From positions 14,384,001-14,448,000 of the forward strand of contig CM060731.1 in NCBI GenBank assembly GCA_030704615.1: 64,000 nt of DNA. Reading direction: 5' to 3'. The notes below the pieces were generated by a model. It made no database searches. It was not told the DNA's origin and worked only from the letters and a program-made list of their open reading frames with translations. Shown piece by piece: positions 1-64,000 of this stretch. The DNA comes from Takakia lepidozioides. Lineage: Eukaryota; Plantae; Bryophyta. Position numbers and translations under genes: made by a program. Numbering within the stretch: position 1 is the stretch's first letter; each line of letters starts with the position of its first letter.

Positions 1-60
1 TATAAGACTTTGTTTGCCGCAGCCTTGTCACCATAGACCCTGACGTAGGCAGAGAGAGCC
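1..60 (-). repeat. Short interspersed repeat fragment (SINE-like) with LINE-type 3' tail, in a mannosidase intron
   Basis: Reverse complement reads gggtctatggtgacaaggctgcggcaaacaaagtcttata, matching aggtctatggttacaaggctacggtaagctaagtcttatg at about 39535-39575. Confidence 0.55.
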
Positions 61-170
61 TGAGTGAAAGGATGAATGGATCATTGATTGGAAGTGTAGA
101 CTAGATTGCGTTTCCTAATATGTAGCTATGCAAGAATTGATACCAATACCAAAAGTGCATGAATTTTCAG

Positions 171-3047
171 GTGTTGATTCCTTCTATGAGTACCTAATGA
201 AGGCCGACATCTTGTTTGGAGGTGATGAATATTGGCACATGTTCCATGGGGCGTATTTGGCAGTACAGCAATTCTACCGGAATGGCCCCTGGTAACTTCC
301 ACCTATGTTCATAGGCATGAGTCGCTCTTGATCTTCATATTGCAGTGAATAACCCCTTTCAAGATATCCAGGCATTATAAGCAGTCTTGTTGCCCTTGCG
401 GGCAGGTATCATGATGCAGATATGAGGACCGGGAGAGCTACCTACTTGCAGTTCACGAGTTTGCAGGCTTTCTGGCCGGCTCTGCAAGTGAGTGCAGTTA
501 TGTACTACATATACATGATATACTAGGGTGTATCCTCCTGCCTGAGATTCCATGGATGTCCTTTGTGGTGCATCTGAAAAATTCTTCTCATCACAGTTGG
601 CAATTGCTCTTTCTTCCCACCATTTATCCACACAAGCTCGTTTCAGTCTTCACTCCAATCAGAGTTTCTACATAAGAGCTACAATACTGTGGAAAGACCC
701 CTGAGGACAAATATGTTCTCTTAGGTATTTAGGTTAAATTGGACTACTATGGAGGTTGAAAACAGCAACTATGCTTCAGAAGTCATAACACTACGTTCAG
801 GTGCTTGTTGGTGATGTGGCAGCAGCTGTAGCAACGCATCACGAGTTTTTTAGTGTTTGGGAAAAGTTTGGCATTGTTCCCGAGAGGTATGGCTCCTAAC
901 CTTTTTCACTGATGTGACTGACTTCAACCTCACCTAATGTTCTACTGGTCTACAGACAAATTCGAGATTTTTGTCAGTAGCTGCATGATCATTAATGGCC
1001 ACAGTCCGCATGGAAACCCTCTCCTGGACTGCACTAAAGATGTTTTCTGGAAAAGTTCACTACTCCAAAGATAGCACCAAATTCATTAGATCAGAGTCTC
1101 AGCACTTCATAGTTGAAGCAGATACACAAATGGCATATGCTAATGCCACAGGTCCAAGAACATTGTCTTTTCCTTTGCTACCCCAAGTTGCTCTGATGTT
1201 GATGGTAATGGGTGGCTGCAGATATCTGTTTGATAGAGGCATAGTGCACCCAACAGAGAAGTACTACCCTCTGCGGCCTGAGCTGGCAGAATCGACCTTC
1301 TTTCTCTATCAAGCCACCAAAGGTATAAATGTACACTGATTTTCTATTCCTTTTGCTGAGACAGTTTCAAGATGTTAATTTTTTATTCAGGTTGAGACCC
1401 CCGAATATTGGAAAATGGTGGAGTTGTGGTCTGTCTGAACAGATTATGATTGATTGCAGCCGTGAACGTATTTTTGTTATCTTCTCTGCTACCTGCTCAA
1501 TGTAGACTGAGGTGACTTCCTGCTGTTCTGTTCTTGGAAATCATTGTAAGACCATTCATTGAAATGCTGAGGTACAGAGTGTGTAGAGTAATGTGGACTT
1601 GTGAATGGGTGTGACAGATCCGTGGTATCTGGAGGTGGGGGAACGCATTTTGAAGTCATTGAACGTGTTTACACGAGTTGACGGAGGTTTTGCCAGTGTT
1701 AGGGATGTAGTGACTATGGAGCTGGAAGACCACCAACACAGCTTCTTCCTTGCTGAAACGTACTTTCTGCTGCTCTTAAGTCATATTAGGTCCAAGTTTG
1801 GGGAGAGAGGAAGATAGAATGTACTCATAAGACGTTGTTGGCCGTAGCCATGTGGCCATTGACCCGCGCCCAGTTTGAGCGGAACACAAAGGGACAGAAA
1901 CTACCTTTGTCAGGGGCTGACGCCGGTAGTATGACTTACCCTGAAATGCAATGGATCCGAGTTTTCCAGGTATCCTCTAGAAATCCCTTCACACAACCAT
2001 CAATCTGCTTTGTGTGATTTGCCCAATAACTAGACCCCAAAAGGGCCTGGGAGAGGACCATAAAAAGGGTTAGTGTGGAGCTCTGGTGGCCACACCGCTT
2101 AGCAGTTCCATGTTATCCTCCTGGTATGACCCATACAAATTCCTCTAGATGCTCTCTATTTGTCTAGGATCAGTTTGGGTGAAGATTTTGCAAATTACAT
2201 TAAGCCAATGTGCAGGAATCTAAGGCAGTAGCCCTGCTCTCTCTCTAATGTGACGTGTCTTGGTAGCAGGTGCAAGTACCTGTATCTACTGTTTGATGAC
2301 ACTTTCTTGATAGGGCGCAACTATGTGTTCAGCACCGAGGGCCACCCTCTGCCTGTGCTGAATTCATGGCAACATTGGCCTGCTTCTGAAGGCATGTCCT
2401 CAATTGAGAAGGTACTGCCCTGCTGTTTGCATCACTCTGCTATAAGGTAGGGAGTATGAGCTGACGTTACTGCATTTGAATACTGGGTCCGGGACTTGAC
2501 GTTGCACAGTTATCATTTGTTTTCAGGTCCTTCGTGTTATTAAAACATCCCACGTTAGCCGACCCAGCTGTCAGCAGCTTGTTGGCATGAAGTTGCAGTC
2601 TCTTCTGGAAATGGGTTACATCCTAACCCCTGGCTGACACAGGAAAGACAAGTGCCTCCTAGACAGCCAATGGGTCATCATGAAGTTGGCTGGAGATGCT
2701 GGACTCCTTTGCAATGTGCAGTCTATTCCATGTTCTTTCATTTAGGGCAAAATTGCCAGTTTATTCGCTTGTGTTTACAAGGCAAGGAGTATTCTTATTG
2801 AACACAGCTTGTCCTTTTACAGGGGAAGACAAACTCGCAGATCAACTCAGGCAGCGCACTTGGTCGTCGAATTTGCCCCAACTTGCATACCAGAGAGCTT
2901 TGGAGGCCAGTGGAGAGTGCATGCCATGTACTGGACAGGCGCAGTAACCACCAATGCCAAGCTGACAAGGACTGTGGGACAGATGCAATGTCATGTAGAA
3001 AAAGAAGTTGTAGCAGAGCTGGCTTTTGTGGGTCCTGGCTCATGTAA
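171..3047 (+). CDS. MNS5: ER-degradation-enhancing alpha-mannosidase (GH47, EDEM/MNS5-like), 3' part; 5' exons lie upstream of the window
   Basis: Phase-consistent GT-AG exons 171-291, 406-487, 801-886, 1222-1322, 1618-1759, 2270-2411, 2823-3047(TAA). Motifs GVDSFYEYLMK, TSLQAFWP, YYPLRPELAESTFFLYQAT, HSFFLAETCKYLYLLFDD, FSTEGHPLP, plus a Cys-rich C-terminus (ESACHVLD...DCGTDAMSCRKRSCSRAGFCG) like plant MNS5. Confidence 0.93.
1814..2235 (-). mobile_element. 5'-truncated LINE 3'-end fragment in a mannosidase intron
   Basis: 1814-~2050 closely matches 51129-~51370 (atagaatgtactcataagacgttgtt...aaatcccttcacacaa...gggcctggga), which continues into a LINE C-terminal CCHC ORF. Right boundary approximate. 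Confidence 0.75.
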
Positions 3048-4081
3048 TTCTGGCATTCTTTCGTTATGGTTCTGTGAATAGTTTCTGAATAATTAGGCTT
3101 CTGTAATCTCATTGTATCCCAACTTGGGATACATTCATTTGCTCATTTCTCAAAAGAATCGCTATGGGGTTCTTCTATACACCATCGCACTCGACTGTAA
3201 TTTCTCCTCCTTTTATCCCCACAATTGAAGCACTTCCAAGAAGGGCTCCGATTGACCGGCACAGTTTTCCCCCAACTTCTCCTGATGCAAAACCTTCTGA
3301 TTATTCATTAATGTGCACAATGACCTCAAGTTGTTGACGCCCTCTGAATAGAACTGTTGGTTAGGGGTTATTGCGCTGTTGGTTACCCTGGGCAAGAGAT
3401 TGGTCATATAACAGTGTTCTAAGAGCATCCCCACCGGTGTCCTTAAATGCCACGGCAACGGTACTCGAGCCCCCCGCCCTGGGGCCATACTTTGGTGCAG
3501 GATACAGGCCCTCGTCAACCTGGCCGGTACCTGCTGAAGCGACTAAAAAGCACGCTGGCGTGCATTTATGGCATGCTAGTAAGGCGGTGTCTGCCAGGTG
3601 GTCCCTCCGCAGCAAGGCGCCGCCGGGGGAGGGGAGTGTTGGAGGCCGCGGGAGGTTACCGTGCAGTGGTGTTTAGTGTGATGAGTTTCCACGGCAAAGG
3701 CAGGTCCCCAAATCATGGAAACATTGAACACCCATGAACATCACTACTGTGGGTTCTGGCGAAGCCGGAAACATGTTCACTTTGATGCTCTTATGTGGGT
3801 GCCCACAAAGCTCAAGAGGTCCAGGTGAGGAATGAAGAATGGCTCAAGGCTTGTGGCTATGACCACCAGAACCATTGACCATCCAGTGTCTTTTTGGGTG
3901 CTTAGAAGCCAGGAAGCAACCACCGGAAAAGTAAAACCTTCGAGTAGAATAAGCTACCGATGGATAATGGGTTCACCAACCTCTGGATAGGAAGCAAGGA
4001 CCGCTGGATACTAGTCTCCCTCAGGGATCATAGAGATGATCGCTAAAACTGTCTATATTGTCTAGATTGAAGGTTGCAGCT

Positions 4082-7000
4082 ATGGCGGCCTTCAGCTTAA
4101 GCCTGGGCAACACCCTCAGCCCGGGACGTCTACTTCCCCATAATCGAGCTCTCCACCCTCACACACACGCCACCACTCGGCTCCAAAGGCACCCATCAGG
4201 TGACCTTGGTGCTTTGGCGTGGAACCTCGGTGCTTTGGCGAGCTTCCACAATGCCTGTTGTCAGCCATGGCCGATTCAAAGGCCTTTCAAAGACCATCAC
4301 TCTGCCCGAGCTCAAGCTGCTACATCATGGAATCAGGAGATTTGGGAGATGGATAATTCGGAGAGTTCCTGGGAAGAGCCATGGATAGACTGGGATTGGT
4401 TGAGAGCTGGAAGATTGGAGGTACTGGCTATGGGGTTGGGTGTGGCCGCGGCTGCCTCTATGGCAGCAGCCAAGCAAGGAGCCGGAATTTCGCCTCTTCC
4501 TGTTTTCTCCCTTGTTTTCTTAGTACCTGTTCTAAGTGCCATACACCATCACGCTTTGAGAAGAAATTCAAGCTTTGCTTATAACGCACAAGTGCTGGCC
4601 ATGACCGAGCAATTACGAAGTTTGCGAGTTGCTTTGGCGCGGGTATTGGGTAGCGTGCAAACAGCTGTGATGGGAGTATTGGCTAGTTCCTCAATTGATG
4701 CACTGTCGTTCATACTCGTGCATCTGCGAGGTGTTCTCGGTTATCTCAAAATCCCGGTAGGTCTCAAGTCTGCAAATATTGTAGGTTGTGTGCAGTAATG
4801 GATGGGTTGGGGCGCTCACTCGAGTATGTGATGTCAATCAATTCTGGATACGGTGCATTTTGTTGAGAGTCGATGAACAAGAAGACATAAGGCTCAAAAT
4901 CATTTACAGTGGTAGTTAGCTCTAGAGGTGCAATAAAACAACCTTGAGGAGTGTCAAAGTGATGAATGCATGCTGCGCAAACTGCGTGCTGGGTTGTCTT
5001 AGTTGCATGTGCCGACCGAGATTTGCTGCAAAATATACAGGGAAGGTATTTTTTCATGGTTAGTGGTACGGAGGATTGTGGCCATATGATGCAACGATAA
5101 GCAGGTCATGGTAAGCACGCCATGGAGATCGGTAGATTACAGCTTGCTGGTAGGCCTAGTCGCAGGGCTAGCAGGCACTTTCAGGGTGAGAGCTAGGAGG
5201 GAAAGCAAATCGTGGACAATTGCTTACAGTGATTGATATGGAAACCTGGGATGTAGGATTTGGATTGAGTGGTGTGCGAATCCATTTTAAAAATTGGTTG
5301 TTATTCTGTTGCTAAAGGAAGCTATGATCAGCAAGGTGGTGTACATACGAGAATCTTTGGTAATGAGGGTCTCAGATGGCCTTCGTCAACATACCAGGCG
5401 AGGCAATGACAGCCTTCAAGTCTCAGAACAGGCCTTGGTCCATCCACAGTTGCCATTTGAGGTGGAAGAGCCTGGAAATTCAGCACGAGAGACTTCCATG
5501 TCTAGCAGCATGGATGTTGGGACCTCTGGTGTTGCGACAGAGCAAACAAGGGAAGTCCATGAATCAGGCCTTGACATTGAGGTGGTTGTAACTGACATTG
5601 CAAAGTGCGTCATCCAATTGGCAGAGGTTATTGCAAGCTTAGAGGGGAAGATTGCGAACATGGAGGAATTAGCTGAAAATACAAGTGGCATGAAGTTCTC
5701 ACAAAGTATCTCCACCTTGAAAGAGAGACATATTAGGGCAGTTTCCTCAAAGTTGGAACCTATCAAGCTCATACTTGACAATGAGGCTCTGTCTGTAGAT
5801 GGGAAGTCAATAACTGTACAAAGTTCGGTTGAGGATTTCTCATCAGAGCAGACTGATCCACGTTTAAATCCGACCTATTCGTGCCCCTCGTCACCACAGC
5901 AGCACCGAAGTTATGGGCCTCCTGGGAATTCTACAGTTCCACTGGAATTTGAAGCTGCAGATTATTTAGGACCCAGAAGTCAGTCTGTTAACAATGCCAT
6001 ACCTTCTGTCACTTCATCTCCGGCACAGGAGATTGCAAATGGGGGTGTCATACAGTTGACACCTCCCTTAGAGTCCGGACAAGTAGAAGTATATGAAAAT
6101 GTTAACCATAGGCCAATGTCTGAAGGAAGTCTTCAAGTTGATTTGTTACTGGAAAATTCAATGCCTGACAATAAATATGCAATGGCAAAGGAGGATGTTG
6201 GATTTCAACGAGGTCCAGATGTAACTACTCTTGTAAAAAATGATCTCATTGAACCTCTAGGACTTGAACATGAACGTGTACAAAGTTTTGGTAGACATGT
6301 CCATATAGAAACCAACAATTCGGAAGTCCTTTCTTCCTCTACACAACCAGGTCATGGGTTAGGTGGTAATTTTTCTTCCGCCCTGGAACTACAACTTGTA
6401 GCGGAAGGTGATTCAATTATTGGAAATGTCAACGTCAGGTTGGTGGGCAAAGAAAGCTTTGGGTTTGGAGGTGCAAAACAGGAAGAGTCTAGTCCTTCTG
6501 GATATCAAGACAAGAAAGGTGAGAAAGACATTGCTCTGTATAAGTAGGCAACTGTGTGTTGAGTTCTGCACATTAGCAAAAGGCTCAGCATTCTTTGATG
6601 GGAGGATCAGAGCTCAACTTTTTGTTTTTATTGTCAGGATTATGCAGCAAAGTAGGTGACTTGTTCAAAAGATGTCAATCAAATATTGCAGGTGCCTCAG
6701 AAAGTTACAGATACCCTGATGAAGCTCAGCGACGGAGTAGTGACTCAAGTCCAGTCCGAGTGGGGGAGCGCGTCAAGGATAGAACTGCAACTGGATACCA
6801 GCTTCCCTCAACCACATTGGGCTATGAAGATCAAGTTGAGCTGATGGAACGTGGTGTTGGGAAAATGAGTGAAGCAAGTGGCACGAGGGGGCTATTGCTT
6901 GAGGATGTTGAAGGGAAACCTGGATTACAGCGGAAGCAGCAGCATGAAGCTTACCATAGAACTCTGGCTGCAAATAGGAAGGGCAGTGGAGAAGCTAGGA

Positions 7001-10000
7001 GGCCTTATTCAGGGAGTGGAGGGTTTTCATATTCAAGGATTGGTAAGTTTGAAGATAATCAAGGAAAACGAAATGGCTTTGATAATTCTGGGGCTGACAA
7101 CCAGGGTGTGGTTGGGATTAGCAGTAGAAGTAGGAAAAATCAGTCAGTGGGAACAGGGGAGGACAGGGGGTACAACGATTACTTATCTGGATTTGGGAGG
7201 GGATTTAGGGAGAATCCTGATGCTGACAGGAATGAGCTTTTTCACTCAAGGGCTGGTAGAAATGAAGAGTATCTGCAACGTCAGAGATTAGAGGAGACAG
7301 ACAGTTACCCAGTGTGGAGCAGCAGCAGTAACAGGCAACCTATAGAAGTCAGGACAGTGTCTCAATTTGGGTGGGTTTCTAGGGGACGAGAGGATTTGCG
7401 AATAGCAAAGGGTTTTGAGACCATTGAGATTGAAACATCAAGGATGCCACCCCCCCAAGAGATGTGGGAGCGGTCCTCTGCAAGTAAAAGGAACTTTGAA
7501 CAGAAAGCAACCCAATCTGATGGCAATTGGAGCACTTCAGAATTTCCGTCTTTTAGCAGTGGAAGATTTCAGCGTGCACAACAGTTTGGTACTCCCAGGT
7601 ACGAGTCTGCTGGGGATGGAGAGCATGAGCAACTACGTGATGAATTAGGAGAGATGGGCAGATACGCAGTTGACGTGAGCAAGGACAGTGCACAAGGGAG
7701 TGACAAGTCTAAAGACGAGGTGGTTTCTACAGAACAAGAGGTTCTACGAATGGAGAAGCGCTTCCAGAGCACCAAGACTGGACTATCAACGGGACCAAAA
7801 ACCCAGGAGAGGTGGGATGTGCCTTCTTCAAGTACAAGCGGTCCTGAACAGAGAGAAGCACAATTTGATCCTGCTAAGGATGAGTCCTTGTTCTCCGGGG
7901 CTCCTGGGGATGAAGATTATCAACAAAGGCCGGAGGCTACTGTGCCAGTTGGGGTTAGCAGGGGAGGGGGGCGTGCTAGAGACTTCAGTGAAGAGTCCCT
8001 AAATGGCAGGGGGCCTGGGGAGAGGGCTCAAACCACTGAGAGGGTACCATTTTCCCAGGAGAATTGGGAAGTGTCGTCTTCGAGTAGAAGAGATTTTGAC
8101 CAGAGAGGGAAGCCCAGCCTGCGTGCAAACCTCACAAAAGCACGAGCTTTAGGTCGTGATGACAGCAACTATGACAACAGTAATGATGGTGATTATTATG
8201 GCAGGGACGGGAGGGATACAGGTGAATAGTCCCACCATAGTTGTTTTCTCTTGAGAGATTTGCTTAGCTGGTGCATAAACTGTACAGGAGTTAATCATCC
8301 AGGTAAAACACTTGGAGGGAACTCCAAGTGCACTTTGTGTGTGGTTGGGAAGCAAGGGGGAAAACAGCTAAGATCTCGGTTGTAATCCCTCTACCTCTGT
8401 ATTCACAGGAGGTCAATGGATTGGTTTGATTGGTCCACTCAGTTGACCTTTTTCTGAAGTACCTGCTTCCATTGCTTGTGTCATTTCTTCGTACGCTGTT
8501 TTCACCATCTAAATTATCTTACAACTGTTTCCTTCTTGGATTGGGTAAGGTTTCTCGTTCATTCTAAGAGAGGACTCTTGTTCAGGCAGCTATAGACGAG
8601 GGAGACAGTGGCAGGATGGCCAAGACCGCAGCTCAGATATGGAGGATGATTCCGAGAGAGGCATGGGACCCAATACACCCCGTCAACAAGAAACACGCCC
8701 CACAAGCTCCTCCTCAACGGAAGTATATGAGAGAAGTAAGAATCTTCCAGTGCTCAAATCCAGCAGGCCAGATGACGACAAATTCGAGCAGCTGCTGGAA
8801 GAGGTGGAGGCCTTGTTGAATGAAGGCAGAGAGGGGCTTGGAGGGCGCATTGAGGTGGGGGTTGCTGAGCGCATGCTCTATGAAGCTGCGGATCTGTGTG
8901 GAAAAGCTGTTGCTCTTAGGTATCCTCACAACTCCTAGGTAGACTTATTTCTTATCGAAGACCTACATTGGACGATAGAACAGGTCAGATTCATTGGGAA
9001 GAAAGAAGTAAAAAAGAGTTGGCTGTAGTTCTCAAGCTTGTTCAACAGGCTGGCAATTTGCGAGATAAGGATTTTTGGACTGCACGTTCCTGTTACTGTC
9101 GAGAAGATAGCCTATCTATTGATATGGGTTTCTGGGTAGGGTTAAAATTGTAGTGTTATTTTCTCCTTCTTGTGGCTAGAGGACTGAGTGGAGGAGTCAT
9201 GAACGGAATTACTGACCAACCAAGATTTGCCTCAACATGTTGGAAAGGTTCTAACTCAAAGGAATCTCCAATGTAGTCAGATGTCTTGTCTTGGGTTAAG
9301 CAAGACTGAGGGTTGATCTATGTATTTGTTTCTAGCTCCTGCTTTTTTAACCAATTTTTGGTGTACCTAAAATAGTAGATGAAAAAGGTTGCCACAGTGG
9401 GGCCTTGGAATCCTGCAGTGAGAAACCTTGGAACATTAGTTCTAGCCCTCCACTGTATTACTTTCATGATTGAACCAGGCTTCTAATTCGATACATTTTA
9501 CTTCTGTATGAAACCATTCATTCAGGCCCTCGAGTCTTGTTGGGGTCGGGCTATGGGGGAACACTCTCTTGCTACATGGGGAGCTGAAATTGAGACTCAG
9601 CCAGAACCTGCGGAGCATGCTGCCGGAGCCTTCCCCACAAGGCATAAATCGCCGCGATGCATGGGAGGCAGAGCAGGATCTGGAGGTCAATATCTTTGTG
9701 TTATTTATATCGTTTGGCAGTTTTTGTCTCTCGTTAAACCGTGCTCTGTTTAAGGGGCTCCGGTTTGATCCTACACTGCTGGATCTAAAACTGTGAGGAT
9801 TGACAGTTGCTCCTGCAGGAAATTTAGTTATCCTTTTGTTGGTGGTTTGGCAATGCTGGTACAGGAGACTAGTTTCACTTAGGGGAGTCAGTACCATCAA
9901 TGTTGCTCTGATTTAGATTTGGGACAGAGTTATCTACCGTTTGTATCAAATTTCAGTGGTAGCTTAAATGTTCCTTATCATGATGGTAACAAATTTTCTC

Positions 10001-11090
10001 AGTGAGGTAAGGTAATTCCAGGAGTGACATTCTTCCTCGAAACGCAATTTGGCATCAAAACATTGTTGGTTTTGGCTAGTCAACACCTTTGAGATAACCT
10101 GTGCTAAAATGGATCAATACTTTAAGATACATCCACTCATTTCTTGATGTTTTCATCCTGCAGGCATTGGAGAATACACTACAGCAGGTCTCTGAGGAGT
10201 GTGAAGAACTACTTGTGGAAGCTGGGCGGAAGTACCGTCTTGCACTGTCTCTTGATCGCACAGATGTCCGTGCTCTCTACAACTGGGGCCTCGCTCTTTG
10301 CTATCGGGGCCAGCTTATTTCTGAAGAAGGGGGGGAGGTGGGTTTTTTATTCCTTCCAGCTCGAGTCCCTGAGCTCTGATGCGTGTAAGAGATACTTGTA
10401 CAGGCTTTCACCAGTAGGCAAACATCATGGATTTGCTGTTATTTCTTCAGTAATAACATACATATTTTTGATGGTGCAGCGGGCAGCACAAGATGCAGAC
10501 AAAGTCTACTTGGCAGCCATTGATAAGTTTGAAGCCATGATGGGCTTCAATCAGAAGTACGCCCCGGGTGGTACGTGGTCTGCAACCCGCTTCTTTGATA
10601 TTGAATATATGCTTTTAGGTGTGCTGGCTGCAAGTATGTTCTGAAGCTGTGCCCTTGCCCCCTATAACCCTTAACCTCCCTTTCTTCGCTCCGTGCGAGT
10701 CAGACATGTGTCTATTCCACTTGGAATCCAAGTAGAGCTAGATATATCTGCGTCTGAACATGTACAGACGCTGGCGAAATGGTGAACTAACGGGTATAAC
10801 TCTTCCAAGGCACAGCTGAATTTAAGACTGTGAATGCAGCACTTTTGAACTGGGGCTTGGCCATGCGGGACCGGTCTCGTCTTCGGCCGATGGGTAGCAG
10901 GGAGCGTATTAAGCTGCTGGCACAGGCTAAAGAGATGTTCCAGGATGCTCTTCGAATTGATCCTAACTATGGGCAGGCCCGGGGTGCTGTAGCAGCATGC
11001 ACTGTAGAGTTGAAAGAGCTCCAGGAGTTTGAGGAACCGAGGGGCCCAGAGCGAGGAGGGAGACAGCAGTCTAAGAACTGGTGGGGTTGA
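4082..11090 (+). CDS. Large TPR-like helical-repeat protein with probable N-terminal transit peptide, hydrophobic segment and long low-complexity middle
   Basis: ORFs 4082-~4642 and ~5376-6518, then phase-consistent exons 6692-8221, 8586-8919, 9526-9685, 10164-10337, 10480-10570, 10840-11090(TGA). The C-terminus matches a conserved plant TPR-like family (WGNTLLLHGELKL, ECEELLVEAGRKY, ALYNWGLALCYRGQLI, DADKVYLAAIDKFEAMM, WGLAMRDRSRLRP). The exon 1-2 junction is unresolved. Confidence 0.8.
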
Positions 11091-12633
11091 ATCAGGAAGA
11101 TCATAATAAATGTTGTTGACCACATTGTAGAGAGAGAGTTGTCAGTCAGTCTTGTACATTTACAGATTCACTGTGTCACCATCATGCTGGCCAAGGCTAG
11201 TTTGATGGAACGTGCACTCCTAAGGGAAAGCCTTCAATGTGTTGTGCCTATTTTGAACATGATTTGGATGGCGGCTGTTCCAGTGCCCAAGTTTGATATC
11301 TGGGGCTTCTCAATCCTCTGAAGTGATGCACATTCTGGTTGTTTTGATGTGGACAACTGATTGTTTGCACTCAATGATATGCATCCTCCATTTGTCTTGG
11401 ACACAGTGGGGTAATATTTTTAAAATAGAAGCCACATCGGGGTTTGGAAAGGTCATCTTTCTCTCCAACATGGAAGTTGTGCTCTGGAAATCCCAATGAA
11501 TGCCAAAAATTAGTGCACAACTCTGCTTGACCAGAGTCCCAAAATGCACATGGTGCAGGTGCCTGAACAGGCGCAGCCACCAGCAAGCTCAAACCTCCAG
11601 CAAAGAAAAGTTGGAATCCCATTAGCTCCATGGTTCTCAGAACCTTTTGAATATCTCTGGACAATCCCATCCAAATTGTTGTGGAATGTGCAAGTCAATG
11701 AGCATTGCAACTTTATGGCAGCAATTGCTGGGGGGCAGGGGGTGGGTTGTATGTCCTCGATCGGGCTCATCTACACACATGTTGCAAAGGCCGGAAAAAA
11801 AAAAAAAAAGTATGACGCCTCCTGAAGGGAACGGAACTTATGGTGTCTCTTCACCACAAGGGCTACTGCCTTCCAGCTGAAAGGTGGACACCAGTGTTGG
11901 GCGGTTCTTGCCTTTGTGAAGGAACCTTCGGTTCCGGTTCCACAAATTTTTGAAGAGACGGTTCCGGATCCAGATCCGGTTATTTTTTTATTAAGGCGGT
12001 TCCGGTCCGGTTCAGGTTCTGACTTTTTAACATGGGGGCGGTTCCGGTTACCGGTTAGTTGCTGGAAAAAAAACACCGGTTCCGGGTAGGTTCCGGTTCT
12101 TTTTTAAAAATATATTAAATTCTTTTAATTTTTTTTATTCTTCTGGAAAATTAGATGAACTGATCTGATTGGTCATACTGAATATTCAGAATTTTCAACT
12201 AAAACCAGGGAATTTATTAGTAAAACAGAAGTAAATAAACTTATATGATTTTTGTGATTGTCTTTTATGGTATATATAACAAGTTAAATACGCATGGTCT
12301 CCATTAAAAACGGAAAACCAGAGATTTTATAAGTTTTCGTACGGTGTAGCAAAGAACAACTAAAACAAACTAACTACATAAGGATCTTAATTCAAAATAC
12401 AAAACAAATTAAACATGTGTAATTCTATGGTTACCTTTTATGGTGCAGCAAAAGCACAACTAAAAAAAACTACATAAATTTGTGTTTTTGGGATGATTCT
12501 TTGTCGATATAGCATACAACAAACTAAGTACACGGGATGTCACTGAAATTTTCAATAAAAATGACAAATAAACAAACTCCAATCAAAGGAGTATAGTGTA
12601 ATATGCTGAACAATAATTTGTCTCTAAGACAAA

Positions 12634-15045
12634 TCATTCTACCTCAAAGAGGTTTGCCTCTGCAATCAAGTCCTCAGTCTCATCTAAGAGAACTTCTTCC
12701 CTATCCAAAAACTCTTTCATGAAAGTACTAAAGCAACCAACTCTAGCATCATTTGGCCAATTATTGACTACACTCACAAGCATATCAAGGTTTTCAATAT
12801 TTAACCTGCACCGTCTCAAGCTTGTTATGACACCTGCAATACTAAAAACCCTCTCAGTTTCAATCTGAGATCCAACTATGCCCAAGATTAGCCGTGCCAA
12901 AAATCTCACATATGGAAAGAAAGACTCGTGCTATTTCCACCATTTCAAAGGAGCCACGCACTCACCCTCAATTATCTTCGTCCTTTTGAAATGTGATAGT
13001 TGTTGTCTCACTACTGTCAATGTCATGTCTTCATTGTGGTCATGCACACCAAATAAAGACATCTTGTTCATCGTGGAAGTGGGCTGTGATTGGGCCGGAA
13101 TATCCGGATGTAAGACCTTGAAACACTTTACCAAAAGAGGCTCTAACACCATGTTATCATATTGGGACACAATATGCAAAGCACGCTCTTTGCCCACATA
13201 TTGTGATACCAATGACAACCTCTTGTAACGTGGGTCAAGCATAAGCGCGAGCATATTGTGAGCTTTGCGCGATTGAAACCCTTCCAAAAAAGAAAGAAAT
13301 GGTTCCAAGACATATACCACATCTCGAGCCATCCGTCATTCCAACAATGTCAACTCTGTTGAGAAATCCCCCATGCAATGATCCACAGTTGCAGCCCTGG
13401 GAGCACTACTTCCTCGCATGCGAATTGTTGTGGCAACGGCTGCATTAAGAGCATCGGACAACAGCCAAAATCCCCCAGATTGATTCATAATGCACTCATG
13501 AACCACAAGCCCTAGAACTGTAGAAATTGATTGGGCAATGGCCCACACTTGTGGACTTGGTATGCGAGACTGCAGTGCCAATGAGGTTTGCCTAGAGTAA
13601 CAAGTGATTAGGCTTGCCTAAACTCCAAAGTCTCTTGGAAGAGGATCACCTTGGAAGCAAACCGTGTCTTCACCGGAGTCTTCAATTTGCGGGGATGAAT
13701 GTTGCTGTCCACACATGCCTTTGCCCATTCTTGTCTCCCTTTGCCACTTTTTTTTGTCCAAGTAATGGTTTTTTGCAACTCTGATTGGGCATTTTTATAG
13801 AATATCTGCGCATACTTTTGCATCATTTGTTGCATACTGGCAACACTTGGACATCACATGCCCAAAAGAACTACCTACAAATGGAGAATCCAACCCCAAA
13901 CACGCACATGAGACCACCGAATTCAAAACATTGGTCAAAGTGGCCAAGTTACCTCCCTCGTTTTTGACGTAAGCAATAATGCGAGTATTGAGGCCATACT
14001 TCACAAGAAGATTGTTGACTTGATGTGCCATGGCAGCCCCAGATGTGTCAGGTGTCTCAAACATGTCAAGAGTCACATGACATTACTCCCACTGTTCATT
14101 AATAAAGTGCGCTATGATAACAAAAGTGTCAGTTCCCCCTCTTGACATCCACAAATCAAAACTCACAGAGCAAGTAGCACAACTATGAAGAAATGAGAAC
14201 ATGTAACGCTCTTTCGTATTCTCTGCCAAGATTGGAATGGCCTCATTCACAAGTGTCCGTCGAGAAGGGAAAACAATCCGAGGATTTTGCCTCAACACCA
14301 TCCTTCTTAGCCATTCTACCAAAGACAGTGGAACCAACTCCTTTGCAATGAACAAGACTAAATCCTCATTGAACTGCTTCTGTTGATCATCATTTTGGTT
14401 GTGTGGAGTGGAGCTCCCAAAAAAAGAAGCTATGTTTGTGGGGCTGGGCCTCTTTTTTGCTGGCGTACGGGCCTTCTCAGGTCCTTCATTTTCCCTCTCA
14501 ATCCACCTACGCAAAACAATGTCATGTTCTTGATCCACATGCTTTCGAAGGGCAGAGATACCATTGGTTTTGTTATAGGTCACAATGTCCTTCTTGCTTG
14601 CAGGAGTGACACCAACAGGATGACATAGAACACACCTCATCTGTTGTGGATTTGTTATGTCCACTGGAGCAGAATCTTTTGTTGCATAGAATGCCCATGT
14701 CGAAGCAGTGCGATTGTGGGGCTTCCAAAAATCCCATTGTTTTTCAAGTACTGGGAGCTGCGCCTCCACATCCAACACTATGTGTGATGGCGAAACTGTG
14801 GAAGATGACATTGCAGCCGAGGCTTGAGGAGCTGATGTAAATGAGGTTGCATGATGAGCATCCTCCGCAACATGGCACTCCATCAAAGCTTTCTCATTAT
14901 CAACATTGATGTCAGGAACAACTTCACTTTCTAGTTCATCGAAAATATTGGGCTCAATGACATAAAAAGCTTGTGGAACAATTCCTGTGTAAAAACAATG
15001 CAAACAAAGAATCCAAAAGACATTTAATAATTGTGCACAACTCAT
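12634..15045 (-). pseudogene. hAT transposase broken by stops and frameshifts
   Basis: BED-like zinc finger (MRCVLCH...LRKHVDQEH), first catalytic region SFDLWMS, KTPVKTRF, LMLDPRYK, PLKWWK and dimerisation motif SQIETERVFSIAG, spread over at least six ORF pieces. Confidence 0.92.
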
Positions 15046-15229
15046 ATATTTACAAAAGTTTGGAATGGTATATGGCTGGCCAAAACGAAAGTGTGGGGAG
15101 AGACACCGTACTGCTCAATTTATTATTTCATATTGAGCTGAATGTTACATACATGGCCTACATTTAGATCTGCGTTATTTTCTTTATATAGTACATGTAC
15201 ATTTACATTTTCAAATTACAAAAACTACC

Positions 15230-17080
15230 TAACAAGTTGGGGGTGGACCAGTCTTATGCTTCAGTGGTCAGCTTGGCTACTTCATGCCTTGGGAAATGAT
15301 CTGCAATGCCCCCACCACATATAAATAAATCAGTCCTTGTTGTACCACAACATGAAGAGTTATAACTAAAAATTATGAAGCTTTAAAGTGGGGTGATTGT
15401 CCACAAGAGGTAGGGGCTGGCTGTCAAGCCTTCTTGATATTTGTGCTCCCCTTTCCGAGTTCAAACTTTCACTATGAGAGGAGGAGCAAATCATCCCTCT
15501 GTTGTACCACACATTGGAAAAAATAAAATAAAAAACTAAGCTATTAAAGGGTGGGGGCTTACCATAGGATGAGGGGGCTGGTTAGCGGGCTCTAAACTCG
15601 CACTCCTCCTTCTTGTGTGTGATCTACATAGCAACAGAGTAGGGAGCTGATCAGCCCCTTGCTATGCCAATTTTCTGGGGAAAAAAAAATATGCAACATT
15701 GAATTAGGGGCATGCTTACATGTGTGGTGGAATGAGGGATGGTTGGCAGGCCTCCCTACTTGCCCTCTTTCCCTCCCATGCATGATCTACAATAGCAAAA
15801 GAGCAAGGGGCTAATCAGCTCCTCTTATATCACAAACTTAAAATAATTAAGAAAATAAAGAACAATGAAGGGGAAGTACACGCGGGTAATGGGGGTTGGT
15901 TGGCGGGTCAAGAGGCCTCCTATTTCTGCTCCCTTCCCGAGTGCAACATATCACTATGAGGAAGGGCGAATCAGCCTTTTGTTGTACCACACATTGGAAA
16001 GAATAACATTAAAAAACTAAGCTAAAGGGTGGGGGCTTACTACAAGATGAGAGGGGCTGGTTGACGTGCTTTTTTACTTGCACTGGACCTCCTTCTTGTG
16101 TGTGATCTGCATTAGCAGCGGCTAATCAGCCCTTGCTATACCAATTTTATGGAAAAAATAAATGAAGGGGGATGCTTACATGTGCGGTGCAAGAGGGGCT
16201 GGTTGGCAAGCCTTCCTACTTGCCCTCCTTTCCCTCCCATGCACGATCAGCCATAGCACAAGAGCAATGGGCTAACCAGCCCCTCTTTTAACAAAAATTT
16301 AAACAACTAAAAATAAAGCTCAATGAAAGGGAGTTACAAGCGGGTAATGGGGCTGGTTGGCAGGTCCCTCCCTGCTTTGGGCTCCCTCCCTCTCATGCAG
16401 AATCTGCCATAACAGAAGCCAAATGGGCTATCTTATCAACCCCCAATTGTATCAAGAATTAATTTTTTTTAAAGAAAATAAAGATACTTACCAGTGGGTA
16501 ATGTGGGCTGGTTGGCGGGGCCCTCCTTGCTTGTGCTCCCTCCAATGTAAAATCTACCATAGTGGAGCAAGGGGCTATCAGCCCCTTGGTATATCATCAA
16601 AGAAAACAGAAAAATAAAAAAATAAAAAAAATAAAAAAAATGATGATCAATGATTACCATGGACCAAGGGGGCTGGTTGCAGGTGGGGCCCTCCTTACTC
16701 GTCCTCCCTACCTCCTGCACCACATGCCATAGCAGAAAAGGAGGAGGCTGATTAGCTTCATGGTGAACTAAAGCTAAAAACAGTAAAATAACCAAAAGTG
16801 GTGGATGCTTACCAACAAGGGGCTGGTTGATGACGGGGCTGGTTGCGCGGGCCCTCCTGCTCGCACTTCCTCCCTCCAATGCGCCACTTACCACAATACA
16901 AGAGCATGGGGCCCATTAGCTCCCTGCTGAACCAAAAAAAAAAAAAAAACAAGAACATGGTGGATGCTCACCAACAACAAGCGACGGCTGGTTGGCAGGG
17001 CCCTCCTGCTCACACTCCCTCCCTTTGTGTCCACCACCTGCCACAACAGCAGAAGATAGATCAGCCCCCTCTTGTGCGAT
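15230..17080. repeat. Degenerate tandem array inside the hAT, upstream of the transposase
   Basis: More than a dozen roughly 120-bp units, each with GGGGCTGGTTGGC, then (T)CAGCCCCT, then an A-rich spacer. Confidence 0.8.
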
Positions 17081-18029
17081 AAACAGAGAAGAAAAGAAAC
17101 AAACAACACATTAAATCAATCAACCTAAGAGGAAAAGAGAAAGGAGATGGAGATGAAATGAGAGCGAGAGAGAAATCAAACAAATAAAGTAGGAGATGGA
17201 GACACGGAACACGAACCTTACCTGGACTGGAGTAGCGAGCAAGATGTATGCGAGAGAGAGCGAGCTGGATGAGTTGTAGAGACACTTAGGCCTACAGCCC
17301 ACGGGTGGAACCGGAACCGGAACCGCTTTAGAGTCCCCAAACCCCGGTTCCCACACATGTGGCCGTAGCTGGAACCGCCGGTTCCGGTTCCCACACAATC
17401 CCCAATTTCCGGTTCCGGTTCTGCACAGGCGGGTCCGGTTCCAGTCCGGTTCCACATAACCGGAACCGGAACCGGCGGTTACCCGAGCCCAGGCGGGTAA
17501 GCGCCCAACACTGGTGGACACCTTCATGACACACCAGACTGTGGTTTGAACCCTCAACCACAAAGGCATAGGTAGCCCCTAAGCAGTCTACATAACATCA
17601 ACATTCAGCTAAAGGCCAGCTTTGTCAGGACGATGCCTTCCTTACTCCCCTAGTTACTAGTACCCCTCAGCCCAAGTTGTTGGGTTGTAAAAGGCTTTGT
17701 AATCCCATAAGGGTTTGAAATCTTGACCCCATCCTCTGTGATGTTTGCAACCCACACACCAGCCACAAGCATCCATGGTATTAAGCACCACAAAGAGCAA
17801 GCAATCCCATGATGGACACATCAATCCACCAAGGGCTAGTGAACAGCTACATGGGAGTGAAATGTCCAACCAGGCTGGTGACAACCGTTGACTTGAATGA
17901 AGACTTGCAACCCATGTGGCTCAGATTGCATTGCTCAAGAGCGTAGGGCTAACACAAGAAACTTAAAAGAAAGAAGAGAGTACTTCTCTCTCTTTACTAC
18001 GGTCAGCTGCAAAATGGCAGAGCAGTGGA

Positions 18030-18957
18030 CATTTCAGGACTTCAGAGTGAATTCATCAAGCATGCTGCACCTACTTTAGCCCTTTTATAGCTAACCTCTT
18101 CAATGAGGTGATGCAACGGGGCTTTCCAACAGAGTGGACAAAGAGCATCATCCACCCACTTTTCAAGAGCGGTGACAGGCTCGCACCGACAAACTATCGT
18201 ACTATCATGGTGTCCTCATTACTTGCTAAATTGTTTGGGGCAGTAGTGGCCATGGAACTGGATGATTGGGCTGAGTCCTCTCGCATTCGTGCTGAGGGAC
18301 AGCTGCAACAGATCCACTATTGACCACATCTTCACTCTTCAGGTTATGGTGGAAAGTGCACGCTATGACAAAAGAATGGTCTATGTTTGCTTCGTGGACT
18401 TTCACAAAGCCTTTGATTCAATTCCTCGGGACCTTCTCTTCCAACGGCTCCATAGAGTGGAAGTCCCTCCAGACATCCTTTGTGCCATCTCTTCTATGTA
18501 TGAGATTGTCACTCGCATGGTCAACGTCGCTGGTGAATTCTCAGCCGAGATCCACAGCAACATTGGAGTCAAACAGGGCTGCCCCCTTTCACCTGCCCTG
18601 TTCAGGCTTACAATCTTTCTCCATAGATTGCAGGCCCTTCCACCCAAAGGGCTAGTGGCATGGGCCCTCACAACATCTATGAGGCTCAAAGCTGCAGGTT
18701 TCAGGAACTCCTGGTATGCTCGAGTGGACAGTTTATTTCAACGTAACGGACTTTCTACTGCTTTCCTATTACCAATGAACCCAGATGAGGTGGACATCAC
18801 ATCCAGACATGACCGCAACAGACTCATTAGGAGAGAGCTTATGGAATTATATGTCAAGAGAACTTGGAAGCTACCCAATCTCATGACAAAGCTCCACTTC
18901 TATCGAGAGACATTCTTGGTGCTCCGCGATGATAGAATCTTGAGACCAAAGGATTGA
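18030..18957 (+). mobile_element. LINE reverse transcriptase fragment (RTE-like), frameshifted and internally deleted
   Basis: Motifs WTKSIIHPLFKSGD..NYRTIMV, RSTIDHIFTL, FVDFHKAFDSIPR and GVKQGCPLSPALF. The YADD region is missing after this. Confidence 0.9.
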
Positions 18958-19389
18958 GACTCTATCATAGCTGGAGGAATGAGTCAGCCATGATGCCATC
19001 CGAATTCCTCTACATCATTCATGACAAGATGGATCATTGGAAGTCTAGTTGGATAAGTTGTTTGTTGTTGATTAGTCTTAGTTGTTCATTCACTCGTCAT
19101 AGTCCGGTCCTTTTCATTTGTGGACTCTCCATAGTCCTAGTGAAAGCTAGCACTACTATGTGCAGGTGTCTTTTCGACTATGTTAGGGAACAACAACTTC
19201 AACTATTGTGGAATCTCAGCAAAGATGGACTAATCGACTAGTTATGATAAGAAGTGAATTATGTATGACCTTTTCGACTATGAAATAGTGAAATGGACAG
19301 TCGTAAATCCTCGTTATGGGTAGTGAATGGAAGGCAGATGAAGGGAAGACCTACTTGGATACAAACGTGTGCTTATCCCGCACCTAACC

Positions 19390-22300
19390 ATGTTCCGCTC
19401 TCTCCCTCGCTCTGGAATTCCCAGCTTTCAAGTGTGTAGAATCCAGGAACCCATTTCTTCCTTCTCAGTTTCAGCTTCCAGAAATGCATGTGGGTGCTTA
19501 CGAAGACGTGCATCGGAGGTCTTGCTTGCTGCAAAGTCATACAAATTAATAGGAAACCGAGTTGGCTGCAGAGCAGGATGTACAATCTCTTCTCCTGGCT
19601 TTGAGAAACTGCTAGATGTTCAGATCATTCGAGTTGTGGGTGCAGATGCTCGCCCTCTGGATGTCCCTCTCTTAGCGCCTTTCACAATTGCTTCCTCAAG
19701 GCTGAAATTCGTTACAAATGTTGGCATCCGAATAGAGCTACAGGATGGGAGCGTGGGATGGGGTGAGATTCCCATCCTTCCAGCTGTGACTTCTGAAGAT
19801 CAGCCAACGGCCATCGCCAAGGCCTTGCAAGCTTGTGCAATGTTGAAAGATATGTCAGCCTTGAGCTGCCGGAATGTGTTGGAAGACATTTCCAGCCTTC
19901 TTCCAGGCCACGAATTCGCCTCGGTTAGCTCTACCCTCCCATCTATCTTTTATTGAAGTTTTATGGTGACCAGAACCCTTTAATTGGCTTTAAGATTATG
20001 TTCGTGGTCGGGGACAATCGCTCTCTCTCTCTCTCTCTCTCTCCAAACATCCGCTTATAGATCTCTGGGTACGGGTCTCTTGCCACGAGTCGATGGAAAG
20101 GATAGTAGTTCACGTTATATGTCTATAGCTGTTTCGTCGGAGCCTGATAAGTCTGATCCGGGGCGGGATTGGGAAGGTACGCGCGGGCATGGAGATGGCA
20201 GTGGTGGACGCGGTTGCACACAACCTGGGACTACCCCTGTGGCAACTCTTTGGACAACACAGCAACTCTGTCACCACAGATATAACGGTATACCTCATGC
20301 AACTAATTTTATTCGAGTTCACAAGGATCATTGCAAGCGAAATATCTCACTTTCACCCTCTTTCAATTCAAATATTTTCTGCATCTAATGTCCATGCTTA
20401 CTTACCCGGGCTCTAAGTGAGGATTTTGCACATAGATCCCCATTTGTTCTCCAGAAGAAGCTGGGCTGCTGGCGGCAGAGTACAAGCACCGAGGGTTTTC
20501 AACAATAAAGACTAAAGTTGGGGGAAGAAACTTGGAAGAGGACTTTAAAATGCTTAGAGCCATATGCAGGAACCATCCCAAGTGTTCTTTAATATTGGAT
20601 GGCAATGGAGGTTACCAGGCTGACGAAGCTTTGGAGGTTCTGAGACAGCTGCATGGTAAATATTGCTCTATCCACCATACATTCTCGTTCCCCCCTCGCT
20701 CTATACCCCTTGTTTGCCTTCCAAACTAGCACGGAGTTATGGCCATAAGGCTGTGGTGAGGCACCACTATGTATGTACTATTCATTGTGAGTGGCTGACG
20801 GAAGCCTCCATGCAGCATGGAGACATTCAACTTGACATTACACCCGTTTTGTGAGGAGGGTGAAAACCAATGGAGTTAAAACGAGGCAGATGGAGATAGG
20901 CAGAGGAATGACAAACCATGTTGTTTCTCACTTTCAAACCGAATCTGCTTGACTGTTTGTACGAATGCAGTCTCAGGACTCACTCCAGAACTTTTTGAGC
21001 AACCTGTGGCACGCGATGATTGGAAAGGACTCGGCCAGGTGACCAGAAAGGCGCGGGACCTTTATGGAGTGCCGGTTGCTGCGGATGAGAGCTGCCAAAA
21101 CCTTGAGGATGCAACCAGAATTGTGATGGAGGGGTTGGCAGAAGTGGTGAACATAAAGCTGGCAAAATTGGGAGTTATTGCTGCACTGGAGGTCCATTCC
21201 CAACAGAAAGAACCTTGATAATTGTCTTAAATGCAAATGCATTCAATTCCCTTGTTCATGTTCAGTCTAGCAGAGCCAATCTCTAGGTTGAGGGACTCAA
21301 AGAGAGCTATGGAGACCTGTTCTACTCTGAGACCGTCTCCCACCAGGAGTGGTTTTTATGTAGCAAGGGTACGTCATTAGCTCATGGAAAACCTGGATAC
21401 AGGTGATGGATATGGGTAAGGCCTTCTGTTGAGAACTGTACTGCTTGTGTAAGGACTTAATGATTATCCACTCTTCCTGCAAGTTCTTGACCCTATATTA
21501 TCTCTTCACAACAATGATGTTTGGTTGCTATCTCGTTGTTGACTATTGTTCTGCAAGTAGGTTGTTGCTATGGTTCAACAAGCAGGCCTTGGGCTTATGG
21601 TTGGGGGCATGGTGGAGACTCGTCTTGCAATGGGCTTTGCTGCTCACATGGCTGCTGGTCTTGGCTGCTTCAGGTACCCATGGCACTCTCATCTTGTCTT
21701 ATCCAGTGCTGAGCTAGGGTGAATGTACTTAACAAACATAAAGAGTCTGACAGTACATAGATACTGTGGGTTTGGTCACATTTTTAGAATGGAACTCTTA
21801 TGGGTCTTTCATAGTTTAGCTCCCAAGTGCAAAGGGGGGTTCGAACAAGTGTGGCAGTGGTTCATAGCAGTGTGATGTAACCAATATTATAGCAGTTCCT
21901 TGAGCAATTGAAGCAGTACTTGATTATGGAATAGAAGGTTGTACGATAGTTTAGTAAACCTATTCACAGCTCGTACACACATGTACTCCTTCACCTTTCC
22001 CTGCAGGCTTTGACCATGACAAAGCCCTGATGGCATAGTTGCTGTGATCCTCTCCGAGCTGAGCATCGAGTATTGATCAACCCCTTAGGGTACGAGAATC
22101 AGCCAGCGGCCTTTCAATGACAAATTGACTGTTGAGTTATGGACACGTCCAGAAGACGTTATCCTGATAGAACTGCAACTGTAGCCTGACCATGGATGTG
22201 ACATATGTGACTCTCACACAGTAGTGTTAAAGGGCAGGTAGAGCCAAAATGGAGAAGGAATGGAGCTTTATAATGGCCAGACATGCAGAAGTCGAAGGGG

Positions 22301-22823
22301 ATGGCTCACACAAGTAGTTCAGGGATAGTAACAGGTTTTGTTGTGAAGGACAGATTCGTTGACTTGGATACACCCCTTCTGCTGGACGGGGACCCAGTTC
22401 AGGGTGGATACCAAGGTAACTTTTCACTGCCTTGTTATTATCATAATGTTTCAAAAGGCTCAGAAATTTCTTACTCCATCGCCAGCTGTCCAGCTGATCG
22501 TAATATCCATACTCTCCTGTTAAGAGGGAAATGTGAGTGAGTGAGTCATTTCTGTAACAAGTGACCTTGTAAGGGCATTTAGGCAGCGATGAGCAGTGGA
22601 GTGATGAGCAGCTTTTTTATCATTTGGAGGGAGAGAACTCAACAGTACAGAAGATTGGCAGGAAAGACGGGTTTCTGGTAAAGAGAAGCAAACCCATCCT
22701 GTATGCAATGCCTTTAACTGGTACTGTTTTGTGTGAATTGCAGTGGAAGGTCCACTTTACACCTTAGGCGAGGATTCTGGTCATGGAGGCTCATTGGTAT
22801 GGCCGACTCTTCCAGAGGCCTAA
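19390..22823 (+). CDS. L-Ala-D/L-Glu (dipeptide) epimerase, enolase superfamily MLE subgroup, with putative organellar transit peptide
   Basis: Phase-consistent exons 19390-19923, 20177-20287, 20436-20655, 20977-21191, 21561-21673, 22354-22415, 22744-22823(TAA). Catalytic KTK, metal ligands ILDGN / FEQP / AADES, second Lys in NIKLAK, GGMVET and the DLD motif are all present. Confidence 0.93.
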
Positions 22824-23488
22824 AAATGTCCTCTGTTCTAGATCTAAGGTTTTAGAACAGAATGAAGAGTATCTCATATACCACACAAGTTAAGCCAGTA
22901 TACTGCAGACAACAGCCTGACCAAGACTTTTGTGCAGGAAGCATTGTATGAACCATGAACTGTGACTTCATTAGCAGCATGGATAAGTATAGAAATGTAT
23001 GGATGGTATGCACGCAGATGACACTCATTAGCAAATTTTGGATTTCAAGGATTACGTCAAATTCTTGCACAGCGTTTGAATGCATCACTCTTCACTCTTG
23101 AAAAGAAAGATGCGAGACAGTTTCACTGTATTCCTGGGTGTACAAACTGTCTGCTCAGTCTCTTGGGAGACATGTTGGGAATTAATAGCTTTGGGAATCT
23201 ATTGGGAATGATCGCCAAAGATCCACGGATGAAATTCAAATATTTTTGAGGATTGGGAACCTGATTACACAAGGCATTCAGCCAAAACCACTGTTGATTT
23301 GGTACCCAGGTACACCACATCAGTCCAGACATTCAAAAGGAGGAACCCTTACTCCCGCAATCTCACTGATTATTATTATATTTTCATCTGATTCTCACTG
23401 TACATGAGGCATGTCAGGAGCTACAAAGACTTGGATCACGCAAGAAAGTAACTTGAGACTGCAATCTCCAACAACTCAGCAGGCATCA

Positions 23489-25973
23489 CTAAAATTTCTC
23501 CTGGCTGGGGCGCAGATCAAGCTCATGAGTCCATGCACTCTTGTCTTGCATATGAAGCTGCCAGTACACCTCAGCTATGGCATCAGGATTCATCGTAGAA
23601 TCCTCCTTTGAATCCTTTGGCCTGCCACTCCCACCCACAGAATATGTTAGCAGCCATGTTACTCTCACGAATGGCCAAAACTTGGTGATTATGTCGCTGA
23701 ATGCTATAGGTTGTGAGTAATGTCGGAATCAAAGTGCAATGTCCTGCGTGGCTCACTACATTGACCCCATGACCCCAGGTGAAAAGAGTCGAAAAGTTTT
23801 TAGACCCACACCAGCTTAGCAGCTTTAGTATGTTCTAAAATGCAGAGATGCCCAGTAGGCGGGCAATGTAAGGAAGACTGTTGGCCTGTTTGACGAGGAT
23901 GCATCGCCACATGCATGCATCTATCATCTTTGTGGTTGCACAGCTGCCAAGGTGGTTCTAACCTGGAGTTGCCGATCATGCCGTCAATAATCACATGAGC
24001 AACATGGATGCCTTGTGGATGATACTCCCGTGCTAGACATTGTGCAAGAGCTCTCAGTGCAAATTTTCCACAGGCTGCACCAACATCTCCCGGAGATAAG
24101 CTTAAAGCCACGAGCAATCACCGGTAACCATATAAGGTGCATGTTGCAAAGTACAACTCCGTGGGCAATTCTGTTGTTAATGCTCTAACTTTCAGCATGA
24201 GTGACACTTCACCACCAAAAACAACCATCTTTACCTATGAGAACAACCTTGCTAGATTCTGTTTATGCAACAGTGAGGAGATCAAGGGATATGAAGGAAT
24301 CAAACCAAGTTCTGCAAAGCCTGCACCCCCTCTAATGGAAGCAGTAGCTCCTGTAAACAACAGAGTACCCTTTTGCCTCTCAACCATGCCCGTTAATACC
24401 TGCCCAACCCATCCACTGGTGTCACTTAGCAAGCTGACAGTTATAGATGAACTTTTGAAGCAGTTCACTCTTGTGATTGACTGTTCCTTCATTCTGTTGA
24501 TTGGTGCTGATGGATACTGTCAGTTTGAATTGAGCAGAAGAAAGTGACAGGGAGGACGACGAAATCCTTGACCATCCATCCACCCTCCTGAAGTAAGTTG
24601 AAGGGAGAATTTAGCCAACCATCAACCTCAACCCAAGATTGTCATGCCCCACTCACACAACAGTCTAGTGACTTTTCAAAAAATATCGATACTGTTGATG
24701 ACAATACTGCTACTGTAGCTTTACCTAGTGTGGAGTGCTGAACTTCTTGGTGGTCTTTTATGAACCATTTGCAAGGGAAGAAAGTAGACAAACCTGCTGA
24801 ACACAGTGGAAGGCACCCATACTGGGTGCCATCAATGACTGCTCAAATGACTCCGAGCTGATGTCTGTAAACTTTCGAGGAGGCCATGGAAACGTGGTTT
24901 TCAAATTGTACACCTGTAACCTCAAGCATATGCCATGAGACGAGAGCATTCAAGAATGCACTTCTGACCACTTCAAACATCCAAAAAGTGGGCATACGAC
25001 CCACTGGATCACATCTGGGAAATAGTGAGTAGAGATTAAGGAAGGGGAGGACTGGAGTTGTTTCCAGTCACATCATTTCTAACATGCAAGGCCTATATAC
25101 GCAAGTAACCAATGGCAGTACTCCATGGACGTTGTGCCCCAATCTCGCTCCTCCTTTTAAATGTGTGAGAAGAACAGGTCAAGAGGCACACACCAGGACT
25201 TCGACGGTGCCGAGCGAGTTCACAGCCTCAAAGGCCTCCTTCACCGAATTGGCATCAGCACACTCTATGGGAATGGCGCAAACCTGCGCAGTGCTCTCCT
25301 TGTCCACTATTTCCTCAGCAAGCTTCCTCAGCTTCTCTGCAGAGAGAAGCTTTTCTGTCAGAAGTAGCGCCCGGTAGTAGACTCGCCATCGTATCACAAT
25401 CTATTCACTGACACCAATTACAAACCTTGACAGGGATTGTGTTTCTTCAACTCAGACTGCTGTCGGCTCATTGGACTCAAAGCCTCGACAGTAATTTTCT
25501 TCGCTCTTAACAAAGGATTTTGGGACTTTGACCCTTGGGTATGGATAAGTGCGAGCCTCGTGATATGTCTCCCATAGAAACGACAAACCCTTCCGTTGAA
25601 TTTCCTTTGATGCATGCTAACATCAAGTGTAACCAGCTAAACTTAAGGCAGGGGGAATAACAGAAAGGCATAGATCGCTGGAGAATGTAGGGGAAGAGGT
25701 CCAAAGACTTCCTACGGTTTTGGTGTATGAACAATCGAATCATGAGGCCCAGATAGACACCCAGAGCTACATTCCAAACAACCAACAAATGCCCTGTGAA
25801 AGAGCAGAGATGTGCACAAAAGTTTTCCAAAGAAAAACTCAATTTGGAAGAAACGGTCACCGACCAGAATTACGAGAGAGGATGGCGACGATGCAGTGTT
25901 CTCTAGCAAAGCGCCTAGCAATCGCTGTGCCCAGCCCCGGCCCGACGCCCACGACAGCCACCACGCCCACCAT
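23489..25973 (-). CDS. Short-chain dehydrogenase/reductase (SDR)
   Basis: Phase-consistent exons 25973-25865, 25336-25194, 24913-24794, 24399-24306, 24074-23963, 23621-23489(TAG). Rossmann motif VVGVGPGLGTAIARRF, then LFTGATASIRG, KFALRALAQCLAREYHPQGIHVAHVIIDG and WTHELDLRP. Confidence 0.93.
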
Positions 25974-26455
25974 TGCTGAAGCCAACTCTCACTGCTCTCA
26001 CCTGGCTATCTAAATAACATGGAGTGTGGCCCCACGGAAGAATCTTGCGCTGGATCATCCCTTAACTACTGCAGTTCACCAAAACATGAACTGGAAGCTG
26101 TCCATGCGGCTTCGTGGAGGCAAGCTGCCGCCACACGTCGACAGTTCACCATTCCTCGGATCCTTTCTTCTTAAATCTTTCGTTGATCCGCGGGTATGAT
26201 TTACTGATGACTACCGACTGATGACTACGTACTTGTGTACTAGAGGGCTCTGTGATGATGCAGGATTCCAATCTCTTTGACGAAATGAACATTGTCATCC
26301 TTGTCAGATTACTCGTGTGCGCATAGAAACCCACATGGCACAATGCAAACACTCTTCAAAGAGCAGAGAACTCTGCTCTTTGTCCAACTCGTGTGATTGT
26401 ACGATTGCAATTAGTAACCTGTATGATTATGTTCGAAGAAGGTTAGGGGTTACGT

Positions 26456-26576
26456 ATTAGGGAAGGGCCGTTCCCAAGGCCCTTCCTGAATTTGAGAGCA
26501 CGGGCAACGAGGGCGGAGCCCGAGTTCCGGGTGCTCGAAAATTCAGGAAGGGCCGTGGGAACGACCCTTCCCCAAT
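26456..26576. repeat. Fold-back inverted repeat (about 48-bp arms), MITE-like
   Basis: Left arm gggaagggccgttcccaaggcccttcctgaatttgagagcac versus reverse complement of right arm gggaagggtcgttcccacggcccttcctgaattttcgagcac. Confidence 0.8.
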
Positions 26577-26750
26577 GTGAAAAACTAGGAAATTTTTCTT
26601 TCCTGCTCCTTGCCCCGCAAATTGGGGACCCTTCCAAAAGCGCCGTAAATCGGGGGAACCTTGCGGCCAGGGAGGCTCCTTGAATTACAAAGAAAAAAAT
26701 TTGCCAGTGTTTTACGATTTCAAAGGACAATAGGTACTCGGGTGACAGAT

Positions 26751-27829
26751 TTGAAGTCTGAACATTAGACTGCCTTCCCTTCCTGCAGGAACTAGAGAAG
26801 CCTGTCAGATGTGTCTTGCTATAAATTGAAGCACACAAATCTTTGATTAGAGGGAGATCTAACATGGAGGTATCACTTTAGGACTCTGAAGGGAGTTGCA
26901 GAGCAGGTAAACATCTAGTACCAAACCTGGTGTGCAAGACAAATATTGAGCACCCTCCATACTAGTCACATCCAGCAAACTGTTTATCAGGCTTTATCTC
27001 TACATGTGTGTCCATTCGAGAGATTATGTCTTTCCTGAAGTATTTCACAGTGAAGTAAGGTGGTGTGACTGGAATGGGCTTGCTTGTTGTCTGAACATTG
27101 TTAATGGTGGAAATCAAAGGCCTGAAACGGGCCAACAGGCCGGTTAAGGGTTGGATTTATTTTTCGACTCAGCATATGTACCCTATGCTATCATGAAATG
27201 GGTGTGGCACTTATGCTCATGGAGTATCTAACCCTCCTACCAAAGACCTTCCGGGCATTCATAATTGACTGGAATTGGTTTAGAATAAGGTGGTGATCTT
27301 GAAGCTTCTGTTGTTTTGTGTTGAATTCGTTGACGCATCAACGCAATGTTTCTCACCTTGACCCATGTGACGGATTAATCAACATCTGAACGCCTACTGT
27401 GCTAACTAGCAATCTGTGTCAGACGAGACAGTCATTGTCAACAATAGGAAGCCTGACAAGAATTCATCACCCATATCAACATACTTTCGAACCTTTCAGC
27501 CCAAAGATCTCTAATTATTGGGCTTTGTCTCATTCTGTTCCATTTGATTTGTACTCAATCCATTTTGCACTCCCGGGGTTGGAGCCACACAAGCCTGTTG
27601 AAACAAACAGTAGGGGCATGACAAAACCTGCAGACATTGGGTTCTACAGTTACCAAGAACAATTAGTATGCATTATCAAACATTTCATACCGAGATGCCA
27701 TCGATGTTGTGTCAAGAGCTACCTCTTTCCCCACTGTTTTTTCAGGTGAAAAAACGCAGGTGGATCAGGATTACTTCACCAATGTCTCATCAAATTCCCC
27801 GTAGACTAGACACCTCCTCAAGGATATAA
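26751..27829 (+). repeat. Segmental duplicate, copy 1 (paralog of 35012-36540)
   Basis: Collinear similarity from tgaagtctgaac(a/g)ttagactgcc to cctcaaggatataa, with indels. Confidence 0.92.
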
Positions 27830-27892
27830 AGAACTGCTCAAATTTCCTACGGGATTTTGTAGGGTACCTTACCCGGTTTGAGCAGTTCTTTA
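27827..27892. repeat. 66-bp mini inverted repeat with perfect 16-bp arms
   Basis: TAAAGAACTGCTCAAA (27827-27842) and TTTGAGCAGTTCTTTA (27877-27892). Confidence 0.85.
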
Positions 27893-29769
27893 CGCAGTCA
27901 GGAAGACCGTGACATCAAGGCATGTGAAGCTGCCAATTTCCAGCAGTCAGTGAGTAACTCAAATGCAGGAAGTACTAGCTACAAAAGAGGTTGGGGATGG
28001 ACGGACATCATGCTGATTGTTCCTGTTAGCTTGCGCTCGCTTTGATCTTTGCTGCATTGCAGCCCTGTTGTGGCAATGGGGTTGTGTATCCATCTCTTTG
28101 TAAGCCTCATGGCACTGCAAGGCTATTTTTCCTTGCTTCAATTTGATTCGTAGGGCTCCGCCCCCTTCTTTACTAAAAAAAGAAGAAGAGAAAAGAGAGT
28201 AATCCCGGTTTTGCTGTCTAGAAATCCTCTAGCTTTTAGTAGCATAGGTATACGGGTCACTATGCCTGCACCATGGGTACGAGGTGCAAAATGAAGGACT
28301 ACTTTCTGCTAGTTTCCTCATACAAAAGCTGATGGAGCACTCAACGAATTGCCATGTCATTGTACATGGAAAAGACACCCTCTTCTCCATCATCTGAACA
28401 TTTCAGCATTTAAGAACATGCTCCTTCCACCAGTAACTCCCCACAAAAACATACTTCATCTTGGAAGCGGTGAAAGACATCCCGTACAACTGCTCATCCA
28501 ACAATCTTCGAGATGTACAAGTTGGTGAGTGTTGGTGCACATGCACTTCTCATGCATATCCCCTGGCTCTAGGACGCCTCGCTGCTGCCCTTCCAGCCCC
28601 ACTCTTGTCACTCCAAGAGCCCTTACACTGCTGAGTTTCAGATTGAAACTCCAACTCAGCACATGCTTCAGAAGTGCACTGATTTGCACACAAGAGGGAC
28701 CAACCCCCTCTCTTCACTCATACCTCTTCATGAGCTTGGAGCTGAAGCTCCCAACGGGCTGCGATGCATCCCCTCGCAGCTCCACTATTCGGCTGCTCCT
28801 CATCTACCCGCAATAACTAGTTTCGGGCAGAAATACCTGGAGCTGATCTCACTTGAAAAAAATCAGCTCGAGTCTGTGAGTGCCAGGTTTGAGTTAGTAG
28901 TAGCACTTGTGTTTTTAGATCATGAGAAGCAGTTCAGCCTAGAGTGCAGGGATTTGTACATGAGCCTATCCAAAGCGGATAGAGTGTAAAGGCGAACAGG
29001 TTGCAGGTTTGCAATGGATAGAGAAGCGGGTAGCCTATGTTGAAGGGCGGCGTTGCATAGCTCAACGCTATGGCAACCAAGTTTGGGCTTCTAGTGTGAA
29101 GCGGAGGAGATGCTAGCCACGAGTGGGCGAACTGGTGGTCGTCTTCTTCAACTGCAGGCCGAGTTGAGGAGCTGCAAAAATGTGGCTGCGCATGGGAAGC
29201 TAGCATATTGCAGGTTGGAGATGATACAAGTACACAAGCTCTCTCAAACTCACATACTTGCACATAAAAACATCACTCATATATTAAGTCGAGCCAAGTG
29301 CACCCCACGCCATGGGGAATCCACACTACGGTGCCATAGCTAGACGCGGTGAGGCTCAACTCAAGAAAGATGAGCCCACCGCGATCTGCCGTGAAGATAA
29401 CAATGTCAGGTGCCCAAACATATATTGGCCTCTGGATTGACACTTGGGTCAATCCCAAATGTCAATATATCAAAACTAACTATTTCCTAGCTAGTTTCAC
29501 ACTAGTGGTAAAATAACTTGACACAGTAAAGGAGGAATTCGTATAAACATTGAGTGAACGATGAGTGTGCTTCCTGGTAGAGAGTAAACGCTCGGGTGCT
29601 GGGACTGGCGATGGAGCCTCCGTCTTGGTTGAGGTGGAGGATGCCAGGTAATGGTGATTGACTCCATGTTGCAAGATAACCACGTGCACTCGCCGAGAGC
29701 AGTCGGGAGAGTACACAGTCCGCCAGTTGTTGTACCTCAGAGTGTGAAGGCCAGTCGGTAAATGAAACA

Positions 29770-30760
29770 CACTACTGCAAAAAAAAAAAGGTTTACGACG
29801 CCCACGGTCCAGCACGCGCGGCACCGTGCGACCCCACTTATTAGCGACGCCAAGAGGGTCGTTATTCAGGGGTCGATATATTTTCTGTCTATTTCATCCC
29901 TGTGTATATTCTCTGTCGTGTCCCCTTCTATTGTCTGATTATTACCCAAATGGTGCATTTCTGATTGCAGGAATGTCAACGCAATCCCGTTGCCCTTGTC
30001 TTCCATATACTTGAGGGACTTGTGCTGGAGCCCACCTCCCATTTATGTCCTTCCCGACTATGCGGAAGGCATTGCTCGTGTGCATGCAGCTGTGCTTTCT
30101 CCCCCACCCTTGCGTTGGAGTTCCAGGAAGACGCTCAGGCACCTCCGCGCAAAGGTCTTCATAGATGATAGTGCCGCAGTTTCAGGTGGTAGCAGTACTC
30201 CTAGCAGTTCAGCAGATTCAGGTGGTAGCATTAGCAGTGTTGACACCACCTACGGATGTACTTGAGGGCATTCATTTATGGAACATGAGGGGACACACTC
30301 TCCGTTTTCCGTTGCACCACCATTTCTCTTCCCACCATCCGTTGTAATGAGCACGGACTACAATGAAATTCACATCCCTGAATTGAAACATTCTCTCTCC
30401 CGCGTCCTGCGAGTTTGAAAGTGTTTTCCTTCTAAACATTGCTCTCCAATTCAACCGTGTGCATTCAATAAAGTTTTTCAACAGAGATGAATATGTGCAT
30501 AGTCCAGTAGACAGTCATTCGACATATGCCATCACACCAATATTTGGTTGGATGGATGGAGGATGAATGTTTTTGGATGGATGAAGCCAGTTTGGATGTG
30601 ACATGTGGATGAATGTTGCATGCATGGATGGTCCCATGGATGATGTCAGTGCGCAGTATCATGCACAGGGGCGGGATGGCGAGGTTCACTGTCGGGGTTG
30701 AGGTGGGTCCCTACAGCTGACAAGGGTTGGGGTTTCTGTTTTGGGGTTGTAGGGTAAATA
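29770..30760 (+). mobile_element. Probable CACTA (EnSpm) terminus and subterminal region; partner end not found
   Basis: CACTACTGCAAAAAAAAAAAGGTTTACGACG at 29770, followed by cgacg/gtcg motifs, and GGATG-rich repeats at about 30550-30650. Right boundary approximate. Confidence 0.5.
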
Positions 30761-31672
30761 TGGATGAAGACGTGTTTCTGCGGTAATGGGTCCTCTTCCA
30801 CGGAAATAGACGCCGCGTCTTTCCCAAAATCATGCCACGTGTCCTGGGCTCACGCCAGGCTCTTGGGCTCACGCTCCTGGGCTCACACTCTAGCATCCCC
30901 CTTGATACCATACCATACCAGACCAAACAAAAACGATATACATACCAGACTGGTACATTAAAAGCTTAATACCTACCTTGATACCATTACCTGCCAGGTA
31001 TGAAGGAGGCCTCTTCACCGACAATACCATACCCTCTCTGGTATGAAATGTTGATGATACCGGTCCAACACTGGTTGAGACCTGCATATTGAAACCTGCA
31101 TTCTCATTGAAATGACTGGTATCGAGCAATAGACATCCTCTTTCCAACTCTTTCTTTTCTTGGTAATGAAGTTCTCTATCTACTTGCCCAGATTTTACTG
31201 TAGCAGTTAAATTTGGTTTTAGCATATTAGGCTATTCATATTGTTCTACTTTGTCCCGAGGGCCCCTATAGATGTTACTTTCTTCTTTCAATGCCAATTG
31301 GCGAGGTCATGACCGTGTCTTCACTTGAGGTATAAGCTGCTGTATATGAGGGATTGAGCACTTTGCTCATATAACCCTATTTTAAGTAATTCCGGACTTT
31401 TGGCTTAAATCCGGACCAAACTTAATATAAAACATAATTAAAATTAATTCAGGTATTAAATGGCAAATAGACAATGGCAAGTCTCACAGATCACACTTAT
31501 TTCAAATCGTGGTTGCATCTTCCTGATACTAAGATCCATGGATTTGCGTTGTTCAACAGTAGAAGGTACACAAAAGACCATATGTTTTGCTATGTTCGTT
31601 CTCTCTCAATTAGAATCCATCGAAGGTGATGTTTCCGAATTATTATACACAAAACTAGCAAGGAAACCAAAC

Positions 31673-31746
31673 CTTGGAGGCGGATGCAATGTGTGGTACC
31701 ACCACAACATTTGGCAGCTCTGCAAGTCCTGGCTTCATGTATGGCT
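31673..31746 (-). pseudogene. Isolated exon fragment of hydroxypyruvate reductase (HPR1-like glycerate dehydrogenase)
   Basis: Translates PYMKPGLAELPNVVVVPHIASASK, followed directly by a GT donor. This matches the catalytic-His segment of plant peroxisomal HPR. No other HPR exons were seen. Confidence 0.85.
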
Positions 31747-32379
31747 TCGGGAAGGTATATGTAGGGTAAAGAAGCGAATACGTCCTGCGTTGTATCTAGC
31801 GCAATCTGATTGGCCAGGTATTATTCCATATCGATTGCCCGTATTTAGCACCCTGTATAGCATTTACACGGGGGTGAGCTCCAAGGCAATGAAGGGCGGG
31901 CTTAGGGTGATTACGTAGGTAAGAAGAACATAGATATAACGCACTTACTCTAATTTTTTCCGGATAAGCGTACTCAAACTACAAAGGAAACAAGTTCTTT
32001 ACGTGGAGGAAAAAAGAACTGGCTCAAATATTTTAGTTGGGGTAGAGGGTACCTTACACCCAGTAAGCTACCCTCCACATCCACTAAAAAATGTGAGCAA
32101 TTCTTTACGTACGCCGAAAGGGCTGCTTCCTGGCCGTGACATCAAGTCCGAGGTTTCCGGATCTAGGCGGGGATGGGAAGAGTAGTCCAGTACAAGGTAC
32201 ACAAAAGGCCATCTGTTTTGCCATGTTCTCTCAATCCTTAAGCTCTTGCTTTGCAATTGGCTTCAATATGACTCAGGATAGATTGTCCCCTCTCCATGCC
32301 ATTGTTGACATACCTTCTGATCTCTTGTTTGGAATCAAAGTGGTGGACTCGGTCTCTGGAAAATGAAATATCCTAACCC

Positions 32380-32570
32380 CCCAATGTCTGGATGGTGGGA
32401 ATGGCTTTCTCAGATGGATCTGTTGTGGTATGATTGCATGCCTCTCTCAGATCTGCCCTTTGATCCAGGGGAATGGATGACCCAGAGGAATGGAGATGGC
32501 TCTCGAAAGAAATACCCATTCTTTGCTTACTCTTCCAAGACTGCTCACAAATCAGGAAACGACCTCTTTC
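32380..32570 (+). mobile_element. Small L1-type LINE ORF2 fragment
   Basis: LWYDCMPLSDLPFDPGEW...PFFAYSSK resembles the post-RT WDPxEW...Y(S/T)xK segment of bryophyte L1 elements, as recalled. Confidence 0.45.
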
Positions 32571-32701
32571 ATAGTAACCTTGCCACCTCATGGGACACAA
32601 ATTGAGTTTCTTATGAATACAAATTAAGGTGGCAAATATGTCGAATCACAAGGAAATATAGCTTTGTTCTACGGTTGAAGAGAAGGAATGAGATTCATTC
32701 C

Positions 32702-32975
32702 GATATTTATAGACCAGGATACCGAGTACCCCTATAAAAGAAGCTATTTCTTGAAGTACATAAGCATCAGATTGAACAGTGTGCTCAAGCTAAAAACAAG
32801 CAATAGTCGATGCATACCGTGCACAAAATGATTGCCTAACTTGACTGTTAAAGACTTCCACCCGTCAACATTCCCCACGCCTAAATAGTATGGCAATCAG
32901 ATGTTTGCACATTTCTCTAAGGATTCAGCATGGCTGATCTCAACAGCAACGGAAAATCGTGCAAACACGTCTAAA
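32702..32975 (+). repeat. Copy of an intron-1 segment (40000-40252) of the neighbouring minus-strand gene
   Basis: gatatttatagacc...gagtacccctataaaagaagctatttc...aaagacttccacccgtca...gtgcaaacacgtctaaa occurs at both sites. Confidence 0.92.
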
Positions 32976-34445
32976 GAATAGCAGAAAAATATGTATACGT
33001 GGCTTTGTGCCTTTTCCCTTGGGTACAACATTTACATATCGTAATTTGAACAACATGACAACGATATCTTGCTATTAACGCTTCTTCAACCATTGTTAAC
33101 TTTGGCAAACTGTCGTGAACTTTTCCAATCCACAAACCATTAGCGAGTGCAAACTTTGGCATCTTGTTTTTTTTCAAGGTGGAACTACAATTTTTACACA
33201 TGAAGATGGTACGTGCAGTATTTGATATTTCTCGTCTGTCCAATAACAACCCATTTTATTTGTCCAATTGATGTTTTGTGTCATTAATCAATTCTTGGGG
33301 AACCTCTTCCAGGAGAATATGTTCTTCGATGTGGTTTTCTACTTGTAGGCTTAGCCATTTTTTCACGTGTTTCAAAATTTCGCTTTGTAATTCATCGATT
33401 CTCTATTTCAACATGTTAGAGGTTGCTATGTCTTTGCTGCAAACACAACAATACATATTGGTGAAAGTCGCATTACTAATGCATTCGTTGAAGTTGGATA
33501 AACAAAATAAATTATTCTCCAGGCATATTTTGGGTGGAAACTCATGATCATTCTTTGGCTTTTTTGTAGGAGTGCAATACATTTGCTCTTTTGAGTTTTT
33601 CCTTTTCGTCATTTTCGTTTGTAATATATTTGTGAATTTGTGTAACACATATTTCATCTTTGATCAACAGATATTGGTTTTTTTGGAATCTGTATTTTTT
33701 CCTTCGTTTAGCAATTGTTTCATCTGGGTCGGGAGTCGGTTCAGATTCTATTTCCGTGGTATTTTGTGGTTTGTTGGTTGAAATGTATTTTCGTCGGCAT
33801 TTACTGTTTATCTCATTTTGGTTTGAAATATATTTCTCACGGCGTTTAGTTTTTTTTTTTTCATTTTTATTCGAAATATTTTCTAATCGGCATCTATATG
33901 AATTTATTGACATCATTTATATCATTTTCACTTTCATTTCCATTTGGTTTAGCTGTTAGATGGTTTGCATTTGGATATAATGTCACAATTTGTTGAGCTA
34001 CACTTTGGCTTGAAAGATATTTTCGTCGGCGTTTATTGTTTATGTCATTTTGGTTTGAAATATATTTCTTACAGCGTTTAGAATTTTTTTCATTTTTGTC
34101 CGAAATAGTTTTTATCGGCTTCTCTGCTAATGTATTGACATCATTTATATCATTTTCATTTCATTTTCATTTTCATTTGGTTCAGATGTTAGATGGGTTG
34201 CATATGGATTTAATGTCACAATTTGTTGAACTATAATTTGGCTTGAAAGATATTTTCGCCGGCGTTTACCGTTTATCTCATTTTGGTTTGAAATGGTTCT
34301 CACGGCGTTTAGCATTTTTTTCATTTTTGTCGGAAATGTTTATTATTGGTTTATTTGTGGATTTATTGACATCATTTATATCATTTTCATTTTCATTTAC
34401 AGTTGGTTCAGATTTCAGATGTTAGATGGATTGCATTTGGACTGA
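32976..34445 (-). mobile_element. Helitron/Helentron-like fragment (DUF6570-type region upstream of Rep), decayed
   Basis: MYCCVCS, then MCKNCSSTLKKNKMPKFALANGLWIGKVHDSLPKLTMVEEALIARYRC, a signature of DUF6570 in Helitron-like elements. Basic N-terminal repeats. No Rep or helicase seen. Confidence 0.78.
33778..34445. repeat. Three-copy tandem repeat, period about 232 bp
   Basis: Units start ttgaaa..tattttcg(t/c)cggc at 33778, 34010 and 34243. Confidence 0.9.
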
Positions 34446-35011
34446 ATGTGAGTAGAGCTCGTCAGATAAAGGTAATAATACCATCACAATTTAACAATCA
34501 AAGCAGTTGGTTGTTGAATTCTCCACGAGATAACTCGTTTGTCAGGCAAGTAGAGACTAGGGCTAATCAAAATAGAGACATGAAAGGGTTTACTTCAACT
34601 TTCAAATATAGTGAGATAGAATCAGCTGTGGATACTAGGGCAGTTGGAACACAAAGCCATGCTCCCAGAGAGGAAAACCTCCACACACATAAGCTGGCCT
34701 AGTTCAGATTCTGACTCTGAACTCAAGTGAGGATCATAACGCCTGCCAAACATACGATGGAATGAATCTGATGAGGAGGTTGGCTAACTGTTCTTTCCAG
34801 TCGTCTCCTGCCCCCTTTCCTGCCTCATACATATCACTGATTTCTAAGCCTAGTAAGCATGAACACTATACAGATATCATGTTTTGAACCATCAAAACGC
34901 CTTCTTCGGCATTCATCAACACACCTGTACATTCCCCTTGACTACTATAATATACACGATAAGGTCAGTCCTCTTTCTTACAGAAAGCATATTGCATCTA
35001 GCTTGGCAGTC

Positions 35012-36540
35012 TGAAGTCTGAACGTTAGACTGCCTTCCTTTCCTGTAGGAACTAGAGAAGCCTGTCAGATGTGTGTTGCTATAAATTAAAGCACACAAAT
35101 CTTTGATTAGAGGGACATCTAACATGGAGGTATCACTTTAGGACTCTGAAGGGAGTTGCAGAGCAGCAGTGTTTTTATTTTTCGCGAAATTTCGCACTTT
35201 TTCGACCTCAAAAATCAAAATCGAATATTCTGTCGTAAATTCCCTATTTTCTCATGGATGAAATCGCCAAAATTCTCAAAACAAAATATAAATCTTGGAT
35301 GAAATCGCCTAATATGGATGATATACATGGATGACAGTACAGAGGAGGATGATTCTGTCCAAATTTCAGTGGATGAGTAAAAAATATGGCTATTTCCTGC
35401 AAAACTCAGTAGCCACTCCTGTTCTTTTCCAAATTTGAAAAAAAGCTGCAGAGCAGGTAAACATCTAGTACCAAACCTGGTGTGCCAGATAGATGTTGAG
35501 CACCCTCCATACTAGTCACATTCAGCAAACTGTTTATCAGGCTTTATCTCTACATGTGTGTCCATTCGCGATATAATGTGTCTTCGTGAAGTTTTGCACT
35601 GTGAATTAGGGTGGTGTGACTGGAGTGGGCTGGCAAATGAGAAGCCCAATGTCATTTCTGGATAGCCTCAATCTCTGCTTTCAGGAAATAATGCAAAGGG
35701 GGAGCTTCAGTAAGGAAACTTGAAACTCGGAAAATCAAAATCCTTGTTGGAGATTGCATTTCAAAAAAGCAAACACAACAGTGATATACTGGGAGTCCTT
35801 GGAATGTGTAAACTTTGAACATTATCTGAACATTATTGAGGGTGGAAAACAAAGGCCTAATCGGGCCAAAAGGCCCCTTAAGGGTTGAATTTGTTTTTCG
35901 ACATCGAAACATATGTACCTTATGGTATCATGAGATGGGTGTGCACTCATGCTCATGGAGTATCTAACCCTCCTACCAAAGACCTTCAGGGCATTCATAA
36001 TGGACTGGAACAAGGTGGTGATCTTGAAGCTTCTGCTGTTTTGTGTGGGAATTGTTGACACCTTGACCCATGTGACGGGTTAACCAACATTTGAACCCTA
36101 CTGTGCTAACTAGCAATCCGTGTCAGACGAGACAGTCAATGTCAACAATAGGAAGCCTGACCTGAATTCATCACCCATATCAACATACTTTCGAACCTTT
36201 CAGCCCAAAGATTTCTAATTATTGGCTTTTGTCTCATTCTGTTCCATTTGATTTGTACTCGATCCATTTTGCATTCCCAGGGTTGGAGCCACACAAAAGG
36301 TTGAAACAAACAGTAGGGGCCATCTGTACATCAAGTGACAAAAACCTGCAGACATTGGGTTCTACAGTTACCGAGAACAATTAGTATGCATTATCAAACT
36401 TTTCATACCGAGAGGCCATCAATGCTGTGTCAAGAGCTACCTCCTTTCCCCACTGTTTTCGAACACAGGTGATCAGGATTACTTCACCAATGTCTAATCA
36501 AAATCCCCGCAGACCACAGACACGTCCTCAAGGATATAAG
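35012..36540 (+). repeat. Segmental duplicate, copy 2 (3' flank of the minus-strand gene), interrupted by a MITE
   Basis: Collinear with 26751-27829. Confidence 0.92.
35167..35448. mobile_element. 282-bp non-autonomous hAT-type MITE
   Basis: 8-bp TSD CAGAGCAG at 35159-35166 and 35449-35456. Ends CAGTGTTTTT...AAAAAAAGCTG. The empty site is present in the paralog at 26899-26906. Confidence 0.9.
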
Positions 36541-36617
36541 AAAGGCCAAGTTCCATGCCTCTGCATCCAAAGCCATGGTATATGCATACAACGGAGTTAC
36601 TTTCAAAGGAGAGCTCC

Positions 36618-39600
36618 TCAATCGTAGCTTGCATTCAAAAACTTGAGGAGCTCGGAGCGGTTGCTTTCTGCCAGTTTGTCCTCCTTGGTCTTCTCCACCT
36701 TCATCTGAATCTGCCCCCCAACACTTGACGCACTAACTGGTTCAGGACATTGCTTCAAGACAAACCATTTCAGTAGTTCTGAAGGGAAACCTTGTACCAC
36801 CCCCATTAGCATGACTGGCCCTGACTCCAGAATTATCTCATTGGTAATATTTATCAGCAGTAAGTCTTTGGATAGAAATCTTGCAACTGGACTTCCCAAG
36901 CCAATGCCTGACAGCTGAACCAACTAGTTAACCCCACTATACCATAGTGAAGGAGTCTGCAATTATAGATCCACCGCTGGTTCAGCTAACCAGCCACTCT
37001 ACTTGTCCTTCACTTCATCAAGTATAATGCCCAGAGAAGGCTGAATCGAGAAGGACAATCACGGATAAATGGCTATCACCAGGGTTCTTTAGGCAAGATT
37101 CCAATCAAAATCGACACCACTTGACATTTACTTAGGATCTGTGTAATGCACTGAGACCAAAGTAACAGGCACACCAAGTTCAGAGCTGCAATATGCAGTC
37201 ATGGATACAGAATCTTCTGCACATGGCTATTGTAAGGAATGTTCAGCTAAAATAAACTGCTGTCTGGTGATCAGACTAATGAACATGAGGTGAATAGTGT
37301 TACAACTGTGTTGGATAAAATTACACATTTTTGGCCTCATTTGTATACTCCTGTTCAGTCCTAATCCTTCAGTCAGAATGTACTTGGCAGAGTTGATACT
37401 AGCAGGTACCGGAGTGTAATCCAGTGAACATTTTCATGGATCCCGTACATAGCAACCGCATTCCTCCAGATGAAGCAAAACTGACATTGACATCATGCTT
37501 TTGAGCCTCTTTAACACATTTAGCTCAGAAGCAAGTTCTTGATAACTGTCATTTCAATTTTCAAACTTCAGGTTCTTTTCCTTTGAAGCTAATTAGGGGC
37601 ACTCTCTGGTTATGTTCAAACACGACCTTAGTTTACACCCCAGCAGAGCATCTTTTAGCATGCCAAGCATCATTACATAAGCCTCTTACATGTAATGCAG
37701 ATCATAAGGTGAGCTTTGGACCAATTTAATATGGGAGAACCAACAACCCGCAAATAAGGAGAGCACAGAGTTAGGCACATGCATACCTTTTTGCCAGATA
37801 CAACACTGCGCCGGATGCCATCATCCTTATCTCTGCCAAGGAACTGGCACAAACGAAGTAAAAAAACTGGGCATCATTTCAGAGCCTAGTCATTACCTCA
37901 ACTGCCAAGAATGCTGGGTCTGCACCTTTACATTGCTTCCCACTCACAGGTATCACAGCAAGTAAATGTCTCCTTAATGACTTGGAGGGCATTAACATTG
38001 CATGTTCCCACAGTATGCAATCTCTCACCTGAACTTACATCCACTTGCATATTGAAGTAGAATATACTAACTTCCAACATTGGTTGACATGAACAAGCAA
38101 ATCTGTCAGCAAAAATAGTCGGAAGCATAGATCTCTGCAGATTTGGAAGGGCTGTTTGCAAAGTGCTCACCTTTGACAGCTGCACAGGACCAGAGCTGTC
38201 TTTGCTAGACTTCTACATGAAGCTCCAATGAGGTAGACGCAAGCCCCCATAAATCACATTGAATCAAACCACACAGGCCAGCAACAACGAGCCAGCCAGG
38301 GCAGGGAGAAACAAAGGGAGTAACCAAGTCACAGACCGCAGCTCCAATTTCAGAAGGGCCCAATCCACATACAGGCAACAAATGTGTATCAGTATCACCC
38401 TAAACTTTTCAAACACCACTGCTGGAACATGCTGTACCAGTAGATGTATTGAGTGGAGGTTTACATTTGAAACATGACAAATTGAAGAAAGAACATGAAT
38501 ATAGAGAGCATGCTCTATTAAAAGAAGAAACAAAGACCTACAGAGAAAAATGAACCACATCAAACAAAAGAAGGAAGAAAACTGAGGCCTTGAATGCTGT
38601 TACTGCACTGAATCTAGTTGTAAGCTGATGGATACAACCGATAGTTATTTTGAACAACAGGAAATGCTTATGCAAATGAAGTGGGCAGAGAAGAGGCTTA
38701 CCTCTTTCCTCTGGTGCTTCTTCTCTTTATGCTTGTGACTTTTCTCTTTATGCTTCTCCTTCACCTGTGAGAAGCAACAAAATCTCTGTTCGATAGACAT
38801 TGTGCAGATGGTATGATGAATGCCTCCTGCCTCATATTTCTTGTATCATACCACTATTAGTTTGGACAGTAAGTTTACAGAGTTATGTGCTAGTGTTGCA
38901 AAGCCTAAATGATAAGATACTAAGAAAAACACCATCAACCTTCTTGTGGGATTTGTCTCGTCGTTGGTGCTTCTTTGAACGCTCTATGCTGTCTCCATCA
39001 CTGTCACTTGTGCTCTCTTCCCTGCATCATTCAGAATGACTTCCATCAGTAACCCAGACACTGCTTTGAAGTAATCACGTCACCCTCCCCCACTGGACCC
39101 TCCCCCACTGGAATTCCAATCATTTGGTTGTCTTCAATATCAACACTATCCTACAGAAGATCAATATCCAAACCTCACTTTGAACTGCCCGGCCACTGAC
39201 GCTCACCCAGGGATTAAAAAGGTTGACAGTAGAATAAGTGAAGCTCATAGATACTCAAACTTGTACTATGTAACCCCTATCATGCTTGAAACAAGCGGCC
39301 AGATTCTGACCATTTTGCAGGAAACCTTCCGAGTCAGTTCCAAATAATGCAAGCAATATTGATTGACCATAGTTAACTCTGGGAATGTCTGCTGTACCTG
39401 CTAATGCCCTGGCAACCATAATATGGCCATACCAAGATCATACCATTTCATCAAATTTGCCCTTCAAGTGAGACCCCACACTACTACAGTGAGCCCCTCG
39501 CAAAGGCAGTGCCTGTGTTCCCAAACTGGGCACAAGGTCTATGGTTACAAGGCTACGGTAAGCTAAGTCTTATGAGCACATTCTCTCTCTCTGTCTCTCC

Positions 39601-40591
39601 TCTCTCATGTGGAGACCGAATAACCTGCTCAGCATGTACCTTATATTGATAAGAAAGAGAGAAAGGGAGTGAGAGAGGGAGAGAGAATGTACTCATGAGA
39701 CTCTTTTGCCGTAGCCTTCAGTTCGGGCGGAAATATAGGGAACAGGTGCTACCTTAGTGAGGGACTCACTCCGGCAGTGTGGTTTACTACAGGCAATGTA
39801 ATTAAAACATCAGATTTTAGTGATCCTACATCTGTCAGGTGAGTATGGAAGTTAAGCTTCTTGTGGAGAAGAAATTCCACAGTGATGATAGTATTCATGA
39901 CAAAGTGTGGTTCAAAACTAATACTTCTGTAGTTTGGAAATTAACTTGGAAAACAGAACCTATAAATTTCACCAGAAGTTAAATTCCTTTGTCGAAGCAG
40001 ATATTTATAGACCGGGACACGGAGTACCCCTATAAAAGAAGCTATTTCCTGAAGTACAGAAGACTGACAACTCCAGTGTGCTCAAGCAAAAAGCAAGCAT
40101 AAGTCGATGCATACTGTGCAGAAGAATGATTGCCTAACTTGACTGCTAAAGACTTCCACCCGTCAGCATTCCTCACGCCTAAGTAGCATGGCAACCAAAT
40201 GTTTGCACAATTCTCTAAGGATTCAGCAGAAAAGCGTGCAAACACGTCTAAACGATCGCGTCGTCTGAAACCTTAGAAGTCAACTGAAATCAATCGAACA
40301 TCAGACATACTGAAGCTTCGGTCTCAGTCAGAGTAACAAATCCTACCTCTTCTTCCGCTTACTAGATCGGCGCCGTTCACGCCTCTCTCGGCTGCTGGAT
40401 CTCTCTTCATCGCCAGTGCTGTTCGCATCGCTCTCGGACAACGAATCGCCACTACCTGAACCGCTCCCACTCCTATCGCTCGGCAATGGATTCCTTTCGT
40501 GCCTGTGCCTCTGCTTCTTTCCCTTGGAACGGCGATGGTGGTGCTCGGGCTCCGCCTCGTGCGATGGTGTCGGAGACGATGAGGCCGCCAT
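36618..40591 (-). CDS. Small Ser/Lys/Arg/His-rich protein with conserved C-terminal motif (probably nuclear; function unknown)
   Basis: Phase-consistent exons 40591-40347, 39021-38940, 38764-38702, 38212-38171, 37843-37787, 36710-36618(TGA). C-terminus GPVQLSKFLGRDKDDGIRRSVVSGKKIQMKVEKTKEDKLAESNRSELLKFLNASYD resembles a conserved plant uncharacterised family. Confidence 0.88.
39476..39782. repeat. Two diverged SINE-like copies, tail-to-tail inverted, in intron 1
   Basis: 39476-39606(+) and 39652-39782(-) align (ccacact..agtgag.ccctc..aagg.ag...aaggctacgg...agtct.atgag.acattct) and end in (CT)n tails. Confidence 0.78.
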
Positions 40592-40966
40592 CGCCAGCCC
40601 TGCGTTGTGAGCAGCAGAGCAAGAAGAACATGACGACGGGCTCAAAGGAAGCAGAGAACAAACTTTCCGTTAACAAACATCTCGTTACCGTAAAGCTCCA
40701 ACAGCAGAAACGTTTCTTTTCCCTTTAACAAACATCTCGTTAACGTAAAGCTCCAACATCAGAAACGTTTGGGAGCTTCCCGTTTGTAAATGCGCCGAGA
40801 GCTTTGCCTGAACGGCCCCTCATACTGACCTTCTTCCAGGTGGAGAGTGAAAGAACCAGCCATGGATGTGCGGGGATTCACTTGACAAGATAAAGTGATC
40901 GAGGAATCTTGTGGTGATAGTGAAGAAATTGGTCCTATTTGAGTCTGACTTCGACGTCATTGCACT
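40592..40966. promoter_or_regulatory. Putative bidirectional promoter with a 46-bp direct duplication (period 55)
   Basis: Divergent ATGs at 40591(-) and 40967(+, inferred). ttaacaaacatctcgtta(c/a)cgtaaagctccaaca(g/t)cagaaacgttt at 40670 and 40725. Confidence 0.55.
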
Positions 40967-43900
40967 ATGAAACCTGTAAGTCACTATGTGCCATGGTCTT
41001 GGTGATTCCTTGGCTGCTCAATTGTGTTATGTTGAGAGTTGGTGTACTGGTGAAGTGGAAATATTTCTGTTTGATAGTTTATCTCTTGCTGTAAGCTGGC
41101 CCGGCTAATGTTCAAATCCAATAGACATAAACTCGAGAATAGCATTACACAAATTGCACTATGAAGAAAATGCTTTGGCAGTCCTAGTCTAACGTTATAA
41201 AGCTTCTTTCTTCTTTTGACATAATCAAGATAGTTAACCAACACTTTTGTGAGGGAGGAAAGATTTTCGTAAGGTGAATAATCACAGTGAGATCACTTAT
41301 GTTCAGTTCGGGAGGTACAAATGTGACTGTATAGTACGATAATGACTATAAAACGCTAATCTACAGTACACTCTGGTAATTTTAGACTCGAATTCACAGT
41401 ATGATGAATCCACCAGTTCAACACAGTCTCCGTAACCAGTAGCTGGACCTAAATCAACGTCAATTATTGAGCACAAGTGTAGTAGGACATCACGCTGCCA
41501 GGGGCCGTTGCACAATTGTCGGAGTTAACTTGACTCAGGTTCGCGTAGTTAGCTATGGAGGCATTTCTGTTGATTGCTGATTGTGAGTCCAAGACTTTAT
41601 TATGGAAAAAGGCAGTATAAGACTCTAGATCACAACAAGATGAACATATTATTATGGAGTGCAGGAAAATGAACTGGTAAAATGTGATAAATGTGTGCAC
41701 AATCTTTCAGCCCTTAATTTTGGACATTGATGTGGTTAGACCTTCCTTATATTTCCATGATTCATCCATTTTGTCCAGATTTTGGGAAGGGAAGCCATGT
41801 GAGATGCTGGGGCAGTTCATGGTTAGCCACAGGTACTGGCTGGAGTAAGTTTGTTCATATTATTGGATAGCCCAAAATGTGCTTTTCGGGGTGTCTTTTG
41901 AAAATCCTGGACCAAGTTTCATAATCTTTCAATGCAGAACAACAGTCAAGCTCTCATTAATTTCTGCCATAGCTATGGCAGTGTACTGGTGTTATGCAAT
42001 ATGTTTGTGGTTCCCCAGCTTATGCTACCAGCTGAAGAAGATAGTAGTGTGTCCAAATGCCCTAAAGCTGTAACTACATCAGTCTAGTCTTTGGTATACT
42101 GAGAACTAATACACGCCTGATTTGAGTCTCCACCTAACAATTTAAACCGCTAAGATTGCAGCATGTCATTTAGGCTGTCACAAGTGTGACATTTTATCTG
42201 TCTAGTGAAACTGAAATACAAACCACTGACAAAGAATCTCTTGGATGGGAGTTCTGGTGAGAACAGTTATTTGCATTGCAGTTTGTGAACACCTTTGCTA
42301 GCTTCTGGTGCTCTCCCGTGCCAACCTCGTATGCCCATTCCTCAACCACAAAAAGAAATTCCAGGTCTGGTATCAAGGGTCGGCTATGCTTTGGCCACGA
42401 ATACCCCTGTGCATTCAGAACAGGGAGATTGATTGGTGCGAGAAAATGCAGTTTGACCAACTTCTGTCCTTGGGCGCAGACTAGGTATGTCTTTCAGGTC
42501 TTGGTTGGATTTACGTGCGTGACTTATTCAGTAGGCTGCAACTCAGTAGACTTTATGCGGTATATGGATAAGTAAAGGGTGGAGGATTCAGGAAGACCTG
42601 AAGAAGCGCTGCAGTATTTCTAGAACCATGTGGATATTGTCGAGTCACAACCATGATTGGTCCACCCTTCCAGATTGCACAAAACTTAAGTGTACAAGCC
42701 TGTTCCATGGTTAATGTGCCTAAAAGAGCATCTCAGGGTTATTCAATTGGTGTGCTGTTAACACCCATGACAGATCCAGGAAATCCATATGTCATTGGTG
42801 TATACTCATCCCCCACACTTGGGGACCACCTTGGAGCCAAATCAATGTCTGAACTTACATGTGCCCAACAATTATTATCCATAACTGTCATGGTTTTCAT
42901 TGATGGTGGATCAGATTGCCAGCAGGTTACAGACATTGCATCAACATTTACTATTTCGTTCCCTTCTCTATTGGTTTATGGTATTTTTCAGGTAACTCGG
43001 ACAAAGAAGCAAGAAGAGAACTTTTGTGTATGCTCGTAGAGGGTCATTCTAGAGTTGGTTTCACCTGCTGGTTAGAACACCAATGTTCAAGAAAGGTTAT
43101 AGTTGCTGTGGCATGAGGGGTGCAGTGATGAGGTCGTCGAGGAACCTGTGTGGCTTGAGAGGTCGCCATTGGGTGTGTTCCACAACAAGGGCGATATAAT
43201 AGCTGATAAGTACTCTATAGTCAATATGCTGGGACAAGGCGGCGTGGGTACCACCTATGAGGCTGAGACAGAGAAAGGAGAGATGGTAGCTTTGAAAGCC
43301 ATGTCACTGCGAAATATGAAAGGCTGGAAGGTGTGATTTGCAGTCCCTGGGCTAGTCCTCTTGCTGAGTATGCTACTAGGCACTGACAATGCATTTCAAT
43401 GTTCAAAGCAGATATGTGTAATATAGGCTGTCAAATGTTTTTCATGCATGAGATTCAATGAACATTCCAGGCGTTTTTTTCACTTGAGGACAAGATGCAT
43501 CATTACTGTTTGTGGCAGGATCTGGATTTATTTGAGAGAGAGGCAAGAGTTCTCAAGTCCTTGAGACATGCTGGCATTCCGGAGTACATTGATTATTTCC
43601 AGGTTGTCCCAACTAAAAACTCTGGGTGGGGATAGAATGTGCTTTTACTAAGTGACCGGTTCACTTCTTTGTTTCTTCCTTATCTGGGATTACTTTTTCT
43701 CGGGAAGGGGGGAGAGGAAGAAAAAAGAAAAGAAATTTATTGTCTATGGGATGTTCTAAAGGCTCAAGAGACATGAGAGAGAAAGTGGCACTCATGTTTT
43801 GATTTGTCGTTTTGATTCACAAGACACCGGTGTCTGCTCTGGTTGCATCTGTCATAGGTTGACAGTGACTCGGACCGTGCTTTTTACATCGCACAAAAAG

Positions 43901-46900
43901 TTGCCAAGGGCCGGTCATTGGCATCCCTGATTGAAAGTGGGTGGCGCGTGTCTGAAGAGGAAGTAAAGCGCATTGCCATTGAGGTACTCACCCATAGCCA
44001 TTAGTTGCTAGAGGTGTCCTCTTGAATGGTGAATTGGCCTTTCGACTAACAGGTTTGAGGCTCCCAAGTAATATGTAAATTACAAATATTGTTGTGAGAA
44101 GCTCAATTTCACTATGTGAGTCAGCTTCCCTGTCTGTAGTATGGTTTGAAGATTTCTGCTCCAATCTCAACTGGGTATTGTTATGCAAGGCAGGTTCTGG
44201 AGGTGTTGTGTTACCTTGGAAGTTTGCGACCCCCTGTTATTCACAGAGACATTAAGGTATTTAGTATCAATGGTCACGCTATAAGATCGATCTCCTCTGT
44301 CGCCTTTTCAAGAAGAGGAATGATTTAAGTTACTATATCTAGGAATCTTAGTGCGCCCAGGGGATAGAGATGGGTGGTCATGCACAAATTTGACGATCGA
44401 CTGATTGTGAAGTCCAATTTTTGACAGCCAGAAAACATTATTTTGGACGAAGAATCAGGGATGGTGAAGGTGGTGGATTTTGGGGCAGTACAGGATGCAG
44501 CTTCAGTGACACTGATAGGCAGCACAGTCGTCGGCACGGTGCGGCTTTCTTGCTTTGCTTGAGGTCTCCCTCTATCTCTTCTATTTTCTGTCTGTCATTT
44601 CTCTGTTTGGAACTGTTTGTGTCCCTGGCGGCCATATATGTCTGAAGTCACATATTCCCACTGAGACATCAAGTTCGTCACTGCACTGCCGTACTGAGGT
44701 GCCAAAAATGCCAGAATGGTAGTACCATAGGGTTACTTCTTTGCTTATTTGTGATATTTAGACTAGCTTATTGGAGGCTTTGTGGGTGTGGGGGTGCCAG
44801 TATGGGTACATGGCTCCTGAACAGTTTCAGAATCGAGCAACACTGCAGACTGATCTCTATGGGCTGGGTGGCACCATGCTCTACCTTCTTTCTGGACGTT
44901 CACCCTCCTCTTTTCCTCAGGTACTTGGACACCTGATTTTTTGGTCCCATGTTTCTGGAAAGGCTTATTGTGTAAACTGCTACAAATCCCTTTTGGTGTT
45001 GAAGGTGGAGCTGTGTCAGAAATGTGCAAATGGTCATAGGGGCCACCTTTTTTTGTTGCCCAAGTAAGGTTGACCGTAGAGTATTTAAAGGAGATCCATC
45101 AGGAGGTATGTGCATCCACTCATGCTGCCTGATGTTTTTTCTCAGAGATTCTCATAACCACACCACACTGGAAAGTTTGTGTCGATAAGCTCACTCCAAT
45201 CATTAGTGCAGCTTACTGCAGGCCTGCTGCAGAGCTGAAATACATGGTTGTTTTGCACTTACACAATTTAGATGTTCTAGCCTTCATACTTTTTTCAGTG
45301 TACATATCTGTATCTGTTCTATTCTAATATTGTGATTTTTTATTATAGAGGCGCTTAAAGGTGGAGTTTCAGAATCTTGTGACCATTAGCCCTGGGCTTG
45401 CAGACACCATTGAGCAACTCCTGGAGCCTGCACCTGAAGATCGGTTTCAGGTGGTCTCTGTCCCTTGTTGAAGCGTTGTGATCATTGTTTAAACATCTAA
45501 TAATTTCAATGAGTGTTAATGCAACAATTCAGATCTTTCATTACTCTTTGTTTGGCCTTAACTTCTTCAGAGGGACAGTGCAATTTCACCCCCTCATTGA
45601 ATTTGGCATGTGCTGTTTGTTTGAGGAGTTTTCTGAACATGAACTTTGCAATGTTAAGGAAGTGCAATATGGTTGCTTGCACATGGGACGGAAGCAGCAA
45701 ATTTCAACACATGATGTATTCCCCTGTTCTGATATTTTGGGTTTGCAGTCAGCAGCTGAGGCAATCATTGCTCTCAAGGGGGCCATTGATGTGCCTGCAG
45801 GGAGTCGCCCCAGTGTGGTCCAAGACCGCACCTTAAATTCCAAGCCATCAAGGACGGTTCGAAGGCCTGCAGGGACAAAAGTGGTTAGTAATCAATCTGG
45901 GGATGGTCTGGAGGGATGCAGGTGGAAAAGAGATAGGGTCGGAGGAAGGAAGGAGATATAAACACCCTCGCTGTGCACCTGCAGGGTACAGAGAATAAGT
46001 TCAGTTGTTGTAGTGCAGCTGATGGGCAGCCAGAATGTGAGTGTGCAAATGTCAGGGTCAGGCCAAGTCCAAGGGTTTAACCTCGTCTCCTCTTGGCAGG
46101 CGCTGAAGAGGATAGATTCCAAGCTGATGATTACTATCCCTCCAGCAGGGCTGACTGCTGAGACTGCTGGGACTGGAACCTTCACTGTGGTTTGTTGCTA
46201 TCCCTCCTGGAGAAGTTGTTCGCTTCCAGAGACACATTTACTTCTCTGCTGGTGACCTTGATAGTGAGGCTTCACAAGAGCGCTTGCGCAGTGCAGGAGC
46301 TTGTGCGCAGAGGCTCTCTGCCCATGTGATCCAATTTCAGAAATGTTTCAAAGCACCAGAAATGATAATTGGGTCTGTCATGACAGTGTGGGCTTTAGTT
46401 ACTACTTGCCTTGTCATGGCACGCTACCCTTCTCTTCATACTGGAGAAAGAAAGAACCTTGTTCTGCAACCATGAGTATGTAAGTTTGTTCTGAGCAACG
46501 GGTTGGTTGCCGCAGGCCTGGAATGCATTCCTAGCCTTTTGGACGGGATCAGCAATAGCAGGAGGAGCCCCTCTGTTGTTCACATTGTTTTCTCTCCCCT
46601 TCTGGTTTGTTGGTTTTGGGTAGGTTGTCTACACCCACAAGTAGTCTTAGCCTAAAGCCAGTCATCTGGATTACGTTAGTGTCACAACAGGAACATAAGG
46701 AACCGAGTGGCAGAGTGCACCAGTATCTTCTACATGGCAAATTTCCTTGCAGAGGACTAGGCTCAGAGGGAGGGAGAGAGAGAGAACCACTCCCTACCAG
46801 CATTGTGCAAATGCTTGCTGGTTGGAGCTGGTACTGTAGCTCTAGGCATACTGTTGGCATTCATCCTTAGCCCTGTAATAATGAAAAGCAAGAGTCTGAG

Positions 46901-47625
46901 GTGCTATGCTTTATTTATTGTGCTGGTTGCACATGCCTTGTGTAGAGGTATGGTATAGTTGTATAGTCATTCATATGTTGCTCTCAATGTCTTGTGTTCT
47001 TTGCAGGCTTGCTAAGAGCACCCTGTCCAGTCTTACAGTGACAGTGCACTTAGAGATTGAGGGGCCCCTCTTTTCCATTGAGTGGAGGGTTGGCAGCTTC
47101 TGGAACCATCGAGTTGTGGGAAAGGTTCAAGACATCAGCTCTGTTGGTGTCGTTGTAGAAGGGGTGCGTTTTACGCTGGCACTTATGAGCAATGCATGTT
47201 TCTATCCTATTGCAACTTTTGGGGGTAGTAGTGCTTACTTTGGCATGCATATGCCAAATGTGCTTCTGTAGGAAGCTGTGTAAGATATATTGTTTCCCAT
47301 TGTTCTTCTAAACTGCGAGTGAATGTACAGCCACACAATCTCCTTATGCTACATTGGATATCATCATGTACAAATTACACTCCCTCACTCTGGATTGTGC
47401 GCTCAGGAGCAAAATCGGCGGTCGATCACAGCGGTCAAGCTGGTGGAGGGTGTACAGACGCACAAGTTTGGGGCAGGCCTCGAACCGGTTGAAAAAGACT
47501 GGCTTGCACAAGAAATCAGCTCTTTTTTGCAGCTTCCCCAGCCATTGCCAGGCCCACGCATTTTGAATTCATTGGATTCACGTTCTCAGAGATCAGAACT
47601 CTGGGATGACTGGAATGGAGACTAG
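40967..47625 (+). CDS. Ser/Thr protein kinase of cyanobacterial (Pkn2/Spk-like) type with C-terminal membrane segments and probable transit peptide
   Basis: Exons 40967-40975 (inferred), 42282-42484, 43126-43330, 43519-43602, 43858-43983, 44194-44256, 44428-44538, 44801-44920, 45349-45450, 45749-45883, 46100-46189, 46516-46619, 47007-47163, 47407-47625(TAG). Motifs GQGGVG, VALK, LFERE, HRDIKPEN, DFG, GTYGYMAPE, DLYGLG, PEDRF, and hydrophobic WNAFLAFWT/LFSLPFWFVG. The 5' exons are less certain. Confidence 0.88.
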
Positions 47626-50600
47626 AGGTCAATCCAACAAGTACTCTCCAGTTGCAATGGTGTAGTGGTAACTTGGAATGCAGACTGATGTGTCATATAC
47701 AGTTCTTTTTGTAATTTTAGTTGGAAACGGCCACTTCAGTTTACTGTCCCTCTGATTAGTCGCTCCACATTTTCTTTATGTGCGATATGTATTTGTGTCT
47801 TGTATTGTGACTCTGAATTCTTGTAGATAATCTCCCAGCTGATTCAGGGGTATGCAACCTTTGACATACAGCTTCTCTCCTCCAATAGGGACTTCCACTT
47901 GGACTGGTTGGAATTTCTGAAAGGAGCAGGAGCTTCAATGGTCATGTAGAATGCACAATCCCAGGTAAGAAAAATATCTCCCTGGTTACAATATACTAAG
48001 CAAACAAGCAGAGTGCAAGGTGCGCACTGCACGTCCCATCAAATCCACTCATCCTGCAGAGTGGTAGGAACCACATCAACCAGTCATGTGAATCTGAACC
48101 AGGACCGGAAAGGGCCACTCACTTTCTTCCATGGTGGAATCATCTTTGCTATTCCGAACGACGACTCCCTCTCCCAGACCAACATGGGAGTTAGACCAGG
48201 CAACCCCTACGGACTGCATACACAAATCCAAACATCAAATTTGTCAGCAGATTGGGTGTTTCTCTCCTGCCTTCCTCTCTTCCCCCCTCCCAATTTTCCT
48301 CCCCCCGACCTCCATCCCTCAAAGAGTGCAGAGTGGAGAGTTGCCAGACAGCATTACTTCGACAGTCCCAAGTCGATCTCACAGAAAGCCCAAAGATTCT
48401 CTGCAGGATTGAAAACCGGGTAATGGAGCGTCAAAGTGGGGTTATGCACTTGGAAAGAGTAGCTTGGCCACTTCAATTCACCTTAAGAGGGGATGAACCC
48501 TAGACAAGTGCGTGCACACACTCTCGTCTCAATGTAAGGCATCTATCTAGATAAAGCACATGGCCAAGATGGGAGTGACATTATACAAAAATCACATACT
48601 AAATTCTAAACATATTGAATTGAACATGTGCGCACACTAACCTACAGTGAGAGCTTTATGCACTTGCTTTGGTGAGTGAGGTGTGCGCTGTTGCACCGTC
48701 CGAGGCTGACAGTTGGCTGATGAAGCCAAGAGATCGGGGTCTTGATCGGATGGCCGTATATTCCATTTTGATCTTCTTCCTTCCAAACAGTAGAATGTCG
48801 TCTCTTTCTGCTTTTACTTCGAGTCCAGCTCGAGGGGAGGTTCCCCCGGAGTTTCCTCATTTCCAAAACCATGAAGCCCACAGAGATGTTTAGTGGTCGG
48901 CGACAGACGGTGCACGAGTTCAGTTGACATGAGCATGGCCGGCGGGTGGCAGAAGGCCAGGCGCCGCCCTCCTCGGGGTTCTTAAATGTCAGGATACTAA
49001 ATCTAGATCTTGGTGGAGGCAGAGAGGGCTGAGAGAGAGAGAGAAGACCGTGCCGTATCAATTGCTCAAGTATCTTGAACCTTGGTGAGAGTTCATCAGC
49101 CCGTGCTGATGATTTAGACTTCGATCGAGGTGTCATCTTTCCGCAGGATAAGCGAGAGATCAAGCAAACTCATGCGTCGTGGATCAGTAGCAGGTTGAAG
49201 CGGTACCAGTGGCTATCAGGTACTACAAGGTACTGAGCATCCAACTTTACCCTCTACAGCTAATATATCTCTAGTCTACGTGTCCGTCTCTCTCTGCAAG
49301 TCTGTTAATGTAATGTCAAGATTCTTCAAATTATTTGGGTGACAGCGATTGAAGTGTCACGAAGAAAATCAAGTTCAGGGGTAGATGGATCATCTCACCT
49401 GCAGTGCAGATCAGGTCACTGGCTCAAACTCATATTGCCAGGGCGTAGATCTCATCAGGATGTACAATTTCGCAAGTGATGGACCAGGCTGCACTAGAAC
49501 TCGTAGATATTGTTCATGAATAATTGCTTGAGAAATTGGTCTAAAGTCTCGCTTGAATTGAAATTAAATCAATCAATACCTTCTTTACACGATGGCGTTT
49601 AGCTGTAGATCTGGGCAAACGCTTTGCATGGCGCAGATTGTATTTGAGTGAATATGTGTACGTCTTTGCATCTATCAATTTGGCCACCGGAATGGACGGA
49701 TAAATGATGTTCAACTCTCGAGGAAAGTATAACCTAGGGTCAATTGCACGACAGTCTCTCGTTGCGAAAGCTGATTTGTTCAAAGCTGCTGCTTTGTTTA
49801 GGATTATATGAATTCAACTTCAAGGTTCGGCCGGCCTGTATTCCAAGCGCTGGCTTTGTGAGATGGCTTCCGCGTTGCAAAGAGGCCGATTCATAGTGCT
49901 GAGATATAAGTGTTCCATGATCCCAATTTGGAACCTGTTACATGTACGAATTTTCGGAGGCTCTCTTTGCAAAGTAGACCTATCTCTCTCTCTCTCTCTC
50001 TCTCTCCATCATCGTGGATAGAAATGTCAAGACGCTCTCGTAAATACCTCTTGTCCTCTCTTGTGGCACGTAAATCCCGAAAGTTTGTAATTTCCTTCGG
50101 GCTCTTAAGTTGGGCATACTCACCATGTGGATATCCGTGGGGGATATGTTGTAAGGAATTTCTAATTTCGTCGTGTACTACTATGTATAGATTTATGCCC
50201 AGGGAGTTTGCAGCTTCGGCCGTCTTTAGCGACCTCCGTTTTCTCAAAACGTTCATCAGCGTAATCTTGATCTATAGTCAAATGCGCGAGCTGATTACAC
50301 TCGTGAGCCGAGGAACATTCAAATATCAAGTTGGTGCAACCGGTGATGGTCTACTTAGCGGATGAATTAAACACACTCTAGACAGGGGAAAATTTCGATT
50401 TGCCCCATAAATTTCGACTTTCTTCCGAGTTGCTTGAACAGTTCTCAAAGGACACACCATTTAGGAGATCCTGTCAAAGCTGTACGTTTGAGCTTTATCC
50501 AGAGTTCTCGGTGAGTTGTGCGTCTCTCTCGGACTGCTACATCAATCTCTGAAATCAGAACCCAGAAATCGGACCCAACTCTTGTGTTCTCGAGAACTCA

Positions 50601-51128
50601 AGTGCTTGCGCAACCATCAACCAGTCAGCACATCAAACTTGGGGGCTGCACTGACCAATCTTATACCAACCACATGGGTGCACCCGAAAGGGTATTATTA
50701 ATTATCTCCAAAATTTATGTACCAAAAAATAAAATCGACGCAAGGCCCGAGGCCCCTCTAGCACCTTGTCTGAACGAGGGTGGCTAGTTGCATGCGGCCC
50801 CACCTGCACTCCATGCGCCGCCAGACTTGGTAGTCTGGGTGGCCAAGGGTCTAGAGGGAGCGAATGTTCTACAATGGAGGTAGGATCAGGTAGTGTAGCT
50901 CCCGCTTCACGTTACTGAGCGTTACCAGAGGAAGTAGAAATAAGGTATGAGAGGCGTGAGGGTGGCAACAAGGACCGGCAGTAGGAGGGAGGTGGCCATA
51001 GGGAGGCTCACTATGGGGTCTTGGCGGTAGAGGATGGCTGGGGCTGGTGGCAACTAGGACCAGCAAGAGGAGGAAGGCTTTAGAGAGACTCAAGGTACAA
51101 TTTGTGCAGTACCAAGCTTTTCAGCTAC

Positions 51129-51720
51129 ATAGAATGTACTCATAAGACGTTGTTTGCCATAGCCTTGTGGCCATTGACCCCGCGCCCAGTTTGAACGGAA
51201 CATAAAGGGACAGAACCTACCTCTGTCAGGGGCTGACGTTGGTAGTAAGACTTACCTTCATATATAGAATTAATCCGGGTTTTCCAGATATCCTCTAGAA
51301 ATCCCTTCACACAAGCATCAATCTGCTGTGTGTGATTTGCCAAAAACTAGGCCTCAGAAGGGCCTGGGATTTTGGCTCAGCCTCGAGACTTTCAAAGTCG
51401 GTAAACAAAGGTACAGGCACAATTCCCTTGATAGATTTGAGGAGAGCATCTCTTTGGTGAGTGAACCCCGGACAGTGAATCAGAAAATGAATATTGTCTT
51501 CAGGTTGCCCACACAACGGGTATTTGCACTCTCCCTTTCCTCTCTGCTTCTGTTTGCTGTACAAAGGTAGGCTTCCTGCCCTGAGTCTAAATTTCAGTCT
51601 AGTGCCGAGAGTGGGTACAGCTTTCAGCTACATAGAGCTCCTGCTTTGCATTACCCAAGCACCAATTCGACAAGTCCAAATGTTACTTACAGTATCCATC
51701 ACCTATTTGAAATCAATGGT
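51129..51720 (-). mobile_element. 5'-truncated LINE 3' end (C-terminal CCHC zinc knuckle plus 3' UTR)
   Basis: YPLCGQPEDNIHFLIHCPGFTHQRDALL. The 3' tail is shared with the copy at 1814. Boundary near 51720 approximate. Confidence 0.82.
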
Positions 51721-52633
51721 TTAGTCAGAAGGTAAAGTGCTACCCTCAGAAGCAGTCACACAAGGTGCTAATCTGGCCGTTGTATTCCTGCAGACACAGA
51801 GAGAAAAATTAATACATGTAGAACAAGCCCGACTGCAATATGTTGGTCAATGGAGAAAATATGGTCAAAGGACCTTACACCGTGTCAAGGCTCCCTTTGG
51901 TGTGTTGTGCTGAGTCATTCCCCTTATTAGTCTCACTTCCCCTTATGTTTTGCCATTGGAAGAGAGCCCATTACGGTTTGAGGCTTGTTCTTTATGTCCC
52001 TGGTTTTATGTCCTTGGTGAGAGTGGTTGTTGGGCACGACCCTGGTGAGGAGGGTGGAGGGTAGTGTTATATCTACCAGGGATTTTATGCGGAATGACGA
52101 AATATATGCTGATATTATGTTGCAGATGTGTATGTGACTATGATTTTTCTGCCCAAATTACATCTGCAATGGAGTTCCTTATATGCCAGCACGACGCCAT
52201 ATGAGTCTACACCGATTTTATTAAGGATTCAAGGTGAATACGTGGACCCTTTTTTTATATATATACATGAAAGGGTACTTAAAAAAATCTGCTTATATAC
52301 TTATTTTTTAGGGGTTAACACTTAATACATATAAAAGGGTATTAATATTTTTTAATTTTTTTAATTGAAAGAAAGGGGAAAACTGCCCCATGATTGCATT
52401 GCAGAAGGTGGAGAAAATCCATGAAGGCTTACATAAGGGGACATCCCGGTGACCACAGCACACTAGCTAAAGTAAAAGAGATGGAGAGAAGGGGTTGGGG
52501 GTTTTGGAGGTAGGGAGGGTTGAGAGTTGAGAGGGAGCGAGTGAGCCAAGGGGAGGAGAGAGATGGCAAGCTACTAGCCTGAGGACTTTAATCATACTAT
52601 TTTTTACTTTTTTAAATTTAATAATACTATTAA

Positions 52634-53436
52634 CCCTCAAGTTCCCAAGCCCTTTTTTGACATTTTACCAATTTTGGGTACCCAGCTGCAGTAAATTGCC
52701 CCTAGAAACCTACCAAAAATCATCTAGAGATTCCAGCCTTATAGCAATGGGCCCAGCTCATTTATGCATGACATACCAAAAATGAGCCAAGTCCACTGTG
52801 GAAATTGTGAGATTATAGCGTTGGCCCGGACCTCAAATATCAGGTCCCAAAAAAGAAGTGAGAAAGAAATTGGTTTGACCAAATCAAAACCTAGCTTTAT
52901 CCAATTTTGCTTGCCCCAAGACCCACCATTTCCAAATCAATAGTGGAGTGGCTATGACCCCACTAAATCGCAGGTCCAACTGATTTTTTCACCTATGGTT
53001 GCTTTGCATGCAATTACATGGGGGTTGAAATCTCAAAATTGACAAGAGAAAATGTGCCTCCAAATGAAGTACTTTTATTTCTACAAATTTTTAAAAGCCA
53101 ATGGTGGATGTGTGTATGTAATGCTCACATACTCCAAAATTGCTAATTTTCTGCCAAAAATGGCCTTTGGAGTGCAATCTGTTTTGGGCTTGTTTACCTG
53201 CCACATCAGCGGTCAACAAGCCCTTGTCAGGCCCCAAAACGTAAATGAGAGATCTAAGATATATTTTTTAGGTCGTAGCTTTAGTTTTTTTTTTAATTTT
53301 TTTTTTTGCATCATAGTCAAGACAAATCCCTTGTCATTAAAGCTTCAGGTGGGCCCCATCAGATTAGATCTGCAAAAATTAGGTCGAACTGCAAATTCAA
53401 AAGTGACCCCATTCAGGTCGCTTGGGAACTTAAGGG
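52634..53436. mobile_element. 803-bp non-autonomous DNA transposon with piggyBac hallmarks
   Basis: TTAA at 52630-52633 and 53437-53440. 17-bp TIR CCCTCAAGTTCCCAAGC / GCTTGGGAACTTAAGGG with one mismatch. No coding capacity recognised. Confidence 0.78.
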
Positions 53437-53827
53437 TTAATATAATTACTTTAGGGGTTTTTATATATGATAACATTGAGAAAATTTATATACATGTATA
53501 TTTTTAATTGGATGATGAACGCTATACCAGTATGTTAATTTTATGAAGACTGCTGCTGTGGGGGACATCAAAAAGGGCAGTTGAAAAAACTTCAAGGCTG
53601 TAACTTAACTTAATCTTGAGAGTTGGTAGAGTGGATGATATAATAAGTTGGCCCATTCAAACCAGCACGTTGTTCACACTCTACAACCGCGTGGGACCCA
53701 AACAACTCTCATCTCTCAACGGTCCACGCAAGACCTAACCTCTTACCTACCAAAGAGCTAAGTTACTGCACACTGGGCCCATACATTTTCTGTCTCACAC
53801 ATCACAATTATCCCATATGGTTTGTAC

Positions 53828-54524
53828 CAGTGTTGGCCGGGATGTTTTGAGCCCTCTCCTGGTCCGGGTTATGGCGTACTCTTTGAAAAAAATGGATGGC
53901 CGGGGCAGGGTATACCAATAGGTTTGAAAAACATCTGGGTTACAGGTTCTCAATAAACACATGGATTTTCTTGTGTCCGGTTCTCAATCTACCTGTTATG
54001 CCATCTTAAAAAATGTCGGTTCCATGGTACCGGTTATGGGATTCATCCACTTTTATTTATTTATTACTTTTTCTGGCATTTTTGTGTATGTGTGTAAAAC
54101 TATACACAAAAGGGCTATGGCATGGTGATAAGCCACTAGAGTATTAGTTGTGGGTCTTGGGTTCAAAGTTCAAAGGTTCAACCCTGTCATCTATCTCTCT
54201 GCCCCTCTAATACACTAAGCTTACAACTTACAACTATTGTCTTAGCCAAATGCCAAATTCCCAACCAATTAATTTCCTACTTGGACATTCTCATTAATGT
54301 TGTGCACCTAATCTCCCCAATATTGTAATTTCATAACTACCATCACTAACCCTTACACTTGTATTATCTAAATGCTCTCGGTATAACACCCTTATAATCA
54401 CTCTAGCCGGTTAGGAAGCTCGATTTTTTTTCCGGTTCCCTTCCATAGCCAGTACTTGCGGGGGCTGCACTATGCAAATAACAGCCGGATATGCATGTCA
54501 AGATGCCATACCCGGCCAACACTA
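53828..54524. mobile_element. 697-bp hAT MITE
   Basis: TIR CAGTGTTGGCCGGG / CCCGGCCAACACTA. 8-bp TSD GTTTGTAC at 53820-53827 and 54525-54532. ccgg/ggtt subterminal motifs. Confidence 0.93.
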
Positions 54525-56086
54525 GTTTGTACATATGCGTGTAGGGAATAGCAAAAAGGCCGTGTTATGGGATGCCATAAAAATGAGAGTTTTGGGCTGG
54601 CCTGGGGCGCTGCCCGGGGTCTAGACCATGGACCAAGCCAGGTCTGGGCCTGGGACTGGACGTCCTGCACCCAGTCCATTAAGGGAACTCATTGGGAACA
54701 AATTTTGGCTGTTGCCCGTCCTTTCCTGCTGTCCCGGGGGTTGCAGTGGCCCGGGCTTAGAAAGCCCGGGAAAGATTCGCTAGCCCTGGGTAAATATTCC
54801 TTGGACCCAAAGAAAGATACTTTACCCTGGGATATGAAGACACCCGAGAAATATTACAGACGAATATCCTTGACCCCTTTAACCCTGGGTTTACATAAGG
54901 CAGTTTTCATCCGTCGACCATGTATTCTACATCGCGTATTTTCTAGGTGTCTCGCGTACGAGAGCACTGCCTCTCTCGCCAAACAACAAAGGTGTCGTTT
55001 TTACGGAGCATCCGTTTTCCTTCCTGTTTGTTGGATCTTGTAAAATGTCTCTTACGAAACGAGGAGTATTTGGGTAACATAACAGCTGCTACGAGTTACA
55101 TTGTATTGAATTCCTCGACAAAACTGAAAGAGAACTCATTTCACCTCTCATCAGATACCAACAACTGAAGGTGTTATAAGCAGAATCTTTCTTAGAGAAT
55201 TTTCAGGGTGATTGTAGGACAGGTGGATATGACGAAGCTAATTCGAGGAAACAAGGGCTACTGACCATCACTGTAGATCCTCTATTCATGATGTTGTGAG
55301 TTTGGAAGGTGTACATATTGCACAGCGACGTGTAGTATAGTGGTGATTAGACAGAAACTTCAGAGACTGTGGCTAGATGGGGGATGTCTTACCAAAATCG
55401 GACGAGCTGAACAAAGGGAAGAATGTTTTCTCTTCATAATCACATTTTGGATGTGCTATAGAGAGTTTTTGCATGGCAAAGGTGCAGCTATTCGATGTTG
55501 TGCTGATGGAATAGTTGCAGAAAGTGGTGGCCCTAAAACCCACTGTGAGACGGGGCAAGACCATGGCACTGCAATTCAGTGATTTCTTGAACACTGGGGT
55601 GCTAACAAGTTGTATGTTGTACGCACTCATCTCTATATATAATGCCCTTCTCTCTCTCTCCATTTTCTCTATATGCAGATAGTCTTTCATGGAGAGAAGT
55701 GTCGACCAATTGATGAAGTAAATTGGGATCTTAAACTCTATTCCAAAATCTCTGATCGTTGGGTGGTCCTCAGGCAATAAGTATAAGTTTCAATCGGTGC
55801 AGTAATCATGACTGAGCCTACAAGCCATTAATTAATTTCAAACTGCAGCATAATGTTCAAGTTAAAAGATGGAGAAAGAATCCAGGGTAGAAAGTGCTAC
55901 TCTGACCATAAGATGTTGGCATGTGAGATCGAGTGAGTGAATTGAAACCCGGAAAGTCTGGAGTTTCTCTACGAAAGACTTGCTACTCAGACTAAGTTAC
56001 AGAAAAGCTGCTGGACACTGCTAGAGACAGACTGTTAGTGGAAGGAAGCCAAGAATAAGAGAAAATGTCCTGCCTCTGGACTAGTT

Positions 56087-56400
56087 AGATCCCTTTTGTA
56101 CCTCTATAAATAATTAGATAGCCAAGCTTTTGTTATGAATCATCATGGACATACTGGTTAGCTTGTACTTAGTTTGTACCCTTGTGGAGGTTCAACCCCC
56201 GCTGGCCGCAACCCTGTAATTCATTTTGATTGTGTTCTTTTTAATTTTCAGATCCTGGTGGCAGCTCTATAAATAATTCAATAGTCCAAAGTTTTCAAGA
56301 GATTGTTGTGGACTTATTGGTTACAAACATAGATTCCAACCCCGTGGTTAGGGGTTCAAATCCTCTTCCCGTAGTTCTTCTAGTAGTTAGTTTTGCTTTT
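56087..56400 (+). repeat. Two tandem degenerate tRNA-like / Pol III promoter units (period about 163 bp)
   Basis: Each unit has agatcc..ctctataaataatt, an A-box-like tggac.ta.tggtta and a B-box-like ggttcaaccc / ggttcaaatcc. Confidence 0.55.
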
Positions 56401-56763
56401 CTAAGAATGTTACTTGGTTGAATATAAACTCACCTAAATTAATTGGGATTAATAAAAACTAAGTAAATAAATATTTCTATCTTTTAAACTTAAATATATA
56501 TAAATATAAATATTCACAAAAAATAAACATTAAAATTGGTGAGCTGAAATTAAATTTTGTTGGTTGCCTAATAAATAATATTTACACTAAAATATCTCTC
56601 TTTATCGTGCGAAGGGTTTGCTTGTGGAGAATCCCGAGTGATTAATTGGATGCACCAAAACTACATAGAATAGACAGGGATATGAGTCACAAGTGTTGGA
56701 TCTCAAACATGAAGAAACATGAAGAAAGTTATTATGTGAGGCCATATATTTCCATAGATGCTC

Positions 56764-58245
56764 TCATACATGTGCTACATCGACCAAAACTTGCAAAGCC
56801 TCTCTACTAACATCAGAGTCATCTATCAACTCAAGTTCATCGATGTACACATGTCGTGTCATCGCCTCGTAACAATACCGTGAAAGGTACAAATGGAATG
56901 AGAAGCAGGCCACCGAATGCGGCAGCCTTCCTACCTGGGTTGCATAGGCCCAATCTCTCAAGAGGGTGAGATCACGAGTTAATTCTGCCCCAGTAGTTGG
57001 TAAATCATCCAGCACAGGCGTGCTTCGCCATTGTTGATCACCACCTCGTGGACCTAGGTCATGTGTGCCAATGGCATCAGGTTGCTCAAGGCCTGCATAA
57101 GGATCCTCGAGGAGATGGTTTGTCCACCTACACAACCAAAAAACACCATCAACATCCATCATGTGTTCTACCACACATGCTTCATCTTCAGCTTTTGTAG
57201 AGTGAAAACAAGGGGCTCTGCATATCATTCCCACTAATTAGTTACTTGATCAGAGATACACACTAACCCTACCCATGTCGCAGCGGAAGGGAAGATGCAG
57301 ATAGGGTTTCTGTTTACACGTCTTTGGCCGGCCTTCACATGTGATCGCACATCGTTGCGATGTATCTACCCAGCATTCCAAACAATCACAGGATATCTTG
57401 CCAGCCCATGAGCTGTATTACTTACTGGTACCGGGGTTCAAAACTGAACTGGTGATGCAGCCCTTGTCTTCATCACAACCCTTAATCAAACTTTCCCATA
57501 CACGTCACTGAAATCAGGTGTCTACAAAGCATCAGCCTCAAAATACTCTCATCACTGTGTTCCGTCGTTAGGATACAAAGGGCAAGTATCCATTTATAGA
57601 CAACAAAAACCGCAGGACTGTGGCTTAGGAGTAAGACATGGTCGAGAGACACAAGAAGATGTCTTCGCTGCACTACACTCACTACAGTGGACTTCATTGC
57701 TCATGAAGATTGAGAGACCCCCTACATCACATTCACAGACAGATCCACTCCTTGAAGAGCACACACAAGTGAAAGGTAAACAATGGAATCACAAATAGTC
57801 ACCTGCAATCAACCCTGGCAGGTTGTGGACTCCATTGGCCTGCAGAGGGAATCCATCTTTTTGGGTTTGGGGCAGACAATGAGGTCCACTTCTAGAAAGA
57901 GCATGCAAGTGGGCAGGTGTTTATTGGCGCACTGCCATTGTCTGCCAGCCATGAACCCAGAACGTCGTTTACTTGAAATTCAGACAGGAGGCAGGTGTGC
58001 TACGTGCTGCATTTGAAATGGAGTGATGTCCTTGCACAACTTCAAAACTTGACGTGTGCAATAATAGACAGAAAATAACAAACCGGGACAGCCCATGTGT
58101 ACACACTACAGACATAACAAAGGGCTGGTTGAAGGAGAGCAGAGATAAAGACGAAATGTAGAAGCCATAAATTTTATTTCCAGCTAATATATACTCAGTA
58201 CCAGCCCTCTACTACAAGAGAGGGCATACCATAATATCACACCCA

Positions 58246-58284
<39 letters not shown>

Positions 58285-61155
58285 GAGAATCGGAGAAAAA
58301 ATGTAGAAAGAATTGAGTATAAATCAGTGACACTAGCTCGAACTAATGATTGGCTCTGATTCTACAATATACTGCATTTACTATGCTGCTAATCCCGCAT
58401 GTTGGTGTCCCTCTCTACTATGAAAGAGGATCAAAAAGCTAGTAGTCGGGCGTACCGTGGCAGGCACCAACACTCGCGTGATCACAGAGAAATTACAAAA
58501 CTTCGGTGGCACTATACCAAGAGAGGCCCCTGGATAGGCTTCTGAAAGATTAACTAATTTACCTCATGTCCCGGCCACTTAGGGAGCATCTCTACACCTT
58601 TCCAATGAGTCATCTCTCATAGTTTCAGATCCCCCAATATCATTGCTCTACCTTCCACTAATCACCAACAATCTAGCAGTCAATCGCCATCTTTCCCCTT
58701 TATCGCAACCTGAAAGACTGCCCACCTCACTCTGCCATATTCAGTGGCTTCCCAGCCCAAAATAATGGACAAGAATTCACCCTACACTTTGTCTAATGTT
58801 CTAATGTGAAAATTTGATCTAGGGATGGGCTTGTTCATAACAATAATAGCAAATGAACACATGCTTCTCTGGAGGGTAAGGTATTACACCCGTGCAGGTG
58901 TTCGTACTCCCGGAAGTAACGCGCAGGGACATGAGAATCTCGATAACGATTGTTCTCATTGATTCTTCGCACTCGGTGATGGTTCCATGTCTCAACGTAT
59001 TCATCAACGGCTGCCTGGACAATCGGGATGTACACAAACAGAAATGGTTCCCGCTGCCATGGGTCATCCATGTTCAGAATACCATCAACCTCCATTTGTT
59101 GGAAACAGTTCTTGTAGAAGAAAACCACTCGTTCCCATAAGTGCCTCCACCAGTGCTCTATTCGCTACATGTCAAAACAGTCATGGAAAGCCTTGTCAAT
59201 TTTTAACTATCAAACTATCTTCCACGGACAACCTTACCATGGTGCTAACCCCCACGGTGCTGACCTTGTTGACTGTTGGGGTACTCACCTCACCCCTCGG
59301 CAGACATTATTCTTATGCAATGTGGGACATATATGTCACTCTACAAAGTTGCGAATATCTCAGGTTGTCAAGCTGCAGTGCTTTCATCTTCTTTATGCCC
59401 CACAAGAGCCCTCCAAACATCAAGGCCCTCTTGAAGTATACCAACTACAGTCAATTTGATGGACTACCAGTGGAATGCACACCCATTTTTCTCACATCTC
59501 AAACCTAGATAACCTTACAGCCCTTCACTTGCTCTCGTCATTCAATGTGCACATTTCTCCTCATTAGGGACTTCATCATCATAGCACCTCATTATGCGTG
59601 GATGCTCCTGCTAAAAATGGACTTCTAATATTGGCTCGAGCTCCCTCAATATGCTCTTTGATCAAGTTGTGTTCTGATGCGAAATCTGATCGAATCCTCA
59701 AAGGTACATTGTACTTGGAGACTGCCTCCCTGTAAGCTGTCCACAAATACGCTCGTTAGTGGTGCACTGTCATTTGGAAACTACAGCTAGTTCACTTGGC
59801 CAAAAAAGATGTGCAAAGTACATGGAGTCTTAACTATGTACCTGAGAAAATTGTCCCTGTAGTTTTGTCGCGGGCCACTTTGGCATACACCACAAAGTGT
59901 GAAGCCCCATCAATCCCTGCATGCACTCGTATTCCGAACATGTAAAGCTTGTCGTAGGCTGCAATAACATAAAAGGAAAAGCATGTTATTCATGTATGTG
60001 GACAGAAGGTGGCAGGTAGTCCTGCTAACTAGGTATTCGTATATAGTTTCCTGTTATTTCTGGTCTGGCTGTTAGAAAGAGCGTCCTACCAGTAAAGGCA
60101 CTATTCATGAGATCTCCCATGTATGAGAGTAATGCCTTACCTATTCACAAAGGGCTGACCTATAAAAGGCTAAACATTTTACAGACTCAGGTTGTTTTCC
60201 CCTTGAGGGATCATGTCCATACATTGCATGGGCTTTCTTTCATCCTAGAGGGTTGGATTAAATAAGTCAAACAATATGTCCATCTTTTGCGTCTCTCAGC
60301 TTTTATAGGATCCATAATCTTTAGGCATGCAGTTGCTTAACTACAGCCTCACCAAAACACTGATATATGCTGGAACATAGAGTTTTGTGATGTTTGCTCA
60401 TCCCTCCCCTTTCCAAATAGTAGATTGGACACTTTTGACAGCATTTTTGAACTACAATTCCATCACCATGTCTACAAAGAGTAGCAGATAGTGTGTAAGT
60501 TGGAATCTTTTCTGTAATACTCATTGTAACAAGAGCACTGTGGATGTAAGTCCATTGCAGTTTTCGAATGGCAGATTGATTAGAACGATGAGAGAAAGAG
60601 AGAGACATAAGACATCTATTCAACAACAACTATTTATCATGGTTCAATTCTATCAGATCTAAGGTTTGAAATCATTTGTAGCCTTGTAACCTCAAGATAG
60701 AACAACTACAGAGCAATGTGTTGTTTCAAACATAAAGGTCACTTACAATCTATGTGTCAAAGCCCTATCGGCATGGTGACATTGTATTGTCCCCGTTGAA
60801 GACATCGAGCCCTCAACCTTCTCTCATAGTGGTATGGTGATATGATCCGAAGTGCAGCTGCTACCTTGCGCTCAGGAACTCGAATGTTAAACGTTGCAAG
60901 GGCTGCCCGTACTTGTCTTATTCCCCAGTTCACGCCATTCTCATTGATGGGAAGCAAATTCTCAATCTTCTCACGTATTTCTAGCACAGTCAATTGATGG
61001 TATACGCTGAACTTGGACCCCAATATCCTACTCATGGTCCTTTCCAGTTGTCGTACATCGGGAATGGATAAAGCCTCAGCAATGTGTTTCAATGGCACTC
61101 CCTCCCGCAACATGGCTTCAACGTACTCCTCCATACTGACTACATCTTGCTCCAT
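56764..61155 (-). pseudogene. Intron-containing IS3/integrase-like DDE transposase with one nonsense codon
   Basis: Phase-consistent exons 61155-60747, 59958-59842, 59736-59588, 59164-58890, 57127-56764. Translation includes WGIRQVRAAL..IRVPERKV, GL*HIDSYDKL..GIRVHAGIDGASHFVVY, PLRIRSDFASEH, GASTHNERIEHWWRHL and ETWNHH. TGA at 60757-60759 replaces the expected Trp. The true start may lie further upstream. Confidence 0.88.
58249..58281. repeat. (CT)n microsatellite; similar tracts at about 20021-20042 and 49984-50006
   Basis: Directly visible dinucleotide runs. Confidence 0.95.
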
Positions 61156-62040
61156 CTTGTCAAAATCTGTTTACATTCTCATCATCCTTTCCGAGGAAAC
61201 TGCTTTGGCGAGTCAAAACAAGAAGTGATTGGATGTGCTGGCAAGAAACAAGTTGACATACCTCCCAGGCCCTTCACATGCCGAAGCCCTTACTGTATCT
61301 GGTATCTCTTGCTTGCTAAGAACTCTTCACCAGTCTCCACAGTCGCCCTACGCAAAGAGACCGCAATTCAATCCAACGCCCGGAATTCATGATAATGTCG
61401 ATCTCATGAGGTAGCAAGGCTCGGTGTACCCAAAATGAAAAATAGAATCTCCGATGGAGGTTTAGACACCTAAGTATCAGCAGCTTAGAATCCCCGCTTC
61501 TTTCTAGCCCTGTTCCAATACCAGCGCTAGACTTGTCCGACAAAAGTAGTTTAGATGGATGATTATAAGATGAATGAAAATGTTTTCCTTCATCCTCCGT
61601 CACATTATTGATTTCCTCTGTTGTTGTAGGCATTTGCTACCTGCTTGTGAGTTTGTCCAGAGATGTGGTGATTGATAGCCATGTAAGTGTTCTTGTGAGG
61701 CACAATTCTACTGTCAATAGGCATTTACATCATTGCTCTGGCTTATGAATTTTAGAATGCATGTGGATTGATTGTGGTTTGATGAATTTTAGTTCTATCA
61801 GGCAATAATGCAGCAGAGCTTGGTGAGGATGTGAGGCTCCATGATGTAGCTCACAGTTTATAATCCCATGTTAGAATTTGCAGAATTCAAGAAGTGCATG
61901 AATTTCAGATCTATCACTCTGTTGAATGATGCAAGTACTAATAGTGGAAGTAGTGAAGCTACTAGTGAAATTTTAGAGTCACACTTTACTTTTTTTAAAT
62001 TATGCCACTAGGCATTCTTAGAGGTGAGGGTGTTTGGCAG

Positions 62041-62128
62041 GTTGCAAACTATTTAGATCGGGCTGTAAGCGGACTGGGAAGACAGCCTTTGAAAGTCCTG
62101 TTGCAAGTGAACACTAGTGGAGAGGATT
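62041..62128 (+). pseudogene. Isolated exon of a pyridoxal-phosphate homeostasis protein (PLPBP/YggS/PROSC)
   Basis: ttggcag|VANYLDRAVSGLGRQPLKVLLQVNTSGED|gtaagt, with intact splice sites and the family motif QVNTSGE. No other PLPBP exons were seen. Confidence 0.85.
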
Positions 62129-62342
62129 GTAAGTTTCACAGGCCCTCTTGTTCTTTCTTTGCCTGCTTGTTCCTAAGAATTTGTTGTCATCTTTAAGCAA
62201 TTAGAGAGAGAAAGAGAAACATATACATGCCTTTGAAGATATATCAAATTTTGAGGATATGATTGTGAGAACTCATAGATATCTTCTAAACACTGGCCTC
62301 CATGCATGTTAGGAAGAGAATACAGCCTACAAGTATTCCAAG

Positions 62343-63332
62343 ATGGATAACAGGTGCCTACGACCACCTTCTTCAGAATACGATGAAGGAGATGGGCATG
62401 ATACCTTCACTCCTCCACAAAGGGTGGTGTTGCCTTGCCAAGGACAGTCTTCAAGAATGCAATCAAATCTCTCCGCCAGTGCATCTCCAAGTCATCAAGG
62501 TTCAAGGTATAGTGCAGAGACCGAGACATTTACACCTCCTCCAAGGGTGGCAGTGTTTCCATCCCCACTTCAGGGACGTGAGCAAGGATTTGCATTTCCT
62601 CCCCAATTTGGGGGAGCTTCGAGAGGCAGACCAGCCGCAAGTGCTACACGTACTCGCCATTCACAAATCTTCAACCGGACTGTGTATCAATTACCAAGAG
62701 GAACCATTTGGGTGCGCAAACAAGGTGGTACAGTACCCACAGTGGCTACTTGGCCATCTGATATTCCAGCAGTGGCCATGAGTTTATCATTAGAGACTCG
62801 GTGGGCTGGTTGTGTGTACCCATCACCTTTCACACCCACCTCTGTGGAGTTCGCAATTGCAAATGCATTTGCGCAAGTCCCACGATATGCTCATACCACA
62901 AGGCCAACCTACTCGGGAATATTCTACAAGAGATCAAAGAGGCTAGAGGGGGCAGGTTCACAACGGAGTTATTCACTCTTACCATTTGTGGCAAATCCTG
63001 GAAGCTTGTTTGGAATGGTTACATCCAACACGTATTTGGTGTATTGCCCAGAGCCTAGCATCCTACCAAAGGCTGCTGTTACTTCTTACATTGCAATGTT
63101 GCAAGGAGACATGCCTAATGATGAAGATGACAGTACACTGCCTTCACCATATGAAGACCAATTTCCTCCCTCATCATTTGTTGCATCATCATCAAGGGGA
63201 CCAACATCAATCCCATACCGCGCTGGACCTTCTACAGGTACACTATTCTTGATGCATTTTCATGAAATTGAACTTCCAAGTAGAGACCTCTCTGAATTAA
63301 TTCTGCAGGTACAGAAGTTTAAGCTCCATTAA
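62343..63332 (+). CDS. Unknown 329-aa ORF divergent from the IS3-like transposase; candidate element ORF2
   Basis: Long open frame with a Pro/Ser-rich N-terminus (repeated TFTPP.RV) and a globular-looking core. It may splice onward (GT near 63238). No family recognised. Confidence 0.45.
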   Translation: MDNRCLRPPSSEYDEGDGHDTFTPPQRVVLPCQGQSSRMQSNLSASASPSHQGSRYSAETETFTPPPRVAVFPSPLQGREQGFAFPPQFGGASRGRPAASATRTRHSQIFNRTVYQLPRGTIWVRKQGGTVPTVATWPSDIPAVAMSLSLETRWAGCVYPSPFTPTSVEFAIANAFAQVPRYAHTTRPTYSGIFYKRSKRLEGAGSQRSYSLLPFVANPGSLFGMVTSNTYLVYCPEPSILPKAAVTSYIAMLQGDMPNDEDDSTLPSPYEDQFPPSSFVASSSRGPTSIPYRAGPSTGTLFLMHFHEIELPSRDLSELILQVQKFKLH

Positions 63333-63542
63333 GAAGGAATCTGTCTCTACCAATCTGGTCGTGAAGTGGTCTCTATATACCCCAATAATTTAGTGAACTG
63401 CAGCCTTGTGCCAAAAGTGATGGCACTTAGTGATACCCCATCCGTGGCAGGGAAGAAGCTTAGGGAGTATATGGTTGGGCAGAACAGAAATATTATGTGA
63501 CCATTTTAAAACTCACCAATCTCTGACAAAACAGAAGGTGGA

Positions 63543-64000
63543 TGTCACGGACATAGCCCAGAGGAACTTACCAGGAGTAAATACCAGAAGTTACAAAGTT
63601 ACCAAGTTACCGAAAGTTACCATGATCTACCATGATTTACCATTACTTACCAAGTTATCGAGAGTTTACCAAATTACCAAGAGTAACTTGGGAAACTGCT
63701 CAGGAAGCTTCATTTGGAGGAAATTTCTCCATCAAGATATCTCTTTTGTTTAAGGAAGCTTCTCCATCAAGAAACCTTTGTTTAATCTTGAAAACTTCTC
63801 CAGCAAGAAACCTCCATAGGGGAAGCTTCTTAGGGAAGCTTCTTAGTAGCCAGTATATATAGGAGACAAGACTGGATACTCTTCAGTCTCGCCAGCACCA
63901 GTTCAAGCTACACTACAATACACCCTACGTAATTTCGACGATTTAGTTTGACGCTGGCGTTGACTATTGTCACTTTCGACTGTTCCAACCATTTTGCAGT
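63543..64000 (+). mobile_element. Start of an LTR (Gypsy-like), truncated by the window end
   Basis: Begins TGTCACGG. Short repeats AGTTACC and GGAAGCTT typical of U3, and a TATATATA box at about 63854. Confidence 0.6.

Follow-up and report, generated by a model that had tools for sequence, protein, structure and literature searches.

The locus described here is best read, with a probability of about 0.85, as a class II (cut-and-paste) transposon of the GingerRoot/IS3EU type; the window, i.e., the whole stretch of 64,000 nucleotides that was analysed, contains its left end together with the larger part of its body. IS3EU elements are recognised by ends of the form TA..TA or TAYGG..CCRTA, by a TSD of 6 bp and by the lack of an HHCC motif (PMC10045372, PMC12730594). 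Assignment to this type, made from profiles, ends and relatives, agrees with the first-pass annotation, which had proposed an IS3EU-type element in a land plant: the DD35E transposase matches rva_4, the end is of the TAYGG type, a TSD of 6 bp is seen in a complete relative, and the setting is moss-like. The further suggestion of a new plant lineage of the superfamily falls, since IS3EU and GingerRoot are one lineage (PMC10045372), which was described as GingerRoot in lycophytes and bryophytes in 2019 (PMC6839031). As a transposon, the locus thus offers nothing new: elements of the kind are already known from bryophytes, and this one is an unremarkable, dead copy that is both broken and, within the window, incomplete. 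Its interest may lie in a passenger gene, whose first exon is conserved, is confidently folded in the model and is fused to HECT in relatives, under a constraint near that of the transposase.

The transposase gene lies on the minus strand between 61155 and 56764 and is made of five exons (409 + 117 + 149 + 275 + 364 = 1314 nt) that join in phase into 437 codons and a stop. Its four introns, of 788, 105, 423 and 1762 nt (3.1 kb in sum), are of the GT..AG type in 4/4 cases, and phase is also kept at the exon 4/exon 5 junction, where the exon 5 acceptor reads tgtgtag/g. The parts of the gene are as follows.

60747 to 61155, minus strand: transposase exon 1, all-helical N-terminal region, with the end ...L*HID that includes D136
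60757 to 60759, minus strand: in-frame TGA at codon 133, the sole lesion seen in the reading frame
59842 to 59958, minus strand: transposase exon 2, Pfam rva_4 at E 0.0045 (profile positions 18-51)
59588 to 59736, minus strand: transposase exon 3, RIRSD with D193, Pfam rva_4 at E 1.1e-5 (profile positions 53-103)
58890 to 59164, minus strand: transposase exon 4, RIE with E228, and WNHH, Pfam rva_4 at E 1.2e-8 (profile positions 119-172)
56764 to 57127, minus strand: transposase exon 5, C-terminal region, with the TGA stop at 56766-56764

Comparison with integrase-core families, in which all searches and folds were made exon by exon, gave Pfam rva_4 for exons 2, 3 and 4, which map collinearly onto this profile. 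The catalytic residues are D136 in the H-I-D motif (60756-60748), D193 in R-S-D and E228 in R-I-E, with spacings of 57 and 35 residues, hence DD35E. Codon 133 encodes Trp in relatives (LWHID in P0001 and L001) and is TGA in this copy, whose transposase gene is disabled by this one nonsense codon. The in-phase GT-AG exon structure, the triad with WNHH and the single TGG>TGA lesion had all been put forward from a reading of the DNA, and each is borne out. As for exon 1, its AF2 model consists entirely of helices (pLDDT 68), AraC-type HTH signals are weak, and a Foldseek search of this fold against the PDB gave no significant match; its translation contains one Cys only, which leaves no room for an HHCC motif.

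The order of all five exons is kept in L001, a contig with the appearance of a transcript spliced in part, and in the genomic copies L003-L013, L016 and L017, which are on moss-like contigs. Amino acid identity is 52-54% for exon 1 (to L001 and L012), 62-73% for exon 2, 50-56% for exon 3, 62-64% for exon 4 (to P0001, P0002 and related loci) and 38-45% for exon 5. The relatives match rva_4 at 1e-17 to 1e-24; P0001 had no match among PDB sequences. Importantly, the intron positions between exons 1 and 2, 3 and 4, and 4 and 5 are common to related elements from other sources. The introns therefore belong to the gene of the family and are silent on how long this copy has been resident, contrary to the earlier proposal that four introns indicate long residence. 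In length, the introns of the window copy are 4 to 17 times those of the relatives.

On the far side of the transposase stop, the following features delimit the left part of the element.

54542 to 54565, plus strand: second terminus-like 24-mer (TAGGGAATAGCAAAAAGGCCGTGT), agreeing with 16/20 of the relatives' 20-nt terminal consensus
54566 to 54580, plus strand: left terminus TATGG (TATGGGATGCCATAA), 13/15 bases identical to the relatives' terminus TATGGAATGCCAAAA
54600 to 54900, plus strand: subterminal CCCGGG/CCYGGG repeat cluster
54581 to 56763, minus strand: non-coding stretch of 2.2 kb from the terminus to the transposase stop, without Pfam match

The reference terminus TATGGAATGCCAAAA was taken from both ends of L012, from L013 and from both ends of L016. 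Position 54566, 2198 bp past the transposase stop, is the sole match in the window to TATGGAATGCCA with at most one mismatch, while a 12-mer match of this quality is expected by chance 0.47 times over the whole window; the short match nonetheless carries weight because 54566 falls exactly where independent features place the end. When the terminal comparison is stretched to 32 nt, it is not clearly above background (21/32 at 54566 versus 20/32 elsewhere). The adjacent 24-mer at 54542, which begins with TAGGG and not TATGG, could be either the alternative true end or a relic of an older copy, leaving the boundary uncertain by 24 bp; the bases flanking the end on its left are CCGTGT for 54566 and TGCGTG for 54542. 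As to the repeats, there are 14 CCNGGG between 54500 and 55000 and at most 4 in every other 500-bp bin of the window. The relatives carry CCCGGGRAAGAT three times with a 21-bp spacing, 41-83 nt from their ends, and its counterpart in the window is CCCGGGAAAGAT at 54765. The CCCGGG cluster is probably a transposase-binding region. A TATGG end of the TAY type with CCCGGG repeats about 2.2 kb downstream of the stop, as the first-pass annotation had described, is confirmed, and this TATGG matches the termini of relatives and fits the published TAYGG. A left extension to about 53816, considered for its recurring TATGG/CCGG motifs, showed no real repeat similarity across the junction and was rejected because the CCCGGG cluster sits 35-335 nt inside 54566, as in relatives.

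Within the 2.2-kb non-coding stretch, there was no Pfam match and no similarity to relatives. Repeat search, self-blastn and pattern search gave no inverted partner of 54566-54900 in the window, nor was a right end or a second copy of the element found there; Rfam had no match in the window. That only one end, with a single flank, lies in the window counts against the GingerRoot/IS3EU reading of this copy. Both ends are present in two relatives. L012 is complete: GTGCTC flanks it on either side as the TSD, its ends read TATGGAATGCCA...CCATA, and its TIRs, of 1108 bp with 93.8% identity, enclose the transposase together with an ORF homologous to the 329-aa one described below. In L016, the transposase, the homologue of this ORF and a HECT block are found between two TATGGAATGCCA ends (TATGG...CCATA), with differing flanks (TTTTTG versus CTTCCG). 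A TIR copy abuts the transposase ATG in L012; unlike in L012, none does so in the window.

On the other side of the transposase gene, the window contains a second gene, as expected from the proposal of a two-gene element.

61156 to 62342, no strand assigned: 1.2-kb region between the two ATGs of the divergent genes
62023 to 62133, plus strand: YggS/PLPHP-like single-exon fragment, weak, ending in a GT donor
62343 to 63332, plus strand: 329-aa ORF, N-terminal exon of the accessory gene, with a conserved core at 62607-63140

The 1.2-kb region has no similarity to relatives and contains no copy of the left end. The YggS-like piece possibly is a captured fragment of a host gene, to judge from weak matches: its sole NCBIfam match is TIGR00044 (E 0.22, profile positions 106-135), and of the named clusters in the Atlas, the three that match it best (scores of 0.83-0.86) are each Ala_racemase_N. 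No other exons of a YggS-like gene were found in the window, and the fragment had no match among PDB sequences.

The 329-aa ORF had been noted as divergent and unrelated. It is real and diverges from the transposase gene, but it is not unrelated, as about 20 relatives and HECT-linked loci show. These relatives (n = 20 at E ≤ 1e-3, among them L015 from the moss Ceratodon; best E 8.3e-55) surfaced solely in an exhaustive HMMER search of 1.84 billion proteins; there was no Pfam, NCBIfam or word-search match, and the Atlas feature score was just 0.76. In L012, L016, L017 and L015, the domain of the ORF is followed by a middle block and then by a HECT block, on the same strand and in collinear order, and in L014 a single ORF runs through the core into the first part of the middle block. 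HECT (PF00632) is detected in L017 (6e-11) and L016 (7.5e-5); the block of L012 is homologous to both, yet below Pfam detection. The transposase is also present in L012, L016 and L017, 1.4-2.8 kb from the homologue of the ORF, and the gene pair lies between TATGG ends in L012 and L016. The 329-aa ORF is the N-terminal exon of the HECT-type accessory gene that characterises this group of elements. Gene order differs, being divergent in the window versus tandem on one strand in L012, L016 and L017. No middle or HECT block follows the ORF in the window before base 64000. Both points, like the missing TIR copy at the transposase ATG, weigh against the GingerRoot/IS3EU reading. At 63542, where the annotated element had been made to end, there is no identifiable feature.

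The conserved domain of this ORF, of about 150 aa, is probably ubiquitin-like according to its AF2 model (pLDDT 87, pTM 0.78), for which nearly all of the best 50 VIA-align matches are ubiquitin-like domains, albeit with Z values of only 5.2-7.4; Foldseek against the PDB gave nothing below E 0.27. The dN/dS of the accessory gene (0.14-0.26) is similar to that of the transposase (0.05-0.20). A tentative proposal, for which we would give slightly less than even odds, is that moss GingerRoot/IS3EU elements carry their own E3 ligase gene under purifying selection, comprising ubiquitin-like, middle and HECT parts, which would favour transposition or allow escape from silencing. If true, this would be a transposon-encoded ubiquitin ligase acting on host or transposon proteins, and a DNA transposon that carries and keeps such a ligase would be a new case of a mobile element equipped with a tool for host manipulation; the case is testable in a moss model. 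No paper describing a ubiquitin-ligase gene of GingerRoot/IS3EU was found.

Several other readings of the locus have to be weighed. The most serious, although it is rather unlikely, is that of a one-ended fragment, whose accessory gene was cut near 63.3-63.6 kb by an insertion or deletion and whose right end is gone. Positions 63333-64000 indeed lack the middle and HECT blocks, when the next block of relatives starts about 350 nt on; short tandem repeats at 63582-63846 are followed by a TATA-like stretch and resemble another element; and in Selaginella the majority of GingerRoot ends lack a partner (PMC6839031). However, the edge of a foreign element could not be made out, and because the introns of the window transposase gene are 4-17 times longer than those of relatives, the next accessory exon could lie past base 64000. 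It is quite improbable that the 329-aa ORF is a separate host gene, or belongs to another transposon, and stands beside the transposase by chance. Such an explanation would account for the Ceratodon locus L015, where the homologue and its HECT block have no transposase within 10 kb, and for the differing orientation of the ORF to the transposase between the window and relatives; against it are the homologues close to an rva_4 transposase in L012, L016 and L017, in two of them inside TATGG ends, and repeated chance adjacency is unlikely for a family so rare that it has 20 representatives among 1.84 billion proteins.

Very little weight is given to a domesticated, host-retained integrase-type gene. 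While the multi-exon structure and the three retained catalytic residues would suit domestication, the nonsense codon in the catalytic core, the transposon terminus and subterminal repeats 2.2 kb downstream and the location of relatives inside TIR-bounded elements, one with a TSD, all speak against it. Least probable of all is that the locus belongs to Ginger1/Ginger2 or is left over from the integrase of an LTR retrotransposon, with which the integrase-type DD35E core and the weak, sub-threshold rve matches of relatives (E 0.0012-0.016) would be compatible. At E ≤ 1, none of the exons in the window matches rve, all core exons matching rva_4 instead (rve_2 only at 0.018); the ends are TA and not TG..CA, the HHCC motif is absent, and no gag, RT or LTR is adjacent.

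For the preferred reading of a GingerRoot/IS3EU copy, the transposase of the family would bind the terminal and subterminal repeats via its helical N-terminal region, cut at the TA ends and integrate with a stagger of 6 bp, like that of other IS3EU elements. The window copy would be unable to make a full-length transposase of its own and would be mobile solely through that of an intact copy, and both the remainder of its accessory gene and its right end would either follow after base 64000 or be gone.

Among known systems, bacterial IS3/IS481 and retroviral-type integrases share with this transposase a DD35E core placed after a helical, probably DNA-binding N-terminal region. Unlike in these systems, the gene in the window is eukaryotic and spliced, without ribosomal frameshift, its Pfam match is rva_4 and not rve, and the ends are TA and not TG..CA. 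GingerRoot, known from Selaginella lepidophylla and bryophytes (Cerbin et al., 2019, PMC6839031), resembles the locus in its described features: this DNA transposon of plants encodes a DDE transposase related to integrases, has 5'-TA ends (seen here at the left end), is found in mosses, has a 6-bp GC-rich TSD, as seen here in L012 (GTGCTC), and tends to carry gene fragments, of which the possible YggS-like fragment may be an instance. Its published TIRs of 100-150 bp differ from the 1.1 kb of L012, and ubiquitin and HECT have 0 occurrences in the GingerRoot paper, whereas the moss relatives studied here carry a conserved HECT-type gene. Repbase IS3EU elements, such as the rust-fungal TET/JBP families (Kojima, 2025, PMC12730594; Kojima and Bao, 2023, PMC10045372), have TAYGG..CCRTA ends (here TATGG at the left end, and TATGG...CCATA in L012 and L016) and a 6-bp TSD (here in L012), and likewise lack HHCC. 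In contrast to the fungal elements, the host here is a moss-like plant and the transposase gene has four introns. The rust-fungal elements also carry accessory genes beside the transposase, including an alpha-kinase gene in opposite orientation, like the accessory gene in the window; these encode TET/JBP or alpha-kinase, versus a probably ubiquitin-like part and a HECT part in the moss elements, and a HECT ligase gene, if the proposal is true, would have its counterpart in the TET/JBP genes of the fungal IS3EU families.

The transposase gene of this GingerRoot/IS3EU copy consists of five open pieces on the minus strand, joined by GT..AG introns, and a second ORF, whose relatives were found by exhaustive HMMER search, runs on the plus strand:

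61155-60747, minus strand, transposase exon e1
59958-59842, minus strand, transposase exon e2
59736-59588, minus strand, transposase exon e3
59164-58890, minus strand, transposase exon e4, containing WNHH
57127-56764, minus strand, transposase exon e5
62343-63332, plus strand, 329-aa ORF

The four introns measure 788, 105, 423, and 1762 nt, and the summed exons (1314 nt) give 437 codons and a stop. In searches run separately for each exon, e2, e3, and e4 match successive positions of the Pfam profile rva_4 (PF24764, "integrase core domain"; positions 18-51, 53-103, and 119-172, respectively) and therefore map in order onto a single profile, in agreement with the five-exon gene proposed in the first-pass annotation. 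The catalytic triad read at that stage is likewise present, as D136 (H-I-D), D193 (R-S-D), and E228 (R-I-E), followed by WNHH; D193 and E228 are 35 residues apart, a spacing typical of integrase-type enzymes. So is the single TGA in place of Trp: it lies in frame at 60759-60757 (codon 133), is the sole lesion in the transposase frame, and makes the window read L-stop-H-I-D where all relatives read L-W-H-I-D. The proposed HTH-like N-terminus is weakly suggested by an all-helical AlphaFold model (pLDDT 68), which has double-HTH domains of the AraC type among its closest fold matches (TM 0.30-0.38), but these matches have E >1 and that to Pfam HTH_AraC (E 0.0012) falls under the profile cut-off.

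A word search with e4 returned two proteins at 62% identity, P0001 and P0002. P0001 is encoded on a 2.4-kb Logan contig (L001), identical in two runs, in which e1 to e4 are joined in a single frame, with part of e3 skipped and the last intron still present; we infer that this contig represents a related copy's transcript, spliced in part. Within L001:574-2100, exon 1 contains an in-frame stop and RVRSK replaces the second catalytic Asp, suggesting that transcription of dead copies continues in the source species. The P0002 cluster has members on long contigs, and all five exons occur in the same order in the loci from these contigs (L004-L013) and in two further loci, L016 and L017. The intron positions e1/e2, e3/e4, and e4/e5 are common to the window and its relatives, whereas the e2/e3 intron is found in the window only and the relatives have an extra intron within e1; the introns of the window copy are also much longer. 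Since the shared positions are already present in relatives, introns are a feature of the family's gene and no measure of how long a copy has been resident, so that the earlier reading of them as a sign of long residence falls. The nearest relatives of both element genes are in the moss Ceratodon purpureus and on long contigs that bear genes of plant type as well (Plant_tran, TAXi, Copia elements), which is consistent with a moss or another bryophyte. L017 has two transposase copies in tandem (L017:2602-6939) upstream of a single accessory gene; exon 1 of the first copy contains an 8-residue unit (EHGALPIR) expanded fourfold in tandem, and a full Copia-type polyprotein gene (L017:14042-18088) is found nearby.

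One end of the element had been placed at a TATGG about 2.2 kb past the transposase stop. This TATGG lies at 54566, 2198 bp from the stop, and CCCGGG repeats follow closely on its inner side; 54500-55000 contains 14 CCNGGG, against at most four in every other 500-bp bin of the window. A complete related element, L012, has ends TATGGAATGCCAAAAGGG...CCATA, TIRs of 1108 bp (93.8% identity) and the 6-bp flank GTGCTC on both sides; L016 shows ends of this type on both sides, with flanks that do not match, and L013 shows one. In L012 and L016, three copies of CCCGGGRAAGAT with a spacing of 21 bp lie 41-83 nt from the end of the element; the window counterpart is CCCGGGAAAGAT at 54765. The window's TATGGGATGCCATAA is identical to the relatives' termini at 13/15 bases and, with at most one mismatch, TATGGAATGCCA has a sole match in the 64-kb window, the terminus at 54566. 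Such a match has a chance expectation of 0.47 over the whole window, and carries weight because its position is the exact base picked from independent features. On these comparisons, the relatives' termini decisively support the predicted end at 54566, with a boundary uncertain by 24 bp, since the 24-mer directly upstream (54542-54565, TAGGGAATAGCAAAAAGGCCGTGT) starts with TAGGG and matches the relatives' terminal consensus at 16/20, a better likeness than that of 54566. This 24-mer could be a terminal duplication, the result of a nested insertion into an older copy's tip, or the true end. The end of the window copy and those of its relatives agree with the TAYGG..CCRTA termini and 6-bp TSDs published for IS3EU (PMC12730594).

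Several further observations concern ends and flanks. The near-identical TATGGAATGCCA ends at L016:5092 and L016:14955 have the flanks TTTTTG and CTTCCG, a mismatch that recombination between copies, or mutation of the duplication, could explain. Next to the element's end in the window, 53816-54540 has a 16-nt inverted repeat at its borders (53826-53841 / 54511-54526) and TATGG and CCGG scattered in both orientations, and may be what is left of a small non-autonomous relative from the same superfamily. Elsewhere in the window, 5294-8229 (plus strand) holds a pair of long ORFs, of 417 and 544 aa, without Pfam match in a region of unusually high GC skew (0.24 in 6001-8000), an ORF with a reverse-transcriptase domain at 18262-18957 (plus strand; RVT_1, E 4.5e-12) is probably a non-LTR retroelement remnant, and there is no sign of human sequence.

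The first-pass annotation had called the 329-aa ORF divergent and unrelated; divergent it is, but homologues occur within related elements. The ORF has no match in Pfam, NCBIfam, word search or Atlas, and the exhaustive HMMER search gave 20 relatives (best E 8.3e-55, 48% identity), one a hypothetical protein of C. purpureus. Homologues lie downstream of the transposase inside the TIR-bounded L012, between the two TATGG ends of L016, and after the tandem transposases of L017, so that a chance neighbour of the transposase gene is an improbable explanation for the ORF. In these three loci and in L015, from C. purpureus, the N-terminal block leads, without a change of strand, to a conserved middle block and then to a HECT block (Pfam HECT, 6e-11 in L017 and 7.5e-5 in L016), and in L014 an uninterrupted 446-aa ORF runs through the N-terminal domain and into the first part of the middle block, which makes these two one gene. 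This continuation into the middle and HECT blocks identifies the 329-aa ORF as the first exon of the elements' HECT-type accessory gene, and so as no unrelated cargo. Ungapped blocks give Nei-Gojobori dN/dS values of 0.26 (N-terminal), 0.18 (middle), and 0.14 (HECT) for L016 versus L012, and of 0.05-0.20 for the transposase of L012 versus L013. The ORF core (62607-63140), modeled by AlphaFold from a 21-sequence alignment, is predicted confidently (pLDDT 87, pTM 0.78). Foldseek found no significant match to it; of the best 50 matches in an exhaustive structural comparison, nearly all are ubiquitin-like beta-grasp domains, including TBK1 ULD, UBLCP1, plexin, and FERM F1, with Z only 5.2-7.4, which is suggestive of such a fold and nothing firmer.

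Neither the middle nor the HECT block follows the ORF before the window ends at base 64000. Short tandem repeats (TTACCAAGT-type units; GGGAAGCTTCTTA twice) and then a TATA-like stretch occupy 63582-63846, which may mark another inserted element interrupting the accessory gene. L015:9767-12459, on C. purpureus chromosome V, has all three blocks and no transposase within 10 kb, is annotated in its first part only, as a hypothetical protein (KAG0572212), and could be either a fragment of a transposon or a copy retained by the host.

IS3EU and GingerRoot form one lineage (99% bootstrap) with TA..TA ends, 6-bp TSDs and no HHCC motif (PMC10045372). The window locus fits all the features of this lineage that are testable in the window, and one relative fits all the others; a Ginger or LTR integrase is the least likely of the readings, and a domesticated gene is scarcely more probable. 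No inverted partner of the left end occurs anywhere in the 64-kb window, and a one-ended fragment, which would refine the main reading rather than oppose it, is a tentative possibility. The locus belongs to a known superfamily, as a dead and possibly incomplete copy, and the lineage in which it sits was already known to have that superfamily: the transposase and the terminus bear out an IS3EU-type element, but as a plant lineage it had precedent, since a 2019 study described GingerRoot in Selaginella and also detected it in 18 species of Bryopsida (PMC6839031).

Compared with its relatives, the window copy has genes that diverge from a 1.2-kb central region, whereas those of L012, L016, and L017 are in tandem on one strand, and a TIR abuts the transposase ATG upstream in L012, whereas the window has no left-end copy there. 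Between the two window genes, a single exon-like piece (62023-62133, plus strand; …VANYLDRAVSGLGRQPLKVLLQVNTSGED, then a GT donor) is similar to the YggS/PLPHP proteins, which bind pyridoxal phosphate (sole NCBIfam match TIGR00044, E 0.22; top three named Atlas clusters all Ala_racemase_N). GingerRoots are reported to capture host-gene fragments, and this may be one. Within the literature searched, no paper combines HECT and IS3EU, and the GingerRoot paper mentions neither ubiquitin nor HECT (PMC6839031). Known accessory genes of fungal IS3EU families are TET/JBP and an alpha-kinase gene opposite in orientation to the transposase (PMC12730594). A HECT-type gene carried by GingerRoot/IS3EU elements may be new, and what is added here is that its N-terminal domain belongs to the HECT gene, is conserved, and probably folds as a ubiquitin-like domain.
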